Source: Naegleria gruberi (taxonomy: Eukaryota). From it: a stretch of DNA of 64,000 bases. Below the pieces are notes generated by a model that was given only the letters and a program-made list of their open reading frames with translations, had not been told where the DNA came from and searched no databases. Positions 1 through 64,000 of the stretch are shown here, one piece after another. A program made the position numbers and the translations under genes. The first letter of the stretch is position 1, and each line of letters starts with the position of its first letter. The stretch lies in the NCBI GenBank assembly GCA_000004985.1, contig GG738846.1, one strand, 5' to 3'.

Positions 1-1100
1 ATGAAATTGTGAACTCTTCTTTCAGACCAATTGTAAAGTTCCATATCTCTGTCGGTCTGTGGAATAATTTCCACATAGGCCAGCTCTGAAAATATTTCCT
101 GCTCTAACAATTTATAAATACAGGAACATCCTTGTATTGAAATTCTTAATAACTTGGGGAATTTCTTCCTTGTTATGGCGGAAAGAATATTCCTCTCTAA
201 TCGTTCTGTATCAATTTTAAAATAATAATTCGAATCACTGGAAGCCAACCTGATGGTTAAATCAATAACATTAGGAAATTCTTGACCATCAAGGAAGTTG
301 TCGTATTCAGTTGAAGTTTCATTGGGAATTTGGAAAGAAAAGCATAAAAATTGAGCATATTTGTTGGGTATTACAAATTGTTGATAGTGCTCTGATGTGA
401 AATTAATTGAAAGGGCCACACAAGTGGGCTCCAATTGTCTCAAGAGCATTAAACTTTCAATATCAGTTTCCATATCAATTACAAAACCAAGTGAGCGATC
501 TGTTGGGTTACTTGAAACTAAACCTTTCGAAATAAGACAACTTCTTTCCAATGTATCCCAATACATATAACTATCATTCTTAAATCTCTCACTATCAAAA
601 TAAGTAATCATATCAAGTACCAATATAAATGCCTTGTGTAAATACAGGTCATATGGTTCCAATTGAGTGATAGATTTAATCTTTTCAAATTTAGATTCAG
701 ATATCATTAACGTATCAACTCTTTCCTCAAATAACTTGTTCACTTCCTCGTTTGCAAAATCATTAGGAATTCCATCCAAGTCCACAGGTATCTGATAGTG
801 AAAGCCACACATAGATGGATCAATAATTTGTGAATATTCTCTGTTGGAATTCATCTCAGTTGCCTCAATAAGTTTTTGCATTTTCACAAGCGAAACTGAA
901 TCATAAACTGAAATATCTCCTCTTGCTAATGAAAATCCCTCAAAAGATTGATATCGTTTCCAATAAACAACCATTTCCAATACATTCGAAACTTTTTTCC
1001 AATAGTCATGCATTTCCTGCATGAATAATTGACAAGCTTTTTTACTAGTAACACAACACAGGGTATGAACTGTTCTAATTGTTTGAATATTTAAAGTATC
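1..1100 (-). CDS. hypothetical protein, N-terminal part; ORF runs off the window start
   Basis: Own minus-strand translation from the ATG at 1100-1098 (MVDTLNIQTIRTVHTLCC...TDRDMELYNWSERRVHNF) stays open to position 1. It is absent from the ORF track because no stop bounds it within the window. No family recognised. Confidence 0.4.
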
Positions 1101-1605
1101 CACCATTTTTGGAAATAATGTTTAAATTTCATAATATTTTCATTAGAATTTAAATTCACTTGATAGATCGGACCAAGCAAATATTGAAGTATACAAAATT
1201 GCCAAATTTCCAATGGGAGGGCAAGTAGATTCATTTTTTTTAAATTCTATTTGTCAACACTTTTGTGAACTTGCAATTACAAAATGAAAGATCCAAAATG
1301 AATTTAGAAATCTCAGCAAAATGTGGCACCATTGAAGAAAATCAAACTTTGATGTATTAAACCAATTTCCAGTATCCAAGCTAGACTCTTTCCCTTAAAA
1401 TCAAGTGTTGGATAATTTTAAAAATTAAATTTAAAAAAAAATTCAAAACACAACCCTCATCATCTACCTTCGCAAATTTTCATTTTTTGAAAATTCAATT
1501 TTTGGTTGTTGTTACCTGAATATCGGAATAAAGAAATAGCAAGTCTTTTAGTAACTGTATTACCCAATTTCTCTAATTGATTACTCATCTAAACGGAAAA
1601 AACAA

Positions 1606-4092
1606 ATGTTCCTAACTGGAAAGAAGAATATTCTCGGCTCACCAAAGGCTACCACTAACACACCTCCACTATCATCAGCAACAAAACCAGAATTACCAGA
1701 CTTTCAATTGGATGACATATTTACAGTGGAAGAATATGATGCCTTCTATTATATAACTTCAAGAAAGTTGTTCGGTTCATCACCATCATCATCATCAACG
1801 GGTTCTTTGAACGGTGAACAACAATTTAGAGAGGAAAAAGTGGATCTTTCATTGAGTTTTATTAGGAATGTTGATTTGGATATTTTGATTGCATACAGAG
1901 AGGCTTGTTCTTCATCATCTACAATGAGAAAGGAATTGGAGGATGCTATGGAAATGCTTTTTATATTGAACGAGAAGATGACATACTTGAAATCCCTTTC
2001 AGAGAAGGCAGAACAGGCCAGAGAAACAAGAGCTTTGGAAATTGGGAAGAGAAATTTAATTCAAACAATAATGATATTGAAGAGATTGAATTCATTCACT
2101 ACCATTATTGAAAAGATGAAAATTCAAGCATCAAAGAAACAATACAAACAAGTGACAGAGTTTTTGATTGTTTCTAACGAGCTGAAACAATCCCTTGAAG
2201 AATTCAAGACTGTTCCAAAAGCTCAGTTAATTTTCAAGAGATTTGATAATTTTAGACAATCACTTCAAGGAATATTGTTGAAGGATTGTAAAGAGCTGGG
2301 ATCAAAGAAGGATGAAAATTTACAAGGTATCCTCTCAGAAATGTGTCCAATCGTTGATGCTTTGGAGGATGATGTTGTAAGAATAGAGTTGGTTTCTAAA
2401 TTTGCTGCCTTACAACTCTCTACCTATGAATCTCAATTTAAAGACAGGAAATTGGAAAGCATTGATGATCGATTCAAATTTATCAAACAATTGCTCAAGA
2501 ATTTCGAGGAAGAGTACGATCATATTTTCCCACATGATTGGTGTGTTCCACAAGAACTTGTAGTAGAGTTTAGTTTAAAGACCCGAGAATCCATTCTTTT
2601 ATGGTTGAAGAAGGACAGTTCAATAAGTGGTAAACTACTATATCTAGCCATTCTCTCAACAATGAAATTTGAAAGAAACATGCAGTCTCGATTCTATCCA
2701 GAAAAGTCACCAGTACAACCAGCTGCTCATAATGAGGATGAAGTAGAAATCAAAACTCCAAAGAACAAGTACAATTTCAGAGGATTCATAAGCTCATGCT
2801 TTGAAGATCATATGCACGTCTATATCAAGTTTGAGGAAGATGCCATGAAGGAAATTTTGGCCAAAATTGTAAAAAAGGAAACCTGGGATAATGTTAATCA
2901 AGCTAGTAGTTGCCAAGATGTCCTGATCTATGTGATTGAATCAATGAAATCATGTAGTGCTGTGTCGAGTGGAAAAACTTTGAACGATGTTCTTCAAAGT
3001 GTTTTCAGAAAATGTTTAATGAGCTATGCTGATATTCTCATTCAAAAACTTCCTAAAGTTCAAAATACCACACCAACAGAACAAAAGTCTGTCACTTCAA
3101 CAATTACCGGCTATGTTGGAATGACTACCAAGTTAGGTCTATCAGCAGTACTCCCAACTGATACAATTACCACGGAAAAGAAGAGACTCACCGAGAAGGA
3201 GGAAAAGATCATCTTTTACATTATTCACTGTGCAGATTATATTCAACAAAATACTCAACCTTTGGAAGAAGAATTAAGAGGATTACTCCAAGAGCCATAC
3301 TCTGCACAAATTGATCTCTCTCAAGAACAAGAAAAGTTTTTAGGAATTGTAAAGAGTGGTATTGAAATGCTTGTGAATAATTTGATGAATGTTTTGGAAA
3401 AGCCACTCTCTGAAATGTTGGCTAAAAATTGGGGAATTATGGAAAGTGTTGGAGATCAATCTGGATATGTTTCAAACATTGTTCAAAATTTGAATGATAT
3501 TGCGCCATACATTGCCAACTCACTTTCTTTGGATAATTTCAAATTTTTGTGTGATAGATTTACAATTACCTTTATCACAACATTTTTATCCAATATTTAC
3601 AAATGTAAAAAGTTTTCACGAGTTGGAGCTCATCAAATGTTGGTAGATGTCAAATCACTTACTCAATATAGTTTGAGACGTTTACTAGTTCTGGGAAATG
3701 ATAAGAGATTCGAGCAATCAGATATTTCTTCCTTCCAAAAGTTAGTAGACTCTAAAATGCAAAAGATTGAAATTACATTACGTGCATTGGCAGCAGTTCC
3801 TGACAATACCTATGAAATTTATCTTCAAATGCCTGAACATTCTCTCCAAGAGTTGACCAAGTTATTGGAAATGAAGGAAATTTCCAGAAGTGAGAGAAAT
3901 CACATTTTGGATCGTTATCAAAAGGAAGCTGTAAAGAAGGAAGAAACCAAGGATGCATCCTACCTCTCAATGATTGGAACTGGTTCTGCAAAGGTTGGTA
4001 AGGCAACAGTTCAAGCAACCTCAGCAGCCACCTCTGCAATTTTCTCTGCTGGTAAATCAGTAATTAACAAATCAATGTCCATAATAAAGTAA
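1606..4092 (+). CDS. vps53: VPS53, GARP/EARP tethering complex subunit (828 aa)
   Basis: ATG at 1606 and TAA at 4090-4092, single exon. Blocks align to metazoan/fungal VPS53: [24 protein letters not shown] ~ [39 protein letters not shown] ~ [37 protein letters not shown] ~ [42 protein letters not shown] ~ [21 protein letters not shown]. N-terminal coiled-coil region present. Confidence 0.9.
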   Translation: [828 protein letters not shown]

Positions 4093-4297
4093 ATTTATTA
4101 ACACAGATAACAATCAAATGAATAGTGTATAAAGACAAGTTCAAATAGTTGTCCTTCTAATCTAGCAGTAGATAAGTTAACAATGGATTCATCAAAAAGC
4201 CTTTTTTGTCAAGTATCAGAGTTTCACTGATATCTTGTGGCGATCACTCAGCTTTCATAACATGAAAAAAACTGCAAACACAAATTATCACGAGAAT

Positions 4298-7188
4298 ATG
4301 AACACCCAAAAATTGTTCATTTTCCTTCTCGTATTCCTTTCAGTTGTTACACTTCAAGAAGTAACAGCATCCTTCATCAACTCGAAGAATATCTACACGT
4401 TCGGCTACATTTACTACTCTGGTTTTTCACCACTAGCCATCACACCTGATACTAGCACTCCAATTGAAAATGATCTACTACCCAAATATCTATTCAACGG
4501 CACCGAATCATGGAAATTAATAACAGGAAATGAAACAACCACCACTACTATGAACACTTCTGTTAAACTGCAACAAATAGTTACGGGCATGTCGGTGATG
4601 TTTTACGTGTTGGAATATTTCAATAGTGATACGAATAGTTCTCTTGGGCAAAGAATTCTCGTCTCTGGAAGTAATATGAATGGACAGGGAGCTGTTATCA
4701 AACCACCCTATATCATGTCTACTCCAGAATTAATTTACATCTATTCGAAAGATGGACAAGCTTTTAATCCCTTCTCTAATTCGAATAGGATTATTCACAT
4801 GGCTTGTTTGTATTCATGTTTGATCGTGTCCAGTGATGGTCATGTTCGTTACCATTATGGACTGTTGGAAGTTGGTACTGGAATTTGGAATGTTCGATTT
4901 AGTGCAGTTTCGTATAACGATCCAGATAATGGTCAATTGTTAACTGGTGTGAAATATGTACATGCTACAATTGGTGGATATTATGGTTGTGAAACAATGT
5001 TTGCAGTTACTAATTATGGTCATGTTTTTAGTAGTGGATGTCATAATTCTGGATTGAGAGGAACTTCCTCTTCCTATTCAGATACGAGTGTTAATTTAAT
5101 TCCATCATTGAGGAATATTACAACAGTTTCGGTTGGTTTCTTGGATGGAAATGGAGAGACTGGCAAGACAGCTGCTGGAGCTATTGATGTGAATGGAGTT
5201 TTGTGGACTTGGGGAAGTAATTTTAATGGAATGTTGGGTTGGAATTCGACACTAAATGTTAGTGAAACAGCTCAACCTGTCACCTTAATTCAAAACCCAG
5301 TAACACAAGTTTCATTTGGATTTTCACATGCCATTGTAATGACAAATAATGGAGATGTTTTGTGTTTTGGAGGAAATCTTTACCAGCAATGTGATTTCAA
5401 TCTTCTGATCCATCAATCATGGTCCCTAAAAAAATTGACAATGTTACAAATTCACTTTACTGCACTGCCAAGGAATACATTTCAATTTGCATTGTAATAG
5501 ATGGTACTGTTAAATCATGGGGAGTTTCTTTGAATTCGTATAAAAATCTGGGTCATGCTAGTAATCCAGTTTTTGACACGGTCAACTTGGGACAATCGAT
5601 AACTTCCTCAGTTTACTTGTCAGGAATTCATGGCATGGCAATCACTACAACAGAAAAGGTTAAAGTTTGGGGAAGTAATAATAATGGGATGTTAACACTT
5701 GGAGATGAATACATGATTAGATATCCTAGAAAATTAACAACTTTTGGACTTTCTTATTCGAATGTTTCGGTTGTGATTGCCAAATCAGGAAATGCTTGTT
5801 CATTCTTATTGACTGCTTTGGGGAATGATAGTTCTACCAATGTATTAGAATATTGGGGAGGTTGCAATAACGGTCTTGGATTTTCAGTAACTGCCAATAC
5901 TCCAACACAAGCACTCACATCATTGACATCTAAAAAAGTTATTGACCTAGATATGAAAGGAGAGTTTGCAGTAGCTCTTGTTGAGAATGGGGATGTCTAT
6001 GCTTGGGGAAAGGGAGATTATTACTCTTTTGGCTCTTCATCAAGTAGTAATCCAACTCCTACGTTAATCTATTCGAATGTTAAACTAATCACAGCTGCCT
6101 CTTCCAATACGTATCTATTATTACAGAATGGAACACTATTGGGTATTGGTGATAATACCTATGATGAATTAGGTGTCACTGGACCGACTAGTATTTCAAA
6201 TTTCATTGCATTGAATACTTCAATCATTGATTCGAATAATGAAGTCATTGTTGACATTAAGGGAGGTACACAAACACTCTTTGTCTTGACAGATAAGGGA
6301 AATGTGTACGGTATTGGTTTAAATACTGGAGGTAATAAGTATCTTTCCCCTAGTGCAACTTCCAAATATTCAACTTTTATTCGAATCAATGGAAATGTCA
6401 AAGTTAGAAAGATGTTTGTTGGATTTTACAGTGCTACTGTATTTGTTTCAACAAGTGGAGTACCCTACTATTTCGATGGAACACCAATCAAATTGAATCT
6501 TCCATCAGATGATTCGTATTTGGTTGACTCATTCATGTATTCAAAAAGACACTACTTTATTACCAAAAAAGGGAATGTTTACACATCTGGTTCCAATGAT
6601 TATTATCAGACTTCATACAGAAGTGGTTTTAATCCAGTTATTTCTGCTCCAACTCTCTACATGACAAAAGATTATTTTGATGGAGTACCATATATGGGAA
6701 TTGCTGGATCTTTGGTTGCCGGAATTATTACCAGAGAAGAATATACATGTTTTGGAGTGAATTCTACCGATTCAACTGTCTGCTCTTCTCGTGGTTATTG
6801 TTCTGGACCAGATTCTTGCACATGTGATGAAGGATATTATGGGTTGACCTGTGCCAATTTTTCCTGCAATTCAATTTCCTCATTCAATTCTTCAGTTTGC
6901 TCTGGAAGAGGAATTTGTTCTGGGCCTAATACTTGCTCTAATTGTACAAATTCTATTGGAAACAATTGTGAATATCCTATTTGTTATGGAACTTATTCGA
7001 ATAATGTTTCAGTTTGTAGTGGAAATGGATATTGCACATCAGTAGATACTTGTCAATGTAAATTTGGATTTTATGGAACTAAATGTGAATATAGAACGTG
7101 TTTTGGAGGTTCAGCATTGAATGGAGTTTTACCAAGACAGACAGTCGCCGATGTCTTTTGTAAAAACATTAACAAGCTATTGAAATAA
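4298..7188 (+). CDS. secreted RCC1-like beta-propeller repeat protein with C-terminal tenascin-type EGF repeats; reading frame disrupted near 5395-5420
   Basis: The likely start is the ATG at 4298, giving a signal-peptide-like N-terminus (MNTQKLFIFLLVFLSVVTLQEVTA). RCC1 blade motifs (G.V..WG.N..G.LG) recur in both track ORFs 4235-5497 and 5419-7188. The C-terminus carries CSGRGICSGPNTC / CSGNGYCTSVDTCQC repeats. The two ORFs overlap in different frames. A single-nt shift around 5395 gives continuous RCC1-like sequence (GGNLYQQCDF|QSSDPSIMVPKK...ICIVIDGTVKSWG). No GT-AG intron reconciles the frames. Confidence 0.7.
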
Positions 7189-7224
7189 TCAACAACTGTG
7201 TGAACTAACTTGTCATGAATTTAT

Positions 7225-8172
7225 TCAGATATCATTAATGCGCTTTTTCCACATACTATCCTTAATAGCATCTTTCAAAAATTTCTCCTTCTCACCATGA
7301 TCCATCTTATATTCATTCCTATGCTCCTTACATATTTTCAATAGATTGTAAATCATTCCATCCAATGTGCCGTCATTATAAATTATGGAAACCAAACTCT
7401 TCAATTCAGCATTACTTTCATTACCTTGCTGTTGATAGATATCGGTGCATGTTTTAAAAAAGTTGAACGCCTTATTTTCAGATAGGAAATTGTGAAATGA
7501 TTTCAATACGGGAATCATATCTTCAGTTTCGAGTTCGATTAGAATTTCGTAGAGCGGCTTGCAAATTTCAGCAACTTTGGACACTAAATGAATTTTCTTA
7601 CTTGTTGGAGAGGGAAATTCACATATTTGGAGTTTCAATAATTCAAGTTTGAGTTCTGGCAGGACAAGATATTCAGCCAAACGTGTCAAGTCCCTTTTCA
7701 ATACTTCATTACACTTGTCAAGCTGCTCTCTGTGAAAGAATTTTTTCAATTGTTTCATTGATTTGGGAATATTCGAAAGTTTTAGTTCATCACTTGGCAA
7801 GACGAAACTTGATTCTTCTTTGAAATTATTGGAAATGGCAGCTTTCAAAACTGGTCCTCTCAATAATTCCTTTCTGACAAGTATTTTGCTCTTGGTACTT
7901 CCTTCATAAATTATGCATAATTCTTCATTATGATCATCTGAACAAGTTTCACTTTTCTTGGTCTTCTTTTTCTCTGGTTCAGAAGAGCTGGCCTCAGACG
8001 AAACCTTTCGTTTTTCACTGTTGGTGCTTTTCAATGCTTTTAAAACTTGCTGTTGTAATTCATTTCCTTCTTTTTGAGCAGAAAGAATTTCACGAAGCAA
8101 ACTGATGATTTCTTCCTTGATCAGTTATTCGAATAATAATTGACGAAACAAACCTTCTTTATCTGAAGACAT
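7225..8172 (-). CDS. hypothetical protein (possible BTB-like fold), two exons: 8154-8172 and 7225-8111
   Basis: Track ORF 7225-8100 begins with TTG and has no in-frame ATG. An upstream ATG at 8172-8170 (MSSDKE) joins in frame through a 42-nt GT..AG intron (8112-8153) to EIISLLREILSAQ.... The middle segment CIIYEGSTKSKILVRKELLRGPVLKAAI...FVLPSD is weakly BTB-like. The intron call is inference. Confidence 0.45.
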
Positions 8173-8442
8173 TGAGTTATTTTTTTTGTTTGATTTTTTG
8201 TTTTCAAACACAAACTTTGCCAATTCCCATAAAAATTGCAAGTCAAATCAAGTTTGTTCTTCATTAGGTAAATTTCGACTGATTTATTGATATCAATATT
8301 GCAATTTAACAGAATCACATCTGATCCTATGACAATTTATCAAAGATGTTGAAAAGATGGTTTGTAGAATATTCTTTAATCTCTCATGTTAATTATTTAC
8401 ATTATTTTCATCATCAAACACCTGGATTAGACTATTAATTGA

Positions 8443-8721
8443 CTAATCCTCGTCATTACTTTCTTTACTCTCAACCTCTTCATCATCCTTCTTTTCTCTC
8501 AACCTCAAAACCAAGAACAACGTATCATCCTTCTTAACATTATACTCTACCAATGATTTTTCCTCATCACGCAATTGTTTTCCACCGAAAATGTAAACCT
8601 GAAAACCTGGAACAGTTCCCTCCTTTTGAAAAATCTTGTTTTGCAAGTTTTTGATCGTGTCATTGGCTTCACAATCAACTGGGATTATTTTACCAGTGCA
8701 TGTCTTGACGAATATTTGCAT
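8443..8721 (-). CDS. ubiquitin-like domain protein (91 aa) with acidic C-terminal tail
   Basis: ATG at 8721. MQIFVKTCTGKIIPVDCEANDTIKNLQNKIFQKEGTVPGFQVYIFGGKQL is a ubiquitin-fold signature (MQIFVKT...). No C-terminal GG is present, so it is not ubiquitin or NEDD8 itself. Confidence 0.6.
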   Translation of the reverse strand: MQIFVKTCTGKIIPVDCEANDTIKNLQNKIFQKEGTVPGFQVYIFGGKQLRDEEKSLVEYNVKKDDTLFLVLRLREKKDDEEVESKESNDED

Positions 8722-8927
8722 TTTCTTTTTTTGTTGTATTATTTGATATTTGATTTCACATGCATGATCAACAAGATAAAGGAATATGAATGAAAGGTAA
8801 TGGTTGTGGGACTGTTATGAAATGCTACTCCAAGATTAGTTTATAATCTGTTACATTTTGGATTTACTGAACAAGATTATAATCATAGTCAATTGGGGTT
8901 ACTTGCACTTCTAACACAACAATTAGT

Positions 8928-9782
8928 TTATTGATACAATTTGGAATCATCAGAGATGGCCATTACCTCAGAGGAAAATGAAATAGCCGAAGGACTTGTT
9001 GGACTCATATCACCTCCTGAGCTAGATGGTAAGGAGAGGAAATTATCACCACTCCCACTCAGATCTGAGAGATGATTCCTCGTTGTTGATGGAACATGCA
9101 AATGATTGGAACGGAGTTTCTTTTGAGAGAGGGCCTCCTTTCTCTTTTCAATTTCTTGCATTGCAATTTCCATATCTCTAAATAAGGGAAAGAAGAGAAA
9201 GAGAATTAGAATTCCAAATGTTAAAACACCTGTACAGTTCAAGAATTGCCAAATGACTGAATAGTTTGCCAATTCTGTGGCTCCAGAAGCAATGGCAATG
9301 GCAATTAATTGTAATGAAATGCACATTAATAAACCAATCAATAATCCAAAGGTTATTTTGAAAGGTGATTGAACTCTCTTCTCAAACGAAACCTTATCAA
9401 ATGATTGTCTCGTATTATTGGAACTGTGAGAAGTTTGACTTTCAATATTACTTTCAGATTTCTGAGCAAACGATTCTGAATTTGTATTATTCGAAACATT
9501 TGCAGTCACCACATTCTTTGAGGTTTTCTGAATGGTTCGAATGACAATTATTCCAGAAGCAATTAACATTCCACCAACAAATAATAGAACAATTCCACCC
9601 ACTACAAATGAAGTCACTTGAATGGCAGCAACATATTCCTTTGGAATATAGTCGAATCTTCTAATTCCAGCAATTATTCCAATAAGTAAAATAATGACAA
9701 CGGCCACAATTACAAAAACAGTTCCCACAATGGTCATGATCATTCTAATAATTTTGGATGTTTGTTTTGAAATGGCTCTCAT
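8928..9782 (-). CDS. hypothetical multi-pass membrane protein
   Basis: First ATG at 9782 (the track start at 9785 is TTG). About 4-5 hydrophobic helices flank a Ser/Asn-rich hydrophilic loop. No family recognised. Confidence 0.5.
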   Translation of the reverse strand: MRAISKQTSKIIRMIMTIVGTVFVIVAVVIILLIGIIAGIRRFDYIPKEYVAAIQVTSFVVGGIVLLFVGGMLIASGIIVIRTIQKTSKNVVTANVSNNTNSESFAQKSESNIESQTSHSSNNTRQSFDKVSFEKRVQSPFKITFGLLIGLLMCISLQLIAIAIASGATELANYSVIWQFLNCTGVLTFGILILFLFFPLFRDMEIAMQEIEKRKEALSQKKLRSNHLHVPSTTRNHLSDLSGSGDNFLSLPSSSGGDMSPTSPSAISFSSEVMAISDDSKLYQ

Positions 9783-9851
9783 CAAGGTAGCAGTACTCCA
9801 ACTAAATTAAATATTTCCATAATTGGAATATTGAAACTTTACAATAAACAC

Positions 9852-10430
9852 TTACAACATATTTTGCACAAAAATTACAATGGAAAACAAGGTCAAAAAA
9901 TTACTCAACATGGAAAAGGTATTCAGACCTGCAAATACCTGCATTGTAACAAATAATTCCCATTCAATGAGTCCTCCATTTTCAGCTCTGGTTCGAACAG
10001 TCAATTGTAAACTTTCATTCACAACTCTAATTAACAAACTCATGATTTGAACAGTGACATAAATTCCAGTCATGATGAAGAGAATCTTTTGATTCCTTTT
10101 GAGTTTCAATTTTCTCGTCACTTTATAAATGAAACCAATGAGAATGAACATGTAAATGGTAAAGAGAAAGAGGAAGAGAATTGTATTCGAAAGTACGAGA
10201 CTACTCGACCAGATGGGTCTGAATTGATCGAGAGTAACATTCGTATAGCCATTATCGTTGATTATTGCAGAGGATGAGAAGAGAGATTGTATGTTTAAAG
10301 TTGACATTTTTTTTTTGGAGTTTAGGATAATGAAAGTCATGAAATTGTGGATGCGAAAATGAAATTCCCTTTTCGGCAATAAAATAGTTAACAAGATTAT
10401 TAAATTCCAAATCGGTGCGAGCAGATACAT
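9852..10430 (-). CDS. hypothetical membrane protein (192 aa)
   Basis: ATG at 10430, complete ORF with several hydrophobic segments. No homology recognised. Confidence 0.4.
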   Translation of the reverse strand: MYLLAPIWNLIILLTILLPKREFHFRIHNFMTFIILNSKKKMSTLNIQSLFSSSAIINDNGYTNVTLDQFRPIWSSSLVLSNTILFLFLFTIYMFILIGFIYKVTRKLKLKRNQKILFIMTGIYVTVQIMSLLIRVVNESLQLTVRTRAENGGLIEWELFVTMQVFAGLNTFSMLSNFLTLFSIVIFVQNML

Positions 10431-10728
10431 TTCAAAATTTTTGTATGTTTCTAGTCAACCCAATTTTTCTTTACAATATTTCGAATAACACAAGTTTCAT
10501 CAATTAATTAACATTACTGTTCGTGATTATTTAAACATCAATACTGTGAATGAACATTTCATACACTCCATAAAATTTCAAATGTTTGTATTCTGCTGCA
10601 ACTAAAAAATTACAAAACAAACTTCCCATTTTAGAAAAGGATGAATACTTCCCAGTAACCCCGCTACTGGCAATCTTTTTTCACATCCACACGAAAACCT
10701 ATGCAATTTCCACTTGAACTGAAAAAAA

Positions 10729-11769
10729 ATGCACAAACTCCTCTCTCTTCTCTTTGCATTACTCTCCCTAACATGTTTGTGTTTGGCTGGTAAATGTCCA
10801 CCAGGTTACTACTATGAAATTTATAAACCTTGTGTTGAGTGCAGTGTTGGCTATTATTGTAAGTAATTTTCATTAAAATTTGAATGTGTGAATGGTGTTT
10901 GAAATGTGTGTGTGAAATGTGTGTGAAACAATATGTAAATAGGTCCAGGTGATTCGAGAATGTATCAATGTTTTGAAGGTTATGCAACAACTGAACCTGG
11001 ACAGATAAGTTGTACACTCTGTCCAAGTAAGAGGGCCAATAGAGATCATACTGCATGTGTGTTGCCTGATACTCCAGCAAGTGCCATTGAAATTTTCTAT
11101 GATAATACAACTGTTCCATTTACTGTTGGAAGTGATGGAGGAAATTATTTCCTTACAGTGTATGGAAATGGTCAACCAACCAATAATACTTTACAAATTA
11201 CATTTGTTACAGTTAATCAAGAATTTGGTGGATTGAATATTTATGGATCAAAGGAAACTGGAAATCCATCCTCTTTTAATTTTCAATATTTTGGAATTGG
11301 TTCAAATGCTTCAATTTTTGATCCAAAAATGGATTTCAATGATATTACTGTTTATTACTTTTTTGCTTTGGATTACCTTCCTCAAGCAAAATATGTTCCT
11401 AAAATCTTCCCATTTTACACTACTTCCTATAAGATTTCGTCCAACAAGTTTAAAATCAGTCAGGTTGACTACATTTACCAAGAAAATCAAATAATTTTCA
11501 CTAAGGATTTAATTGCTGTTGGAACTAGAGTGCTTGTCAAGTTCCGTCTCTTGAATGCGGATTCAATCCCTTCCTATCAATTACTCTACTCATCAGCTTC
11601 CAATGAATACTATCCTAATCCAAACAATGCAGACTATGTTGTAAGAGGTAAAAAATCTGATATTTCCATTTTGAGTGTTCCACAATCAAGAGGTGGACCA
11701 TTTATTTTTTCATTGTATCTTCCTTCAAGTGCTCACGGTATTGGTATTGAATTTGAACTCGTTTTTTAA
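10729..11769 (+). CDS. secreted Cys-rich protein, two exons: 10729-10858 and 10943-11769
   Basis: ATG at 10729 encodes a signal peptide (MHKLLSLLFALLSLTCLCLAG) followed by CPPGYYYEIYKPCVECSVGYYC. A canonical GTAAGT donor at 10859 and an AATAG acceptor at 10941-10942 define an 84-nt intron in phase 1. It joins in frame to track ORF 10960-11769 (PGDSRMYQCFEGYATTEPGQISCTLCPSK...). The N-terminal Cys repeats look TNFR/furin-like. Confidence 0.6.
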
Positions 11770-11823
11770 GTCAATTAATTATAAAAACCTCGTGAGTTAA
11801 CAATTTACAGTAAAATGGAAAAT

Positions 11824-14190
11824 TTATGTACTTTCGAACATGGCCTTAATCAAGTTAGGGAATCTTCCATTATCTGTTATAGTACATGCTGAGCATTCAA
11901 TATCTGATGGTGCATTACACCAATAATATCCAGAAAGAATATACAGATTTCCTCCAGCCCAGTTAAAGATTGGCAGAATAGCTGCTAGAATTGCAAAGAA
12001 TGTAACGACAGACTTTACAGAACCAGTTGTAAGTGGAGGTTTGGCAGCAATTTTAAGTAATCTAAACTTGTCCAAGTAAACTTCAAATATAGAGGCAACG
12101 AGTCCAATAAGAGTGATCAGTGGGAAGCTCACAAATCCATTGTAGACTAAATATTGACGATAGATTAGTTCCAAGTACTCTTCTGAAACATCAAAGTCTG
12201 GTTTTGGAACTGGGGTGTCATCTTTTTTAACCAATTCCTTAACTTTTCGAGCAATTAATGGGAATACCAATTCAACTAAAAATGCCATAGAAAAGTCAAT
12301 AAACATCTGAATCATGTACTGATTGCCCATTACCTTAATCACACAAGGAGTGGCAAAAAACCCCTTGGTGAAACCCATGACAAACACACTGAAAAGTTTA
12401 AAGAATAAGAATTTGAAAGTATTATGTTTTCTGTAGGATGACCATGTTTTGTGTCTCTCTGAAAAGTAGATATTAGAATCAATAAAGTAATTAACCAACA
12501 TACCAAAATTAGTGAGATAAGCACAAATCTTCTTCCAAATAAAAGACATTACAGAAATAACAACAGAAATACCAATTGAGATTGCCGTCAGAATGTTACC
12601 ATTAGCAGAGAAGGTTGAATCTGCCAATTCGTACATCGCATTAACATTTTGTAAAATTGTAAAGCCCATTGTAACGCTGAAAGAAATCATCATAAAGATT
12701 GCGAAAACTGAATAGCTCAATATCATTCTGAACAAGTATTCTAAAAGTCTTATTTTTTGATTCTCCTTAATTTTATCAGATTCAGAATCCAAGAAATTCT
12801 CTTCACAATCATACAGGTCTCTCTTTTCATAGTACGTGTGAATTATCCACCAGTACAATGGCCCAAACGCTAGACTAATTACGATACATAGAGCATTCGT
12901 TGAAATCCACACCCAATACAAACTTCTACTATACGTAGAGGCATACAATTGGTCAATGATGGACAGGTCAAAGGAAGAAAAGCTATTTGCAATATCTTGA
13001 TAATCAACTACAAGGTGGACGATGATATTAAAGAGTTGAATGCAAAACAAAAAGGCATTCAACACAATCATCAATCTAGCAAAATCAAAATAGAGTTTTA
13101 CACCCAATCCATAGGCATCTTCGATGGCTGACCATCTACAGAAAAAACTAAGCTTTTTCTCTTCCTTCTCTTCTTTTACAGGTTGAATATTGTTATTGGA
13201 AACAACAGCTGTCAGGGCTTTATCTCTTACAATGTATGGTTGCCCTTTCGGAGTCATCTTTACAATGTACCCTTGGTCTCTCAATTCTTGGATTGTCATT
13301 GGATCCATTCTGTGATTATTAATGTGAAGAAAGTTCTTGACACTATTGCTCTTTGATTTCATAGCATCATGAACATTCATTGTTGATTTTGTTTTTTCCT
13401 TATAATTTCTCCAAATTTGATATTGATTTCCATAGACTTCTCTGTTTCTTCTTCTAACGTCTTCCATATAGTCAGCTTCAAGACCTCTAATACGCATGTT
13501 CAATGTACTTGCTGTATTGTTAGTCCTGTCTAATCTATGATTTGGTCTCATTGGTCCACTGAGTTGCACCTGCTGTTGTTGCTGGGCCATTTGATCGAAA
13601 GTAACTCTCCTTACTTGTCTTTCTCCAGAAAAATCGCTTACATTTCCAACACTAACAGAATTTGGTGAGAGAATTAAGGACGGAGTATTGGTGGTGGTGG
13701 TTGTTGTTGTCATTACGAGAGGTTTATCTACATAGATAACTTCATCTTCGGAGGTTCCAGAATTTCTTCTAAATGTATTTGTGTCCATTCTGGAAGTTAG
13801 AATAACATTGTTATTGCTACTAACATAGCTAATTGGTTGTTGTTGTTGTAGATCCATCGATCGAGATAGCATTGTATTTCCTCCTTGCATTGATGTTCTC
13901 AGCGTATTGGTTCCATTCATTGATGATCGAAGTGTATTATTATTATTATTCATTGAGGCACGAAGTGTAGAGGCGTGTAACGAATTTCTTAAAGAATGAT
14001 CAGAACGAGGAGAGAGGGCTATTTGAGTCGGTATATGTACAACATTATAAGTTTCATTTGGATCATAGGGAATTTGAATAGTATGTGCTGATGGTATTGA
14101 GAGTCGAGGGGAGAGGGAGACGGTTGGCCTCATTGGCGAGCCCCGATTCGATGTAATACTATCTCTTCGGCTACTATTGTGTGGGGGCAT
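11824..14190 (-). CDS. multi-pass membrane protein (about 8 TM) with long low-complexity cytosolic N-terminus; possibly channel/scramblase-like (unresolved)
   Basis: ATG at 14190, 788-aa uninterrupted ORF. The first about 350 aa are S/N/Q/T-rich. Eight predicted hydrophobic helices follow (MIVLNAFLFCIQLFNIIV..., VVTFFAILAAILPIFNW). The segment EEYLELIYRQYLVYNGFVSF is faintly anoctamin/TMEM16-like but not diagnostic. Confidence 0.6.
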   Translation of the reverse strand: MPPHNSSRRDSITSNRGSPMRPTVSLSPRLSIPSAHTIQIPYDPNETYNVVHIPTQIALSPRSDHSLRNSLHASTLRASMNNNNNTLRSSMNGTNTLRTSMQGGNTMLSRSMDLQQQQPISYVSSNNNVILTSRMDTNTFRRNSGTSEDEVIYVDKPLVMTTTTTTTNTPSLILSPNSVSVGNVSDFSGERQVRRVTFDQMAQQQQQVQLSGPMRPNHRLDRTNNTASTLNMRIRGLEADYMEDVRRRNREVYGNQYQIWRNYKEKTKSTMNVHDAMKSKSNSVKNFLHINNHRMDPMTIQELRDQGYIVKMTPKGQPYIVRDKALTAVVSNNNIQPVKEEKEEKKLSFFCRWSAIEDAYGLGVKLYFDFARLMIVLNAFLFCIQLFNIIVHLVVDYQDIANSFSSFDLSIIDQLYASTYSRSLYWVWISTNALCIVISLAFGPLYWWIIHTYYEKRDLYDCEENFLDSESDKIKENQKIRLLEYLFRMILSYSVFAIFMMISFSVTMGFTILQNVNAMYELADSTFSANGNILTAISIGISVVISVMSFIWKKICAYLTNFGMLVNYFIDSNIYFSERHKTWSSYRKHNTFKFLFFKLFSVFVMGFTKGFFATPCVIKVMGNQYMIQMFIDFSMAFLVELVFPLIARKVKELVKKDDTPVPKPDFDVSEEYLELIYRQYLVYNGFVSFPLITLIGLVASIFEVYLDKFRLLKIAAKPPLTTGSVKSVVTFFAILAAILPIFNWAGGNLYILSGYYWCNAPSDIECSACTITDNGRFPNLIKAMFEST

Positions 14191-14506
14191 AATATTGGTG
14201 AAGAAAAAATAAGAGTTTTTCTTTTTGATTAATTTTCAACCACCACAACAGCATTTGAACATCACGTAAGACAGGCCTTGATGGGTAATAAAATAAAACC
14301 ACCGTTGTGCTAAGGAAAATCGGGAGACCCTTCTTTCTAATGCAAACACGCGTTGCACAAGTTCTTTTAGCGGGAATGTTGTTTCCTTAATAGAGTCCGT
14401 AATTGACGGTTTGATGGTTAAGGAAGTGTGAAGTCTCAACAACTGTATCAGTATTAAGAATCACAACCATTCGGAAAACATTAGATTGCTTAATATTTTT
14501 ATTGGC

Positions 14507-16545
14507 TTAGTAATTCTTTTTATTAGAGAGCTTGGACATTCTATTTGGATTGTTAATACTGATTGGACCCTTTTGGTAATAATTGTTATTATCACTTCTA
14601 GAATTTCTAAATCTCTTCTCGTAGGAATTTCTTCTCAATTGTCGTTTTCTTGCTTGTTCACCCTTCATTCTTTCAAGATTTTCTGAGGCATTCTCCACAT
14701 TAATGGTTGTGAGTGGTTGATTGGTTACCATGGCATATTGAATTGCCTTTGCCAATTCAGTTTCCATCTTTCTATTGAGCAAGCAAGTTACTCTTCCGTC
14801 AGCGCCCATTCTTCCTGTTCTTCCCACTCTATGCATATAGTCAATAGAATTAAGAGGGAAATCAAAGAGAACTACATGGTCAACTGGAGATACCAAGTCT
14901 AATCCTCTAGCTGCAATATCAGTGGTAACCATAACTCTTACTCTACCTGTACTGAAAGCATCAAATTCCTCAGCTTGTTTTGGAGCCATCATTTCACCAT
15001 GGAAACAAGCTGCTTCAAGTCCTGCTTCTGTAATGGAGTGATGGACTGCTCTACAACTCTTCACAGTATTACAGAAAATGAGTACTCTTTCAGGGGCTGA
15101 TCTATTGGTATTGTCTTTTTCCGTGTTGCTTGTTATCTTTGGACCAAAGTTAACAATTTGGACCTTGTTTGTAAAATATGTATCATTATCATCAAGCTCT
15201 GAAAGACTTTCTAATAGTGCTTGATTTTTGATGGATGGTGTTGCAGAGGAATCTTCTTCGGTTTTTTGTTTGGTTGGTAATTTGGTTCTGATCTTTAATA
15301 CTCTTTCCACTAAATACTTCAACTTGTCTTGATTATTAGCATTAAGAGTTATAAATCTTTGCTTGATATGTGATTGAGTCTTGTGCATATCCTTATCAAT
15401 TAAATAGAGTATCTTTGAGTCTTCAACTCGTTCAGTTGTCTCATCTGAAGCAGTGACACTTTCAGCAAGTGATGCAGCTTCTGATTCTCCAAAATAGTGT
15501 TTCAAAAATCGTTCAACATTTGCATTGTAAGTAGCAAATACAAATCCAAATTGGACAAACTCTTTCACATATTTTCCTCTTTCAATACATGGAACGACAA
15601 TCTTTTCGAGGTCTGGTAAAAAGTCCTTAGCACACAGAGTATCTGCCTCATCCAAAACTACAAATCTAATATCAGAAAAGTAAACATGACCATCACCATG
15701 CATTTTGGAGAAAATTTGTGGAGTGGTAACTACAAGATCACATTTTGAACTCAAATCTCTCTTCATCCTCGCTTTTGACATGTCACTTCTCAATAAAACA
15801 GCTCTAAATTTCATATAGTGACTCAAATATTTGGCAGTTTTGTGAATTTGTGTTGCCAATTCTCTTGTTGGTGCAACAATCAAAAATTTTGGTTTCTTAA
15901 TTTGAGTTTCCATTCCTTTAACACTTTCCAAATGTTTCATCTTTTTCAAAAGTGGTAACAAGTAAGAAAGAGTCTTTCCAGTACCAGTTTGTGCGCCAAT
16001 ACAAAAGTTTTTCTTTCTATTTCTTCTATGTAATAATTGTGCAATTGCCAATTCTTGAATACTTGATGGTGTGGTAATATTATTTTCTTGTAATCCTCTC
16101 ACCAACTCTGGTTCCAAGTGGAAACTGAAAAAGTGTTGATTCTTATTCTCTTCCTCCCTATGATGAATAAAATCATTTGATTCTTCTTCGGAGTGTGATA
16201 AAGCAACTGGTGGTTCCAAAAGGGTGAGTGGTTTATAATCTCTTCTGACTGATGTTGAAGATGACGATGACGAAGAGGACGATGAAGGAGAGGATGATCT
16301 TCCTGTTGTTGTATTCCTTCTTGATGAAGTAGATCTTGATGAAAAAGATGTTTTCTTATTATTATTGTAAGAATTGTTGTTGATGATGATGAACCTCGTA
16401 AATAGGAATTAATTAGTGAAGATGAGAACTTATTCACTTGTTGACCAAGTAACTTCGAAGCTGATGATGCATCAACAATGACTTGTTGCTTCTTGGAAAA
16501 AATTCCGCAATTGAAAGTGATTGGGTTGAGAATAAATTTCTTCAT
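14507..16545 (-). CDS. DEAD-box ATP-dependent RNA helicase with an S/K/R-rich (presequence-like) N-terminus, two exons: 16438-16545 and 14507-16354
   Basis: Helicase motifs present: Q motif (FHLEPELVRGLQENNITTPSSIQ), I (AQTGTGKT), Ia (PTRELATQI), II (DEAD), V (TDIAARGLD), VI (HRVGRTGR). The helicase ORF has no in-frame ATG before motif I. The ATG at 16545 (MKKFILNPITFNCGIFSKKQQVIVDASSASKLLGQQ, basic/hydroxylated) joins through an 83-nt GTGAAT...AATAAG intron (16355-16437) in phase 0 to KTSFSSRSTSSRRNTTTGRSSSPSSSS.... A 40-nt alternative intron gave a stop and was discarded. Confidence 0.8.
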
Positions 16546-16787
16546 TTTTTTAATATTTTACTTTTTTCAATATTCCACAAAATGATTGAAAATATTTTCG
16601 AAATTATTAAATATTTGGATTTTTACAAAAAAAAGGAATATAAATTTTATTTGAATGAATTTATAATTTGATTTTTTTTATTGGATAACATCAATAAAAG
16701 ATTTTTTCGTATTTTCTAAAGATGGAAATTGTCTTTTTTGATAATTTGTAATATTGGCAGATACTAATCAAAAAAAAATAGATCAAG

Positions 16788-17102
16788 ATGATTCGAACGG
16801 TTTGCAAATCAGTATACAACCATCGAATGGTTTCTCATTTGAAAAGATCAATACAAAATAATTCTAAACGAAACTATTGTCAATCACAGTGTAAACTCTT
16901 CACACCAATCATTGTGGAGAGTGGATCATGTCTGGAAGGTTTCTTTTCCAATACCAAACTAGAATTTGATATTGAAACTGGACAATTAATATCAGATTAT
17001 CAAGATCCAAAACAAGTTTCGATTAATGGAACAAGAAATGATACGAATGAGTCATTTAAACACCCATTGGATTCAGAAATTGATTTATTCAAACAAATCT
17101 AA
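16788..17102 (+). CDS. hypothetical small protein (104 aa)
   Basis: ATG at 16788 and a complete ORF in the 240-bp gap between divergent and convergent neighbours. No homology. It may be spurious. Confidence 0.25.
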   Translation: MIRTVCKSVYNHRMVSHLKRSIQNNSKRNYCQSQCKLFTPIIVESGSCLEGFFSNTKLEFDIETGQLISDYQDPKQVSINGTRNDTNESFKHPLDSEIDLFKQI

Positions 17103-17246
17103 ATCAAATTATGCATCCTTGCTTTCTGTCAATTGGATATCTTTGGTATCATTTTCAACGTTTCCATTTTGAGTTTCCTCTTCTTTCGTCTGCACATTTT
17201 CAACTCCTGCAACTAATAGCCTTTTTTTTCAGCTTCCCTCTTTGCT

Positions 17247-18265
17247 TTAGCAATAGCTCTTTGCAATAATAATGTAGTGAAGTTTGTTGTCAAATAAATA
17301 ATAATCCNNNNNNNNNNNNNNNNNNNNNNNNNNNNNNNNNNNNNNNNNNNNNNNNNNACAAGTACCCAAACTAATACCCAAATTGAACATACTTCCCAAT
17401 AATCCCATATATTTAGGGAATGGCATCAACTCGACAACATACACCGAAGAAACTGCAGTGAGGATCCCCCTTCCAAACCCAAAATGCATCTAAAGACAAT
17501 CAATGTAGAATATTGATATGATGCAGCAGCTCCAATTGATCCAATAATTGAAATTAAACAACTGAGAATGATGGATAACTTTCTACCGAGTACAGATCCT
17601 GTAAACATGGCAAACAAACATCCAAACAATCCACCAATAAAGATACTACTAGCAAACAATCCCTGTAATATAGTTGTATCAAGATTGAATGAACTATTAG
17701 TTGCAGTTTTGGTTGCATTTCCGTTCAGAGAGTTGTTAGAGCTCAAATCTCTGGAATCGTATAAGGATGTGGTCTTGATTTGCATACAATGACCAAAATG
17801 ATGATAATCAACCATTTTACCCAGGCTCATTGCATATGTTGCAACAGAGAGTAAACATTCAAGATTTGTCCATTGTCCCTTAGATATCCAATCATTGTTA
17901 TAGCCATAAGAATCCTCTCTTCTTAATGAATTATTAAGGGAAAGCAATTCAAAAGTGCTGAGTGAGGAGGAGCTGGTGTTTGTGGTTACTGGGGATGAAG
18001 ACGTATTGGAAGGGAAGAATGCTTGTGAGGCACTAATAAAAGCACCTCCAATCGTTCCTAAAGCATAGCCATATAATAAACCTCCGAGCAAGTTGGTAAG
18101 AATTAGACAAATTGCAAGAAAAACTCTCTTTGACTTGCTATTGTTTTATATAAATAGGGTTAATGGTTGTTATTGTAATAAAAAATAGTAAATAATTACG
18201 TACATGTAACTTTCATACTTCTCAATATATTTGAGTGTATAGAATAATTTAATAGGGTTCTTCAT
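17247..18265 (-). CDS. MFS sugar-porter-like transporter (N-terminal half), interrupted by an N-gap and one apparent frameshift; exon 1 18204-18265, intron 18138-18203
   Basis: MFS signatures: TM1 RVFLAICLILTNLLGGLLYGYALGTIGG, LGRKLSIIL, FRCILGLEGG, VYVVELMPFPKYMG. The ATG at 18265 (MKNPIKLFYTLKYIEKYESY) joins through a GTACGT intron in frame to KSKRVFLAI.... Track ORFs 17426-18091 and 17247-17489 overlap in different frames at a GGAAGGGGGATCC run near 17460. The N-gap at 17308-17357 removes the remainder; the C-terminal half was not found. Confidence 0.6.
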
Positions 18266-18562
18266 GCTTATTAATAATAATTAATGGAAAACACGATGAA
18301 GGGATATATATTAAGGATGACTGTCAGATACACACTATGGCTAGATAAACGCAATGGTTACTGTGTACACAATTTTATCGAACAGAAAAACAGGCGAAAG
18401 CATATCCAATTTAGAAATGCTGCCAACATATATGGTGTTAGGCACCGTATTTCAGTCCATTTACAAGAGTAAATTTATACGGTTACGAGCATTGGAAACC
18501 TGTTGTTGGGAAATGTTAATGCACGCAGTTATCCTGCTGTGTTTATTTTGAGGATCATGTGG

Positions 18563-19612
18563 TTATAAGTTGTTAGAGAGAGGATAACATTTCAACACTT
18601 GCAAGTTGTTCATGAAGGGGCTTTGTTGAATGAATTGCTTTCCCTCTCGCCCAATCTTACAGAATGTTAAATCGAGGGATTGCAATAGAGACATGGATGA
18701 TCCCTCTCCAATGTATTTAACACCTTGACAACCAATCTTGCTGAATGTTAAATTAAGATGTTGCAATCTCAACATGAAAGGACTGTTGGCAATAAGTTTA
18801 CAGCCCTCATTAGTTATTTCGCAATGAGACAAATCCAAACTTTCTAGGTTTGATAAATTTCTACTCTCCATCAATTCTCTTAAACCATTAAACCCCACAT
18901 TACTAAATGTAAAATCCAAAACTTTCAATTGATTGAGATATGGGCTGGATGCAATGTATCTGGCTCCATCATCTCCCACAGTACAATTTCGTAAGTTGAG
19001 ATGAGTTAAATTGGCCAGTGGTGGACTCCTTGATAGTATTCTAATACTCTCACAATTTAAGGAACAATCACACAAATTCAATGTCTCTAGATTGGGTAAA
19101 TTTGTTGAGGAAGCTAGAGATTTTATACCTTCCAAGCCAATGTCACATCCAGATAAGTTGAGTGATTTGATATTCATCAGATATCTGCTCTGACAAAGGG
19201 CCCGTATCCCCTCTGTTCGCATCCTACTTCTATGCAAATTCAAATGTTGCAAGTTAGACAGAACACGACTCTGAACGAGTGAACTAATGCCTTCATCACC
19301 TAAAGGATGAAAACTCAAATCCAAATCACACACCTTCTTCATCCATCGATTGTCTGCAATAATTTCACCCAATTTGTGATTCAAACGAGGTGCAATTTTG
19401 ACTCTGAGTGGCAGCATAAAACAACAAGATTGCCACTGTCTATTCACCAAGCAACACTGTTTCAAAATCTCTCCTGATTGCAAATAATGTAAAATTTCCA
19501 CAATCATTTCATACGGCAAGTGATGAGTGGTGTGTTGATTTGTTGTTTGTTGGATCTTACTCATGCTAACATCCTTGACCTCATGCTGTTCATTGAGGCA
19601 AGTTACCAACAT
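18563..19612 (-). CDS. F-box / RNI-type leucine-rich-repeat protein (349 aa)
   Basis: ATG at 19612. F-box core LPYEMIVEILHYL is followed by more than 8 LRRs of the LNLSGCDIGLEGIKSLA / LNLRNCTVGDDGARYIA type. Confidence 0.7.
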   Translation of the reverse strand: MLVTCLNEQHEVKDVSMSKIQQTTNQHTTHHLPYEMIVEILHYLQSGEILKQCCLVNRQWQSCCFMLPLRVKIAPRLNHKLGEIIADNRWMKKVCDLDLSFHPLGDEGISSLVQSRVLSNLQHLNLHRSRMRTEGIRALCQSRYLMNIKSLNLSGCDIGLEGIKSLASSTNLPNLETLNLCDCSLNCESIRILSRSPPLANLTHLNLRNCTVGDDGARYIASSPYLNQLKVLDFTFSNVGFNGLRELMESRNLSNLESLDLSHCEITNEGCKLIANSPFMLRLQHLNLTFSKIGCQGVKYIGEGSSMSLLQSLDLTFCKIGREGKQFIQQSPFMNNLQVLKCYPLSNNL

Positions 19613-20205
19613 TTTTTGGGTGAATATCCTTAATATACTGGTTGTTTGTTGTGGATATGGAAACGTAATATTGTATGCTTAATTTGAGCATGAATCCCTT
19701 TACTGTGACAACGTATTCGAGAAAGTGAGAATACGTCCTTTGCTCAAAATACAAGTTAATACATCCATCTAGATTTTTCTTAACAGCGCTGTCATAGATG
19801 AATTAACTTGTACCTATGGGCATTGTAAACAAACTTACTCAAAACGTTTTCCTTATCATTTTTTATCAAGATTCCAGTCACATCCATCTAGAACGAAGTA
19901 CTCCACATATCAAAACTCCTGTCTTCTACAATTTTTTATGCTATGATTTTACAATAGCAACAAAAGCCACCTTTTACTGGAAGTTTTGAATCAAAAGATT
20001 TTTTGAATTTATGTAACAACAATCGAATTATTATCAGATAATCTGTCTTTATAAAACAATCAATGGACAGAAAATGGCATCAATATTCCTTGAATATAAA
20101 ATCATTGAACAAATAAAACATGATAGAAATGTTGCAACATGAAATTATAATAATAATTAATTTAAAAAAAATATTTTGATCATCACCACAACAAATCAGA
20201 CGACG

Positions 20206-21495
20206 ATGATGATGGAAGAATCGACAACAACAAGCAATCAAACACACATTCACGATTTGCCAACAGAGGTGATCGAGTTAACCTTTTCATTCTTGGGTAC
20301 AATTCCCTTGATGAGAAGTGTTTATCCTTCCTGTAGGAGATTCCACGAAATTATCAATGAAAGTGTAGTAAATTGGATGAGTTTAGAATTGTTCCCATTC
20401 ACTGATGGATATCAAGATGATGATAATTTTAAACTTGTAGATTTTGAAAATCCAATCAAGAAGCGTAACATTTCCAGCAGTGGTTTGATTAAACTTTTTG
20501 ACTTGTTGGTTCCAAAGTTTGGTAGCAAATTCCGTGATTTATCATTAACTTTTTCATCATTATTTACTTGTTCACCACCAGTTTTTGAAATGATCAGCAC
20601 ACATTGTACCAATATTAAATCCCTCAAAATTGAAGCACCTTCTTCCGGACGTCCAGCAATGGCTGCTAATTTATTGAAGGTTTTGGAGGCTTCTAGCTCA
20701 AATATTCAAGAACTTATTGTTCATGGAGGCTTTCCTCATTCTGATTTTCCTGCAATTTCAAAAGTAATTGGTAAAACTTTAAAGTCACTCTATATTGAAG
20801 AAAAGGAAGAAACAGAAGGTCACTCAACTCACTGTCCACAAGATAGAGATGCCTCTTATCAATATGTAGAGTTGGAACATTTGTATTTGGGTGGTGTAAA
20901 AGTTGACAAGGCTTTCTTGGAATCATATTTTAAGAATAGTTCCAAGTTAAAGTCAATAGTATTTGATCAATGTCATTTGAACATTGAGGCTATCATTGAC
21001 TTTTTAACTACATCTGAAGTAGTTAATAATGTACAACATTTAGAGTTCCTTTGTTGCTCCTTGAATACCAAAGTTATTCCAACCATGAATATGTGGGGAA
21101 GAATCTTTGACAAATGTCCAAACCTTGTTAATTTATTCATTCATTGTTCCAGTCCTTCTGACAACACTCAAGAGTATGATTTGTGCTTTGGAGATGCAGA
21201 AATAACAGCCTGTGTTGACAAGTGTAAAAAGCTTGAAGTATTAGACATTCGTAATAGTAGCATGAGTGGAAAGTTCTTCAAAGATCTTCAAAAAGCCAAA
21301 AAGTTGGAAACTCTCATTATGGAATCTAAAAATTGGAACATGTCAAACATTCTTACAGAACATGGCAGCCCAATTTATAGTCATTCTATTAAGAATTTGT
21401 GCATGTATGGAGATAAGTGTGATAACTCTTTGGAAAAGCCAATTTCTACTTTATTTCCAACAGTTGAGTTTGTACACTTTGACAAATTTGCTTAA
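20206..21495 (+). CDS. F-box domain protein with LRR-like C-terminal region
   Basis: First ATG at 20206 (the track start at 20176 is TTG). F-box motif LPTEVIELTFSFLGTIPLMRSV, then Leu/Cys-rich repeats. Confidence 0.6.
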   Translation: MMMEESTTTSNQTHIHDLPTEVIELTFSFLGTIPLMRSVYPSCRRFHEIINESVVNWMSLELFPFTDGYQDDDNFKLVDFENPIKKRNISSSGLIKLFDLLVPKFGSKFRDLSLTFSSLFTCSPPVFEMISTHCTNIKSLKIEAPSSGRPAMAANLLKVLEASSSNIQELIVHGGFPHSDFPAISKVIGKTLKSLYIEEKEETEGHSTHCPQDRDASYQYVELEHLYLGGVKVDKAFLESYFKNSSKLKSIVFDQCHLNIEAIIDFLTTSEVVNNVQHLEFLCCSLNTKVIPTMNMWGRIFDKCPNLVNLFIHCSSPSDNTQEYDLCFGDAEITACVDKCKKLEVLDIRNSSMSGKFFKDLQKAKKLETLIMESKNWNMSNILTEHGSPIYSHSIKNLCMYGDKCDNSLEKPISTLFPTVEFVHFDKFA

Positions 21496-21511
21496 AACTG
21501 AAACAAATAAA

Positions 21512-22997
21512 CTAAGAATCATATTTAACCTTCTTCTTTGGCTGAATATTTGCATCACTGCCACCATAAATTGCAGACGAGTCCTCTTCGTGATAACGTT
21601 TTAAAAGCTCTGAAATTTCACCACAATACTGGTTTGGAATGGGTAAAATGCATGGTTGAAAGAATTGAGCAATTTCTTTGAGTGATTCAATTTCTTCGTA
21701 TGGAGCAACACATGATCTAAAGAATAACTTTCCATTACCCACATCAAAATCTGGGCATTCAATTGAAGGAAGTGTATCTTCATCCACATTTAAAAATTCT
21801 TCATTAAATAGAATGTTGGTAATACTTTGTGATCTGGGATAGAGGGGTGGAGGAACATAATTTTTCTTATTAAAAGCATCAATATCATGTAATAATTGAT
21901 GGTCGTAATCTGACATTGTTGTAAAGAAGGATGATTCACAACTTTCACATTGATAAATATAGAATGGTTGATCTCGTATGTACAAGACACTTGAAAATGG
22001 TTCAAGTGCCAAATTAGTGTTAGATTGGGAAGCTCGTTTCTTTAGTACTACTGAGCTAGCATTGCTGGAGCTTTGATTATCAGTTTCAACATAATAATCC
22101 TCATTCCCTTCATATGGGCATGTAATGATGATATCTACAAAGGAATTACTGTACAATTGTTTTTGTTGATTCACCAAATTTGTTTTAAATCTCTATATAT
22201 CATGATTAGAATTATTTTCATGATGAGAAAAATTCACGTACCTTTTTGTTGTTCTTAATACGAATATAATTTGGATAGTCAAATTGACGAATATATTCTG
22301 ATATTTGAAGAAAACCTTGCTCCTTTGAAATTTCCTCTGGTGAAGTATTGTCAATAAAAGGAGAACATCTGACATTCTTATTGGCTCCCATTTTCAAAAG
22401 ACGTCTAACAACTCGGAATTTACCATTATACGAAGCAATCCAGAGTGCTGTTTGTTTGAGACTTCCACTGTTTGGTTCATCAATATTAGCTCCATTTCTA
22501 ACTAGAAACTTTACAATGTAATAATGCCCTTCATTGGCTGCATTATATAGAGCTGCTTCATCATATCTGTCTTTGGCATTGATATCCACTCCTTCTCGGA
22601 AAAGCTTTAAAGCTTGCACTAAATTTCCGTCAGAGCAAGCATTAACAAACTTTTTCACCTTCTTTTCCTTTACATCTGGATCCCAGTCGGGAAATTTAAT
22701 TCCACTCGTACTTATCTTCCTCTTCACATTATTGGCTGAGGATGAATTAACATTATTTACATTAAATCCACTACTAATCGATGATCTATTATTATTATTA
22801 TTATTACTATCATCATCGTCCTCCGTACTATCATCATGACTTGAATTTTCCACAATCTCCTGCACCATCATCATCCCTCCAACAACATTATTCATCATCA
22901 CGTTATTATTATTATTATTAGATAACAACCCCGCAGCAGTTGAAGTCATCACACAAGACAACAAGGCTGAGGAATCATCACGCGGAGGTGGTTGCAT
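21512..22997 (-). CDS. ankyrin-repeat protein, two exons: 22242-22997 and 21512-22192
   Basis: ATG at 22997 (MQPPPRDD...). Ankyrin repeats GNLVQALKLFREGVDINAKDRYDEAALYNAANEGHYYIVKFLVRNGANID...TALWIASYNGKFRVVRRLLKMGANKN. A GTACGT donor sits immediately after ...IKNNKK (22241-22236) with an ATATAG acceptor, giving a 49-nt phase-0 intron (22193-22241). This joins to track ORF 21512-22177, which has no ATG of its own (RFKTNLVNQQKQLYSNSF...). The junction is inference. Confidence 0.5.
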
Positions 22998-23356
22998 TTT
23001 TTTAATTATTTTTCTTCTTAAAAATTTACTGTAAATAAAAGGAGTGGTGGAGGAATTAAGGAACAATTGAGAGAATATTATGTGGAGAATTAAATTAAAA
23101 ACCATTCGTTTGTATTTATCGAATATCAATATTGTGAATGGAAATATGGATAATCCATATTATTGTTATATTGGTAAGCCATTAGTGATAATTGTAGCAA
23201 GAAGAAATTAGAATGATAATAATTAGTATTATATTTCATCAAAAGTTCTTGCAAAACATAATGGCTGTAATATTGTTAATAGATATCGCAATACTCAACC
23301 CTAGTTGAAATTTTTTAAATGTCAAATAAATAATACTTCACACACTTCAAGAAAAA

Positions 23357-24100
23357 ATGGTAAAACAAGTTTCTTACTTTTGGCAGAAACAAAATAACAA
23401 ATTATCAAACACCAATCCAACAATATTACTGGATGGAAAAGAAATACAAATTAATTATACTTCAATCAAATTTCACTACTTTAACAAAACAGTAACTAAT
23501 TATTTTAGGATTAAATTAGTATTTATTAATTGTAAACCATTTAAACAANNNNNNNNNNNNNNNNNNNNNNNNNNNNNNNNNNNNNNNNNNNNNNNNNNTG
23601 TACACAAATGAAACATTGGATTGTTTATTGTAATTAATTGTGTTAAATAAATTAATAATTTTAGAATTGTTAGATTATAGATTTATTGGAAATTGATAAA
23701 AAGTGCAAAAGGAAAAACAGTGCATCCTAAATCTAGTGATGCATTTAATTTATTAAGAAAAGAAAATGAATTTACAGAGGAAATATTATGAAGGATATGA
23801 AAAATCAAATATTACGTCCTTAGCAAAATTAAATCGTAATACTAAAAAATTTAATCCAATCTCATTTACCATAACTAATTCTATGCATATAATAATCCAT
23901 TTTGGTAATCCAATTTGATATTGTTTAAGTGGTTCACAATTAATTAATAATTTAATCCTAAAATAATACTTTGTTTTGTTAAAGTAAAATTTGATGGAAG
24001 AAAAATTAATTTGTATTTCTGTTCCATCTAGTATCGCTATATTCGTGCTTAATATTTTGTTATTTTGTTTATGAAAAAAGAAGGGACCTTGTTTTGCCAT
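23357..24100. repeat. convergent inverted repeat (arms 23357-23548 and 23786-24100, about 75% identity) flanking N-gap 23549-23598
   Basis: Plus-strand atggtaaaacaagtttcttacttttggcagaaacaaaataacaaattatc... matches the reverse complement of 24100 downward (atggcaaaacaaggtcccttcttttttcataaacaaaataacaaaatatt...). Both copies carry paralogous small ORFs (MVKQVSYFWQKQNNK... / MAKQGPFFFHKQNNK...). Candidate foldback element or assembly palindrome. Confidence 0.6.
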
Positions 24101-24523
24101 TTTTTATATTAATATTCATCATAAACAACGAAGGTGCAATCATTTAACGGAATTGATAATAACTTGATACCTCAATAGAAGACTACGTGGATTTGTTTAA
24201 CATACCCGTACGAGAGTTTTTTTACTATTTTTCAAGAGTGAGATTGATATGAGCAAGTTTTCTCCTCTGTTGTATAGGTAAAAAAGAAAAAGAATGTGTT
24301 TACATAGCCACTAAATTGATTTCTTTTTTACCACTCTCATAAAAAGTAAAACCTTTAATGATACCTACAAGAAGTATTTTATGATGTAGTTAAGAGTTTA
24401 CTATGATGATCAACATGTTTTCTTAAAGATTTCAAACCGTCATTATTGGCGCCAAAAAAACTACAATTTCCACTTGGCGCCTCTGCTTAACGTTGAAATT
24501 TAAAAACCAAACCTCAAAAAAAA

Positions 24524-24997
24524 ATGAACTCAAACACTATACAGAAGGACATTGCAGAGGTGATTTCCAATCTTCAAAATCATTGGAATATTCTGGAGGA
24601 AGAATTGATTGAAATTAATAAGGACATTCAATACATGACTCACTGCTTGAAAAAGTATGGAGAAAGCTTTCGGATCCCACTCGAATATTTACAAGACTTG
24701 AAAGTGTATAAAAAGAATGCCATGAGGGATATAATATCAACAATGGAGACCTTTACAACCAATCTGAATGGTGGCAGAGTGTTGGCCAATAATCTATCTC
24801 ATCACATTGCCTCATCAGATTTTGTTCAACAGGGAAGAAGTAGTTGGAATCCATCTACAATAACACCTCAGGCACAACTCGTAGGAATGCTCTCAAGAGG
24901 AGAGGTTGTGACACTGACCACCAAGAAGAAGGCAAACTCTCCTGTTCACTATAAACTCATCACCAAAAAGCCAAATCAATCCACTCCCTCCCTGTAA
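24524..24997 (+). CDS. hypothetical coiled-coil protein (157 aa)
   Basis: ATG at 24524 preceded by an A-run, complete ORF. No family recognised. Confidence 0.4.
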   Translation: MNSNTIQKDIAEVISNLQNHWNILEEELIEINKDIQYMTHCLKKYGESFRIPLEYLQDLKVYKKNAMRDIISTMETFTTNLNGGRVLANNLSHHIASSDFVQQGRSSWNPSTITPQAQLVGMLSRGEVVTLTTKKKANSPVHYKLITKKPNQSTPSL

Positions 24998-25135
24998 ATA
25001 AACATCTACCGATATTGTACATTCATTGAGTGCTTTGTTCATTAAGATTAAGACTTGTTATCTATTTTATTAATTATTAAATAATTCCGAAAATATGATG
25101 AAAAGGAGATAGAAAGAAGAATTATTAAAAAAATA

Positions 25136-28100
25136 ATGCCATCATCAAATAGCCAAGCAAATGATGCCTTCTCGGAGAAGGAGTTTCAAGTTTTTTTAAC
25201 TTCAACAAGGGATTGTTATGTGCAATTACCTCACGAATACGTTCTCTCCAATGCAGTATTGAATGAAAGCAAGGGGAAAATTCAAGTATTTAAAATTATA
25301 AATCATGATGATGATGATTATTTGTGTTGGAGTTGGCATACTCATCAGCAAGCTCCGAACAAGATTGGAATACCATCAACATTGGCTAAATGTTTGGAAA
25401 TTAATGAAAATGATAATATTACTATTAAATTATTGAAGGACGTGAAAATGTGTAAGAGTGTTTTTGTTAGACCTGAAACAATAGATGATTCGGAAATTTT
25501 GGAATTCAATCAAAATAGTATTGAAGAGGAGTTACTTTCACAAGTTAGAATTGCATACAGGGATATGAAATTCCCACTTTTTATCAATAATAATATTAGT
25601 ATTACATTAAATACATATCAATGTGGCAACGATGATAAGGATACCAATGTGTATATAATTGATAGTGGAACTGAATTAATTGTTGAAACTAAACATGAAA
25701 TTATTGATGAAGTTAAACAAGAAAAGAAAAAGTATTACATTAAATCGAAATTAGAAAAATTATCCACAATTGCAAATAGATTGGATTTGAAATATACTCA
25801 CGAGCAAATAGATGATGATAAATTTATTTATGTTTCCAAAGATATTGCCACTAAAATTGGACTTGTTAGTGGTGATTTAGTTCAAGTATTACATTTGAAT
25901 ATCATTAGAAAGAATATTATCAAGGATGAAACTGAACAAGCTGAAGAACAAAAGAATCCTCTTGATGCTTTGAAAGAATTTGAAGAAAAGAAGGAAAGAG
26001 TATGTTTTAATTAATAATTTCTCAATAATTTGATTTCTCTATCAATAATTTCAAAATCGATCAATTCAACTTTTAATAGAGAATAATATATGGAAGAGTA
26101 CACGTATTGAATGAGAAAGCAACAAGTGGATTGTGTAGCATGCCAACCATTTTTGTTGGAAAGCACTTGATATGGATGCTTGGAGCTGTTGAGCATTCTA
26201 CAGTTTATTTAAAGTACATAGAAGAGCCATTATATCCTAACTTTGTTCACAGTATTTATGTGAGACCAATATTGGATATGTTACCAAAGGACATTGAAGT
26301 ATCGATGGATAATTATCAAGAATTAACCAAGATATTTAGAGAGTGGATTTTGGAACGCAAGACCAATTCTCTCTTAACTGTTCCATCTATTGCTATGGCT
26401 CAGAGAAATGTAATTTACTTGAAAGGTTTTGGAAATGTGCTCGTCAGTATTAATGAATCAATTATTATTTCCTCAAAGAAGGAAGATGAGGATGAATACC
26501 AAACCTTTAGCGAATTTTTGAATAAGTCATCCGTTGAGAATTTATATCTACTCTTTGGAAGTGAAGCCTCCTATAATATTTCAATTGTGGAAGATCCTAT
26601 TGCTGTGGAACATAGACATGCTGTTTATTCTCAAGTACCTGATTTGTGTGAAATTACTGAAATATCAGAACAAGTTCAATTAATTTTAAACAGATTACAA
26701 GTTCAATACTCTCCAGAGGCTGTACCTTTCAAGAAGGAATTCAAATATTCAACTCACTCCAACTCGAACATTATCATTTCAGGCAATGTTGGTAATGGTA
26801 AAACTTACTATGCAAAGGCCCTGGCTAGACACTGTAATGTTTACACTATCTTTGTTTCATGTGCATCATTGGCTGGAGATAGAGCTGATACTCTCGGTTT
26901 GAAATTCAAGAGCTATGCACAAGAGGCCATCATGAATGCCCCCTCTCTCATCATTTTTGATGACATTGATTCAATTTGTCCTTTTGAGCAAGAAGAAGCC
27001 ATGCCAGATATTAATGTTAGAGTTGCTGCTTCAACATTTACTGAATTGTTGAGCACTCTATCTTTTTTCAGTACTAGTTATGAAAGAAATGTCAATGTTA
27101 TTGTCACATGTAAATCTCTGGATGAAACGTACGATTCTATTCAAAATTCAAAACTTTTCGAGCAAAACTTTTTAATCAGTGTACCAAACAGAGAGCAACG
27201 AAGAAAGATCTTCCAAAGATTCCTCACTAATAGACCAGACTTTTTCTCAGAAGCAGATGAAGACGTCTTTGATTTTTCACAATATAGTATGACAGAAGAA
27301 ACTTTGGATTACATTGTTGATAGGACTGAAAATTACTCTCCTCTCGATGTGAGAAATATGTTGGACAAGATGGTCAATGTCAAGTTACAAACTCTAGTGG
27401 AAGAAGGAAAGTATGAATCATTAGGTATTGACACTATTTTGACCATTCAAGAATTTACAAAGGCATCCAAAGACTTTATAACTCAATCCACAGAGGGAAT
27501 CAAGTTGATAAAGAGTACAACTTCCTTCTCAGATATTGGAGGTCTTCAAGATGTTAAAAACATTCTGAGAGAAACCTTCATTTTCCCAACCAAATATGCC
27601 TCACTCTTTGAGAATGCTCCAATCAAGTTACGTTCTGGCCTTCTCCTTTATGGACCACCTGGAAGTGGTAAGACTTTTATTGCAAGTGCCATTGCTAAGG
27701 AATGTGGATTGAATTTCATTTCCATTAAGGGACCAGAACTTTTGAACAAGTATGTTGGTGCGAGTGAACAAGCTGTCAGAGATGTTTTCATGCAAGCTGA
27801 ATCTGCAAAGCCGTGTATTATTTTCTTTGATGAATTTGATTCAATTGCTGCTCAAAGAGGTCACGACAATACTGGTGTTACAGATAGAGTTGTCAATCAA
27901 TTTTTATGTCAATTGGATGGTGTCGAATCTAGAAAGGGAGTTTATGTTTTGGCTGCCACATCTAGACCTGACTTGATTGATGCTGCCTTGTTGAGACCAG
28001 GTAGATTGGACAAGTCAGTTTGTTGTAATATTCCAACAGAGGAGGAAAGGCAAGATATTATGGAAGTCATTTGTTCCAAGCAATCCAATGTTCAAATAGG

Positions 28101-28596
28101 ATCAGATGTAGATTTTAAAAAACTTGCTTCCATAACTCATAATTTCACAGGTGCCGACTTGCAAGCTCTCTTCTTTTCAGCAACTTTATCAGCATACAGA
28201 GATACCTCTCAAACAAAGGAAAAGAGACAGGATAATCTCTTAGATGAAGATACAAACTTTTTCACAGTACTTAGTACTGATAAGGCAGAGGCAAAGAAGG
28301 GCAAGTCAACTGTTTCAAATCAAACTGTTGTGAGCGATGAATTGGCTCAACAAATGAAACAAATTCAAGCCAGTCTAACAAAGGTCAAGAAGGCAAAAGA
28401 CCACACTCCAGAATCCAATGAACCTGTCTATGTGAAAGAGAGTCACTTTATACAAGCCCTCTCAACCAGCAGACCATCACTTTCACAGGAAGAAATTGAC
28501 AAGTATGATTATATTTATTCGTGTTTCAGAGGCCAATCTTCTGAAGATTACATTGAAAAGTTAATAGCTCAAAAAAAGAAAGTAACCCTAGCATAA
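25136..28596 (+). CDS. pex1: peroxisome biogenesis factor 1 (PEX1) AAA-ATPase, two exons: 25136-25999 and 26080-28596
   Basis: The D2 AAA domain matches human PEX1 almost residue for residue: LLYGPPGSGKTFIASAIAKECGLNFISIKGPELLNKYVGASEQAVRDVFMQAESAKPCIIFFDEFDSIAAQRGHDNTGVTDRVVNQFLCQLDGVESRKGVYVLAATSRPDLIDAALLRPGRLDKSV. D1 has a degenerate Walker A (GNVGNGKT). The N-domain resembles the Cdc48/PEX1 double-psi barrel. An 80-nt GTATGT...TAATAG intron (26000-26079) joins the two track ORFs in phase 0. Confidence 0.9.
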
Positions 28597-29304
28597 TTAC
28601 GAAGATACTGAAACAGTAAAAACCAAATTTCCAAGATAATGCACAATATTTCTACTTTCAATCTTTAAATTTTCATCTCCCTTTCCTGACACTAGAATTA
28701 CTTGACCATTTTTCATTCCTGGTTCAATGGTAACTCTAACAACCTCGCCAATAGTATGAAATCTTGTCCCATTACAGTTAGGGCAACTATCCTCGCAATT
28801 ATTTTCACATTCCTTACAAATAACCTTCCTATTAATCATGAACTTTTTCTTCTTTCCAGTTTTCAAATCAGACTCTTTAACGGAAATTGTATGTTGAATA
28901 TCCAAACAGGAATCAAATTTAATAATAGGTCTATAGGTAATATTATCATTAATGAATTTAGAATCGTATAATTTTCTTTTCACAGGATCCATTAATACTT
29001 TGTAAGCTTCATTAATTGTTCTAAATCTCACCTCACCATTCGGATTTAAATCAGGGTGATACTGTTTAGATAAGCTTTTATATGCACTTTTAATTTCCTT
29101 ATCACTCGAATGTTTTGAAACTCCTAGAATTGTATATAAATTAATATCAGTCTTTTTTTCCACTTTACTCGATCCATTAAATAAATTAAATATACTACTC
29201 GATGATGTTGTCGAATGATTACTATTTTTTGTATTGGAAGTATTCAAGTGTGGTGATATCAATCTTTTCGATGTCACATAGGATGAAAATGCTCTCGAAT
29301 TCAT
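28597..29304 (-). CDS. DnaJ (J-domain) protein with CxxC zinc-finger-like segment
   Basis: ATG at 29304. J domain YTILGVSKHSSDKEIKSAYKSLSKQYHPDLNPNG (HPD motif). CKECENNCEDSCPNCNGTRF is Cys-rich. The S/T/N-rich N-terminus may be a targeting sequence. Its stop abuts the pex1 stop (convergent, zero spacer). Confidence 0.8.
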   Translation of the reverse strand: MNSRAFSSYVTSKRLISPHLNTSNTKNSNHSTTSSSSIFNLFNGSSKVEKKTDINLYTILGVSKHSSDKEIKSAYKSLSKQYHPDLNPNGEVRFRTINEAYKVLMDPVKRKLYDSKFINDNITYRPIIKFDSCLDIQHTISVKESDLKTGKKKKFMINRKVICKECENNCEDSCPNCNGTRFHTIGEVVRVTIEPGMKNGQVILVSGKGDENLKIESRNIVHYLGNLVFTVSVSS

Positions 29305-30045
29305 TTTTATCTATACTTGAAACAATCTTTGAACAATATATTATACTAGATGATAGAATATGATGTCTCCAATGGAACTATATATTAAACAATCACCCAC
29401 TAATTGGATAATGCAGGTCGGCAACTGGTAAGAGAGAGAAGGAAAGAGAGTGGAGACAATTTTTTTCGCCATCAAATTTTCGGGCTATTCATTCAATAAT
29501 ACTTTGAATGATTTTGATTGAATGGAGTTTTTGATACAAAAATGGACTTTACGGTAAATTTTTTAATTTTGGTAAAATTGGGTGTAATGATAACACGATT
29601 CTTTTTGTAATGAATCAAGATTCAACATCCATGAATTGGTTTTATTAGCAATTCTTAAACGCCTGTAATTTTGGACATTAAATGATGAATTTATTATTAC
29701 CTTTAATGTTGTGTTCATGCAAAATTCTGTAATTTATACAAAATGATATTAAGGAATTAATTTAATCATTGAATAACAATACTCCAAAATCGAGGATGTA
29801 CATGTGATACGTTGGTATAGGGTTGGGTTTTCTATTTTCTCCCAACTTGTCATTGAGTTATTATTCGAACCGTAGATTGAATCATCATCTCCATCAAGGA
29901 GCGTGTTAAACCTGTCGTTGAACATTTTTACAAAAAAATTCCCGCCAATTCTGACAGTTATAAATTCAAAAAATAAACAATCTTTGGAAGACTAATCACA
30001 ACAATAAAAAAATCACTCTATTGTTCAACAAATACTACTATCAAA

Positions 30046-30519
30046 ATGTCTGAAGATATTAGCAAGGAATTCAACTATAGCGACAAGTACTATGATGACC
30101 AAAATGAATATCGTCATGTTACCTTGCCAAGAGAATTTGGTAATCGTGTTTTTAAACATTTCGATGGAAAATTGCTAGCCGAAGAAGAATGGAGAGGAAT
30201 TGGTATTGAAATGTCGAGAGGTTGGGTTCACGTAAGTATTCTCTTGTTACATGATAATAATTAGTCTTATTATTATTATTTAAAAACAACAACAATTACT
30301 TGCTGATGATGGTATGGTGATTTCTTATTATGATCATGATATTATTATTCAATTGAATAATAACAATGTGTGCTTCTAAAACGTATTTAGTACGGATACT
30401 CACCATCTGAACATCATATTCTCCTCTTCTATAGAAAGTTCTCTGGTAATGGTGTTACTCCAAGAGTCAAACAAGAACAACAATATCAAAAGATTATCGA
30501 GGAAAGAGAGACTTTATAA
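30046..30519 (+). CDS. cks1: cyclin-dependent kinase regulatory subunit CKS1, two exons: 30046-30231 and 30391-30519
   Basis: YSDKYYDDQNEYRHVTLPRE...EEEWRGIGIEMSRGWVH matches the CKS signature (YSDKYYDDEYEYRHV...SEWRxLGVQQSxGWVHY). A GTAAGT donor at 30232 and a TATTTAG acceptor at 30390 define a 159-nt intron. Exon 2 begins YGYSPSEHHILLFYRK (~ YMIHEPEPHILLFRR). Confidence 0.85.
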
Positions 30520-30857
30520 GCGAGTTTATGAATCTCTTCAATTAATTTATTTAGAGAGTATGAAGTTTTAATCTTCAAGCATGGCAATTTATTGTATATC
30601 CCATCCAACATCCAACTCTCTAACTCTGTGTGCTGCTATCCAAAGAAGTTTATACTATTAATCATACTCTCAACAAAACCTAAGTCAAGATGTATTACAA
30701 ATTTCTATTTGATGATGATTCTCATTACTATGAACATGTTAATTCTATGATCAATTGATACAAGTCATCATCCAATAAATTTGTTTTCCAAATTTCCATC
30801 AACAATGATATTCGCAAGGAAACATCATGTTTCTATTATTACAACAATCATTAAAAA

Positions 30858-32369
30858 ATGTATCATACAACAACGAGTCTGAGGAAATTTATTGCCTCTA
30901 CCTCCAATGTTGCATCGCCAGGAAATCAATTAGGTGATTTATTGATCAATACAATTTGTAGTAGTAATAATAATAGGAGAGGATATCATGCAATGGTATC
31001 CGTTCTAATGAATCAATTCAATCAACAACACAATCATCACCATCAACAACATTATCAATACAAGTACCATAATGGCCATCATCAACAGTACTATCAACAA
31101 CAACAACAACCAACACCAACATCATCATCAGAGGAGAATGTTGTTGATCATCTCGTTTCTGATCTCAGGAGGGAAAGAAGGAGGAATAAGAGAAACAAAT
31201 TTGCAATCCTCTTGCTATTCATCAGTCTTGGATTGTTGTCGTATGAATATTGGCAATTGAGACAAGCCTATGATCAACGACATGGTTTTGAGGATTTAAA
31301 CAAATTATTCAGGAATGAACCATCTAGATTGGAGGCTTACTTGCCACCATGGATTCAAGAGAATTTAAAGAAGGCAAGTGACAAGGTTGATGTAGAATCG
31401 GAGGAAGTTAAAAAGTGGGTCAATATTGCAAAGAATTTGAAAAATCAAAAGGAATACGAAGATGCTATTAGAATCTTGGAGAATATCTTGTGGAAATATC
31501 CATCAAATTTTCAGGCAAGAGAATTGTACGGACTAATCTTCCTTGATAGAGCAGCTTTTCGTCCTGCTTTGAGACAATTTGAATTGGCAGCAACCTATGC
31601 CACCTCTTCAAACTCAGAGGCATCATGCTACAATAATATTGGTGTCTGCTTCTCAAGACTGAAGCTTGATAAGGAGGCTGTTGAGGCCTATGATAAGGCT
31701 CTCAATATTGCCCAATTTGATGCCAAGAATAGAGGATTATTCTATTTTAACAGAGCCATTTCTCACAACGCATTGGGAAATTTTCAATTGGCCATTCATG
31801 ATTACACTAGATCGATTCAATTTGATGAGCATGACCAATCATTCCTCTCCAAAAAATACAAATTCAGATCTGTTTGTTACAATACTCTCAAACAATACCA
31901 AAAAGCACTCGATGATTTGAATCTTTCCATTCAACACTACCAAGAAGATAAAACCAGTGCTAACAATCCCAGTATTGGAGCAGAGCTCTATTTTTTCAGA
32001 GCTAAAGCTGAAAGAAAGTTGAAGAATTATGAAGCAAGTATCCAAAGCATTGACAAATCAATTGATTTGAAAAAGAATGATGCCAACTATTTCCATACTC
32101 GTGCTGTTGCTTGGAGAAAGATGGGTCAATACCAGAAAGCAGAAGCAGACCACAATATGGCAATTCAACTCAAACCTAACAATACCAAATTCAAATCAAG
32201 TTTGGAAAAGACTAAAAAGTTAGCTCGTACTCAACCTCCTCAAACGCAACCAGCTCAAAAAGAGGAAACCACACCTGGTACAAGTGCACCTCCCTCAACA
32301 ACAGACAACTTGACAAACCAACAACCACAAACCCCAACTCCAAATCCAACAGAGAATAAAGCTGATTAA
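30858..32369 (+). CDS. TPR-repeat protein with N-terminal membrane anchor
   Basis: ATG at 30858. His/Gln-rich N-terminus, one hydrophobic helix (FAILLLFISLGLLSYEYW), then about 8 TPR-like repeats (AIRILENILWKYPSNFQARELYGLIFLD..., YFHTRAVAWRKMGQYQKAEADHNMAIQLKPNN). Pro/Thr/Gln-rich C-terminal tail. Confidence 0.7.
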   Translation: MYHTTTSLRKFIASTSNVASPGNQLGDLLINTICSSNNNRRGYHAMVSVLMNQFNQQHNHHHQQHYQYKYHNGHHQQYYQQQQQPTPTSSSEENVVDHLVSDLRRERRRNKRNKFAILLLFISLGLLSYEYWQLRQAYDQRHGFEDLNKLFRNEPSRLEAYLPPWIQENLKKASDKVDVESEEVKKWVNIAKNLKNQKEYEDAIRILENILWKYPSNFQARELYGLIFLDRAAFRPALRQFELAATYATSSNSEASCYNNIGVCFSRLKLDKEAVEAYDKALNIAQFDAKNRGLFYFNRAISHNALGNFQLAIHDYTRSIQFDEHDQSFLSKKYKFRSVCYNTLKQYQKALDDLNLSIQHYQEDKTSANNPSIGAELYFFRAKAERKLKNYEASIQSIDKSIDLKKNDANYFHTRAVAWRKMGQYQKAEADHNMAIQLKPNNTKFKSSLEKTKKLARTQPPQTQPAQKEETTPGTSAPPSTTDNLTNQQPQTPTPNPTENKAD

Positions 32370-32505
32370 TCATCAGTTCACTGATTTTTCGCATGCACTA
32401 CATCTTGTGATAGGCATCTCTTAAATTTAGGAGGTCGGCAACCATAAAGTAACCTGTCTTCCATCTATGGAAAGTATGAAATTAATTTGAAAAAATCAGC
32501 GCCGT

Positions 32506-34143
32506 ATGCCATTAACATATCAAAGAAAAATGTCAAACAGCACCACCTCAACTCACCCAAATGCCACTCCCATGCAATTAACTGCCGACCACATTGAATC
32601 TTCTAATGACAACTCACCAACTCTGATAGAATTAAAAGAAGTTAACAACAAGGAAGAAGAAGAACAAACTCAACAACAAGAAACAAACTTTGAGGATGAC
32701 AATGATGTCTGTAGTGATTCAGATAGTGTCTATGTTCAGGTTGCTACCAGAAAAACTCAACGTCTTACCCTCACTTCTATCAAACCACAAATTGACAAGT
32801 TTCGAATAGATAGAGCTCAAAATTCATCACCAATTGCTTCCGGAAATGTTGCTGGAAACAATCTAACTACTGTAAAGAAACCAACAACCGAATCAATCTT
32901 CACCAAAACAACTGCAAAAACAGGGAAATCTGGCAAGTCCTCTCTCTCTTCTGTCACCTTTCGAATTCCAACATGTTGTGGTATGATTGAATTGAATCTA
33001 GTGAGAGTCTTATCTCTATTGGGAATGTTATTGAATATTGGTGCATTCATTGCCATTGCAGTGATTGTTGGAAATGCTTTCAAATTGGATGCCAAGAAAG
33101 AAACTAATCTCCTCTTGCTCAGAACGGAATTCTTGACCAATTACTATAAAATAGATTGCATTGTCAAGACGGCATGTGTAACTGGTGATATCCAACTCGT
33201 TGCTGAATATAACATGCTGCAACCCAATGCTAGTCAGCAATTACTGGAATTGAAGAAGAATCTTCCGGCCGAATCTTTGAAAAATCTCAAATTGGATTTT
33301 GCCTCACCTCAATACGTTGGTCTGAACAATCTCATTATGGGTTATATTGCACAAGGAGATTTGGATTCTGCCAACTCTGTTCGAAAAAGTTTATCCTATC
33401 TCATTATGGATGGCTATACTAATATCCTTTTAAATATAGTTCGTACGGAAATTGATAAATTAAGTGAAGAGAAACAGGATTATTTGAGATTATTTGGAGC
33501 TGTCAATATGAGTATGGTTTTATTTGGTGTGGCTATTAGTGTGCCAATTGTCTTGTTGATTTTCGCCATTGCATTGTCGACAGATGTGGCCAGTAAGAGA
33601 AAGCTCAATAAGGCAACAGGTATCATGATTATGGAAGCAATTGCAAGTGAAAAGTACAATCCAATATTTAAAACATTTTGTGAGAAGGAATCATGTTTGG
33701 ATTATTTTACATTATTGGATAATTGTCATGATTATCATGAATTATGTGATAGAGCTCATGATTTGAGATATTCTAATCATACATATGGCAATGATCATTC
33801 AGAATTGAATTCTGCCTCATCAATTTCTGAAGACAAAATCCACAAGGAACAATTCGAAACCATTGAACGAAACAAGTATGAGGTGGCATTTAAGATATTT
33901 TCCGAATTCATTGATCCAAATGGTGAAACTCCAATCAAAACAAGTAAGATACTCCAAGACCGAGTAAAGAATGTATTGGATGAATTTAATGTTGGCAGCG
34001 TATTGGACGATGATTTGTTTGATGAATTGGAAAAGCAAGTGTGTGAAATGATTAGTGAGCACTTTATTAAATTTAAACAACAAATCAAACAAAAAAGAAG
34101 ACAAATTAATTCAAAAAACAAGATTGAAAAGGTCAATAAATAA
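32506..34143 (+). CDS. membrane protein with C-terminal RGS-like domain
   Basis: ATG at 32506. Acidic N-terminus, two or more TM helices, then a C-terminal region resembling an RGS fold (FETIERNKYEVAFKIFSEFIDPNGETPIKTSKILQDRVKNVL...ISEHFIKF). The domain assignment rests on pattern memory only. Confidence 0.45.
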   Translation: MPLTYQRKMSNSTTSTHPNATPMQLTADHIESSNDNSPTLIELKEVNNKEEEEQTQQQETNFEDDNDVCSDSDSVYVQVATRKTQRLTLTSIKPQIDKFRIDRAQNSSPIASGNVAGNNLTTVKKPTTESIFTKTTAKTGKSGKSSLSSVTFRIPTCCGMIELNLVRVLSLLGMLLNIGAFIAIAVIVGNAFKLDAKKETNLLLLRTEFLTNYYKIDCIVKTACVTGDIQLVAEYNMLQPNASQQLLELKKNLPAESLKNLKLDFASPQYVGLNNLIMGYIAQGDLDSANSVRKSLSYLIMDGYTNILLNIVRTEIDKLSEEKQDYLRLFGAVNMSMVLFGVAISVPIVLLIFAIALSTDVASKRKLNKATGIMIMEAIASEKYNPIFKTFCEKESCLDYFTLLDNCHDYHELCDRAHDLRYSNHTYGNDHSELNSASSISEDKIHKEQFETIERNKYEVAFKIFSEFIDPNGETPIKTSKILQDRVKNVLDEFNVGSVLDDDLFDELEKQVCEMISEHFIKFKQQIKQKRRQINSKNKIEKVNK

Positions 34144-34787
34144 ATAAAATTTAATATTACTTTGTGATTAACTTGAAATGTTATTAACGAACAATCAAAA
34201 AAGTCCAAGAAAACAAAGTCAAAAGTTACCGTAGGTACAATTTTAACAACCAATCCACTATTTTACACTCCTCCACAAAACGTACTAAATAATAACAAAA
34301 AATAATGATTGAGAATATCATAACCTTTGTATAATATAAACTCTAACACTTTTAATAATTGCAAATTTTTTTGAAATTTGCTTGTTGCTACTTGTTTTAT
34401 TGTTAAAAGCTTAACGCTTACTGCGATCTAATATTGGTTTGTTAGAGGTTATCTTTTTCCACTCCTTTGAGAATTTGGATAATAGAAGGTTGTAATGATA
34501 AAGAAGAATTTAATAATTTAATAGACCAACATGGAATTGTTTTACAAAGCATAACAATATTAAGTTTAGTTCAATACAAAATCTAATTCTAATAACTTCG
34601 TTTGAAAAAAAAGGGTAAATACTACAATGTTAACGATTTACTTAACATAGGTTCTGTTGTTGCTATTGAGTTGTTAATTAAAATTAATAATTAATGTTAT
34701 TGTTGTTTCGAATTTAACTAACAAACCTTGAATCCAAACTTTTGAATATTGGTATTCGTTTTTCCAATAAGAAAGCTATTATTATTA

Positions 34788-35009
34788 TCAGAGATAATTG
34801 ATTGTTGCTTTTAAATTTTGGTGGTTTTGTAGTGCTGATAAATTTGTTTGTTGTAAAAGGCTATTTTTATAAGAAAATCCTTTCCATGACTTTGAAATAG
34901 TGGTTTCTTTTTTAAATTGTTTAACCAAGGACTTTGCTAATTCGTTATTTGTGGTAAAATCAAAAATTTGGTCTTCTTGATGATGTAATATATGAAAATA
35001 AATTGACAT
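34788..35009 (-). CDS. small-ORF family member, type 1 (MSIYFHILHHQEDQIFDF...QFKKETTISKSWKGFSYKN)
   Basis: ATG at 35009 directly after an A-run. Conserved with 35847-36146 and, at the protein level only, with type 2 copies. No known homolog. Confidence 0.35.
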   Translation of the reverse strand: MSIYFHILHHQEDQIFDFTTNNELAKSLVKQFKKETTISKSWKGFSYKNSLLQQTNLSALQNHQNLKATINYL

Positions 35010-35242
35010 ATTTTTTTAAATAAACTATTTTATCATTACCCAATCATGAAAGGCTAATGGGGAGAGATTATATTTTGGTGTGGATGAATTATAATCCAAT
35101 GGCCAAACAATGAATGATTTTATTGATTATTTGTTTGAAAGAGATAGTGAACTAATATTTAGAAATTGCAAGAGAGGTCACAAAATTCAAAAGACCTTAA
35201 TGAAATAATAATGAAGAATTTTCTTTTCCAAAAAGAAATAAT

Positions 35243-35491
35243 TTAATCTTTAAAAGAAAATAACTTCTCAATTTGTTTAACAAAAGCTCCAATAGAAGAG
35301 AAAATCAATATTGGTGGTGATAAATTTGTTTTTTGTTTATCAGAAAATCCATGCCATAATTTTCTAGCGGTTTCTTTTTTAAATTGTTCAACGAAAGACA
35401 TTACTAATTCGCTATCTATAATGCTACTAATAACAAAACCAAAAATTTGATCTTCCTGATGATATAATAAATGAAAAGAATAACTCGACAT
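35243..35491 (-). CDS. small-ORF family member, type 2 (MSSYSFHLLYHQEDQIFGF...ELVMSFVEQFKKETARKLWHGFS)
   Basis: ATG at 35491 after an A-run. Paralog of 36791-37048. It shares the M-S-x-Y-x-F-H-L-L-x-H-Q-x-D-Q-I-F and x-E-L-x-x-S-x-V-x-Q-F-K-K-E-T motifs with type 1 despite nucleotide divergence. Confidence 0.35.
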   Translation of the reverse strand: MSSYSFHLLYHQEDQIFGFVISSIIDSELVMSFVEQFKKETARKLWHGFSDKQKTNLSPPILIFSSIGAFVKQIEKLFSFKD

Positions 35492-35846
35492 TTTTTTTTA
35501 ACTTTTTAGAGTATATTAATATCCAAGCACTCTGTGATTAACTTGAAATGATATTCACGAACCATCAAAAAAGTCCAAGAAAACAAAGTCAAAAGTAACC
35601 GTAAGTACAATTTTATCACTCCTCCACAAAAATAAACTCTAACAAAATTTGGATAATAGAAGGTTATAACAATAAAGAAGAATTTGATAATTTAATAGAC
35701 CAACATGGAATTGTTTTACAAAGCATAACATATATCTCCTTCTTGTACGTCTCTTTATCCGATTTATAAATACCTTTAAAATTACATTTGCATACTCATA
35801 TTACACATCTATTTATAAACAAGCTCACCAAATCAAAAAATGGTAA

Positions 35847-36146
35847 TCATAGAATCAAACGTCCACACAAGGACTCAGATATTGGAATGAGTTTTATGGG
35901 ATATACTGAAATTACAATTGTTGTTTCGAATTCAACTAACAAACCTTTGAACATTGGTATTCGTTTTTCCAATAATAAATTTGTTTGTTGTAAAAGGCTA
36001 TTTTTATAAGAAAATCCTTTCCATGACTTTGAAATAGTGGTTTCTTTTTTAAATTGTTTAACCAAGGACTTCGCTAATTCGTTATTTGTAGTAAAATCAA
36101 AAAGTTGGTCTTTTTGATGATGTAATATATGAAAATAAATTGACAT
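35847..36146 (-). CDS. small-ORF family member, type 1, copy 2
   Basis: ATG at 36146. Near-identical to 34788-35009 over the first about 60 codons, then a different tail. Confidence 0.35.
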   Translation of the reverse strand: MSIYFHILHHQKDQLFDFTTNNELAKSLVKQFKKETTISKSWKGFSYKNSLLQQTNLLLEKRIPMFKGLLVEFETTIVISVYPIKLIPISESLCGRLIL

Positions 36147-36790
36147 ATTTTTTTAAATAAACTATTTTATCATTACCCAATCATGAAAGGCTAATGGGGG
36201 AGAGATTATATTTTGGTGTGGATAAATTATTATAATCAATACTAATTACAATAAATCAACAATAAATTTGGAATATTTTATTTTTGAAATAATTCATTTT
36301 TTAGTTTATTTTTGGATTTAGATTTTGGCTTTTTGGTTCAATTTGGCTTTTTGCCGATTTTTTATTCACCTATATCCAAAAACTGGTTTGGGATGGATTT
36401 TGGATATTAATATACTCTCTATTATTAATAAAATTAACATAAACAAACCATTGAATACTTCATTATTAATATCAGTGGATCTATTTACTTTTGTTTTCAC
36501 TATTGAAAAATTCTTTAATCAATTAGGAATTAAAAGTTTCTTAATTGTTCCACTTATATATTCGATGAACCCAGTGGTGTCCATTAATTCGAATAGAAGA
36601 ATGTGATCATTTAGATGTTCTTTAACAATATCAATGAATCAACTTTGATAGTATTTATTACTATTTTACAATTATCTGATTCAACAGTGGAATCCATTAA
36701 TAATTATAGTGTTAGAATTAGGAACATGAGGAATCTGATTTCAAGAAGAGGAAATAATTTCTTATTTGTCTATTTTCTAACATGCTTGAT

Positions 36791-37048
36791 TCAATAGAAT
36801 TCAAAGAGAATGAGGTTCAAACTCTCTCCAAGCTGCAAAGAAATTGGTTTGATAGGATGAAGAAACTTTTCTAGATAAGATGTTGACGGTATTGTAGAAA
36901 ATCTATTCCATAACTTTGAAATGGTGGTTTCTTTTTTAAATTGTTCAACCAAAGACATTGCTAATTCGTTATCTATAATGTTACTAATAATAAAACCAAA
37001 AATTTGATCTTTCTGATGATACAATAAATGAAAAGAATAACTCGACAT
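36791..37048 (-). CDS. small-ORF family member, type 2, copy 2
   Basis: Internal ATG at 37048 (MSSYSFHLLYHQKDQIFGFIISNIIDNELAMSLVEQFKKETTISKLW). Upstream of it, the track ORF is read-through of the repeat. Confidence 0.35.
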   Translation of the reverse strand: MSSYSFHLLYHQKDQIFGFIISNIIDNELAMSLVEQFKKETTISKLWNRFSTIPSTSYLEKFLHPIKPISLQLGESLNLILFEFY

Positions 37049-37076
37049 TTTTTTTTTAATAGTTTCAATATTATTT

Positions 37077-38089
37077 TTAATTGTTACTTTCGGTAGAAAC
37101 ATTTGGATCATAATTGGTAAATTCAATATTTGCATTCTTTGTTCTGGAAAATTCACCATGCTTCACTTTTAATTTACATGTGGCATTAAAGTGGCATCCT
37201 TGTTGTGCCATTTTACAAACAACTCGAGCAATATTTTTACAATCATCAATACCAGAATGATGTTTGCCAAGGAGAGGTAATTTCAGTGCATTTAACATTG
37301 TCAACATGCCATTCACCTTTTCCATATTGTAAAACTTGGCAAATACATCCTTGACATTGCACCATTGTGTGAAATGAGATCCAATTAAGGAAATTGTTTG
37401 TTTCTCAAAGAAAACTTGATGTGGAATCATTGTTTTTAAGTCCCAATCTTTGAGAATTGTTAAAAACTAATCAAATTGAAAATATTTACCTCCACAAGTG
37501 GCCATCAGGATGTTATCTTTGGTTGGTTTTTCTCCTAAATGAGACATTAACCATTCATTGTGTCTCTTGAGTGCTTCTTCGAATGAAACTCCAGATTCGA
37601 CCATTTCTTGAGTAATTCCAGTCAATTTGGTGCATTCTTCATTAATTTTTGGAATTCTTCTTGTTTTTACATAGTTTTGAATTTCATCCACAACAACCAA
37701 TTGCTTTTCACTTTCAAATTTTAACAAGACTGATGGAAATTCAATAATTTCCATATCATAATTTCTATTAGTTTTACAATCGTCTGCAAAAACAGCTTCA
37801 AAATCCAACACACAAATATACTTGAATGCAGTGGAACTACTACTTCCACTTGATGACTCTGCAACAGGAGCTTTACTAGTAAATGCATTTGATTTTGTTG
37901 ATTCGGAATGAAATCTTCTCTCTGGTTTATCTTTTTGATTGGCATTACTTGTTGTATTTACACTCTTAAATTGTTTACCACCAGAGAAGAAGAAGAAGAT
38001 GAAGATTTAGTGGCAGTGGTCTTTTTACTTGTTGTTTTTGATGAAGAAGAGTTATTTTGATGTTCTGATCTGAAATTGAATTGTGACAT
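37077..38089 (-). CDS. ERI1-like DEDDh 3'-5' exonuclease, two exons: 37490-38089 and 37077-37447; one apparent frameshift in a (TCT)n run
   Basis: Exo motifs: YICVLDFEAVFADDC (motif I), ATCGG|DWDLKTMIP (motif II, spanning a 42-nt GTAAAT...CTCAAAG intron at 37448-37489), HSGIDDCKNIARVVCKMAQQGC (motif III). The ATG at 38089 (MSQFNFRSEHQNNSSSSKTTSKKTTATKSSSSSS) is +1 out of frame with the catalytic ORF. One missing T in TCTTCTTCTTCTTCT (about 37975-37990) would fuse them: ...SSSSSSGGKQFKSVNTTS.... Confidence 0.8.
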
Positions 38090-38355
38090 TTTTTTGTTGT
38101 TTGGTTTCAGACGTGGTTGTTTGAAAGAAATGTTTTATTTTGAAATTGAAGGTTAAAATTCATGATGTTTCTCAATTTTGAAGTTGAAGCTAGCAAAGAG
38201 GTCTTGGTGGACACAGTTGTAATGAAGTAAGTTTATCGATTCCTTCTCGGCGTGAATCCACATGAATTCAACGTTGAATATTGTACATCATTAGCTTATA
38301 TTGAACTGACTTTTTTATCCTCACAACAATATTGGATTCCTGTTCATGATTTCTT

Positions 38356-38664
38356 TTATTTTCTCCTCAAATAAAGAATACCAGCCACAATCAAACAGAA
38401 TGGCAAGATTAAGATTTTCCAACCAAGAGTAAAGAGCAGAGCAGTTGTTGCCACAATTCCTCCAAAAGCTCCACTAAACATAACAACCACCATATTGGCA
38501 GTTGAATATCGGTCCTGATTATTCTTATAGATGAGGGAGCTTATTCCGAAAGCTACCATACCAGCCATTGCTGCAGAAGCTGCAGTTGCAAGCAGTGGTG
38601 TAATTCCGAATTTTATTAAGGGATTCACTATGGGATGTTCCAAGAAGCTGTAAAGTTGTTCCAT
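38356..38664 (-). CDS. small 3-4 TM membrane protein (102 aa)
   Basis: ATG at 38664, complete ORF, Gly/Ala-rich helices (GITPLLATAASAAMAGMVAFGISSL, FSGAFGGIVATTALLFTLGW). Family unknown. Confidence 0.45.
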   Translation of the reverse strand: MEQLYSFLEHPIVNPLIKFGITPLLATAASAAMAGMVAFGISSLIYKNNQDRYSTANMVVVMFSGAFGGIVATTALLFTLGWKILILPFCLIVAGILYLRRK

Positions 38665-38835
38665 TTTTTTTTAAAGTTTCTAGTTCAGGAGTGTGATGGA
38701 ATAAAAGAGAACTTGATAATTGAGAAAATTGATTATAAATCAAGAGTGAAATTTGTCTAGTTGAATAAACAATTCAGGTGAGTTGATTTTGTCGAGGTAA
38801 TATATTTTACGAATTATGACAAGTCGTAAATAGGT

Positions 38836-39688
38836 TCAATTACATGTAAGTGAATAGTTGGGATTTTCAATCCAATCAAACAAGTGCTCATGTGGAAAGA
38901 TGGGATTTCCACAATTTGGATTTGAGAGTGTCTCGTTTGTGGTGAGTAACATTAAATCTAGAGATGGTGTATGTTTTGGGCTTCCCATTGCATTAAAGTG
39001 AAGCACCCTAACACAAGATGTGATGCAGTTTTGATGACCAGCATATTGCAAGTGTAGTCCACATTCCATTTCATGAATCCATGCTCTATTCGTTATTCTA
39101 TCGAGAGTATTGAGCACATCCTGATCAGCCAATAGTGTCTCTCCNNNNNNNNNNNNNNNNNNNNNNNNNNNNNNNNNNNNNNNNNNNNNNNNNNTACAGA
39201 TACTCCCAGGCATAGATTAGACCATCAAAACCATGAACCAAGAAGGTATCTGCATCCAAAAACAAGAAATGTGCCAATTTATGTTGAAAGAATTCAATCA
39301 GCTTTAACTTCTTGTTGGCAGAGGCAGCACTATAATGTGTCGATTTGGCGTCAACAGACAACTCGTTCGACTCATAGAATTTCAACGAAACTCTCTCACA
39401 AGAACCAAATCTCTTCACAATACAATCGATGGTATTGGTTGAATTCATGAAAACATGTAGAGTTACATGGTGGGGAGGCGAGGGACATGATGGAAGAGCT
39501 AACAATGGAGAGGCAACCTTTTCTGAGTTTTCATAGATTACCACAACATGCATGAGATGTCCAGCTCCAGCAGCACCAGGTTGTTTTGAAGAATATTTCT
39601 GGTGCGAGTAGAGAAAATGTCTTTCCAGGAGGAATGTTATGAGAGAGAAACAGAGAATTGGCAAAATGACTTTAAATTTATAATTCAT
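38836..39688 (-). CDS. DXD-motif glycosyltransferase (GT32 / alpha-1,4-glycosyltransferase-like), split by N-gap 39145-39194
   Basis: ATG at 39688 with a signal-anchor (MNYKFKVILPILCFSLITFLL). FLFLDADTFLVHG is a DXD nucleotide-sugar motif. The C-terminal part after the gap (GETLLADQDVLNTLDRI...NAMGSPKH) is consistent with the Gb3-synthase-like C-terminal region. Coordinates across the gap are uncertain. Confidence 0.55.
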
Positions 39689-39989
39689 TATCGTAGTTTT
39701 GAATGATTTTTTTATATATACAACAACAACAACACACTTTGAAACTTGCCAATTACTATTGGGGTTTCATTTGGAAACAGGTGTTGGTCTAACAATGTTT
39801 GACACGACTAATCTATGGCAAATATGAGTTTTTTTGTTTTGTCATAATGTTGGAAATGGGTGTTTCTTCACGCCCTTATCATTTGTCAGGTGCTGGAAAT
39901 AAACCAAACCAAGCAATTTGATAAACCAAATAAAAACAGTCTCAGTTGACAAGTGATACTTGTTTTTTAATTATTTTCGTAGAGCATTC

Positions 39990-40330
39990 CACACTACTTG
40001 ACTTTAAAGAACCTGGTGTAGTAGCGAGTGCTAAACACAAAGCTGTTGGAAATACATCATTTCGCTGTTGACTTCATACAAACAGCATCCAAAGTGTTAG
40101 TCTAACTTGTTTTTGGTAATTTTAAGGTACAAATCAGGAGATTTTTGAAAGCTTGTTGAACAAAGTGGACTATCATATAAACATCAATAGAAAACCATGG
40201 TGAATGAGTGTTTATTACTCTACTAACTCCATGTTGTGATTTTCTAGCCACATTAGGCCTAGGATTGATGGTGTACCATGATACAAATACTTGAAGTGTT
40301 TTTTTCCTCACATTTATTATGATTGGGAGA
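39990..40330 (+). pseudogene. degenerate partial copy of the 5' end of the receptor-kinase gene (inverted relative to the intact gene)
   Basis: Plus strand gagtgctaaacacaaagctgttggaaata... and ...catataaacatcaatagaaaaccatggtgaatgagtgtttattactctactaactccatgttgtgattttctagccacattaggcc align at about 75% to the kinase coding strand (43770-43450 region: gagtgctaaacacaaagcggttggaaataat...; catagaaacatcaattgaaaataatggtgattgtgaatatgtggctgtttctctgctaacttcatggccctgttgtgattttcttgccacaggagg). Stops occur in all frames. Confidence 0.55.
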
Positions 40331-40429
40331 CTTGAGATTCCAATACCGAACTCAAGAGCAAACGACCAATCAGGTTAGTAGAAACCACATATCCTTTGGA
40401 TGTAAACGTAATTGATGGTTATTAGATAT

Positions 40430-43400
40430 TTATATATTGAATTTGGAAAGAATATTTGCTAAACGATCTGCAACCTCATCAAACGAAGGTCTCTCATCTG
40501 GATTTTGATCCCAACAATCTTTCATCAAGTCAATATACTGATCCACAACTGAAACTAAAATGTCAATATCCATATATTTCTTGTCATCTTTCATATACTC
40601 CTTAATCCATACCATACTGATCTCTCTTCAACAGTAGAGAATGGAATTTTAGGTCTGAATCCTTTGGAAACTTTGAGTGGAATACTGAAACTATTCACAT
40701 CTGTTATCTCAGACTTTGAAAATCTATTAATTTTTTCAGAACTTTGATTAATGTATGGATTCTCCTCAAAAAGTAACTCATACATTACAATGCCAAAACT
40801 GTAGACGTCCAACTTGTTAGAAATTGAAATATTACTGTCACCAATCAATTCCTTAATAAATTAATTATGAATAATGTTAGTACAAATACTTACAGGCTTT
40901 AAAGACAAGTTATTATACTATTGTTCAATTAATTAGTATTACTTACAGCCATATAAAGGATACTTCCTAAATTGGTAGTCATATTGGTTGAATTGGTATT
41001 TCCAATCAATTTAGACAATCCAAAATCACAAACCTTGGGTTGCATATTCTCATCTAATAAAATGTTAGCACTTTTTAAATCTCTATGAATAATCATTTTC
41101 GGTTTCAAGTTATGTAAATAACTCAAACCGTTAGAAACTCCAAATAAAATACGAATCTTATCAATTAGTTTGATCATTTTTCTTTTCAATCGAAGTTCAC
41201 TAATTAACTTATCCAATGAACCACCTCCAAGATATTCCATAACCATTAACTTTCTTCGATCTGTGATACAAACACCAAAGAATTGTATAACATTTGGATG
41301 TTTCAAACTGTTGAGTAAAAGAACTTCTCTTTCAAATGTATCTTCCTCCTGTTCTATCTCATCATCTTCATTGTAATCTACACTTTTAATAGCAACACTA
41401 ACTTGCTTCCATCTGGCTTTGTAAACCTGACCGAAACCACCTGAACCTATTTTCTCAACTAATTCTAATTCTTCTATTGGAATCAAATAGGATAATTGCT
41501 TTCCTCTTTCATCCTCTAATTCTAATTCAATATCGAGAAGCTTTTTTTCCATTTCCATTTCTGTCTTTTTTCTCTTATTCCAATACCTGTTTTTGTAAAT
41601 ATAGAGAGCTACACTAACCAGTAAGAAAAATACAAGACATGAAACCAACACTCCAACTGGAACTAGAATTTTGTAAAGCAGATTTTCATCCACATTACAA
41701 AGCTTTCCTGAAAACCCATCATGACAACTACAATTATTAGGACCAATACAATCACCATATCCAGAGCAAGATTCCACACCAATATTTCCAAAACAGATAG
41801 GAGTTTCACATTGCTTGCCAACATACATTGGTAAACTGTTATTGAATTGTTTGCAAACACAATTGTCCTTACTAACACAATTGCCATTTCCTCCACAAAC
41901 CAATTGATCTGTTGATAGGGTAGATATTGAATAACATGTAGGAATGGAGCAATCTGGACCAGCACTTCCTGTTAGACAACTACAAGTATCATAGCCAACA
42001 CAAAATCCAGAACGTTGGCACACTGTGAAATTATTCGAATCAATACCAAAACAACTAGTATGTTCACAATTATCTCCAAAATAGTTCTCTTGACAAACAC
42101 AATGGTCTGTTGAAACACATTTGCCTCTTCCAGAGCAAACTTGATTTGATTTTGATAACACCTCATAGCACATGAAGGAAGAGCAATCATTTCCAAAATA
42201 ACTAGTCTTGCATTTGCAGGTATTATAATCTACACAATTCCCCCAACCACTACAAACAAATGATTGATTGGTTGACGGGATGTTAAAACACGTTGTAATG
42301 TTACAATGAGGTCCAAAATAGCTGTTATCACACTGGCACTTGTCTATTCCAATACATTTACCGTGATTACATCCAGATTCTAATTTACCAAAACAAGTAA
42401 ATTGAGAACAATTTGTATTACCATAACCATAATTGCACACACAATAATCTGAAGATTGACAAATGCCATGTCCAGAGCAAACACTCGTGTCATTATAAGC
42501 AATTCCAAAACAAGATTTGTAATTTTTAGAGCTGTAAGACTGAATCAATAGATTTGAACGAGGAGAACTATATGCATTTCCTGTAAGGTCAATTAACCTT
42601 CCATAATAAACATATGAAACAGCAACGTATGAATTGGTTGCAGATATAAAAACTGAGTTCACATTCGTACCATTCACACGCAAAATCCATTCTGCATCCC
42701 TTAAATTGTTATCCAATGATTGAACTATAATTTCATTGTTTCTACAAGAATCAAACCTTGCTGCAATAAAAACAAGTGACTCGGTACCTGTCACTGAATA
42801 AATTGTAGATTTACAAGAACTCAACTGATTTGAAAGCATTACATTTTTTGTTTCAAGTTTTGGTAAACTCAATTCCACACATTCTAAAATAGTATTTGAA
42901 CCACACAGAATAACAGATGCTGTTCTTCTAACTATATATGTGTTCACTGTTGTAGAAAGATAAGATAGAATAGTACCATTTTGATAAAGTAGCATGACAT
43001 AATTTCCATTTAAACCATTTTTCTCAATTTTGACCAAGTTATTATCTGAATCTCTCCATGTGGTTGATTCACCTTGTGTGAAAAATCCAGTTAACACTAA
43101 CAAATCCATTCCACTAACTGATACTGGGTATATTCCAGTTACTAGTCTTGGATTTTTTCCCATGTCTTCAGTTGCAAAAGTTGTATCAATACTTTGAACA
43201 ACCCATTGTCTACTCCAATCTTTCAACCTTAACATTAAAGCGAAGGTATTGTAAACTTTTCCAGCTGAATCTTCATCACGAAAAACTTCAACTCCAAAAC
43301 TATTCGAATCACCAACATATCCAGTTACAAACAAGGAAGATCTATCGAATGCCAAACTCAAAATATTACCATAATAAACAACCATTTGTTGAGCCCACAG

Positions 43401-43805
43401 TCTTTCACCACTCGTGGCATTGTAAATCATCAATCCTGGACCTCCTGTGGCAAGAAAATCACAACAGGGCCATGAAGTTAGCAGAGAAACAGCCACATAT
43501 TCACAATCACCATTATTTTCAATTGATGTTTCTATGGCAGTCAATGTCGTTCCACAAGCTTCCAAAATCTCTGATTTGTACCATAAAATTTCATTGGTGG
43601 TCAAATCCATCTTTACCAAAAACATGTTACACTGATCATTCTTATACTTTGGATGCTTGATAATAATAGTTGGCGAAATACCAATGGAATTTCTAAAAAC
43701 ACCTCCAAAGAATATATTATTTCCAACCGCTTTGTGTTTAGCACTCTCTATTGCTCCAGTTTCGTTCAAGGTGGTGAAAGGAAAGAGCAAAATGAACCAA
43801 ACCAT
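40430..43805 (-). CDS. receptor-like transmembrane protein kinase (TKL-like); four exons: 40947-43805, 40894-40896 (3-nt), 40618-40851, 40430-40537
   Basis: ATG at 43805 with a signal peptide. The ectodomain is about 480 aa, beta-propeller-like. It is followed by about 8 tenascin-type EGF repeats (CSGHGICQSSDYCVCNYGYGNTNC...), one TM helix (LYKILVPVGVLVSCLVFFLLVSVALYIY), and a kinase domain: GSGGFGQVYKA, AIK, HRDLKSANILL, DFGLSK, YMA|P|ELIGDS, DVYSFGIVMYELL, CWDQNPDERPSF. Kinase subdomains VIII-XI fall in three track ORFs joined by GTAAGT introns (50 nt and 42 nt, both with TACTAA(C/T) branch sites) and an 80-nt GTATGG...GATCAG intron (40538-40617). Confidence 0.85.
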
Positions 43806-43842
43806 TATTATGATTCGAAAGAGAGCTATTTCAAGAAAAAAA

Positions 43843-45288
43843 ATGAAACAATTTTTTGTGGTGATTCAAAGGCTTGCACTCACTAAACAACAGCCTGGTT
43901 CCAGTGATGAATTGGAAAATAGAGCAGCTGCAGCCTATCCCTTTCCGAATGCGATTGGAAATTTGTTGAGTCATATTAGTAATTTAAAATATGAATCTGA
44001 TCATAAACAATCACTTTCCGATTTTACAATACCTAATCATGATGAAAATATTATTGATGATGAATCAATTAAATTGCTAGATTTTTTGAATATTGCTCCG
44101 AATGAAATTGTTTGCCTGATGGCACTTTTTCTGGATAATCGAACATTGGCTGCACTTTTGAGATGCTCCTCTCATGTAAATGACATTGTTGATGATGATG
44201 ATCAATTTTGGCAAATGAAGTGTGAGTCAATGATTTTCAATAGGAAAATATTGTCATCCTATAGAAATAGTGTTGCAAGTTATAAGAAACTTTATGAAGA
44301 GTTTATAGCTAAAAAACCTTACTATCATTTGAAAGATTCTCTTGAAAATGTGTTTACTTTTTTAGAGACCAGCGACTGTTCAATACTTTCCTCATTTGAT
44401 TTTGGATTGGTTTATATAGACCCTAGAGAATGTGTAGAATTTGCTGAACTAGAGGACTCTAATTCATTACCAATTGAGGAACAGAGGAGTATTGATATTG
44501 TTAGTAATAATTTTGTAAAAATGTTTACAATGGGAATTAGGGAGGTTGGTGTTCTTGTGGACGTTTCAAATTGTAACGAGTTTAATGAATCAGAATATCA
44601 CTCTAAAATATTCCCATTCATTACAGGGATGGGTAAAAGAGTTGGATTCAAGGCCGTCAACTTGTTCTTTATCAATTACAAGACAAATAAGGGAATTAGT
44701 GAGCTCACTTCAACTATTGAAAAATCTTACAGACCACTTCCTAGTTATGTTCAATCAAAACCTTTGAGAGGCTTTATTCTTGATATTGAAAAACAACAAC
44801 CAAAAGTGGGAGGTACAGATTTGGTTGCTAAAGTTGCAATTCTATCTGGTGGTTTCAACAAAGAAATGATTCCAGAGCCTAGAATTATTGGAGATAATAG
44901 ATATATTACTTTTAATTCCTATTACACAACTCCTCTATATTGTGATGATATTAAGCTCACTGAACCTTTAAAGATTCTACGGGTTCACATTAACTTACCA
45001 AATTCCAAGTTTCCACTCAAGAGAGACGAAAGTCTATATATTGTACAAGAAACAAGCCCACCAAGGAAAACAAAAAGCTTTACATGCCAGGTAATTAGTC
45101 TAGGGTTGGAAATGAAAAAAAGTGACTTTGCACTTTGTGTTGGATACTCTTTCAAGATTCTTGTTAGGATTAAAAGGTTCATTTCGAAAATCCAAATTGT
45201 GGAAGACTCTGTTTCTTTGCAATTGGTGCACATATCAATTTGGACAATTATCAATCTGAATTGTCTGAAGACAAGATTAAAAATGTGA
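43843..45288 (+). CDS. hypothetical protein with F-box-like motif
   Basis: First ATG beyond the kinase CDS is at 43843 (MKQFFVVIQRL...). IAPNEIVCLMALFLDNRTLAALLRCSSHVNDIV is F-box-like. The rest has no recognised domains. The track ORF start at 43657 overlaps the kinase 5' end antisense and is rejected. Confidence 0.5.
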   Translation: MKQFFVVIQRLALTKQQPGSSDELENRAAAAYPFPNAIGNLLSHISNLKYESDHKQSLSDFTIPNHDENIIDDESIKLLDFLNIAPNEIVCLMALFLDNRTLAALLRCSSHVNDIVDDDDQFWQMKCESMIFNRKILSSYRNSVASYKKLYEEFIAKKPYYHLKDSLENVFTFLETSDCSILSSFDFGLVYIDPRECVEFAELEDSNSLPIEEQRSIDIVSNNFVKMFTMGIREVGVLVDVSNCNEFNESEYHSKIFPFITGMGKRVGFKAVNLFFINYKTNKGISELTSTIEKSYRPLPSYVQSKPLRGFILDIEKQQPKVGGTDLVAKVAILSGGFNKEMIPEPRIIGDNRYITFNSYYTTPLYCDDIKLTEPLKILRVHINLPNSKFPLKRDESLYIVQETSPPRKTKSFTCQVISLGLEMKKSDFALCVGYSFKILVRIKRFISKIQIVEDSVSLQLVHISIWTIINLNCLKTRLKM

Positions 45289-45417
45289 CTGAGTTCCCAC
45301 CTGGTGCAGTGGCTGTTTGTAAAGCAATCAGTTCAGATTGATCATTTTTGAAATTGAATATAACTTGAGTTTTACCTTAATCTTTTAGATTTAGTAAATA
45401 TTATTTATTTTACAAAA

Positions 45418-46107
45418 TTAATGAGCGAATTGATCATATTTAGCTCTAACAGCAACCATTTGATCAGGATACAAGTAGCCCAATAAACCTAAGGCTCCAT
45501 AGTAAGAAGCAGCCAAAACTGCAACAATAGATGCCAAAACTACTGGTTTCTTCAATTTATACCCAAGAGCGACATTCAATCCATAAATTGAGTGATAAAC
45601 TCCACTGGTCAATAAGAGTCCAAAATAACCCATTGCTGCACCTTGACCTATTTCCTTCTCAGCTGCAAAAGCAATGGAAGCAAAAGAACCAGCATATGAA
45701 TGCATAAAACGAGTTCCAAAAATGTGCATTGGAACCAAAGCCCCCAAAGCATATCCAGTGTATGTGTGTAACTTTTTAGCAAGTGATGTATTGGCTGTGG
45801 CTGTTGATTTTTTTCCACTCATAAAGATCAATGAATTGGCAATCATGTGGACTACCAATGGAGCAAATACAACCAAACCTTCCATCATCATATTTGGTCG
45901 ATAGATTCCTCTTGTCTTTTCCAAGACGAGATCATAAGTAGCAGGTGAAACGGAGGCTGAAACTGTAGTAGCTACGTGGAGAGAGGCAAAAACAGAAAAG
46001 GCTACACCAGACCAGTGTTGAAGAGCACGGAGGAAAGATGATGAACCTGTTGTTGTCGATGATGTTTTTGCTTCTGTGACGGATGCTGTCTTGTTGTCTT
46101 GGGTCAT
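45418..46107 (-). CDS. hypothetical 4-5 TM membrane protein (229 aa)
   Basis: ATG at 46107 (MTQDNKTASV...). The track start at 46353 is non-ATG and its upstream frame translates a TATA-containing promoter. Gly/Ala-rich helices (GYALGALVPMHIFG, GQGAAMGYFGLLLTSGVYHSIYGLNVALGY). No family assigned. Confidence 0.5.
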   Translation of the reverse strand: MTQDNKTASVTEAKTSSTTTGSSSFLRALQHWSGVAFSVFASLHVATTVSASVSPATYDLVLEKTRGIYRPNMMMEGLVVFAPLVVHMIANSLIFMSGKKSTATANTSLAKKLHTYTGYALGALVPMHIFGTRFMHSYAGSFASIAFAAEKEIGQGAAMGYFGLLLTSGVYHSIYGLNVALGYKLKKPVVLASIVAVLAASYYGALGLLGYLYPDQMVAVRAKYDQFAH

Positions 46108-47425
46108 TTTTTTGTGTTTGTTGTAAATTTTGGAGATTTTCCAACCAATAGGGAGTTTTTTATGAGCGGAAAACTCAATGCCTCTAGTTATCGCATTAAA
46201 TACGCAGTTAATAGCGTACGTATAAATATTAAAATAAATTTCACTTTGTAAAAGCGTACGAAGGTCACCGAATGCAGAAAGGTGAAGCAGTTTAATTGTA
46301 AAACGATTGGTTAATGAAATTTCATTATGCAAAGTGCATAGAATACCTCTCAATTAACAAACAATCTTTCAATCTATTACCTAAATAATTCACTTTATTT
46401 CCTCAATTTTCAACTGTATCTATATTACCATTCTTGATATGCGTCATTTCCACACAGTCCCAAATACAGCAAAATAATCATTCATGCACTCACAGGCCTA
46501 CAATTCAATTAGAAAGAGAATCAATTTTAGCACCAATGGGAAGAGACACAAATTAATGTTACAAGTGGGGAGGAGGGGTAATAATCTTACTTTTAATTTA
46601 GGGGTGTTGGCTAGAAAATTACGAAATAATTGGGGGGTAAAAACATTATTTATTTAATTATTTCTTTACTAATTCTTCAAATTGTGATTTCTTTGGTACT
46701 CCACGTTTCTAATTCTATAGTGGTTCTTCTTCTTGTTCCAATTCCTTCTCTTGTTAAACCTATGGAATTATAGTTGCTGGGAAAGTCTTCTTAACTTTTT
46801 CTTTGGTTATTTTTGTCCGTATGTGGTGAAGTACAAACCATTGTATTGTGCTGGTTGTTGTTGATTAATCTTCCTTTCTATTTACAAAAGTGTCTTCTAA
46901 GGTAATGAATCATCAGTTTGTACCAATGGTTATCCTTAATTAATTTCTTGATGGTAATAGCTGTAAGAATTCATGAAGCGAAGGTAAGGCGTGTTATTGT
47001 TGTTGTGGAAACATTTGGAAGTGCGTGCTTTTGTAGAGGGTTAGTTGTATTGAGGTTTTTTTAAAATATTTTTTTACTTTTATTAAGCTAGCTTTTACAA
47101 TAAAGAAAAATCAAGCAAGCTGAAAGCGAAGCTTGGTTTTTCTTAAAATTTTAATAAAATTACATTACACACGAGTGGGGTAGAGAAAATATTATTTTAC
47201 ATACGAGTGGGGTCAAAACGAAGGACCGTAATTAATGTCTCTTCCCAATAAGGCCATGCTTGTTATAAAACACTCTCAAACTGTAACCACTTGTCGATGA
47301 TTCAATTTTATCATGTTTCAATTAAGCATGTTTACTGTCGCCTCCATTGCACAACAATTTACCATAAAATTATGTGAGGAAAAAACTTTGGATTTTGAAA
47401 AGATGAAGTTGGTGCCTTAGAAAAA

Positions 47426-49053
47426 ATGAGAAACCTTGATGACGATCTTCACAACAACAACCAACAACAACAAGATTTGTTCGAAGAGGTCTTGCAAATG
47501 TATGGTAGTAGTACGGAGTGTGAGGATTTAGTGTTAGATTTTACATCATCGGATACGAACGGATTGATGAAGAGAGTAGAGTCGTATCTTTCTAGTGGAA
47601 GCAGTTGGTATAAAAAGTTGAAGGTTGATAAGGATATGGAGAGTCTTGATTCGTTTGGAATTAATGAGGTTTCCGACGAATTGGATGATGAGAAGAGTGA
47701 TTGTTCCTTTACCAATAGATATGAAGAATCGTTGAATTGGGAAGTTGATAATTATGAGGACACATTTGATGATTATCAGAATGTAGCTAGAAAGGAAAAA
47801 CCTTGTTGTAAAAAGTTTTCTCCTCTCATCAGAAGAACAAACATTAATTTAGAGTTCCTAGATCCTTCTCAATGTATTGAGGCTTCTTGTATCGGCTGTT
47901 CTTCATTGGAGCGAAAGACTTTGATTGTTTCGACATTGTTCATTGCATGTGAATCATCATCTGATCATTCATCCACATCATCATCTGACTCTCATTTGAA
48001 TTCATCATCATCATTATCATGCAATGTATCTTATTCGGCGATGGACTCATCCAATAGAGTCCTTCTTGTACATTCAAAAGTAGACATCAACAAGGAGACT
48101 GAAAAGCAACGGCTGATAAGGTTGGCCCTATTATCGAGTTCCATTTTGTACATAGTTGTAAACAAGGAAATTGAGGAAGCTATAGCACATCAGATCATGT
48201 AAGTTTATCATTGTTTACTGATGCGATCATTTTTGTTCACAGATCTGAAATTTTGAAAATATCTTCAAGTTTAACAGACGCTTTTAGAGCATCATCTACA
48301 GGTTCTTTATTAAGGATTCCGGATATTAGAGTACTTTTTTGTAGATCTGACTTGGTGTTGGATCAGTAAGTTTTTTATTTATTTCAGCATTGTTAAAAGT
48401 CAAAAAACTATAAATATATGATAACAATTCATCTAAATAGAGGATTGGCAAATAGAGTTGAGTTTTTAAATTTTGGAGAGAACACTGATTGGAATGAATG
48501 GATTGATGAAACATCTCCTATCATTAAGCAAATAATAGAAGGATCATTGAGAGAATTGGATACTGAGCATTCATTAAGGCTGTTCAGCATGGTGTCAAAC
48601 TATGTACACGACTATTTTGGAAATTTTAATAGTATTTATAACTTGATTAGTTCATTTACAAACTTTGACTGTTGTAATACTGATTTTATAATAGCTCAAA
48701 CAGCCATTACAACAGCCAAGATTATGACCAAGGTGAAAGAATTGGCAACTAAAAAGGAAATTGAATACAAGGACACAATCTCCAAGATTGAAACTGAAAG
48801 TAGGACCATCATCAGAAAAAAGAATAAGGAAATTGAAAAGCTTAAAAAACAACTGAACGAATTCAAAAAGAACTTCTACTCTACAGTTGACTTGACCGAG
48901 AAGGCAGAAAAGAAGCAGGAAACCAAGATTATTGATCTTTCATCGCATCTCATAGTTAATTCAAAACATGATTCAATGAATAGAAATGATCAATGTGGAC
49001 CAAAATCCATCCTACTACTTCCACCCTTACGTTTATGTTATCGACAAGTTTAG
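47426..49053 (+). CDS. GBP/atlastin-family-like large-GTPase-domain protein with degenerate P-loop plus coiled-coil C-terminus; three exons: 47426-48198, 48243-48365, 48441-49053
   Basis: ATG at 47426. Exon 1 ends ...RLIRLALLSSSILYIVVNKEIEEAIAHQI at a GTAAGT donor (48199). A 44-nt intron leads to a 123-nt exon encoding ...LLRIPDIRVLFCRSDLVLD, resembling the GBP FFPDFVWTLRDFSLDL block. A second GTAAGT (48366) and a 75-nt intron lead to track ORF 48418-49053. The (F/I)ALAxLLSSxxxY block matches GBP/atlastin. The P-loop position reads GCSSLERKT rather than GxxxxGKS. The C-terminal end overlaps the MORN ORF in another frame. Confidence 0.45.
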
Positions 49054-49906
49054 AGTTTATGATGAGTTGAGAAAATCAAAGAATTATAGAGTTAAGAGAT
49101 ATAAGGATGGATCCAAATATGAGGGTGAATATGTCAATCATGCCAGAGAGGGACTGGGAACCTTTTTGAATGAGTTTGGAAATATCTATACAGGTTTCTG
49201 GCAGGATAACGAAAGACATGGATATGGAATGCAAGAATATAATGAAGGTAACAAGTATTGTGGACAGTGGAAGAAGGACGCAAAGCACGGCTATGGTACT
49301 TCATGGTATAAGGATGGAGGTGTTTTTACTGGAGAATATCTGGAAGGATTGAGAACTGGAAAAGGAATCTACACGTATCCGAGTGGAAATCAATATGATG
49401 GTGAATGGAAGAATGGTGTAAGAAATGGATTTGGTATCTATCGTTATTGTTCTGGAGAGGAATATTATGGAGATTGGGTTGATGATTTGAGAACTGGATT
49501 CGGAACCTATATTGGAGCTGATGGATCAAAATACGAGGGTGAATGGTCACAAGGATTGAAACATGGTGAAGGTACCTTGGTAAATGGAAATGAAAATTAT
49601 AAGGGATCATTTGTGAGTGGTAAAAAACATGGAAAGGGAAAGATTGTGTTCAATTGTTCCAAAGGTGGAGAAGATCCTCTCTCTTTTGAGGGATCGTTTT
49701 TGGAAGATGAAATGGAAGGAGATGGAAAGTACTTTTTAAAGAGTGGTGATGTTATTCATGTAATTGTATCAAAAGGAGTTGAAAAGATAATAACACGAGA
49801 GGTGTGCAAGTTCAAAACCTTCCTTTTAAATGCATGCGCTAAGAATCAAGATTATAACAAGGGATTTCACTTTGTGGATATCCTTATCAAAAGTAATAAT
49901 TTATAA
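48986..49906 (+). CDS. MORN-repeat protein (306 aa)
   Basis: ATG at 48986. At least 7 MORN repeats (YEGEYVNHAREGLGTF, YTGFWQDNERHGYGMQ, YCGQWKKDAKHGYGTS, FTGEYLEGLRTGKGIY, YDGEWKNGVRNGFGIY, YYGDWVDDLRTGFGTY, YEGEWSQGLKHGEGTL). Its first 68 nt overlap the preceding gene's terminal codons in another frame. Confidence 0.65.
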   Translation: MINVDQNPSYYFHPYVYVIDKFRVYDELRKSKNYRVKRYKDGSKYEGEYVNHAREGLGTFLNEFGNIYTGFWQDNERHGYGMQEYNEGNKYCGQWKKDAKHGYGTSWYKDGGVFTGEYLEGLRTGKGIYTYPSGNQYDGEWKNGVRNGFGIYRYCSGEEYYGDWVDDLRTGFGTYIGADGSKYEGEWSQGLKHGEGTLVNGNENYKGSFVSGKKHGKGKIVFNCSKGGEDPLSFEGSFLEDEMEGDGKYFLKSGDVIHVIVSKGVEKIITREVCKFKTFLLNACAKNQDYNKGFHFVDILIKSNNL

Positions 49907-49919
49907 TAATAATAATAAT

Positions 49920-52647
49920 TTATTCAGTAACTACTTCTATTTCATTATTTGTTTGCTCGTCATCATCGAAAGGTAAATCAATAGCCAAACTCAAACAATT
50001 TCTTGCTATAATACTCCACAAATATGAAACAAAGAAAGGTTCAGTATCTCCATCTTCAGAGAAGTGTGAAGGCAAAAATTGAATAACTTTCAAGTGTTGC
50101 TCAGCTCTACTAGTCGACCAAAACTGAGATGCTTTATGAATGCACTCTAAGTAGCTCTCTGAACTCCACATTTTGGATTGTTGTGCATTATCCACATATT
50201 CATCAAATACATCATTGGAAATCTCTCTTGATGGTGACATGTGAGATTGTCCAACCTTGTCATTAATCATTTGTTTTCCTTCAATATTAATGATATTGGA
50301 AATTTGCACATCAAAATATTCTACTATTGTCTTTAAATTATGTACATAATCAGGGAATAATGACAATTCCTCAAGTCTCTTGACCACACGTCTCTGATAT
50401 AATAATTCATAAATTAGTCTCAAATTTTTCCTCAATCCACCCTCCTTGTTATTCACCAAAATACAATTTATAGTTTCTAGAGCAAACTTGAGTAAGGAAA
50501 AATGGGTTTCCTTGTCCTCTTCAGTGGATGATGGCAACATTCGTATCTTTTCAAATTTAATGGTCAACAATCTTGTAAGTGTGACCAATCTTTGAGCTGT
50601 ATACGTGTGCATGTTAGAAAAGTATGGACCAGAGTTGGAAATTATTGCAAGGCAAGACCTATTCAAAAACATATCCTTTTTGTGTGAAATATTATAGTGA
50701 ACAACAGAGATGAGTACAGCAACAATCAAACTTCCAAGATGAATTTCATCTAGAATTCTCTCAGTAAACCACGGTACGGAACTGATGACTTGCTTGTGGA
50801 TATTGATCATGAATGATGTGTCTTGAGTGAGAAGTGTGAGTACTACCAGAAGAGTATAAATGTGATTTGGCTTGTCATTCTTTGAATGGTAAATCTTGTG
50901 GAGGAGTGGTAACAAGATTGTCTCTGAGTCTGATTTTGAAAGAACAAACTCTCTGAATGATTTGTTGTCGTGTAACAAACTATAGGTGAGGAGTGTGCAT
51001 TCCTCCTCTTCAAAATCTCTCACAATAGAGTTGAATATCTTTTCAAATGATATTCCATTGTTGCTCTTATCGTCTGACTTGACTTTATATTCTGAATAGT
51101 CGTTAAAGCTCCACGAATTAAATTGAGAAATGATCACATCATCCAAGTTGGTTAGATTTGTAAAGTGTGAAAGGTATGGATTAAGTACTCGGTGATCATT
51201 CTTCCCATAAAATATCAATAACAGAAGATTCATTATACTTCTCCTACCAAGGAGTTCAGGAAGCATTTCACTGAGTTTCTCGCTATATTCAATTTCCTTT
51301 GTTTCCTTATAAAAGATATTTCTATAGGCATTATAGGGCAAGAAGAGGATTGAGGAAGCAGTCTCTCCCAATTTGGAAAAGATTTTTTGGAGTGTAGTTC
51401 TAATTGAAACTTGGAATGGTGATGCCTCCTTCTTTGTAATTCTATATGTTATATGGTTTTGCAAGAGGGCATGTATCAATCTATTTGGATCAAATGATTT
51501 ACAACTTGATTTGAACTGTTTTCTAATTCTCATAATGGAAATTGCCTCCTGCAGGAAGATATTATGCTCTCTGCTTGATTCTTGAATTTTACCAATGGTA
51601 TCATGTACTTCTTCCTCTTCCTGATCCTCATTAATGACGCCTCCATAGAGAGAGGTACTAAATAATATTAAAAGACAGTTCATAACCTCCAAATGCAGTA
51701 AATAATTATGAATTGTCACTCGATTCTCACTCAAAAACAATAAAATAGTCTCTATGAATATTCTCACCACTAGAGGTGAGTGAATTCTATTCTTTCCTTC
51801 CATTTCAAATTCTGGATCTCTTTCCTCATCAATATAACAATAATTTTCAATGAGATTGGCAGACAATTTGAAACCTGGTGGTAAATTATACAAGTGTGTT
51901 TTTAAATACTCTGCATTATTTTCACAATCCATTATAATTCTATGAATGAGATATCTAAAGATTACAAAGGCATTGCAAGTGACAAGAATTGCCTCTCTAT
52001 TCACTGTGGATAAATCCTCTTCAGTGTTTGACTCATCCGACTTTCCCTCTTCCATTCTCAAAATTAACCACTGTGATAATTGTAACATGAAGGCACTCAA
52101 TGATCCTGTCTGTAAATTATTTCCATCTATTCATTTGATTATTATCCACAACAAGTTGTTGTTATCATTATGTAATTAATTAAAATAATATTATATATTG
52201 TCAATATTACAAAGATTTTGAATCAAAATTAATGAATTAACTCTCTGATCAGAGAGAGATGTAATAATTTTAATACCTACGTAAAAGTGATGCATATTTA
52301 AACAAGTGTTTATCCAAAATATCAGGATGAAGTAAAGACAATGGAAAGTAATCTCCGATATTGAGTACAGATGAAGAAGAAACAGCTCGAGCTACAAGCC
52401 CAATTCCACTACTGGTGGATGATTTCTCACCACCATCGGATAATGTACCATTGTTTTGTTGTGGTTGTTGTTGATTGGAAAACGTTGATTGAGAAATAAT
52501 AGTTTGAGAAATGGATAAGAGAGACTGATACGCAAATTTACTCCAAAATTCATCATGATTTCTAATAGGCTCTGCTCCACACAAATCATTTAGAAAATCA
52601 TTTTGGCCAATAGTATTTTCAACCGATGATGAAAAGGTTCCTCCCAT
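49920..52647 (-). CDS. dym: dymeclin, two exons: 52281-52647 and 49920-52105
   Basis: LLHDNKSFREFVLSKSDSETILLPLLHKIYHSKNDKPNHIYTLLVVLTLLTQDTSFMINIHKQVISSVPWFTERILDEIHLGSLIVAVLISVVHYNISHKKDMFLNRSCLAIISNSGPYFSNMHTYTAQRLVTLTRLL aligns block for block with human DYM ([120 protein letters not shown]...). The N-terminal exon (ATG at 52647) encodes MGGTFSSSVEN...DEFWSKF (myristoylation-type MGxxxS plus conserved DPFW block). The intron 52106-52280 (GTAGGT...ACAG, 175 nt, phase 1) is inferred. Confidence 0.85.
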
Positions 52648-52864
52648 ATTATTATTATTATTATTATTATAATTGTAAAAAGTCTATATTAAATGTATTC
52701 TGCTTGATGATGATATTATTGTGTTTTTTAAAAAGCTTTCCGAAAGATCTTGTTGTGTGTGATGAAGAATTTGATTTTTTTTTCTTTTGAAACAAAAAGG
52801 AAGCAAGTTTTTTAATTTTCAATATCAATTAAGAAATTGACCTAGTGCTCAAAAATGGGTAATC

Positions 52865-53938
52865 TCAATGAATTTTATTATAGGCATTCAATAAAAGGAA
52901 TTGGTAGAGATTGGATAGATGATTTTGCCAATTTGGATCTGATTTGGTGATGGATTCAATGTTGAGTTTGGAAAGGATGGATTTGAGGATTTCTTTCTCT
53001 TTAAAACATTGTGGGGAGAGTATGATATTGGAAATTTGCTGTTCAATGAATTGTTTCAGTATTATTTGAGTTTCATTATACTTTTCAATTAAAAGATCAT
53101 TATTGAAATATCCAAATTTGTAAATGAGATAGTTGTAGAATTTTTGTTGAGAGAGTGGTTTTCCTTTGTGTAATTTTTCATACAGTATTTGAATGAATTG
53201 ATCCAAATCCAAGAGGTACATTTCATTTTGTGTTTTAATGTATTTGAATATTTGCATTGGATGAACAGAATGATCGAGAAATAAACTCTGTTCCAATATT
53301 TCAGATGAATCATACTGACCAATACTATTCAAAATTTCCGAATAATTCAATTTACAATGATGAGAGAATTGGTGGGTATTCCGAGTCAAGATGAGTCTAA
53401 TCATTTTAGGCATTGCTTGTTGATACTTGTTAATATTCCTCAAATGTCCAAATGATTGAAAATATTTAACACATTGAGTGAGATAAATTACATAATTATT
53501 TACATAGTCCGTTTTAACGCCCAATCTATTAATTATACTTTGAATGTATGAATTGAGAATGTTAATTTTCAATTGCTTGTACTTTTTAAAATTATTATAA
53601 TTGGTTTTACACTCTCTACAGATAAAGTAATTTAAAACTTTAGATTTGAGCTCAGAATTTTCATAGACGAGATATTTTACATTTTCATATACATTTCCAT
53701 ACTTGATAGATAAGGTTAAATATTTATACAATTGTACATCATTATTTACAATAAAGTATTGATTATATACACATTGACAATGATCCAAAATGATTAATAA
53801 TTGATCAACTCGATTCTTGTGACTAATTTTCGAATAAATTGTCAAATTTTCAATTGAATCCGATTCTAAATCTTCAATTTTAACTTGATAAATATTTCCA
53901 TATAATATATCCACTGTTTTTGAATATTCTTGTATCAT
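52865..53938 (-). CDS. hypothetical protein (357 aa), Tyr/Asn/Ile-rich
   Basis: ATG at 53938, complete ORF, no recognised domain. It may be the 3' exon of the 53985-54263 ORF through a 61-nt GTTAAA...ACAAG intron (phase 1; ...RGGRQ|E|YSKTVDIL). Confidence 0.45.
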   Translation of the reverse strand: MIQEYSKTVDILYGNIYQVKIEDLESDSIENLTIYSKISHKNRVDQLLIILDHCQCVYNQYFIVNNDVQLYKYLTLSIKYGNVYENVKYLVYENSELKSKVLNYFICRECKTNYNNFKKYKQLKINILNSYIQSIINRLGVKTDYVNNYVIYLTQCVKYFQSFGHLRNINKYQQAMPKMIRLILTRNTHQFSHHCKLNYSEILNSIGQYDSSEILEQSLFLDHSVHPMQIFKYIKTQNEMYLLDLDQFIQILYEKLHKGKPLSQQKFYNYLIYKFGYFNNDLLIEKYNETQIILKQFIEQQISNIILSPQCFKEKEILKSILSKLNIESITKSDPNWQNHLSNLYQFLLLNAYNKIH

Positions 53939-53984
53939 TATTTGTTTTCTTTTTTCAATTTCCGAGAGTATGAAATTTTGATTT

Positions 53985-54263
53985 TTAACCTTGTCTGCCT
54001 CCTCTCTCCTCTTTCAAATAATATTCCAAATAATCCATCAAATTATTCATCAATTCCGAGAGTTTTTCCAAATCACGATTAAAATATGACTTTAGGAATT
54101 TACTTTTTTTCAATTCATCATAGAAAGCAAGAGCTTGCTCTCGTGTTTTTAATTTTCTTTTCTTTATCAATAAATATAATGATGATGATTGTTGACTCGT
54201 AAAGTGATCATGTTTGTTCCGATAAAAATTGGTTTCAAAATTGGTTTTCAACTCTGTTTGCAT
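53985..54263 (-). CDS. hypothetical small protein or upstream exon of the preceding gene
   Basis: ATG at 54263, 92 codons, basic/coiled-coil-like. Only 46 nt separate its stop from the next ATG, and a possible in-frame splice is described above. Confidence 0.35.
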   Translation of the reverse strand: MQTELKTNFETNFYRNKHDHFTSQQSSSLYLLIKKRKLKTREQALAFYDELKKSKFLKSYFNRDLEKLSELMNNLMDYLEYYLKEERGGRQG

Positions 54264-54661
54264 TTTTATTTAAATAAAATTAATATTATCCTTCAAAAAA
54301 CTATTCAAAATGGCAAAGTTCCTGGTGTATTTTCAAGTACCTCACTCAACATTGCAATCTCCTGTTAGAATGGTCATAGAGTTTGTTTGTACTGGATGCA
54401 AAGTTCAAAAGAGAAATCAATGTTAATAACATCCTTGAAGGATCGACCGATGGCTTAGAAAAACTCATAAATCCACATTCCAAAAAAATTCCTATTCCAC
54501 CTTACAAACATTCTTGTACTTGATCCACTCTATCATCAGAATCAGAACTATTTGATTTTTCAGAAACAGGGATACTCTCATTCTCTGTCATGGGTTGTTG
54601 CTTTTCTGCCATCTCCTTCACACTAATAGATGATGAAACCTCCATGGTGATATCACCCCTC

Positions 54662-55948
54662 TCACTTCCTTCCAAATCCACCACATTCACATCTCACACC
54701 ATCACCACCACCACTTTGATTTTTACTGTATTTATGGGTACTACTGGTATTCCTGGCAGATTGAATGTGTTTTGAATTGTTAGATCTGATACTACTGGTG
54801 GTACCATTCTGATCAGATCCTTGATTTTCCTTGAGAAGGTGAATGGGTGTGTAGAGAGCCAAAGCAGTGAATGCAAAAACAAGAATTCCCAAAGTGTTAC
54901 ATATTGAATATCCAAGTGCAAAATGACTGAGTGCTGGATCTTGTTGAGCAACACCACTGCCACCTGCAAAAGCTTCGAATAGAAAACATCCAAATAATCC
55001 ACTTTGTAAAATTAGTACTTTAACAATGGAATTTCTCTTCTTTTTTTGATCTTCAGCTATTTTTGAAATTGTTTTAAGAACTGCATATGCTGCAATCTAA
55101 TTAAAATTGTAAATTGACTCGTAAACATTTTGTAAACATACCACCAACATTGTAATTTGAGTTGTCACCTCCAACACAAATATTATAAAACATAAAATAT
55201 AGCCGTACGTGACCAAATCATCTCCAGCATAGGCCAATCTATTTAAAATAGTGACAATACTCACAAATACAGTAATCAAAACCAATCCAACTGAATTAAT
55301 ACCTGTAAAAATTGTTACAATTTTTGTAAAGTAAAATAATTTTTTGGATCGAAGTGTTCCACTCGAGAGTCTAAATGTTTCAATGAAAACCAACGTTACA
55401 AACCAAACGATAATGACCATCACTTGAACATTCATCAATGCCATACATATTTCAAGGGATTCTGCAATTGCATAAATGACAATTTGTTCGAATGGAATTC
55501 CAACTTCATGGGGTGTTAGTCCGAGTGTATTGTTGAACCAGAGTAGAGTTTGAAAACCCTCAATTATTGTTTCATTATTTCCATACCTATCCGAAAAATA
55601 ATCTTGATATCTGAATCCAAATGAAATGTTAAGACTATCGAAAATAATCCTCGAAATTAACAAGACAATTTCCAAGCAACACATAACCAACACTCCATAA
55701 ATAATTCTTTTTTGATTTTTCATTAAATTTCCCCTTTCCCGCCTCAACTTGAGCAGGAAGTAAATGATAAAGAGGAGTAGACCAATAGTGATGAACAAGT
55801 AGATGATGACTATTGTCATTTCAATGTATGATACGATGAGTGGTTCAAGTCTTAGGAGAGATGTTAGTACAGGTGGGAGAGTATTGTTTGACAATGACAT
55901 TGATAACAGTGATGATTCCAGTTGCGGTAGTGGTGATGAGGTTGTCAT
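54662..55948 (-). CDS. 7TM-like multi-pass membrane protein; reading interrupted by an in-frame TAG at about 55097
   Basis: ATG at 55948. At least 7 hydrophobic helices before the stop at 55097 and 2-3 more after it in the same frame (IAAYAVLKTISKIAEDQKKKRNSIVKVLILQSGLFGCFLFEAFAGG...GILVFAFTALALYTPIHLL, matching track ORF 54662-54892). The hydrophilic tail may continue in a +1 frame (track ORF 54502-54690). Confidence 0.5.
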
Positions 55949-56202
55949 TTTGTTTTTTTTCTAATGGAATTTTGTAGCTCTTATTAAAAGTTACTATTAG
56001 TGACAGTTTGAAAAAAAACCATCTCTCCCATCTTTAAATGTTTTGACATGGTATGGTGTATTTTTAATCCTTGCAAATAATTAAAGGAAACCTTGATAAA
56101 TAAAAAACAAGATACCATTTCCAAACAAAGTAACTTTTTTGGGTTGTAATATTCTTTCTGATGAATTTAATTTCAAAAAAACAATTAAAAATATCAAAAA
56201 AA

Positions 56203-56478
56203 ATGTCAATTTATTTTCATTTATTATTTCACCAAGAAGACCAAATTTTTGGTTTTTTTATTCAACAACAAATTAATTTAATTCCATTACCTTTGGGTTT
56301 TTTGATAAATTCATTTAATAACAAAACTAATAGAAATGAATTTGAAAAACCCTTCTTCAAGCGCGTTGCGTGTGTTTGTGAAATTGGTTGTGGCCACTTT
56401 TTGATCCTGATTATATTTGGCAAGGGCTATATATATGGAAACGAGTTCAAATTTTTTCTAATGTCGTTTCTATCATAA
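56203..56478 (+). CDS. small-ORF family member, type 3, copy 1
   Basis: ATG at 56203 after an A-run. Its first 19 codons are conserved with the 34.8-37.0-kb copies, then it diverges. Confidence 0.3.
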   Translation: MSIYFHLLFHQEDQIFGFFIQQQINLIPLPLGFLINSFNNKTNRNEFEKPFFKRVACVCEIGCGHFLILIIFGKGYIYGNEFKFFLMSFLS

Positions 56479-56728
56479 ATAGGAACCAAAATACAACAAA
56501 CCAACATCGTCTAAGTAGTTGGAAGATGTTAACAAATCTGATCTCAAAAAATTCATAAATACATTCATCATTTGTGTAAAAAAGTGAACATATTTAAATG
56601 TTACATTGTAAATTAATAAAACAAGATTGAGAATTAGTAATAATTATGATGAAGATGACATCTGTTCCAAGCTTAGTGGAATACTTTTAGACAGATGCTA
56701 TTTAATAAATAAAAATATCAAAAAAAAA

Positions 56729-57049
56729 ATGTCAATTTATTTTCATTTATTATTTCACCAAGAAGACCAAATTTTTGGTTTTTTTATTCAACAACAAATT
56801 AATATAATTCCAATACATATGGGTTCTTTTATAAATTCATTTAATAACAAAACTAATAGAAATGAATTTGAAAAACCCTTCTTCAACTACGTTGTGTGTA
56901 TTTGTGAAATTGGTTATAGATGGCAAGTTGTGTCTGTTTTCCACTATTTTGATTGGTATGTTCAAGTTTACAAGATCATCAATATAAGCTCCTTCAAAAC
57001 CTTGTATTTCATAAACCATCAAAAATTCATAAATATCAACAATATCTGA
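56729..57049 (+). CDS. small-ORF family member, type 3, copy 2
   Basis: ATG at 56729 after an A-run. Near-identical to 56203 over about 60 codons. Confidence 0.3.
   Translation: MSIYFHLLFHQEDQIFGFFIQQQINIIPIHMGSFINSFNNKTNRNEFEKPFFNYVVCICEIGYRWQVVSVFHYFDWYVQVYKIINISSFKTLYFINHQKFININNI

Positions 57050-64000: not shown

What the first reader, a model, noticed from the sequence alone, without database searches (positions are those of the whole stretch)
34150..37070. Tandemly amplified family of small ORFs (MSxYxFHLLxHQxDQIF...QFKKET) with a second cluster at 56.2-57.0 kb
Six copies lie in the window: four on the minus strand in a duplicated about 1.4-kb unit, and two on the plus strand in a duplicated about 0.5-kb unit. 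Every copy starts with an ATG immediately after an A-run. The first about 20 codons are conserved at the nucleotide level across all copies. Type 1 and type 2 copies also share a downstream ELAxSLVxQFKKET...WxGFS block at the protein level despite nucleotide divergence, which argues for genuine coding constraint. The 56-kb copies diverge completely after codon 20. This pattern suggests either a conserved 5' module (leader, or element terminus) fused to different bodies, or a fast-evolving small-protein family. I know of no matching family.
Basis: seen in the sequence. Interest (0 to 1): 0.55.

Follow-up and report, generated by a model that had tools for sequence, protein, structure and literature searches.

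The report
Unannotated small-ORF repeats in Naegleria
Two gene-free gaps of a Naegleria gruberi chromosome hold six locally duplicated copies of a short open reading frame that matches nothing known; only its first 60 bases look conserved and the rest drifts like junk, so it is most likely a young or decaying species-specific gene family and not a new kind of system.

Summary
The repeats are real. There are exactly six copies, in two tandem arrays: 34.16-37.07 kb on the minus strand and 56.18-57.15 kb on the plus strand. The window is Naegleria gruberi nuclear DNA. The ORFs match no Pfam, PDB or Rfam family. Among 1.84 billion predicted proteins they match only one, the T3a orthologue from a 97.5%-identical Naegleria in an ENA metagenome.

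The type 1/type 2 block is conserved at the nucleotide level (72-78%), with paralogue dN/dS of about 0.65-1.8 in that block. Between the two strains the ORFs have omega 0.89, against 0.21 for four neighbouring genes. They also carry a 2-nt frameshift, have unrelated tails, intergenic GC content and codon usage like chance ORFs.

Only the head is conserved: the A-run, the ATG and about 60 nt. It shows 1 change in 183 nt against 26 in 520 nt elsewhere. In-frame indels and shared start sites suggest the first 50-57 codons once coded for protein.

Best reading: a lineage-restricted small-ORF family, spread by local tandem duplication, now largely drifting. The T3 copies carry the head joined to sequence with no detectable similarity to the other bodies. 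I found no transposon signature. Genome-wide copy number and expression could not be tested. Interest is low to moderate.

The parts
36791..37048 (-). T2b small ORF (85 aa + stop), family ATG at 37048. It starts 29 nt after the stop codon (37077-37079) of the ORF I took as the last exon of a 3'-5' exonuclease gene (assigned by eye; no Pfam match).
   Evidence: The orthologous first 39 codons lie on metagenome contig L003.
35847..36146 (-). T1b small ORF (99 aa + stop).
35243..35491 (-). T2a small ORF (82 aa + stop).
34788..35009 (-). T1a small ORF (73 aa + stop). Relative to T1b, its tail is interrupted by an insertion that brings in a stop codon.
56203..56478 (+). T3a small ORF (91 aa + stop, counted from the family ATG). 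It has the head plus a body with no significant similarity to T1/T2.
   Evidence: Orthologue P0004 lies on contig L001.
56729..57049 (+). T3b small ORF (106 aa + stop, counted from the family ATG).
   Evidence: Its head is also present at the end of L001.
35529..37071 (-). Tandem unit B of cluster 1. In order: T2b, a 650-nt spacer, T1b, then repeated spacer pieces D5/D7, D4 and D3.
34159..35514 (-). Tandem unit A of cluster 1. In order: T2a, a 235-nt spacer, T1a, then D5/D7, D4 and D3. It lies 14 nt from unit B. Together the two units fill the whole 2.9-kb gap between the convergent RGS-domain ORF (stop at 34143) and the putative exonuclease exon (stop at 37077).
56180..56703 (+). Tandem unit 1 of cluster 2 (T3a). 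Homology with unit 2 begins about 23 nt upstream of the ATG.
56704..57148 (+). Tandem unit 2 of cluster 2 (T3b). An assembly gap follows at 57557-57606.
56186..56262 (+). Example of the conserved head module (A-run + ATG + first 20 codons). The equivalent stretches in the other copies are 56712-56788(+), 34956-35017(-), 35429-35508(-), 36093-36154(-) and 36986-37065(-).
   Evidence: Between strains the heads show 1 change in 183 nt.

Best explanation
The copies are an unannotated small-ORF family restricted to the Naegleria gruberi lineage. It grew by local tandem (segmental) duplication inside two unusually long intergenic gaps and is now mostly drifting.

Shown:
- There are two tandem arrays. 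The unit edges are blurred and the units differ by many indels.
- Homology between the three types starts at the translation-start context.
- In T1 and T2 the first 50-57 codons keep their frame. The tails are unrelated.
- Between two closely related strains the ORF bodies change at the neutral rate, mostly by amino-acid-changing substitutions plus one frameshift.
- The 60-nt head is significantly more conserved than the rest.

Inferred:
- The ancestor was a real short protein-coding gene of about 60-100 codons with a normal N. gruberi A-rich start context.
- Unequal crossing-over copied it: a T2+T1 pair duplicated as a block, and T3 duplicated on its own.
- The T3 pair arose when about 85 nt (position -23 to +60) of a T1-like copy was copied, or converted, into sequence with no detectable similarity to the other bodies, 20 kb away in the opposite orientation.
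- Most or all present copies are under little or no selection as proteins. They are in a birth-and-death or decay phase.
- Any residual function lies in the head, either as an N-terminal peptide of about 20 residues or as a DNA/RNA element.
For: - Organism: a long ORF in the window is 100% identical to an NCBI 'predicted protein [Naegleria gruberi]'. A U6 snRNA is present.
- Copy number and layout.
- No known family: Pfam, a PDB profile search and Rfam all gave nothing. A profile search of 1.84 billion proteins gave only P0004, the T3a orthologue. JGI metagenomes, IMG/VR and GTDB genomes gave nothing.
- Gene-like origin: homology among the types begins at the A-run/ATG. An A-rich stretch before the ATG is also common at the starts of the long ORFs in the window. 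All indels inside the shared 50-57 codons are multiples of 3. Under neutral drift a 57-codon frame stays free of stops at 23% divergence in only 6-10% of simulations.
- Drift: paralogue dN/dS is 0.83 (T2a/T2b) and 0.4-0.8 (T1/T2), and T3a/T3b differ by 0 synonymous and 6 non-synonymous changes. Between strains, the pooled small ORFs give pS 0.032, pN 0.029 and omega 0.89; four neighbouring genes give omega 0.21.
- Drift, continued: there is a 2-nt frameshift at 56440. The tails are not significantly similar. GC is 0.25-0.29 against 0.35 for genes, and the codon-usage score equals that of chance ORFs nearby. The AlphaFold2 model has pLDDT 46.
- Head constraint: 1 change in 183 nt against 26 in 520 nt, Fisher P = 0.006.
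- The duplication is real and not an assembly artefact: contig L001, assembled independently, spans T3a and the T3b head.
Against: - The head is conserved about equally at all three codon positions across paralogues (my reading of alignment A3). Selection on a peptide alone does not predict that.
- The statistics rest on few substitutions: 13 in the small ORFs between strains.
- Omega near 1 with an excess of non-synonymous changes would also fit diversifying selection on functional peptides.
- Expression, translation and genome-wide copy number are unknown.
- The internal layout of cluster 1 is not confirmed in the second strain, whose contig L002 is rearranged just past the RGS stop codon.
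- Cluster 2 lies about 500 nt from an assembly gap, so further copies may be hidden there.
Confidence: 0.5

Rival explanations
1. The functional unit is the head itself, acting as a non-coding DNA or RNA element. The poly(dA) tract plus about 60 nt might work as a promoter or initiator module, a protein-binding site or a short RNA. The ORFs that follow it would then be incidental.
For: - Between strains only the head is conserved, while the bodies and spacers change at or above the synonymous rate.
- Head conservation across paralogues is similar at all three codon positions (alignment).
- T3 shares nothing but the head.
- The ORFs are absent from the predicted-protein collection searched, which does hold this genome's NCBI proteins.
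Against: - The element begins exactly at a start context that resembles those of the long ORFs in the window, and the ATG is invariant.
- T1/T2 homology continues in frame for 50-57 codons with only in-frame indels.
- There is no Rfam match.
- The consensus fold is weak: -6.7 kcal/mol, with one covarying pair.
- Sm-like RAU4-6GR motifs occur once per 1.5 kb in this window, so the one in the head carries no weight.
Confidence: 0.2
2. This is a functional family of small peptides with a conserved N-terminal leader and a hypervariable body under diversifying selection. The architecture would resemble toxin, defence or effector peptide families, in which a leader is kept and the mature part evolves fast.
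For: - The head is conserved and the bodies are fast-evolving. Between strains T2b has 4.5 non-synonymous changes against 0.5 synonymous. T3a and T3b differ by 6 non-synonymous and 0 synonymous changes.
- The copies are amplified in tandem.
- The T3 ORFs stay open for 71-86 codons after the head, which happens at only about 2-3% of random positions in these regions.
Against: - Pooled omega is 0.89, which cannot be told apart from 1.
- A frameshift and unrelated tails fit decay better than diversification.
- By inspection, the head has acidic residues and only about 6 hydrophobic residues, so it is not a classical signal peptide. No predictor was available to check this.
- GC content and codon usage look intergenic.
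- The structure prediction has low confidence.
Confidence: 0.15
3. The units are copies of a non-autonomous mobile element (MITE-like or another kind), and the conserved head is its terminus.
For: - Homology starts at a sharp boundary, the A-run.
- Both tandem units begin about 23 nt upstream of an ATG.
- A perfect 19-nt inverted repeat lies at 35508-35526 and 36400-36418.
- An exact 21-mer lies downstream of both clusters in the same relative orientation.
- Assembly gaps lie nearby.
Against: - The copies are in tandem arrays and are not dispersed. There are only six in 64 kb and no solo heads.
- Unit edges fade into diverged similarity and do not end sharply.
- The inverted repeat is not at the unit ends, contains a 10-nt palindrome and has no flanking target-site duplication (inspection).
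- No transposase lies nearby.
- There are no matches in other sequence collections.
Confidence: 0.07
4. The arrays are small-RNA genes, of a spliced-leader-RNA or snRNA type: tandem units with a conserved 5' part and a variable remainder.
For: - The units are in tandem and share a conserved segment of about 60-80 nt.
- The head contains AAUUUUUGG, which fits the Sm-site consensus (inspection).
Against: - There is no Rfam match even at E <= 1.
- There is no supported secondary structure.
- Sm-like motifs are common in this AT-rich DNA.
- No splice donor follows the head (inspection).
- The units are heterogeneous, unlike spliced-leader arrays.
- To my knowledge, trans-splicing has not been described in Naegleria.
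Confidence: 0.03

Closest known systems
Taxonomically restricted (orphan) gene families that evolve by tandem duplication and birth-and-death
   Same: - No homologue outside a very narrow lineage.
- Short ORFs in local tandem arrays.
- Relaxed or absent constraint.
- Copies at different stages of decay, with variable stop positions.
   Different: - Only the first 60 nt are conserved.
- One pair (T3) keeps the head alone.
- Expression has not been shown, so calling these 'genes' is itself unproven.
Peptide families with a conserved leader and a hypervariable mature part (for example conotoxin-type or defence-peptide precursors; comparison from general knowledge)
   Same: - Conserved N-terminal segment.
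- Rapidly changing remainder.
- Tandem amplification.
- Excess of amino-acid-changing substitutions.
   Different: - The head is not a recognisable signal peptide.
- There is no cysteine framework or processing site.
- Frameshifts and unrelated tails are present.
- Omega cannot be told apart from 1.
MITEs and other non-autonomous DNA transposons
   Same: - Short repeated units in AT-rich intergenic DNA.
- One perfect 19-nt inverted repeat nearby.
   Different: - No terminal inverted repeats at the unit ends.
- No target-site duplications.
- The copies are tandem, not dispersed.
- Homology starts at a start codon and runs in frame.
Spliced-leader RNA gene arrays
   Same: Tandem units with a conserved 5' segment followed by less conserved sequence, plus an Sm-like motif.
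   Different: - No splice donor after the head.
- No RNA structure and no Rfam match.
- The units are heterogeneous in length and sequence.
Sedlin/TRAPPC2-type longin N-termini (a resemblance recalled from memory: the pattern xYFxIIGxxDxPIFExEF)
   Same: The spacing of the aromatic, hydrophobic and Asp residues in MSIYFHLLFHQEDQIFGF looks superficially similar.
   Different: - No Pfam match even at E <= 10.
- No match of the family profile to any PDB sequence at E <= 10.
- The predicted structure is unreliable and all-helical.
I treat this as a chance resemblance.

Membership tests
Any described protein family (Pfam / PDB / NCBIfam) | Significant sequence-profile match | tested here: not met
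   - Pfam: no family for any of the six ORFs at E <= 10.
- PDB: a profile of alignment A2 gave 0 hits at E <= 10.
- NCBIfam: only noise, E 0.15.
- The scan of 1.84 billion proteins gave only the T3a orthologue P0004 and one spurious repeat protein at E 8e-4.
Protein-coding gene under purifying selection | dN/dS clearly below 1 between orthologues and paralogues | tested here: not met
   - Between strains omega is 0.89, against 0.21 for four neighbouring genes.
- Paralogues give 0.4-0.83 overall and 0.65-1.8 beyond codon 20.
Protein-coding gene under purifying selection | Reading frame kept across copies (no stops; indels in multiples of 3) | tested here: inconclusive
   - Met for codons 1 to 50-57 of T1/T2: the indels are 3, 12 and 3 nt.
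- Neutral simulation keeps the frame open in 6-10% of runs.
- Not met in the tails: a 2-nt frameshift in T3a between strains, a frame-breaking insertion in T1a and unrelated T2a/T2b tails.
Protein-coding gene under purifying selection | Composition and codon usage like the genome's genes | tested here: not met
   - GC is 0.25-0.29 against 0.35.
- The codon score is -0.04 to 0.12. Real-gene 57-codon chunks score 0.22 +/- 0.13, and chance ORFs in the same spacers score -0.04 to 0.08.
Non-autonomous DNA transposon (MITE) | Terminal inverted repeats at the unit ends with flanking target-site duplications | tested here: not met
   - Only one inverted repeat was found (19 nt perfect, 35508-35526 / 36400-36418). 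It does not coincide with the unit ends and has no duplicated flank.
- No inverted repeat was found in cluster 2.
Non-autonomous DNA transposon (MITE) | Many dispersed copies in the genome | not testable with these tools
   No tool could scan the N. gruberi genome. Within the 64-kb window the copies occur only in the two arrays.
Spliced-leader RNA / Sm-class snRNA genes | Covariance-model match or a conserved secondary structure with an Sm site | tested here: not met
   - No Rfam hit at E <= 1.
- The alignment fold gives -6.7 kcal/mol with one covarying pair.
- Sm-like motifs occur once per 1542 nt in the window.
Conserved-leader / hypervariable peptide families | Leader is a signal or pro-peptide; the mature part is under positive selection (omega > 1) | tested here: inconclusive
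   - Omega is 1.7 for T2b (39 codons) and 0.57 for T3a; pooled it is 0.89. The counts are too small to decide.
- No signal-peptide predictor was available. By inspection the head lacks a typical hydrophobic core.
Lineage-restricted tandem duplicate family | Present at the orthologous locus of a close relative and absent from more distant relatives | tested here: inconclusive
   - T3a, the T3b head and the T2b head are present at syntenic positions in a 97.5%-identical Naegleria from metagenome ERZ929261.
- No predicted protein in the library searched, whatever its source, matches the family profile apart from P0004.
- The two 21.6-kb loci fetched from N. fowleri and N. lovaniensis are not syntenic and hold no copy.
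- Whole genomes of other Naegleria species could not be scanned at the DNA level.

The most novel reading that the evidence does not exclude
The 60-nt head is a genuine functional module that N. gruberi reuses in front of interchangeable, fast-changing bodies. It could be an N-terminal peptide tag of about 20 residues, used for targeting, assembly or processing, on a family of hypervariable small proteins. Alternatively it could be a compact promoter/initiator cassette that seeds new ORFs. In either case these arrays would be a site of ongoing de novo gene birth in a free-living heterolobosean.
Probability: 0.12. Interest if true: 0.55.

Novelty: new member of a known kind. Interest (0 to 1): 0.25.

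Why it matters
If the main reading is right, the finding adds a small unannotated orphan family to the N. gruberi genome. It also gives a clean local example of tandem duplication followed by decay. That is useful for annotation and of limited wider interest.

The one feature worth following up is the contrast between a constrained 60-nt head and neutrally drifting bodies. If the head proves to be functional, the arrays could serve as a small model for how new short ORFs arise and die in a protist. Public transcriptome and long-read data could test this directly.

Tried and rejected
1. Word-index protein search with T2a found nothing. It even missed P0004, which shares five 5-residue words with the query, so that negative result is weak. 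The exhaustive profile search replaced it.
2. P0005 (E 8e-4) is a 484-aa translation of some other repeat. It has no head motif and I rejected it as spurious.
3. The sedlin/longin resemblance recalled from memory has no support from profiles.
4. AlphaFold2 on the six-sequence alignment gave pLDDT 46. I did not run a fold search because it would be meaningless on such a model.
5. T1b and T2b tails looked similar by eye (LEK...PIK..IS..ESL..LIL), but BLASTP gives E 0.35, so I dropped the idea.
6. I looked for an intron after the head or after the WxGFS block. No plausible GT donor is present (inspection).
7. The spliced-leader/snRNA idea is not supported.
8. Scans of JGI metagenomes, IMG/VR and GTDB genomes, using protein patterns, the head as a DNA pattern and the 21-mer, all came back empty.
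9. Exact-protein look-ups of window ORFs, meant to recover the N. gruberi annotation around the clusters, failed, including for P0001. I therefore could not list which gene models the official annotation places at 34-37 kb.
10. Exact look-ups of the small ORFs and of chance ORFs in the spacers found none in the 15-billion-protein collection.
11. The N. fowleri and N. lovaniensis loci around RGS homologues are not syntenic and hold no copy. This is uninformative about conservation.
12. Literature searches for Naegleria repeats or orphan genes, and for the metagenome project PRJEB11402, returned nothing relevant.
Full report
**Organism and setting**

The window is eukaryotic nuclear DNA from Naegleria gruberi. 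The 828-aa Vps53 ORF at 1606-4092 is 100% identical to an NCBI 'predicted protein [Naegleria gruberi]' from a contig of about 1 Mb. A U6 snRNA lies at 63912-64000. The neighbouring long ORFs carry typical eukaryotic domains (Vps53, dymeclin, an EGF-repeat kinase, RGS, TPR).

Cluster 1 fills the whole 2.9-kb gap between two convergent ORFs. One is the RGS-domain ORF, whose stop is at 34143. The other is an ORF whose stop is at 37077 and which I took, by eye, for the last exon of a 3'-5' exonuclease gene; it has no Pfam match. Cluster 2 lies upstream of a 283-aa ORF (55097-55948, minus strand; membrane-protein-like by eye, no Pfam match) and about 500 nt from a 50-N assembly gap. Both clusters have 26-28% GC, against 33-36% in the genic parts of the window.

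**Check of the observation**

The six ORFs exist at the stated places. They share the head MS(I/S)Y(S)FH(L/I)L(F/Y/H)HQ(E/K)DQ(I/L)F(G/D)F, with 15 invariant residues over the alignment.

- A nucleotide profile of the head finds exactly these six in the 64 kb (E 1e-17 to 1e-19). The next hit has E above 1.
- On the minus strand two adjacent units (35529-37071 and 34159-35514) each carry a T2 copy followed by a T1 copy. Behind them lie shared spacer pieces. The repeated segments are 90-98% identical, with offsets of 1137-1557 nt, so the units differ by several large indels.
- On the plus strand two T3 units are spaced 526-533 nt apart and are 93% identical.
- Heads from the two clusters are 83-90% identical at the nucleotide level.
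- Each ATG follows a run of 7-9 A. An A-rich stretch before the ATG is also common at the starts of the long ORFs in the window, so this is the usual start context here and not a special signature.
- The T3 bodies have no significant similarity to the T1/T2 bodies. Only a faint SF(I/V)..F..(K/E)T.R trace remains.

The ELAxSLVxQFKKET block is not conserved 'despite nucleotide divergence'. Blastn aligns T1 with T2 at 72-78% identity over 166-203 nt. Beyond codon 20 dN/dS is 0.65-1.8.

**Relatives elsewhere**

- No Pfam family matches any copy at E <= 10.
- The family profile matches no PDB sequence.
- Rfam has no match in either cluster, even at E <= 1.
- A profile search that read all 1.84 billion representative proteins found one true hit, P0004 (100 aa, E 6e-21), and one spurious repeat protein.
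- The library searched held no other match, whatever the source organism. None of the window's small ORFs is in the 15-billion-protein collection, although that collection does hold this genome's NCBI proteins such as P0001. They therefore appear to be unannotated.
- JGI metagenomes, IMG/VR and GTDB genomes hold nothing similar.

P0004 sits on a 1414-nt contig of ENA metagenome assembly ERZ929261. That contig is 97.5% identical to window 55401-56820, so it is the orthologous locus of a close Naegleria relative. The same assembly gave two more orthologous contigs:

- L002 covers window 29614-34143 and runs 357 nt into cluster 1.
- L003 covers the putative exonuclease exon plus the first 39 codons of T2b.

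Contig L001 spans T3a and the T3b head, so the T3 duplication is real and predates the split of the two strains. L002 shows that the end of cluster 1 is rearranged between the strains.

**Selection**

Between the two strains, the neighbouring genes behave as constrained genes:

| Gene | Synonymous changes | Non-synonymous changes | Omega |
|---|---|---|---|
| RGS | 12 | 3 | 0.07 |
| Putative exonuclease exon | 4 | 0 | 0 |
| Four neighbours pooled | 23 | 19 | 0.21 |

The small ORFs do not behave this way:

- T2b has five nucleotide changes in 39 codons. They alter four residues (K13E, I25F, S32Y, L33F); the path-averaged count is 4.5 non-synonymous and 0.5 synonymous.
- T3a has 5 non-synonymous and 2 synonymous changes, plus a 2-nt insertion at 56440 that replaces the last 12 residues.
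- Pooled, pS is 0.032, pN is 0.029 and omega is 0.89. The non-synonymous to synonymous ratio differs from that of the neighbours (Fisher P = 0.02).

Other measures agree:

- The T3a body (4.2% different) changes as fast as the spacer behind it (5.2%).
- Paralogue comparisons give dN/dS of 0.83 for T2a/T2b and 0.4-0.8 for T1/T2. T3a and T3b differ by 6 non-synonymous and 0 synonymous changes.
- The C-terminal tails are unrelated or frame-shifted between copies.
- GC content and codon usage cannot be told apart from those of chance ORFs in the same spacers.
- AlphaFold2 gives no confident fold, with pLDDT 46.

**Evidence for a coding origin**

- Homology among the three types begins precisely at the start context.
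- All indels within the first 50-57 codons of T1/T2 are multiples of three.
- Under simulated neutral divergence of 23%, the frame stays free of stops in only 6-10% of runs.
- An open run as long as the T3 bodies occurs at 2-3% of positions in these regions.

Taken one at a time these are modest. Together they suggest that the ancestor was a translated short gene.

**The head**

Across the three orthologous heads there is 1 change in 183 nt. Bodies and spacer show 26 changes in 520 nt (Fisher P = 0.006). The Poisson probability of seeing at most 1 change is 0.03 at the synonymous rate of the neighbouring genes.

Among paralogues the head is also the best conserved part, except in the T1a/T1b pair. 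By my reading of alignment A3, conservation is about equal at the three codon positions. Either constraint acts at the nucleotide level, or the T3 head was copied recently from a T1-like copy. The T3 and T1 heads differ by about 9%, similar to the 10% between T2a and T2b, which fits the second idea. The head shows no supported RNA structure.

**Mobile-element test**

- Unit edges are not sharp.
- There are no terminal inverted repeats at the unit ends and no target-site duplications.
- There are no solo heads.
- No transposase-like ORF is present.
- A perfect 19-nt inverted repeat (35508-35526 / 36400-36418) and an exact 21-mer downstream of both clusters remain unexplained. Neither defines an element.
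- Whether copies are dispersed elsewhere in the genome could not be tested, because no tool scans this genome.

**Verdict**

The repeats are real and belong to no described family. The evidence does not support a conserved protein. The most likely account (confidence about 0.5) is a lineage-restricted small-ORF family. It was born as a short gene, was copied by unequal crossing-over, and is now drifting. T3 carries the head joined to a body with no detectable similarity to the others.

Rival readings and their rough probabilities:

- The head is a non-coding functional element (0.2).
- The family is a conserved-leader, hypervariable peptide family (0.15).
- The units are a mobile element (0.07).
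- The units are small-RNA genes (0.03).

This is a new member of a familiar kind: an orphan tandem family. Interest is low to moderate. The contrast between the constrained head and the drifting bodies is the one aspect worth a cheap follow-up with public genome and RNA-seq data.

Noticed in passing
window 34407-34427 (-) and 57524-57544 (+): An exact 21-mer, ATCGCAGTAAGCGTTAAGCTT, lies 360-480 nt downstream of the last ORF of each cluster, in the same orientation relative to the ORFs. It is relatively GC-rich within AT-rich DNA. None of 100 shuffles produced a match. The second copy ends 12 nt before an assembly gap. In cluster 1 it sits in a segment of about 200 nt that is present in unit A and absent from unit B. 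GTDB genomes and IMG/VR contain no match.
   Followed up: partly
window 35508-35526 (-) and 36400-36418 (+): A perfect 19-nt inverted repeat, TTGGATATTAATATACTCT, which contains a 10-nt palindrome. Its two arms flank T1b and its spacers and are 873 nt apart. The same motif sits beside the D3 piece in the related strain (L002, about 4560-4590). No target-site duplication is present. It may mark an old inversion or duplication breakpoint.
   Followed up: partly
window 35788-36006 (+), antisense to the T1b tail: A 73-aa antisense ORF gives a sub-threshold match to the CarboxypepD_reg-like domain (PF13715: E 3e-4, 21 bits, cutoff 32). It also gives a weak match to the SusC/RagA N-terminus (TIGR04056, E 0.05). 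This is probably a chance similarity in AT-rich sequence.
   Followed up: partly
window 34472-34556 and 35646-35730 (+ strand reading): Repeat piece D4 is 95% identical between the two units. On the plus strand it reads as (K/R)IWIIEG.N.KEEF.NLIDQHGIVLQSIT in both units. It has no significant Pfam or PDB match (best E 0.055 and 0.37). It could be a fragment of another dead gene carried inside the unit.
   Followed up: partly
L002 4514-4870 compared with window 34144-34790: Just past the RGS stop codon the related strain is rearranged. D3, with its 35-nt flank, is followed directly by the homologue of 34616-34708. D4 and the segment holding the 21-mer are missing. The last 62 nt of the contig match nothing in the window. 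The cluster is therefore structurally polymorphic, or the short-read contig is chimeric at the repeat.
   Followed up: partly
L003 1-110 compared with window 37467-37600: The metagenome contig joins an upstream piece of the putative exonuclease coding sequence (...VVVDEIQNYVKTRRIPKINEECTKLTGITQEMV) almost directly to the intron. About 100 nt of exon present in the window are skipped. This is either a deletion or alternative structure in that strain, or an assembly artefact.
   Followed up: no
window 57557-57606 and 60067-61235: These are two assembly gaps, of 50 N and 1169 N. The apparent GC dip to 13.5% at 60-62 kb in the composition profile is caused only by the Ns. The 2.5 kb between the gaps is AT-rich (26% GC), has no long ORF and contains a 47-nt repeat of 2.1 copies at 59408-59506.
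   Followed up: partly
window 63912-64000 (-): A U6 spliceosomal RNA gene (Rfam RF00026, 65.9 bits), cut off by the end of the window.
   Followed up: no
window 37013-37010 (T2b codon 13) and 36111-36108 (T1b codon 13): Both unit-B copies have AAA (Lys) at codon 13. Both unit-A copies, both T3 copies and the T2b orthologue in the related strain have GAA (Glu). The flanking codons differ between T1b and T2b, so this looks like a parallel G-to-A change and not gene conversion.
   Followed up: no
P0004 / L001 880-895 compared with window 56285-56295: Three clustered differences in T3a between the strains (LIPLPLG against LIPIHMG) make the related strain's T3a match T3b of the window (IIPIHMG). 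This suggests a short gene-conversion tract between the two T3 copies in one of the lineages.
   Followed up: no
tool behaviour: The word-index protein search reported no candidate for T2a. Yet P0004, which is in the same collection, shares five consecutive 5-residue words with it (HQEDQ...QIFGF). Negative results from that tool for short AT-rich ORFs should therefore not be trusted on their own.
   Followed up: yes

What the first reader, a model, noticed from the sequence alone, without database searches (positions are those of the whole stretch)
40852..40946. Putative 3-nt micro-exon (CCT = Pro) restoring the APE motif in the receptor kinase
The main kinase ORF ends ...GSILYMA at a GTAAGT donor. 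The next coding block begins ELIGDSN... 95 nt downstream. Between them, the triplet CCT (40894-40896) is preceded by ...tctttaaag and followed by a second GTAAGT. The downstream intron (42 nt) contains TACTAAC, and the upstream one (50 nt) contains TACTAAT. Including CCT yields Y-M-A-P-E, the invariant subdomain VIII motif. Skipping it yields YMAELIG. A 3-nt exon flanked by two consensus introns is rare. If real, it sits in the activation segment and is a natural regulatory splice point.
Basis: partly seen in the sequence, partly recalled or inferred. Interest (0 to 1): 0.55.

Follow-up and report, generated by a model that had tools for sequence, protein, structure and literature searches.

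The report
One-codon exon in Naegleria kinase
A three-base exon between two tiny introns supplies the proline of an essential catalytic motif in a Naegleria gruberi receptor kinase; it is conserved in related genomes and missed by their annotations, but it belongs to a known class of ultra-short exons and has no transcript proof yet.

Summary
On the minus strand, a 953-codon exon ends ...YMA at a GTAAGT donor. A 50-nt intron, the triplet CCT (40896-40894) and a 42-nt intron follow, and coding resumes at ELIGDSN. The window is Naegleria gruberi NEG-M. The gene encodes an EGF-repeat, single-pass, TKL-type receptor kinase, and these are the only two introns found in it.

The decisive evidence is comparative. 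Four other copies carry the same ATGGCT|GTAAGT...AG|CCT|GTAAGT...AG|GAA layout: an environmental N. gruberi-like contig and three N. lovaniensis paralogs. Their intron lengths differ (50-90 and 42-57 nt), and between species their interiors are no more alike than shuffled sequence. Chance would put such a site in a 95-nt interval about 5 times per million. Including CCT restores APE and adds about 12 bits to the Pfam kinase score.

All three N. lovaniensis gene models get this spot wrong. Two swallow CCT in one long intron, and one translates intron 2.

No transcript evidence could be found, so inclusion is inferred at about 0.8. The regulatory-switch idea is untested, and the TACTAAY motifs are not conserved. 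The NEG-M copy also carries a 5-nt tandem duplication that shifts the frame downstream. This is a new member of a known kind, of moderate interest.

The parts
40947..43805 (-). Exon 1 (953 codons as read from the first ATG of the ORF). It holds an N-terminal domain, teneurin-type EGF repeats, a transmembrane helix and kinase subdomains I-VIII up to ...GSILYMA. The true 5' end and any signal-peptide exon were not determined.
   Evidence: ORF list. Pfam matches EGF_TEN, EGF_2 and Pkinase positions 2-165 of 263. 59% and 55% full-length identity to N. lovaniensis C9374_001521 and C9374_000282.
40897..40946 (-). Intron 1, 50 nt, phase 0, GTAAGT...AG. Contains TACTAAT at 40938-40932.
   Evidence: Sequence. 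Read-through stops after 5 codons. Orthologous introns are 58, 54, 54 and 90 nt with unrelated interiors. The close relative L004 has 3-nt and 5-nt insertions here, a net 8 nt that is not a multiple of 3.
40894..40896 (-). 3-nt micro-exon CCT, encoding the Pro of the APE motif (kinase subdomain VIII).
   Evidence: AG|CCT|GTAAGT is invariant in 5 of 5 gene copies. Pkinase score is 203.5 bits with Pro and 191.1 without. Pro aligns with the Pro of MAPE in CTR1 structure 3ppz. No homolog in the alignment lacks a residue at this position.
40852..40893 (-). Intron 2, 42 nt, phase 0, GTAAGT...AG. Contains TACTAAC at 40882-40876.
   Evidence: Sequence; read-through reaches TAA. Orthologous introns are 42, 55, 57 and 42 nt. 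The 55 versus 57 nt difference between more than 90%-identical tandem paralogs shows the stretch is non-coding. A40877 is G in L004.
40430..40851 (-). Last exon (ELIGDSN...SKFNI, stop TAA at 40432-40430). It holds kinase subdomains VIII-XI and is interrupted in this assembly by a frameshift.
   Evidence: tblastn segments. Alignment to N. lovaniensis orthologs is collinear through ...EE..WI.EYMK....
40608..40617 (-). Tandem duplication GTATG|GTATG. The extra 5 nt shift the frame (SVW|IKEY) and lead to a premature stop at 40593-40591. It is absent from the close relative and from all orthologs.
   Evidence: Overlapping tblastn segments both ending or starting at VW. L004 has a single GTATG and an intact 137-aa ORF, P0136.

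Best explanation
The window is Naegleria gruberi NEG-M. The gene encodes a single-pass receptor kinase with an EGF-repeat ectodomain and a TKL-type kinase. Its only two detected introns, of 50 and 42 nt, both phase 0 and both with perfect GTAAGT donors, bracket a 3-nt exon, CCT. Both introns are removed, so the mRNA reads ...TAT ATG GCT CCT GAA TTG... and the protein carries the canonical activation-segment end Y-M-A-P-E.

Shown: the sequence layout, its conservation, and the better fit to the kinase domain.

Inferred: the introns are recognised one at a time by intron definition. The 3' splice site of intron 1 and the 5' splice site of intron 2 are only 3 nt apart, so they are most likely removed one after the other rather than together. 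The invariant, fully U1-complementary GTAAGT at both donors would compensate for the near absence of exonic context. Gene finders cannot model a 3-nt exon, which explains why the reference annotations of relatives omit or distort it.
For: 1. The layout is exact.
2. The organism is identified by exact matches of five window ORFs to N. gruberi proteins on one 1.0-Mb contig.
3. The same ATGGCT|GTAAGT..AG|CCT|GTAAGT..AG|GAA layout is found in four other copies:
   - L004, an environmental N. gruberi-like contig;
   - N. lovaniensis C9374_001521 (L002);
   - N. lovaniensis C9374_001518 (L006);
   - N. lovaniensis C9374_000282 (L003).
   Intron lengths are 50/58/54/54/90 and 42/42/55/57/42 nt.
4. 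Between species, the intron interiors are no more alike than shuffles, yet the 11-mer AGCCTGTAAGT is invariant.
5. Chance occurrence is about 5e-6 per interval.
6. Against the near-identical L004, the introns carry 3 substitutions and 2 indels in 92 nt, while coding sequence carries 13 substitutions in about 1,080 nt. The micro-exon and all four splice sites are untouched.
7. Adding Pro raises Pkinase by 12.4 bits and PK_Tyr_Ser-Thr by 10.6 bits.
8. In the alignment of nine homologs, every sequence has one residue between the A-position and the E, most often Pro. Pro aligns to MAPE of CTR1.
9. All other catalytic motifs are intact: GSGGFG, VAIK, HRDLK, DFG and the subdomain XI Arg.
10. Retaining either intron gives a stop in N. 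gruberi.
11. Other likely introns in the window are 49-80 nt with GTAAGT, GTATGT or GTACGT donors. The N. lovaniensis median intron is 80 bp (PMC6125883). So 42-58 nt is short but within range.
Against: - No transcript evidence was found. Three protein searches, an exhaustive representative search, a spliced-junction DNA scan of metagenome contigs and exact look-ups found no cDNA-derived sequence of this gene in either isoform.
- The published N. lovaniensis models were built with BRAKER1 and RNA-seq hints and do not contain the micro-exon. Two read YMA-ELIG or YMA-EVIG. This is expected from software that cannot place 3-nt exons, but it is not evidence for inclusion.
- A 3-nt exon leaves almost no room for simultaneous splice-site occupancy, so efficient inclusion is not guaranteed.
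- The NEG-M copy has a frameshifting 5-nt duplication, so this particular allele may not make a functional kinase whatever the splicing.
- N. fowleri and more distant heterolobosean orthologs could not be examined.
Confidence: 0.8

Rival explanations
1. There is one 95-nt intron. The spliceosome always joins the donor at 40946 to the acceptor at 40852, CCT is never in the mRNA, and the kinase reads YMA-ELIG, as in the published N. lovaniensis models.
For: Two N. lovaniensis reference models are built this way, with single introns of 112 and 135 nt. Their annotation used RNA-seq hints. An outer GT...AG pair is available.
Against: It leaves the invariant internal AGCCTGTAAGT unexplained in five copies whose surrounding intron sequence is saturated with change and whose chance occurrence is about 5e-6. 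It deletes a residue that every aligned homolog has and costs about 12 bits of domain score. The tandem paralog C9374_001518 was modelled differently, with intron 1 spliced at AG|CCT, so the models reflect software limits rather than data.
Confidence: 0.05
2. CCT is a regulated cassette micro-exon. Both the +Pro (APE) and -Pro (A-E) mRNAs are made in meaningful amounts, and skipping switches or tunes kinase activity.
For: Skipping keeps the reading frame. 3-nt exons that are alternatively spliced are known in animals: MAP4K5 (PMC8632122), and homothorax and cytohesin-1 (titles). Plant micro-exons also show partial inclusion (PMC8831610). The tight spacing could make inclusion sensitive to splicing kinetics.
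Against: Nothing in the sequence points to regulation. No conserved intronic element exists beyond the splice sites themselves. Both donors are the strongest possible, which favours constitutive use. No isoform data exist.
Confidence: 0.12
3. The micro-exon is genuine in the lineage, but the NEG-M copy in this window is a dead or dying allele. The 5-nt duplication at 40608-40617 is real and truncates the C-lobe before subdomains IX-XI. This does not exclude the best explanation.
For: The duplication is absent from the roughly 99%-identical L004 and from all N. lovaniensis copies. No N. gruberi protein model for this gene was retrieved in any search. A clean tandem 5-mer looks more like a replication-slippage mutation than a base-calling error.
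Against: The rest of the 1,092-codon reading frame is intact and well conserved. The assembly is a draft with gaps and shows at least one other frame break in a neighbouring gene. It may therefore be an assembly or consensus error, or one allele of a heterozygous site.
Confidence: 0.35
4. Intron 2 is not an intron but coding sequence, as in the N. lovaniensis C9374_001518 model (YMAP-VSSLIIFLSFSLSINYLIK-ELIG).
For: That one model exists. There the stretch is 57 nt and free of stops.
Against: In N. gruberi the stretch is 42 nt and contains TAA in frame. In the more than 90%-identical tandem paralog it is 55 nt and would shift the frame. Its sequence is not conserved between species. It would insert 19 residues into the APE motif.
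Confidence: 0.01

Closest known systems
Ultra-short (1-15 nt) conserved coding micro-exons of land plants (Yu et al. 2022, PMC8831610)
   Same: These are tiny internal exons flanked by canonical introns. Their position and phase are conserved across species while the flanking introns vary. Their donors are strong GTRAGT. They encode parts of conserved domains and are pervasively missing from reference annotations. Sequential splicing of the two flanking introns has been proposed for them.
   Different: The organism here is a heterolobosean protist with an intron-poor genome. The flanking introns are extremely short (42-58 nt, with one of 90 nt). The two introns are the only ones detected in the gene. 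No RNA-seq validation exists here.
Animal 3-nt micro-exons: MAP4K5 codon 569 (PMC8632122), Drosophila homothorax micro-Ex8 (PMC7392893), cytohesin-1 and RPS24
   Same: These are exactly one-codon exons that add one residue. They are conserved across species and hard to map and annotate.
   Different: They are alternatively spliced, sit in long introns and lie outside catalytic motifs. In vertebrates many such exons depend on SRRM3/4-type regulators. The Naegleria exon encodes a core catalytic-domain residue and looks constitutive.
Recursive splice sites / zero-length exons (juxtaposed AG|GTAAGT)
   Same: A 3' splice site is followed almost immediately by a strong GTAAGT donor, which implies stepwise intron removal.
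   Different: Here 3 nt lie between AG and GT and would remain in the mRNA. Removing intron 1 does not regenerate a donor at the junction, so the triplet cannot be spliced out afterwards by that route.
Stwintrons (spliceosomal twin introns of fungi)
   Same: Two short introns lie in immediate proximity and need ordered excision.
   Different: In a stwintron the inner intron interrupts a splice signal of the outer one and nothing is left between them. Here both introns have complete signals of their own and leave a codon behind.
TKL-group protein kinases (CTR1, MLK, RAF, TAK1)
   Same: They are the best solved-structure matches. All catalytic motifs align, including MAPE once CCT is included.
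   Different: The receptor architecture, with teneurin-type EGF repeats and a Naegleria-specific N-terminal domain, differs from theirs.

Membership tests
Coding micro-exon (3 nt) flanked by spliceosomal introns | Canonical GT...AG boundaries on both flanking introns | tested here: met
   GTAAGT...AG occurs twice in the window and in all four other copies.
Coding micro-exon (3 nt) flanked by spliceosomal introns | Inclusion keeps the frame and restores conserved protein sequence | tested here: met
   The phase is 0/0. YMA+P+ELIG gives APE. Pkinase gains 12.4 bits. The Pro aligns to MAPE of CTR1 and fills a column occupied in all homologs.
Coding micro-exon (3 nt) flanked by spliceosomal introns | Position, size and splice sites conserved in orthologs while intron sequence diverges | tested here: met
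   Five of five copies from at least two species keep the layout. Intron lengths are 50-90 and 42-57 nt. Between species, interior identity equals that of shuffles.
Coding micro-exon (3 nt) flanked by spliceosomal introns | Transcript reads or cDNA containing both junctions | not testable with these tools
   No cDNA-derived sequence of this gene or its orthologs was retrievable.
Alternatively spliced (regulated) cassette micro-exon | Both inclusion and skipping isoforms observed, with conserved regulatory intronic elements | not testable with these tools
   No isoform data exist. No conserved intronic block beyond the splice sites was seen.
Recursive splice site (zero-length exon) | AG immediately followed by GT, so that the donor is regenerated after the first step and nothing remains | tested here: not met
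   Three nucleotides (CCT) separate AG and GT in every copy.
Stwintron | Inner intron interrupts the donor, branch site or acceptor of an outer intron | tested here: not met
   Each intron has its own complete GTAAGT and AG. Removing either does not create a new splice signal.
Eukaryotic protein kinase, TKL group, catalytically competent | Gly-rich loop, VAIK Lys, HRD, DFG, APE and subdomain XI Arg | tested here: met
   GSGGFG, VAIK, HRDLK, DFG and ERP are present. APE is present only if CCT is included. Best PDB matches are CTR1, TNNI3K, MLK and TAK1. In this assembly the C-lobe is out of frame after 40613.

The most novel reading that the evidence does not exclude
The one-codon exon is a switch. 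Naegleria makes both APE and A-E forms of this receptor kinase family, for example at different life stages, turning catalytic competence on or off by including or skipping a single proline codon.

More broadly, one-to-few-nucleotide exons may be a systematic, unannotated feature of heterolobosean genomes, which current gene models silently delete.
Probability: 0.12. Interest if true: 0.65.

Novelty: new member of a known kind. Interest (0 to 1): 0.45.

Why it matters
- It corrects gene models. The three N. lovaniensis reference proteins (XP_044551181, XP_044551178, XP_044552835) are each wrong at the APE motif, in two different ways. No N. gruberi model for the gene was retrieved.
- If the exon is included, the spliceosome of an intron-poor, deep-branching protist can define a 3-nt exon between two introns of about 45 nt. 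That would take one-codon exons well beyond the animal and plant cases found in the literature searches here, and no paper found links Naegleria to micro-exons.
- It would give a compact natural substrate of about 100 nt for studying ordered splicing under intron definition.
- It is a concrete warning that ab initio pipelines remove single conserved residues without any flag. A motif-aware check, here on APE, catches the error.

Tried and rejected
**Transcript evidence (none found).**
- Kinase-domain, full-length and 134-aa junction-centred protein searches found no cDNA-derived sequence.
- That tool appears to return only proteins 0.75-1.75 times the query length. Products of 548-818 aa were therefore never sampled.
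- An exhaustive HMMER search with the 80-aa downstream exon found only genomic ORFs.
- A DNA scan of metagenome contigs for either spliced junction, TTTATATGGCT-N(0-3)-GAATTGATTGG, gave 0 hits.
- A search for related loci in metagenome contigs gave 0 confirmed hits.
- Exact look-ups of the two downstream ORFs of the window gave nothing.
- The N. gruberi genome is not in the contig look-up tool: a known N. gruberi protein was not on record, nor was an ORF from this window.

**Other checks.**
- A strict GTRAGT...ACTAAY...AG intron pattern found only these two introns in the window. TACTAAY is therefore not the general Naegleria branch signal. It is also not conserved at this locus.
- Intron 2 as a duplicate of intron 1: interior identity equals that of shuffles, so this was rejected.
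- Other kinases in the window as internal controls: there are none.
- More distant paralogs have a contiguous APE codon block, so the intron pair is specific to the EGF-ectodomain orthogroup. These are P0001, called as an uninterrupted ORF on a metagenome contig, and P0137 with YMSPE in L005.
- Literature search for Naegleria plus microexon found nothing relevant.
Full report
**1. What is in the sequence**

The gene lies on the minus strand. The features, read, are:
- A 2,859-nt open frame (43805-40947) ends ...GGA AGT ATC CTT TAT ATG GCT (GSILYMA).
- It is followed by GTAAGT. Reading on gives VSNTN and a stop.
- Intron 1 spans 40946-40897 (50 nt) and ends ...tctttaaAG.
- The triplet CCT occupies 40896-40894.
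- Intron 2 spans 40893-40852 (42 nt), starts with a second GTAAGT and ends ...ttattaAG.
- Coding resumes at 40851 with GAA TTG ATT GGT GAC (ELIGD...).
- TACTAAT sits at 40938-40932 and TACTAAC at 40882-40876.

Every coordinate and length in the finding is correct.

**2. Is it more than chance?**

AG-NNN-GTAAGT occurs exactly once on both strands of the 64-kb window, and that occurrence is here. Only 11 of 2,000,000 shuffles of the interior of the 95-nt interval produced AGCCNGTRAGT. Composition models give 5e-6 to 3e-5. GTAAGT itself is not enriched in the window (23 copies on both strands), so the pairing is not a by-product of a common word.

**3. Organism and gene**

Five intronless ORFs of the window are identical to Naegleria gruberi proteins (XP_002682625, XP_002682838, XP_002682633, XP_002682846, XP_002682630). 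All five lie on one 1,001,995-bp contig.

The protein has four parts:
- an N-terminal domain of about 430 residues;
- teneurin-type EGF repeats;
- one transmembrane helix;
- a protein kinase domain. Its best solved relatives are the TKL kinases CTR1, TNNI3K, MLK and TAK1.

GSGGFG, VAIK, HRDLK, DFG and the subdomain XI Arg are all present. Only the Pro of APE is missing from the contiguous frames.

With Pro inserted, Pfam Pkinase scores 203.5 bits against 191.1 without, and PK_Tyr_Ser-Thr scores 188.3 against 177.7. In the CTR1 alignment...lyMAPEligd pairs with ...ewMAPEvlrd. In an alignment of nine heterolobosean-type homologs, none has a gap at this column.

**4. Comparative evidence (the decisive part)**

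A full-length search found two N. lovaniensis co-orthologs, C9374_001521 (59% identity) and C9374_000282 (55%). A cluster look-up added a third, the tandem paralog C9374_001518. An exhaustive search with the downstream exon found a 96%-identical ORF on an ENA metagenome contig, L004, from an N. gruberi-like organism.

All four DNAs show the same architecture: TATATGGCT|GTAAGT...AG|CCT|GTAAGT...AG|GAA(T/G)TGATTGG.

| Copy | Intron 1 (nt) | Intron 2 (nt) |
|---|---|---|
| N. gruberi window | 50 | 42 |
| L004 (environmental, N. gruberi-like) | 58 | 42 |
| N. lovaniensis C9374_001521 (L002) | 54 | 55 |
| N. lovaniensis C9374_001518 (L006) | 54 | 57 |
| N. lovaniensis C9374_000282 (L003) | 90 | 42 |

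Between the species, the intron interiors align no better than shuffled sequence. Even so, the 11-mer AGCCTGTAAGT is an invariant island.

Against the near-identical L004, the two introns carry two indels (3 and 5 nt) and three substitutions in 92 nt. About 1,080 nt of coding sequence carry 13 substitutions. The micro-exon and all four splice sites are unchanged.

The 55 versus 57 nt difference in intron 2 between the tandem N. lovaniensis paralogs, and the net 8-nt difference in intron 1 between window and L004, are not multiples of three. Both stretches therefore behave as non-coding sequence.

**5. What the annotations did**

The N. lovaniensis genome was annotated with BRAKER1 (GeneMark-ET plus AUGUSTUS with RNA-seq hints; PMC6125883).
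- Two models read YMA-ELIG or YMA-EVIG. Gene length minus CDS length is 112 and 135 nt, which equals intron 1 + 3 + intron 2. A single intron therefore swallows CCT.
- The third model splices intron 1 at AG|CCT and then translates the 57-nt, stop-free intron 2 as 19 residues: YMAP-VSSLIIFLSFSLSINYLIK-ELIG.

Tandem paralogs more than 90% identical get contradictory models, and neither type is plausible for a kinase. This is what one expects from software that cannot place a 3-nt exon.

For N. gruberi itself, no protein model of this gene was retrieved. There is a caveat: the search tool seems to return only proteins 0.75-1.75 times the query length, so models of 548-818 aa were not sampled.

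**6. Mechanism**

*Shown.* Two complete short introns with perfect donors bracket one conserved codon. Retaining either intron gives a stop in N. gruberi. Skipping the triplet keeps the frame but removes the APE proline.

*Inferred.*
- With introns of about 45 nt, recognition is by intron definition.
- The acceptor of intron 1 and the donor of intron 2 are only 3 nt apart, so simultaneous occupancy is unlikely. The introns are probably removed one after the other, as has been argued for plant micro-exons (PMC8831610).
- Once intron 1 is removed, the junction GCT-CCT contains no GT. The triplet then cannot be lost by re-splicing. This distinguishes the site from a recursive splice site.
- All ten donors in the five copies are GTAAGT, although other likely introns in the window use GTACGT and GTATGT as well. 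This fits selection for maximal U1 pairing where exonic context is almost absent (both donors follow ...CT).

*Branch points.* The TACTAAY motifs are real in the window but are not part of the conserved design. In L004, TACTAAC has become TACTAGC, a change at the position that is the branch adenosine in the yeast TACTAAC box (established knowledge). The N. lovaniensis introns lack the motif. Branch points therefore remain unassigned.

**7. An extra defect in this copy**

At 40617-40608 the sequence GTATG is present twice in tandem. The two tblastn segments overlap on 'VW' in different frames, and the first frame ends at a stop at 40593-40591.

L004 and all N. lovaniensis copies have one GTATG and read ...EERSVWIKEYMK... 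or ...EEQ.LWIQEYMK... straight through.

Whether this is a true mutation (a pseudogene or one allele) or a consensus error in a draft assembly cannot be decided here. The assembly has gaps, and another frame break is visible at 5419-5497. The defect does not bear on whether the micro-exon architecture is real, but it does bear on whether this allele makes an active kinase.

**8. What could not be done**

No transcript evidence could be reached. No cDNA-derived protein, no spliced-junction DNA and no exact-match contig was found for this gene or its orthologs. Inclusion of CCT in mRNA is therefore an inference from conservation and protein fit. I put it at about 0.8 for predominantly constitutive inclusion, about 0.12 for a meaningful mixture of isoforms, and about 0.05 for constant skipping.

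**9. Comparison with what is known**

- One-codon exons are documented in animals, for example MAP4K5 (PMC8632122), homothorax, cytohesin-1 and RPS24.
- Conserved exons of 1-15 nt that are missed by annotation are documented at scale in plants, including the conserved GTRAGT donors (PMC8831610).
- The Naegleria case shares the defining genomic features of that class. It fails the definitions of a recursive splice site and of a stwintron.
- Its particulars are new:
  - the organism is a heterolobosean;
  - the flanking introns are at the short end of the range;
  - the intron pair is the only interruption found in a 3.3-kb coding sequence;
  - the exon encodes a core catalytic-domain residue;
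  - more distant paralogs have the APE codons contiguous, so the intron pair arose within this orthogroup.
- I found no paper linking Naegleria and micro-exons.

**10. Verdict**

This is a new member of a known kind. Interest is moderate (0.45). It is a clean, conserved and testable example that exposes annotation errors and offers a minimal natural substrate for micro-exon splicing. It introduces no new mechanism and still lacks RNA proof.

Noticed in passing
window 40608-40617 (minus strand): A tandem 5-nt duplication, GTATG|GTATG, shifts the frame of the kinase C-lobe and gives a premature stop at 40593-40591. A roughly 99%-identical environmental contig (L004) and all N. lovaniensis orthologs have a single copy and an intact frame. 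It is either a real mutation or allele, or an assembly error.
   Followed up: partly
L002 5881-5992, L006 4363-4476, L003 6328-6462: Three N. lovaniensis reference gene models (C9374_001521, C9374_001518, C9374_000282) treat the same conserved structure in contradictory ways. Two use a single 112- or 135-nt intron. One translates intron 2 as 19 residues inside the APE motif.
   Followed up: yes
window 39964-40288 (+ strand): A short fragment resembles residues 3-41 and 81-132 of the receptor kinase's N-terminal domain (43-60% identity). It is convergent with the kinase gene's 3' end. It looks like a relic or truncated paralog next to an assembly gap (Ns at 39145-39194).
   Followed up: no
window 5419-5497 (+ strand): Two long ORFs of one RCC1-repeat plus EGF-repeat protein (4235-5497 and 5419-7188) overlap in different frames, with no obvious GT...AG intron. 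This is another apparent frameshift in the same draft assembly. Its EGF repeats are 33-49% identical to those of the kinase ectodomain.
   Followed up: no
window 40877 versus L004 737: The sixth base of the TACTAAC box in intron 2, the branch adenosine in the yeast consensus, is G in the close relative. TACTAAY is not enriched in the window. Naegleria branch sites therefore appear not to follow the yeast-like consensus.
   Followed up: partly
window about 22193-22241 (-), 9786-9851 region (-), 26015-26106 region (+): Junctions between adjacent same-strand ORFs show likely short introns of 49, 54 and 80 nt with GTACGT, GTAAGT and GTATGT donors. They serve as local context for intron size. The 49-nt one joins the two ORFs in frame.
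   Followed up: partly
L004 (ENA ERZ929261, PRJEB11402 metagenome contig, 3,549 bp): An environmental metagenome contains a contig about 99% identical to this N. gruberi locus. This shows that N. gruberi-like amoebae are represented in public metagenome assemblies and can serve as population-level comparators.
   Followed up: partly
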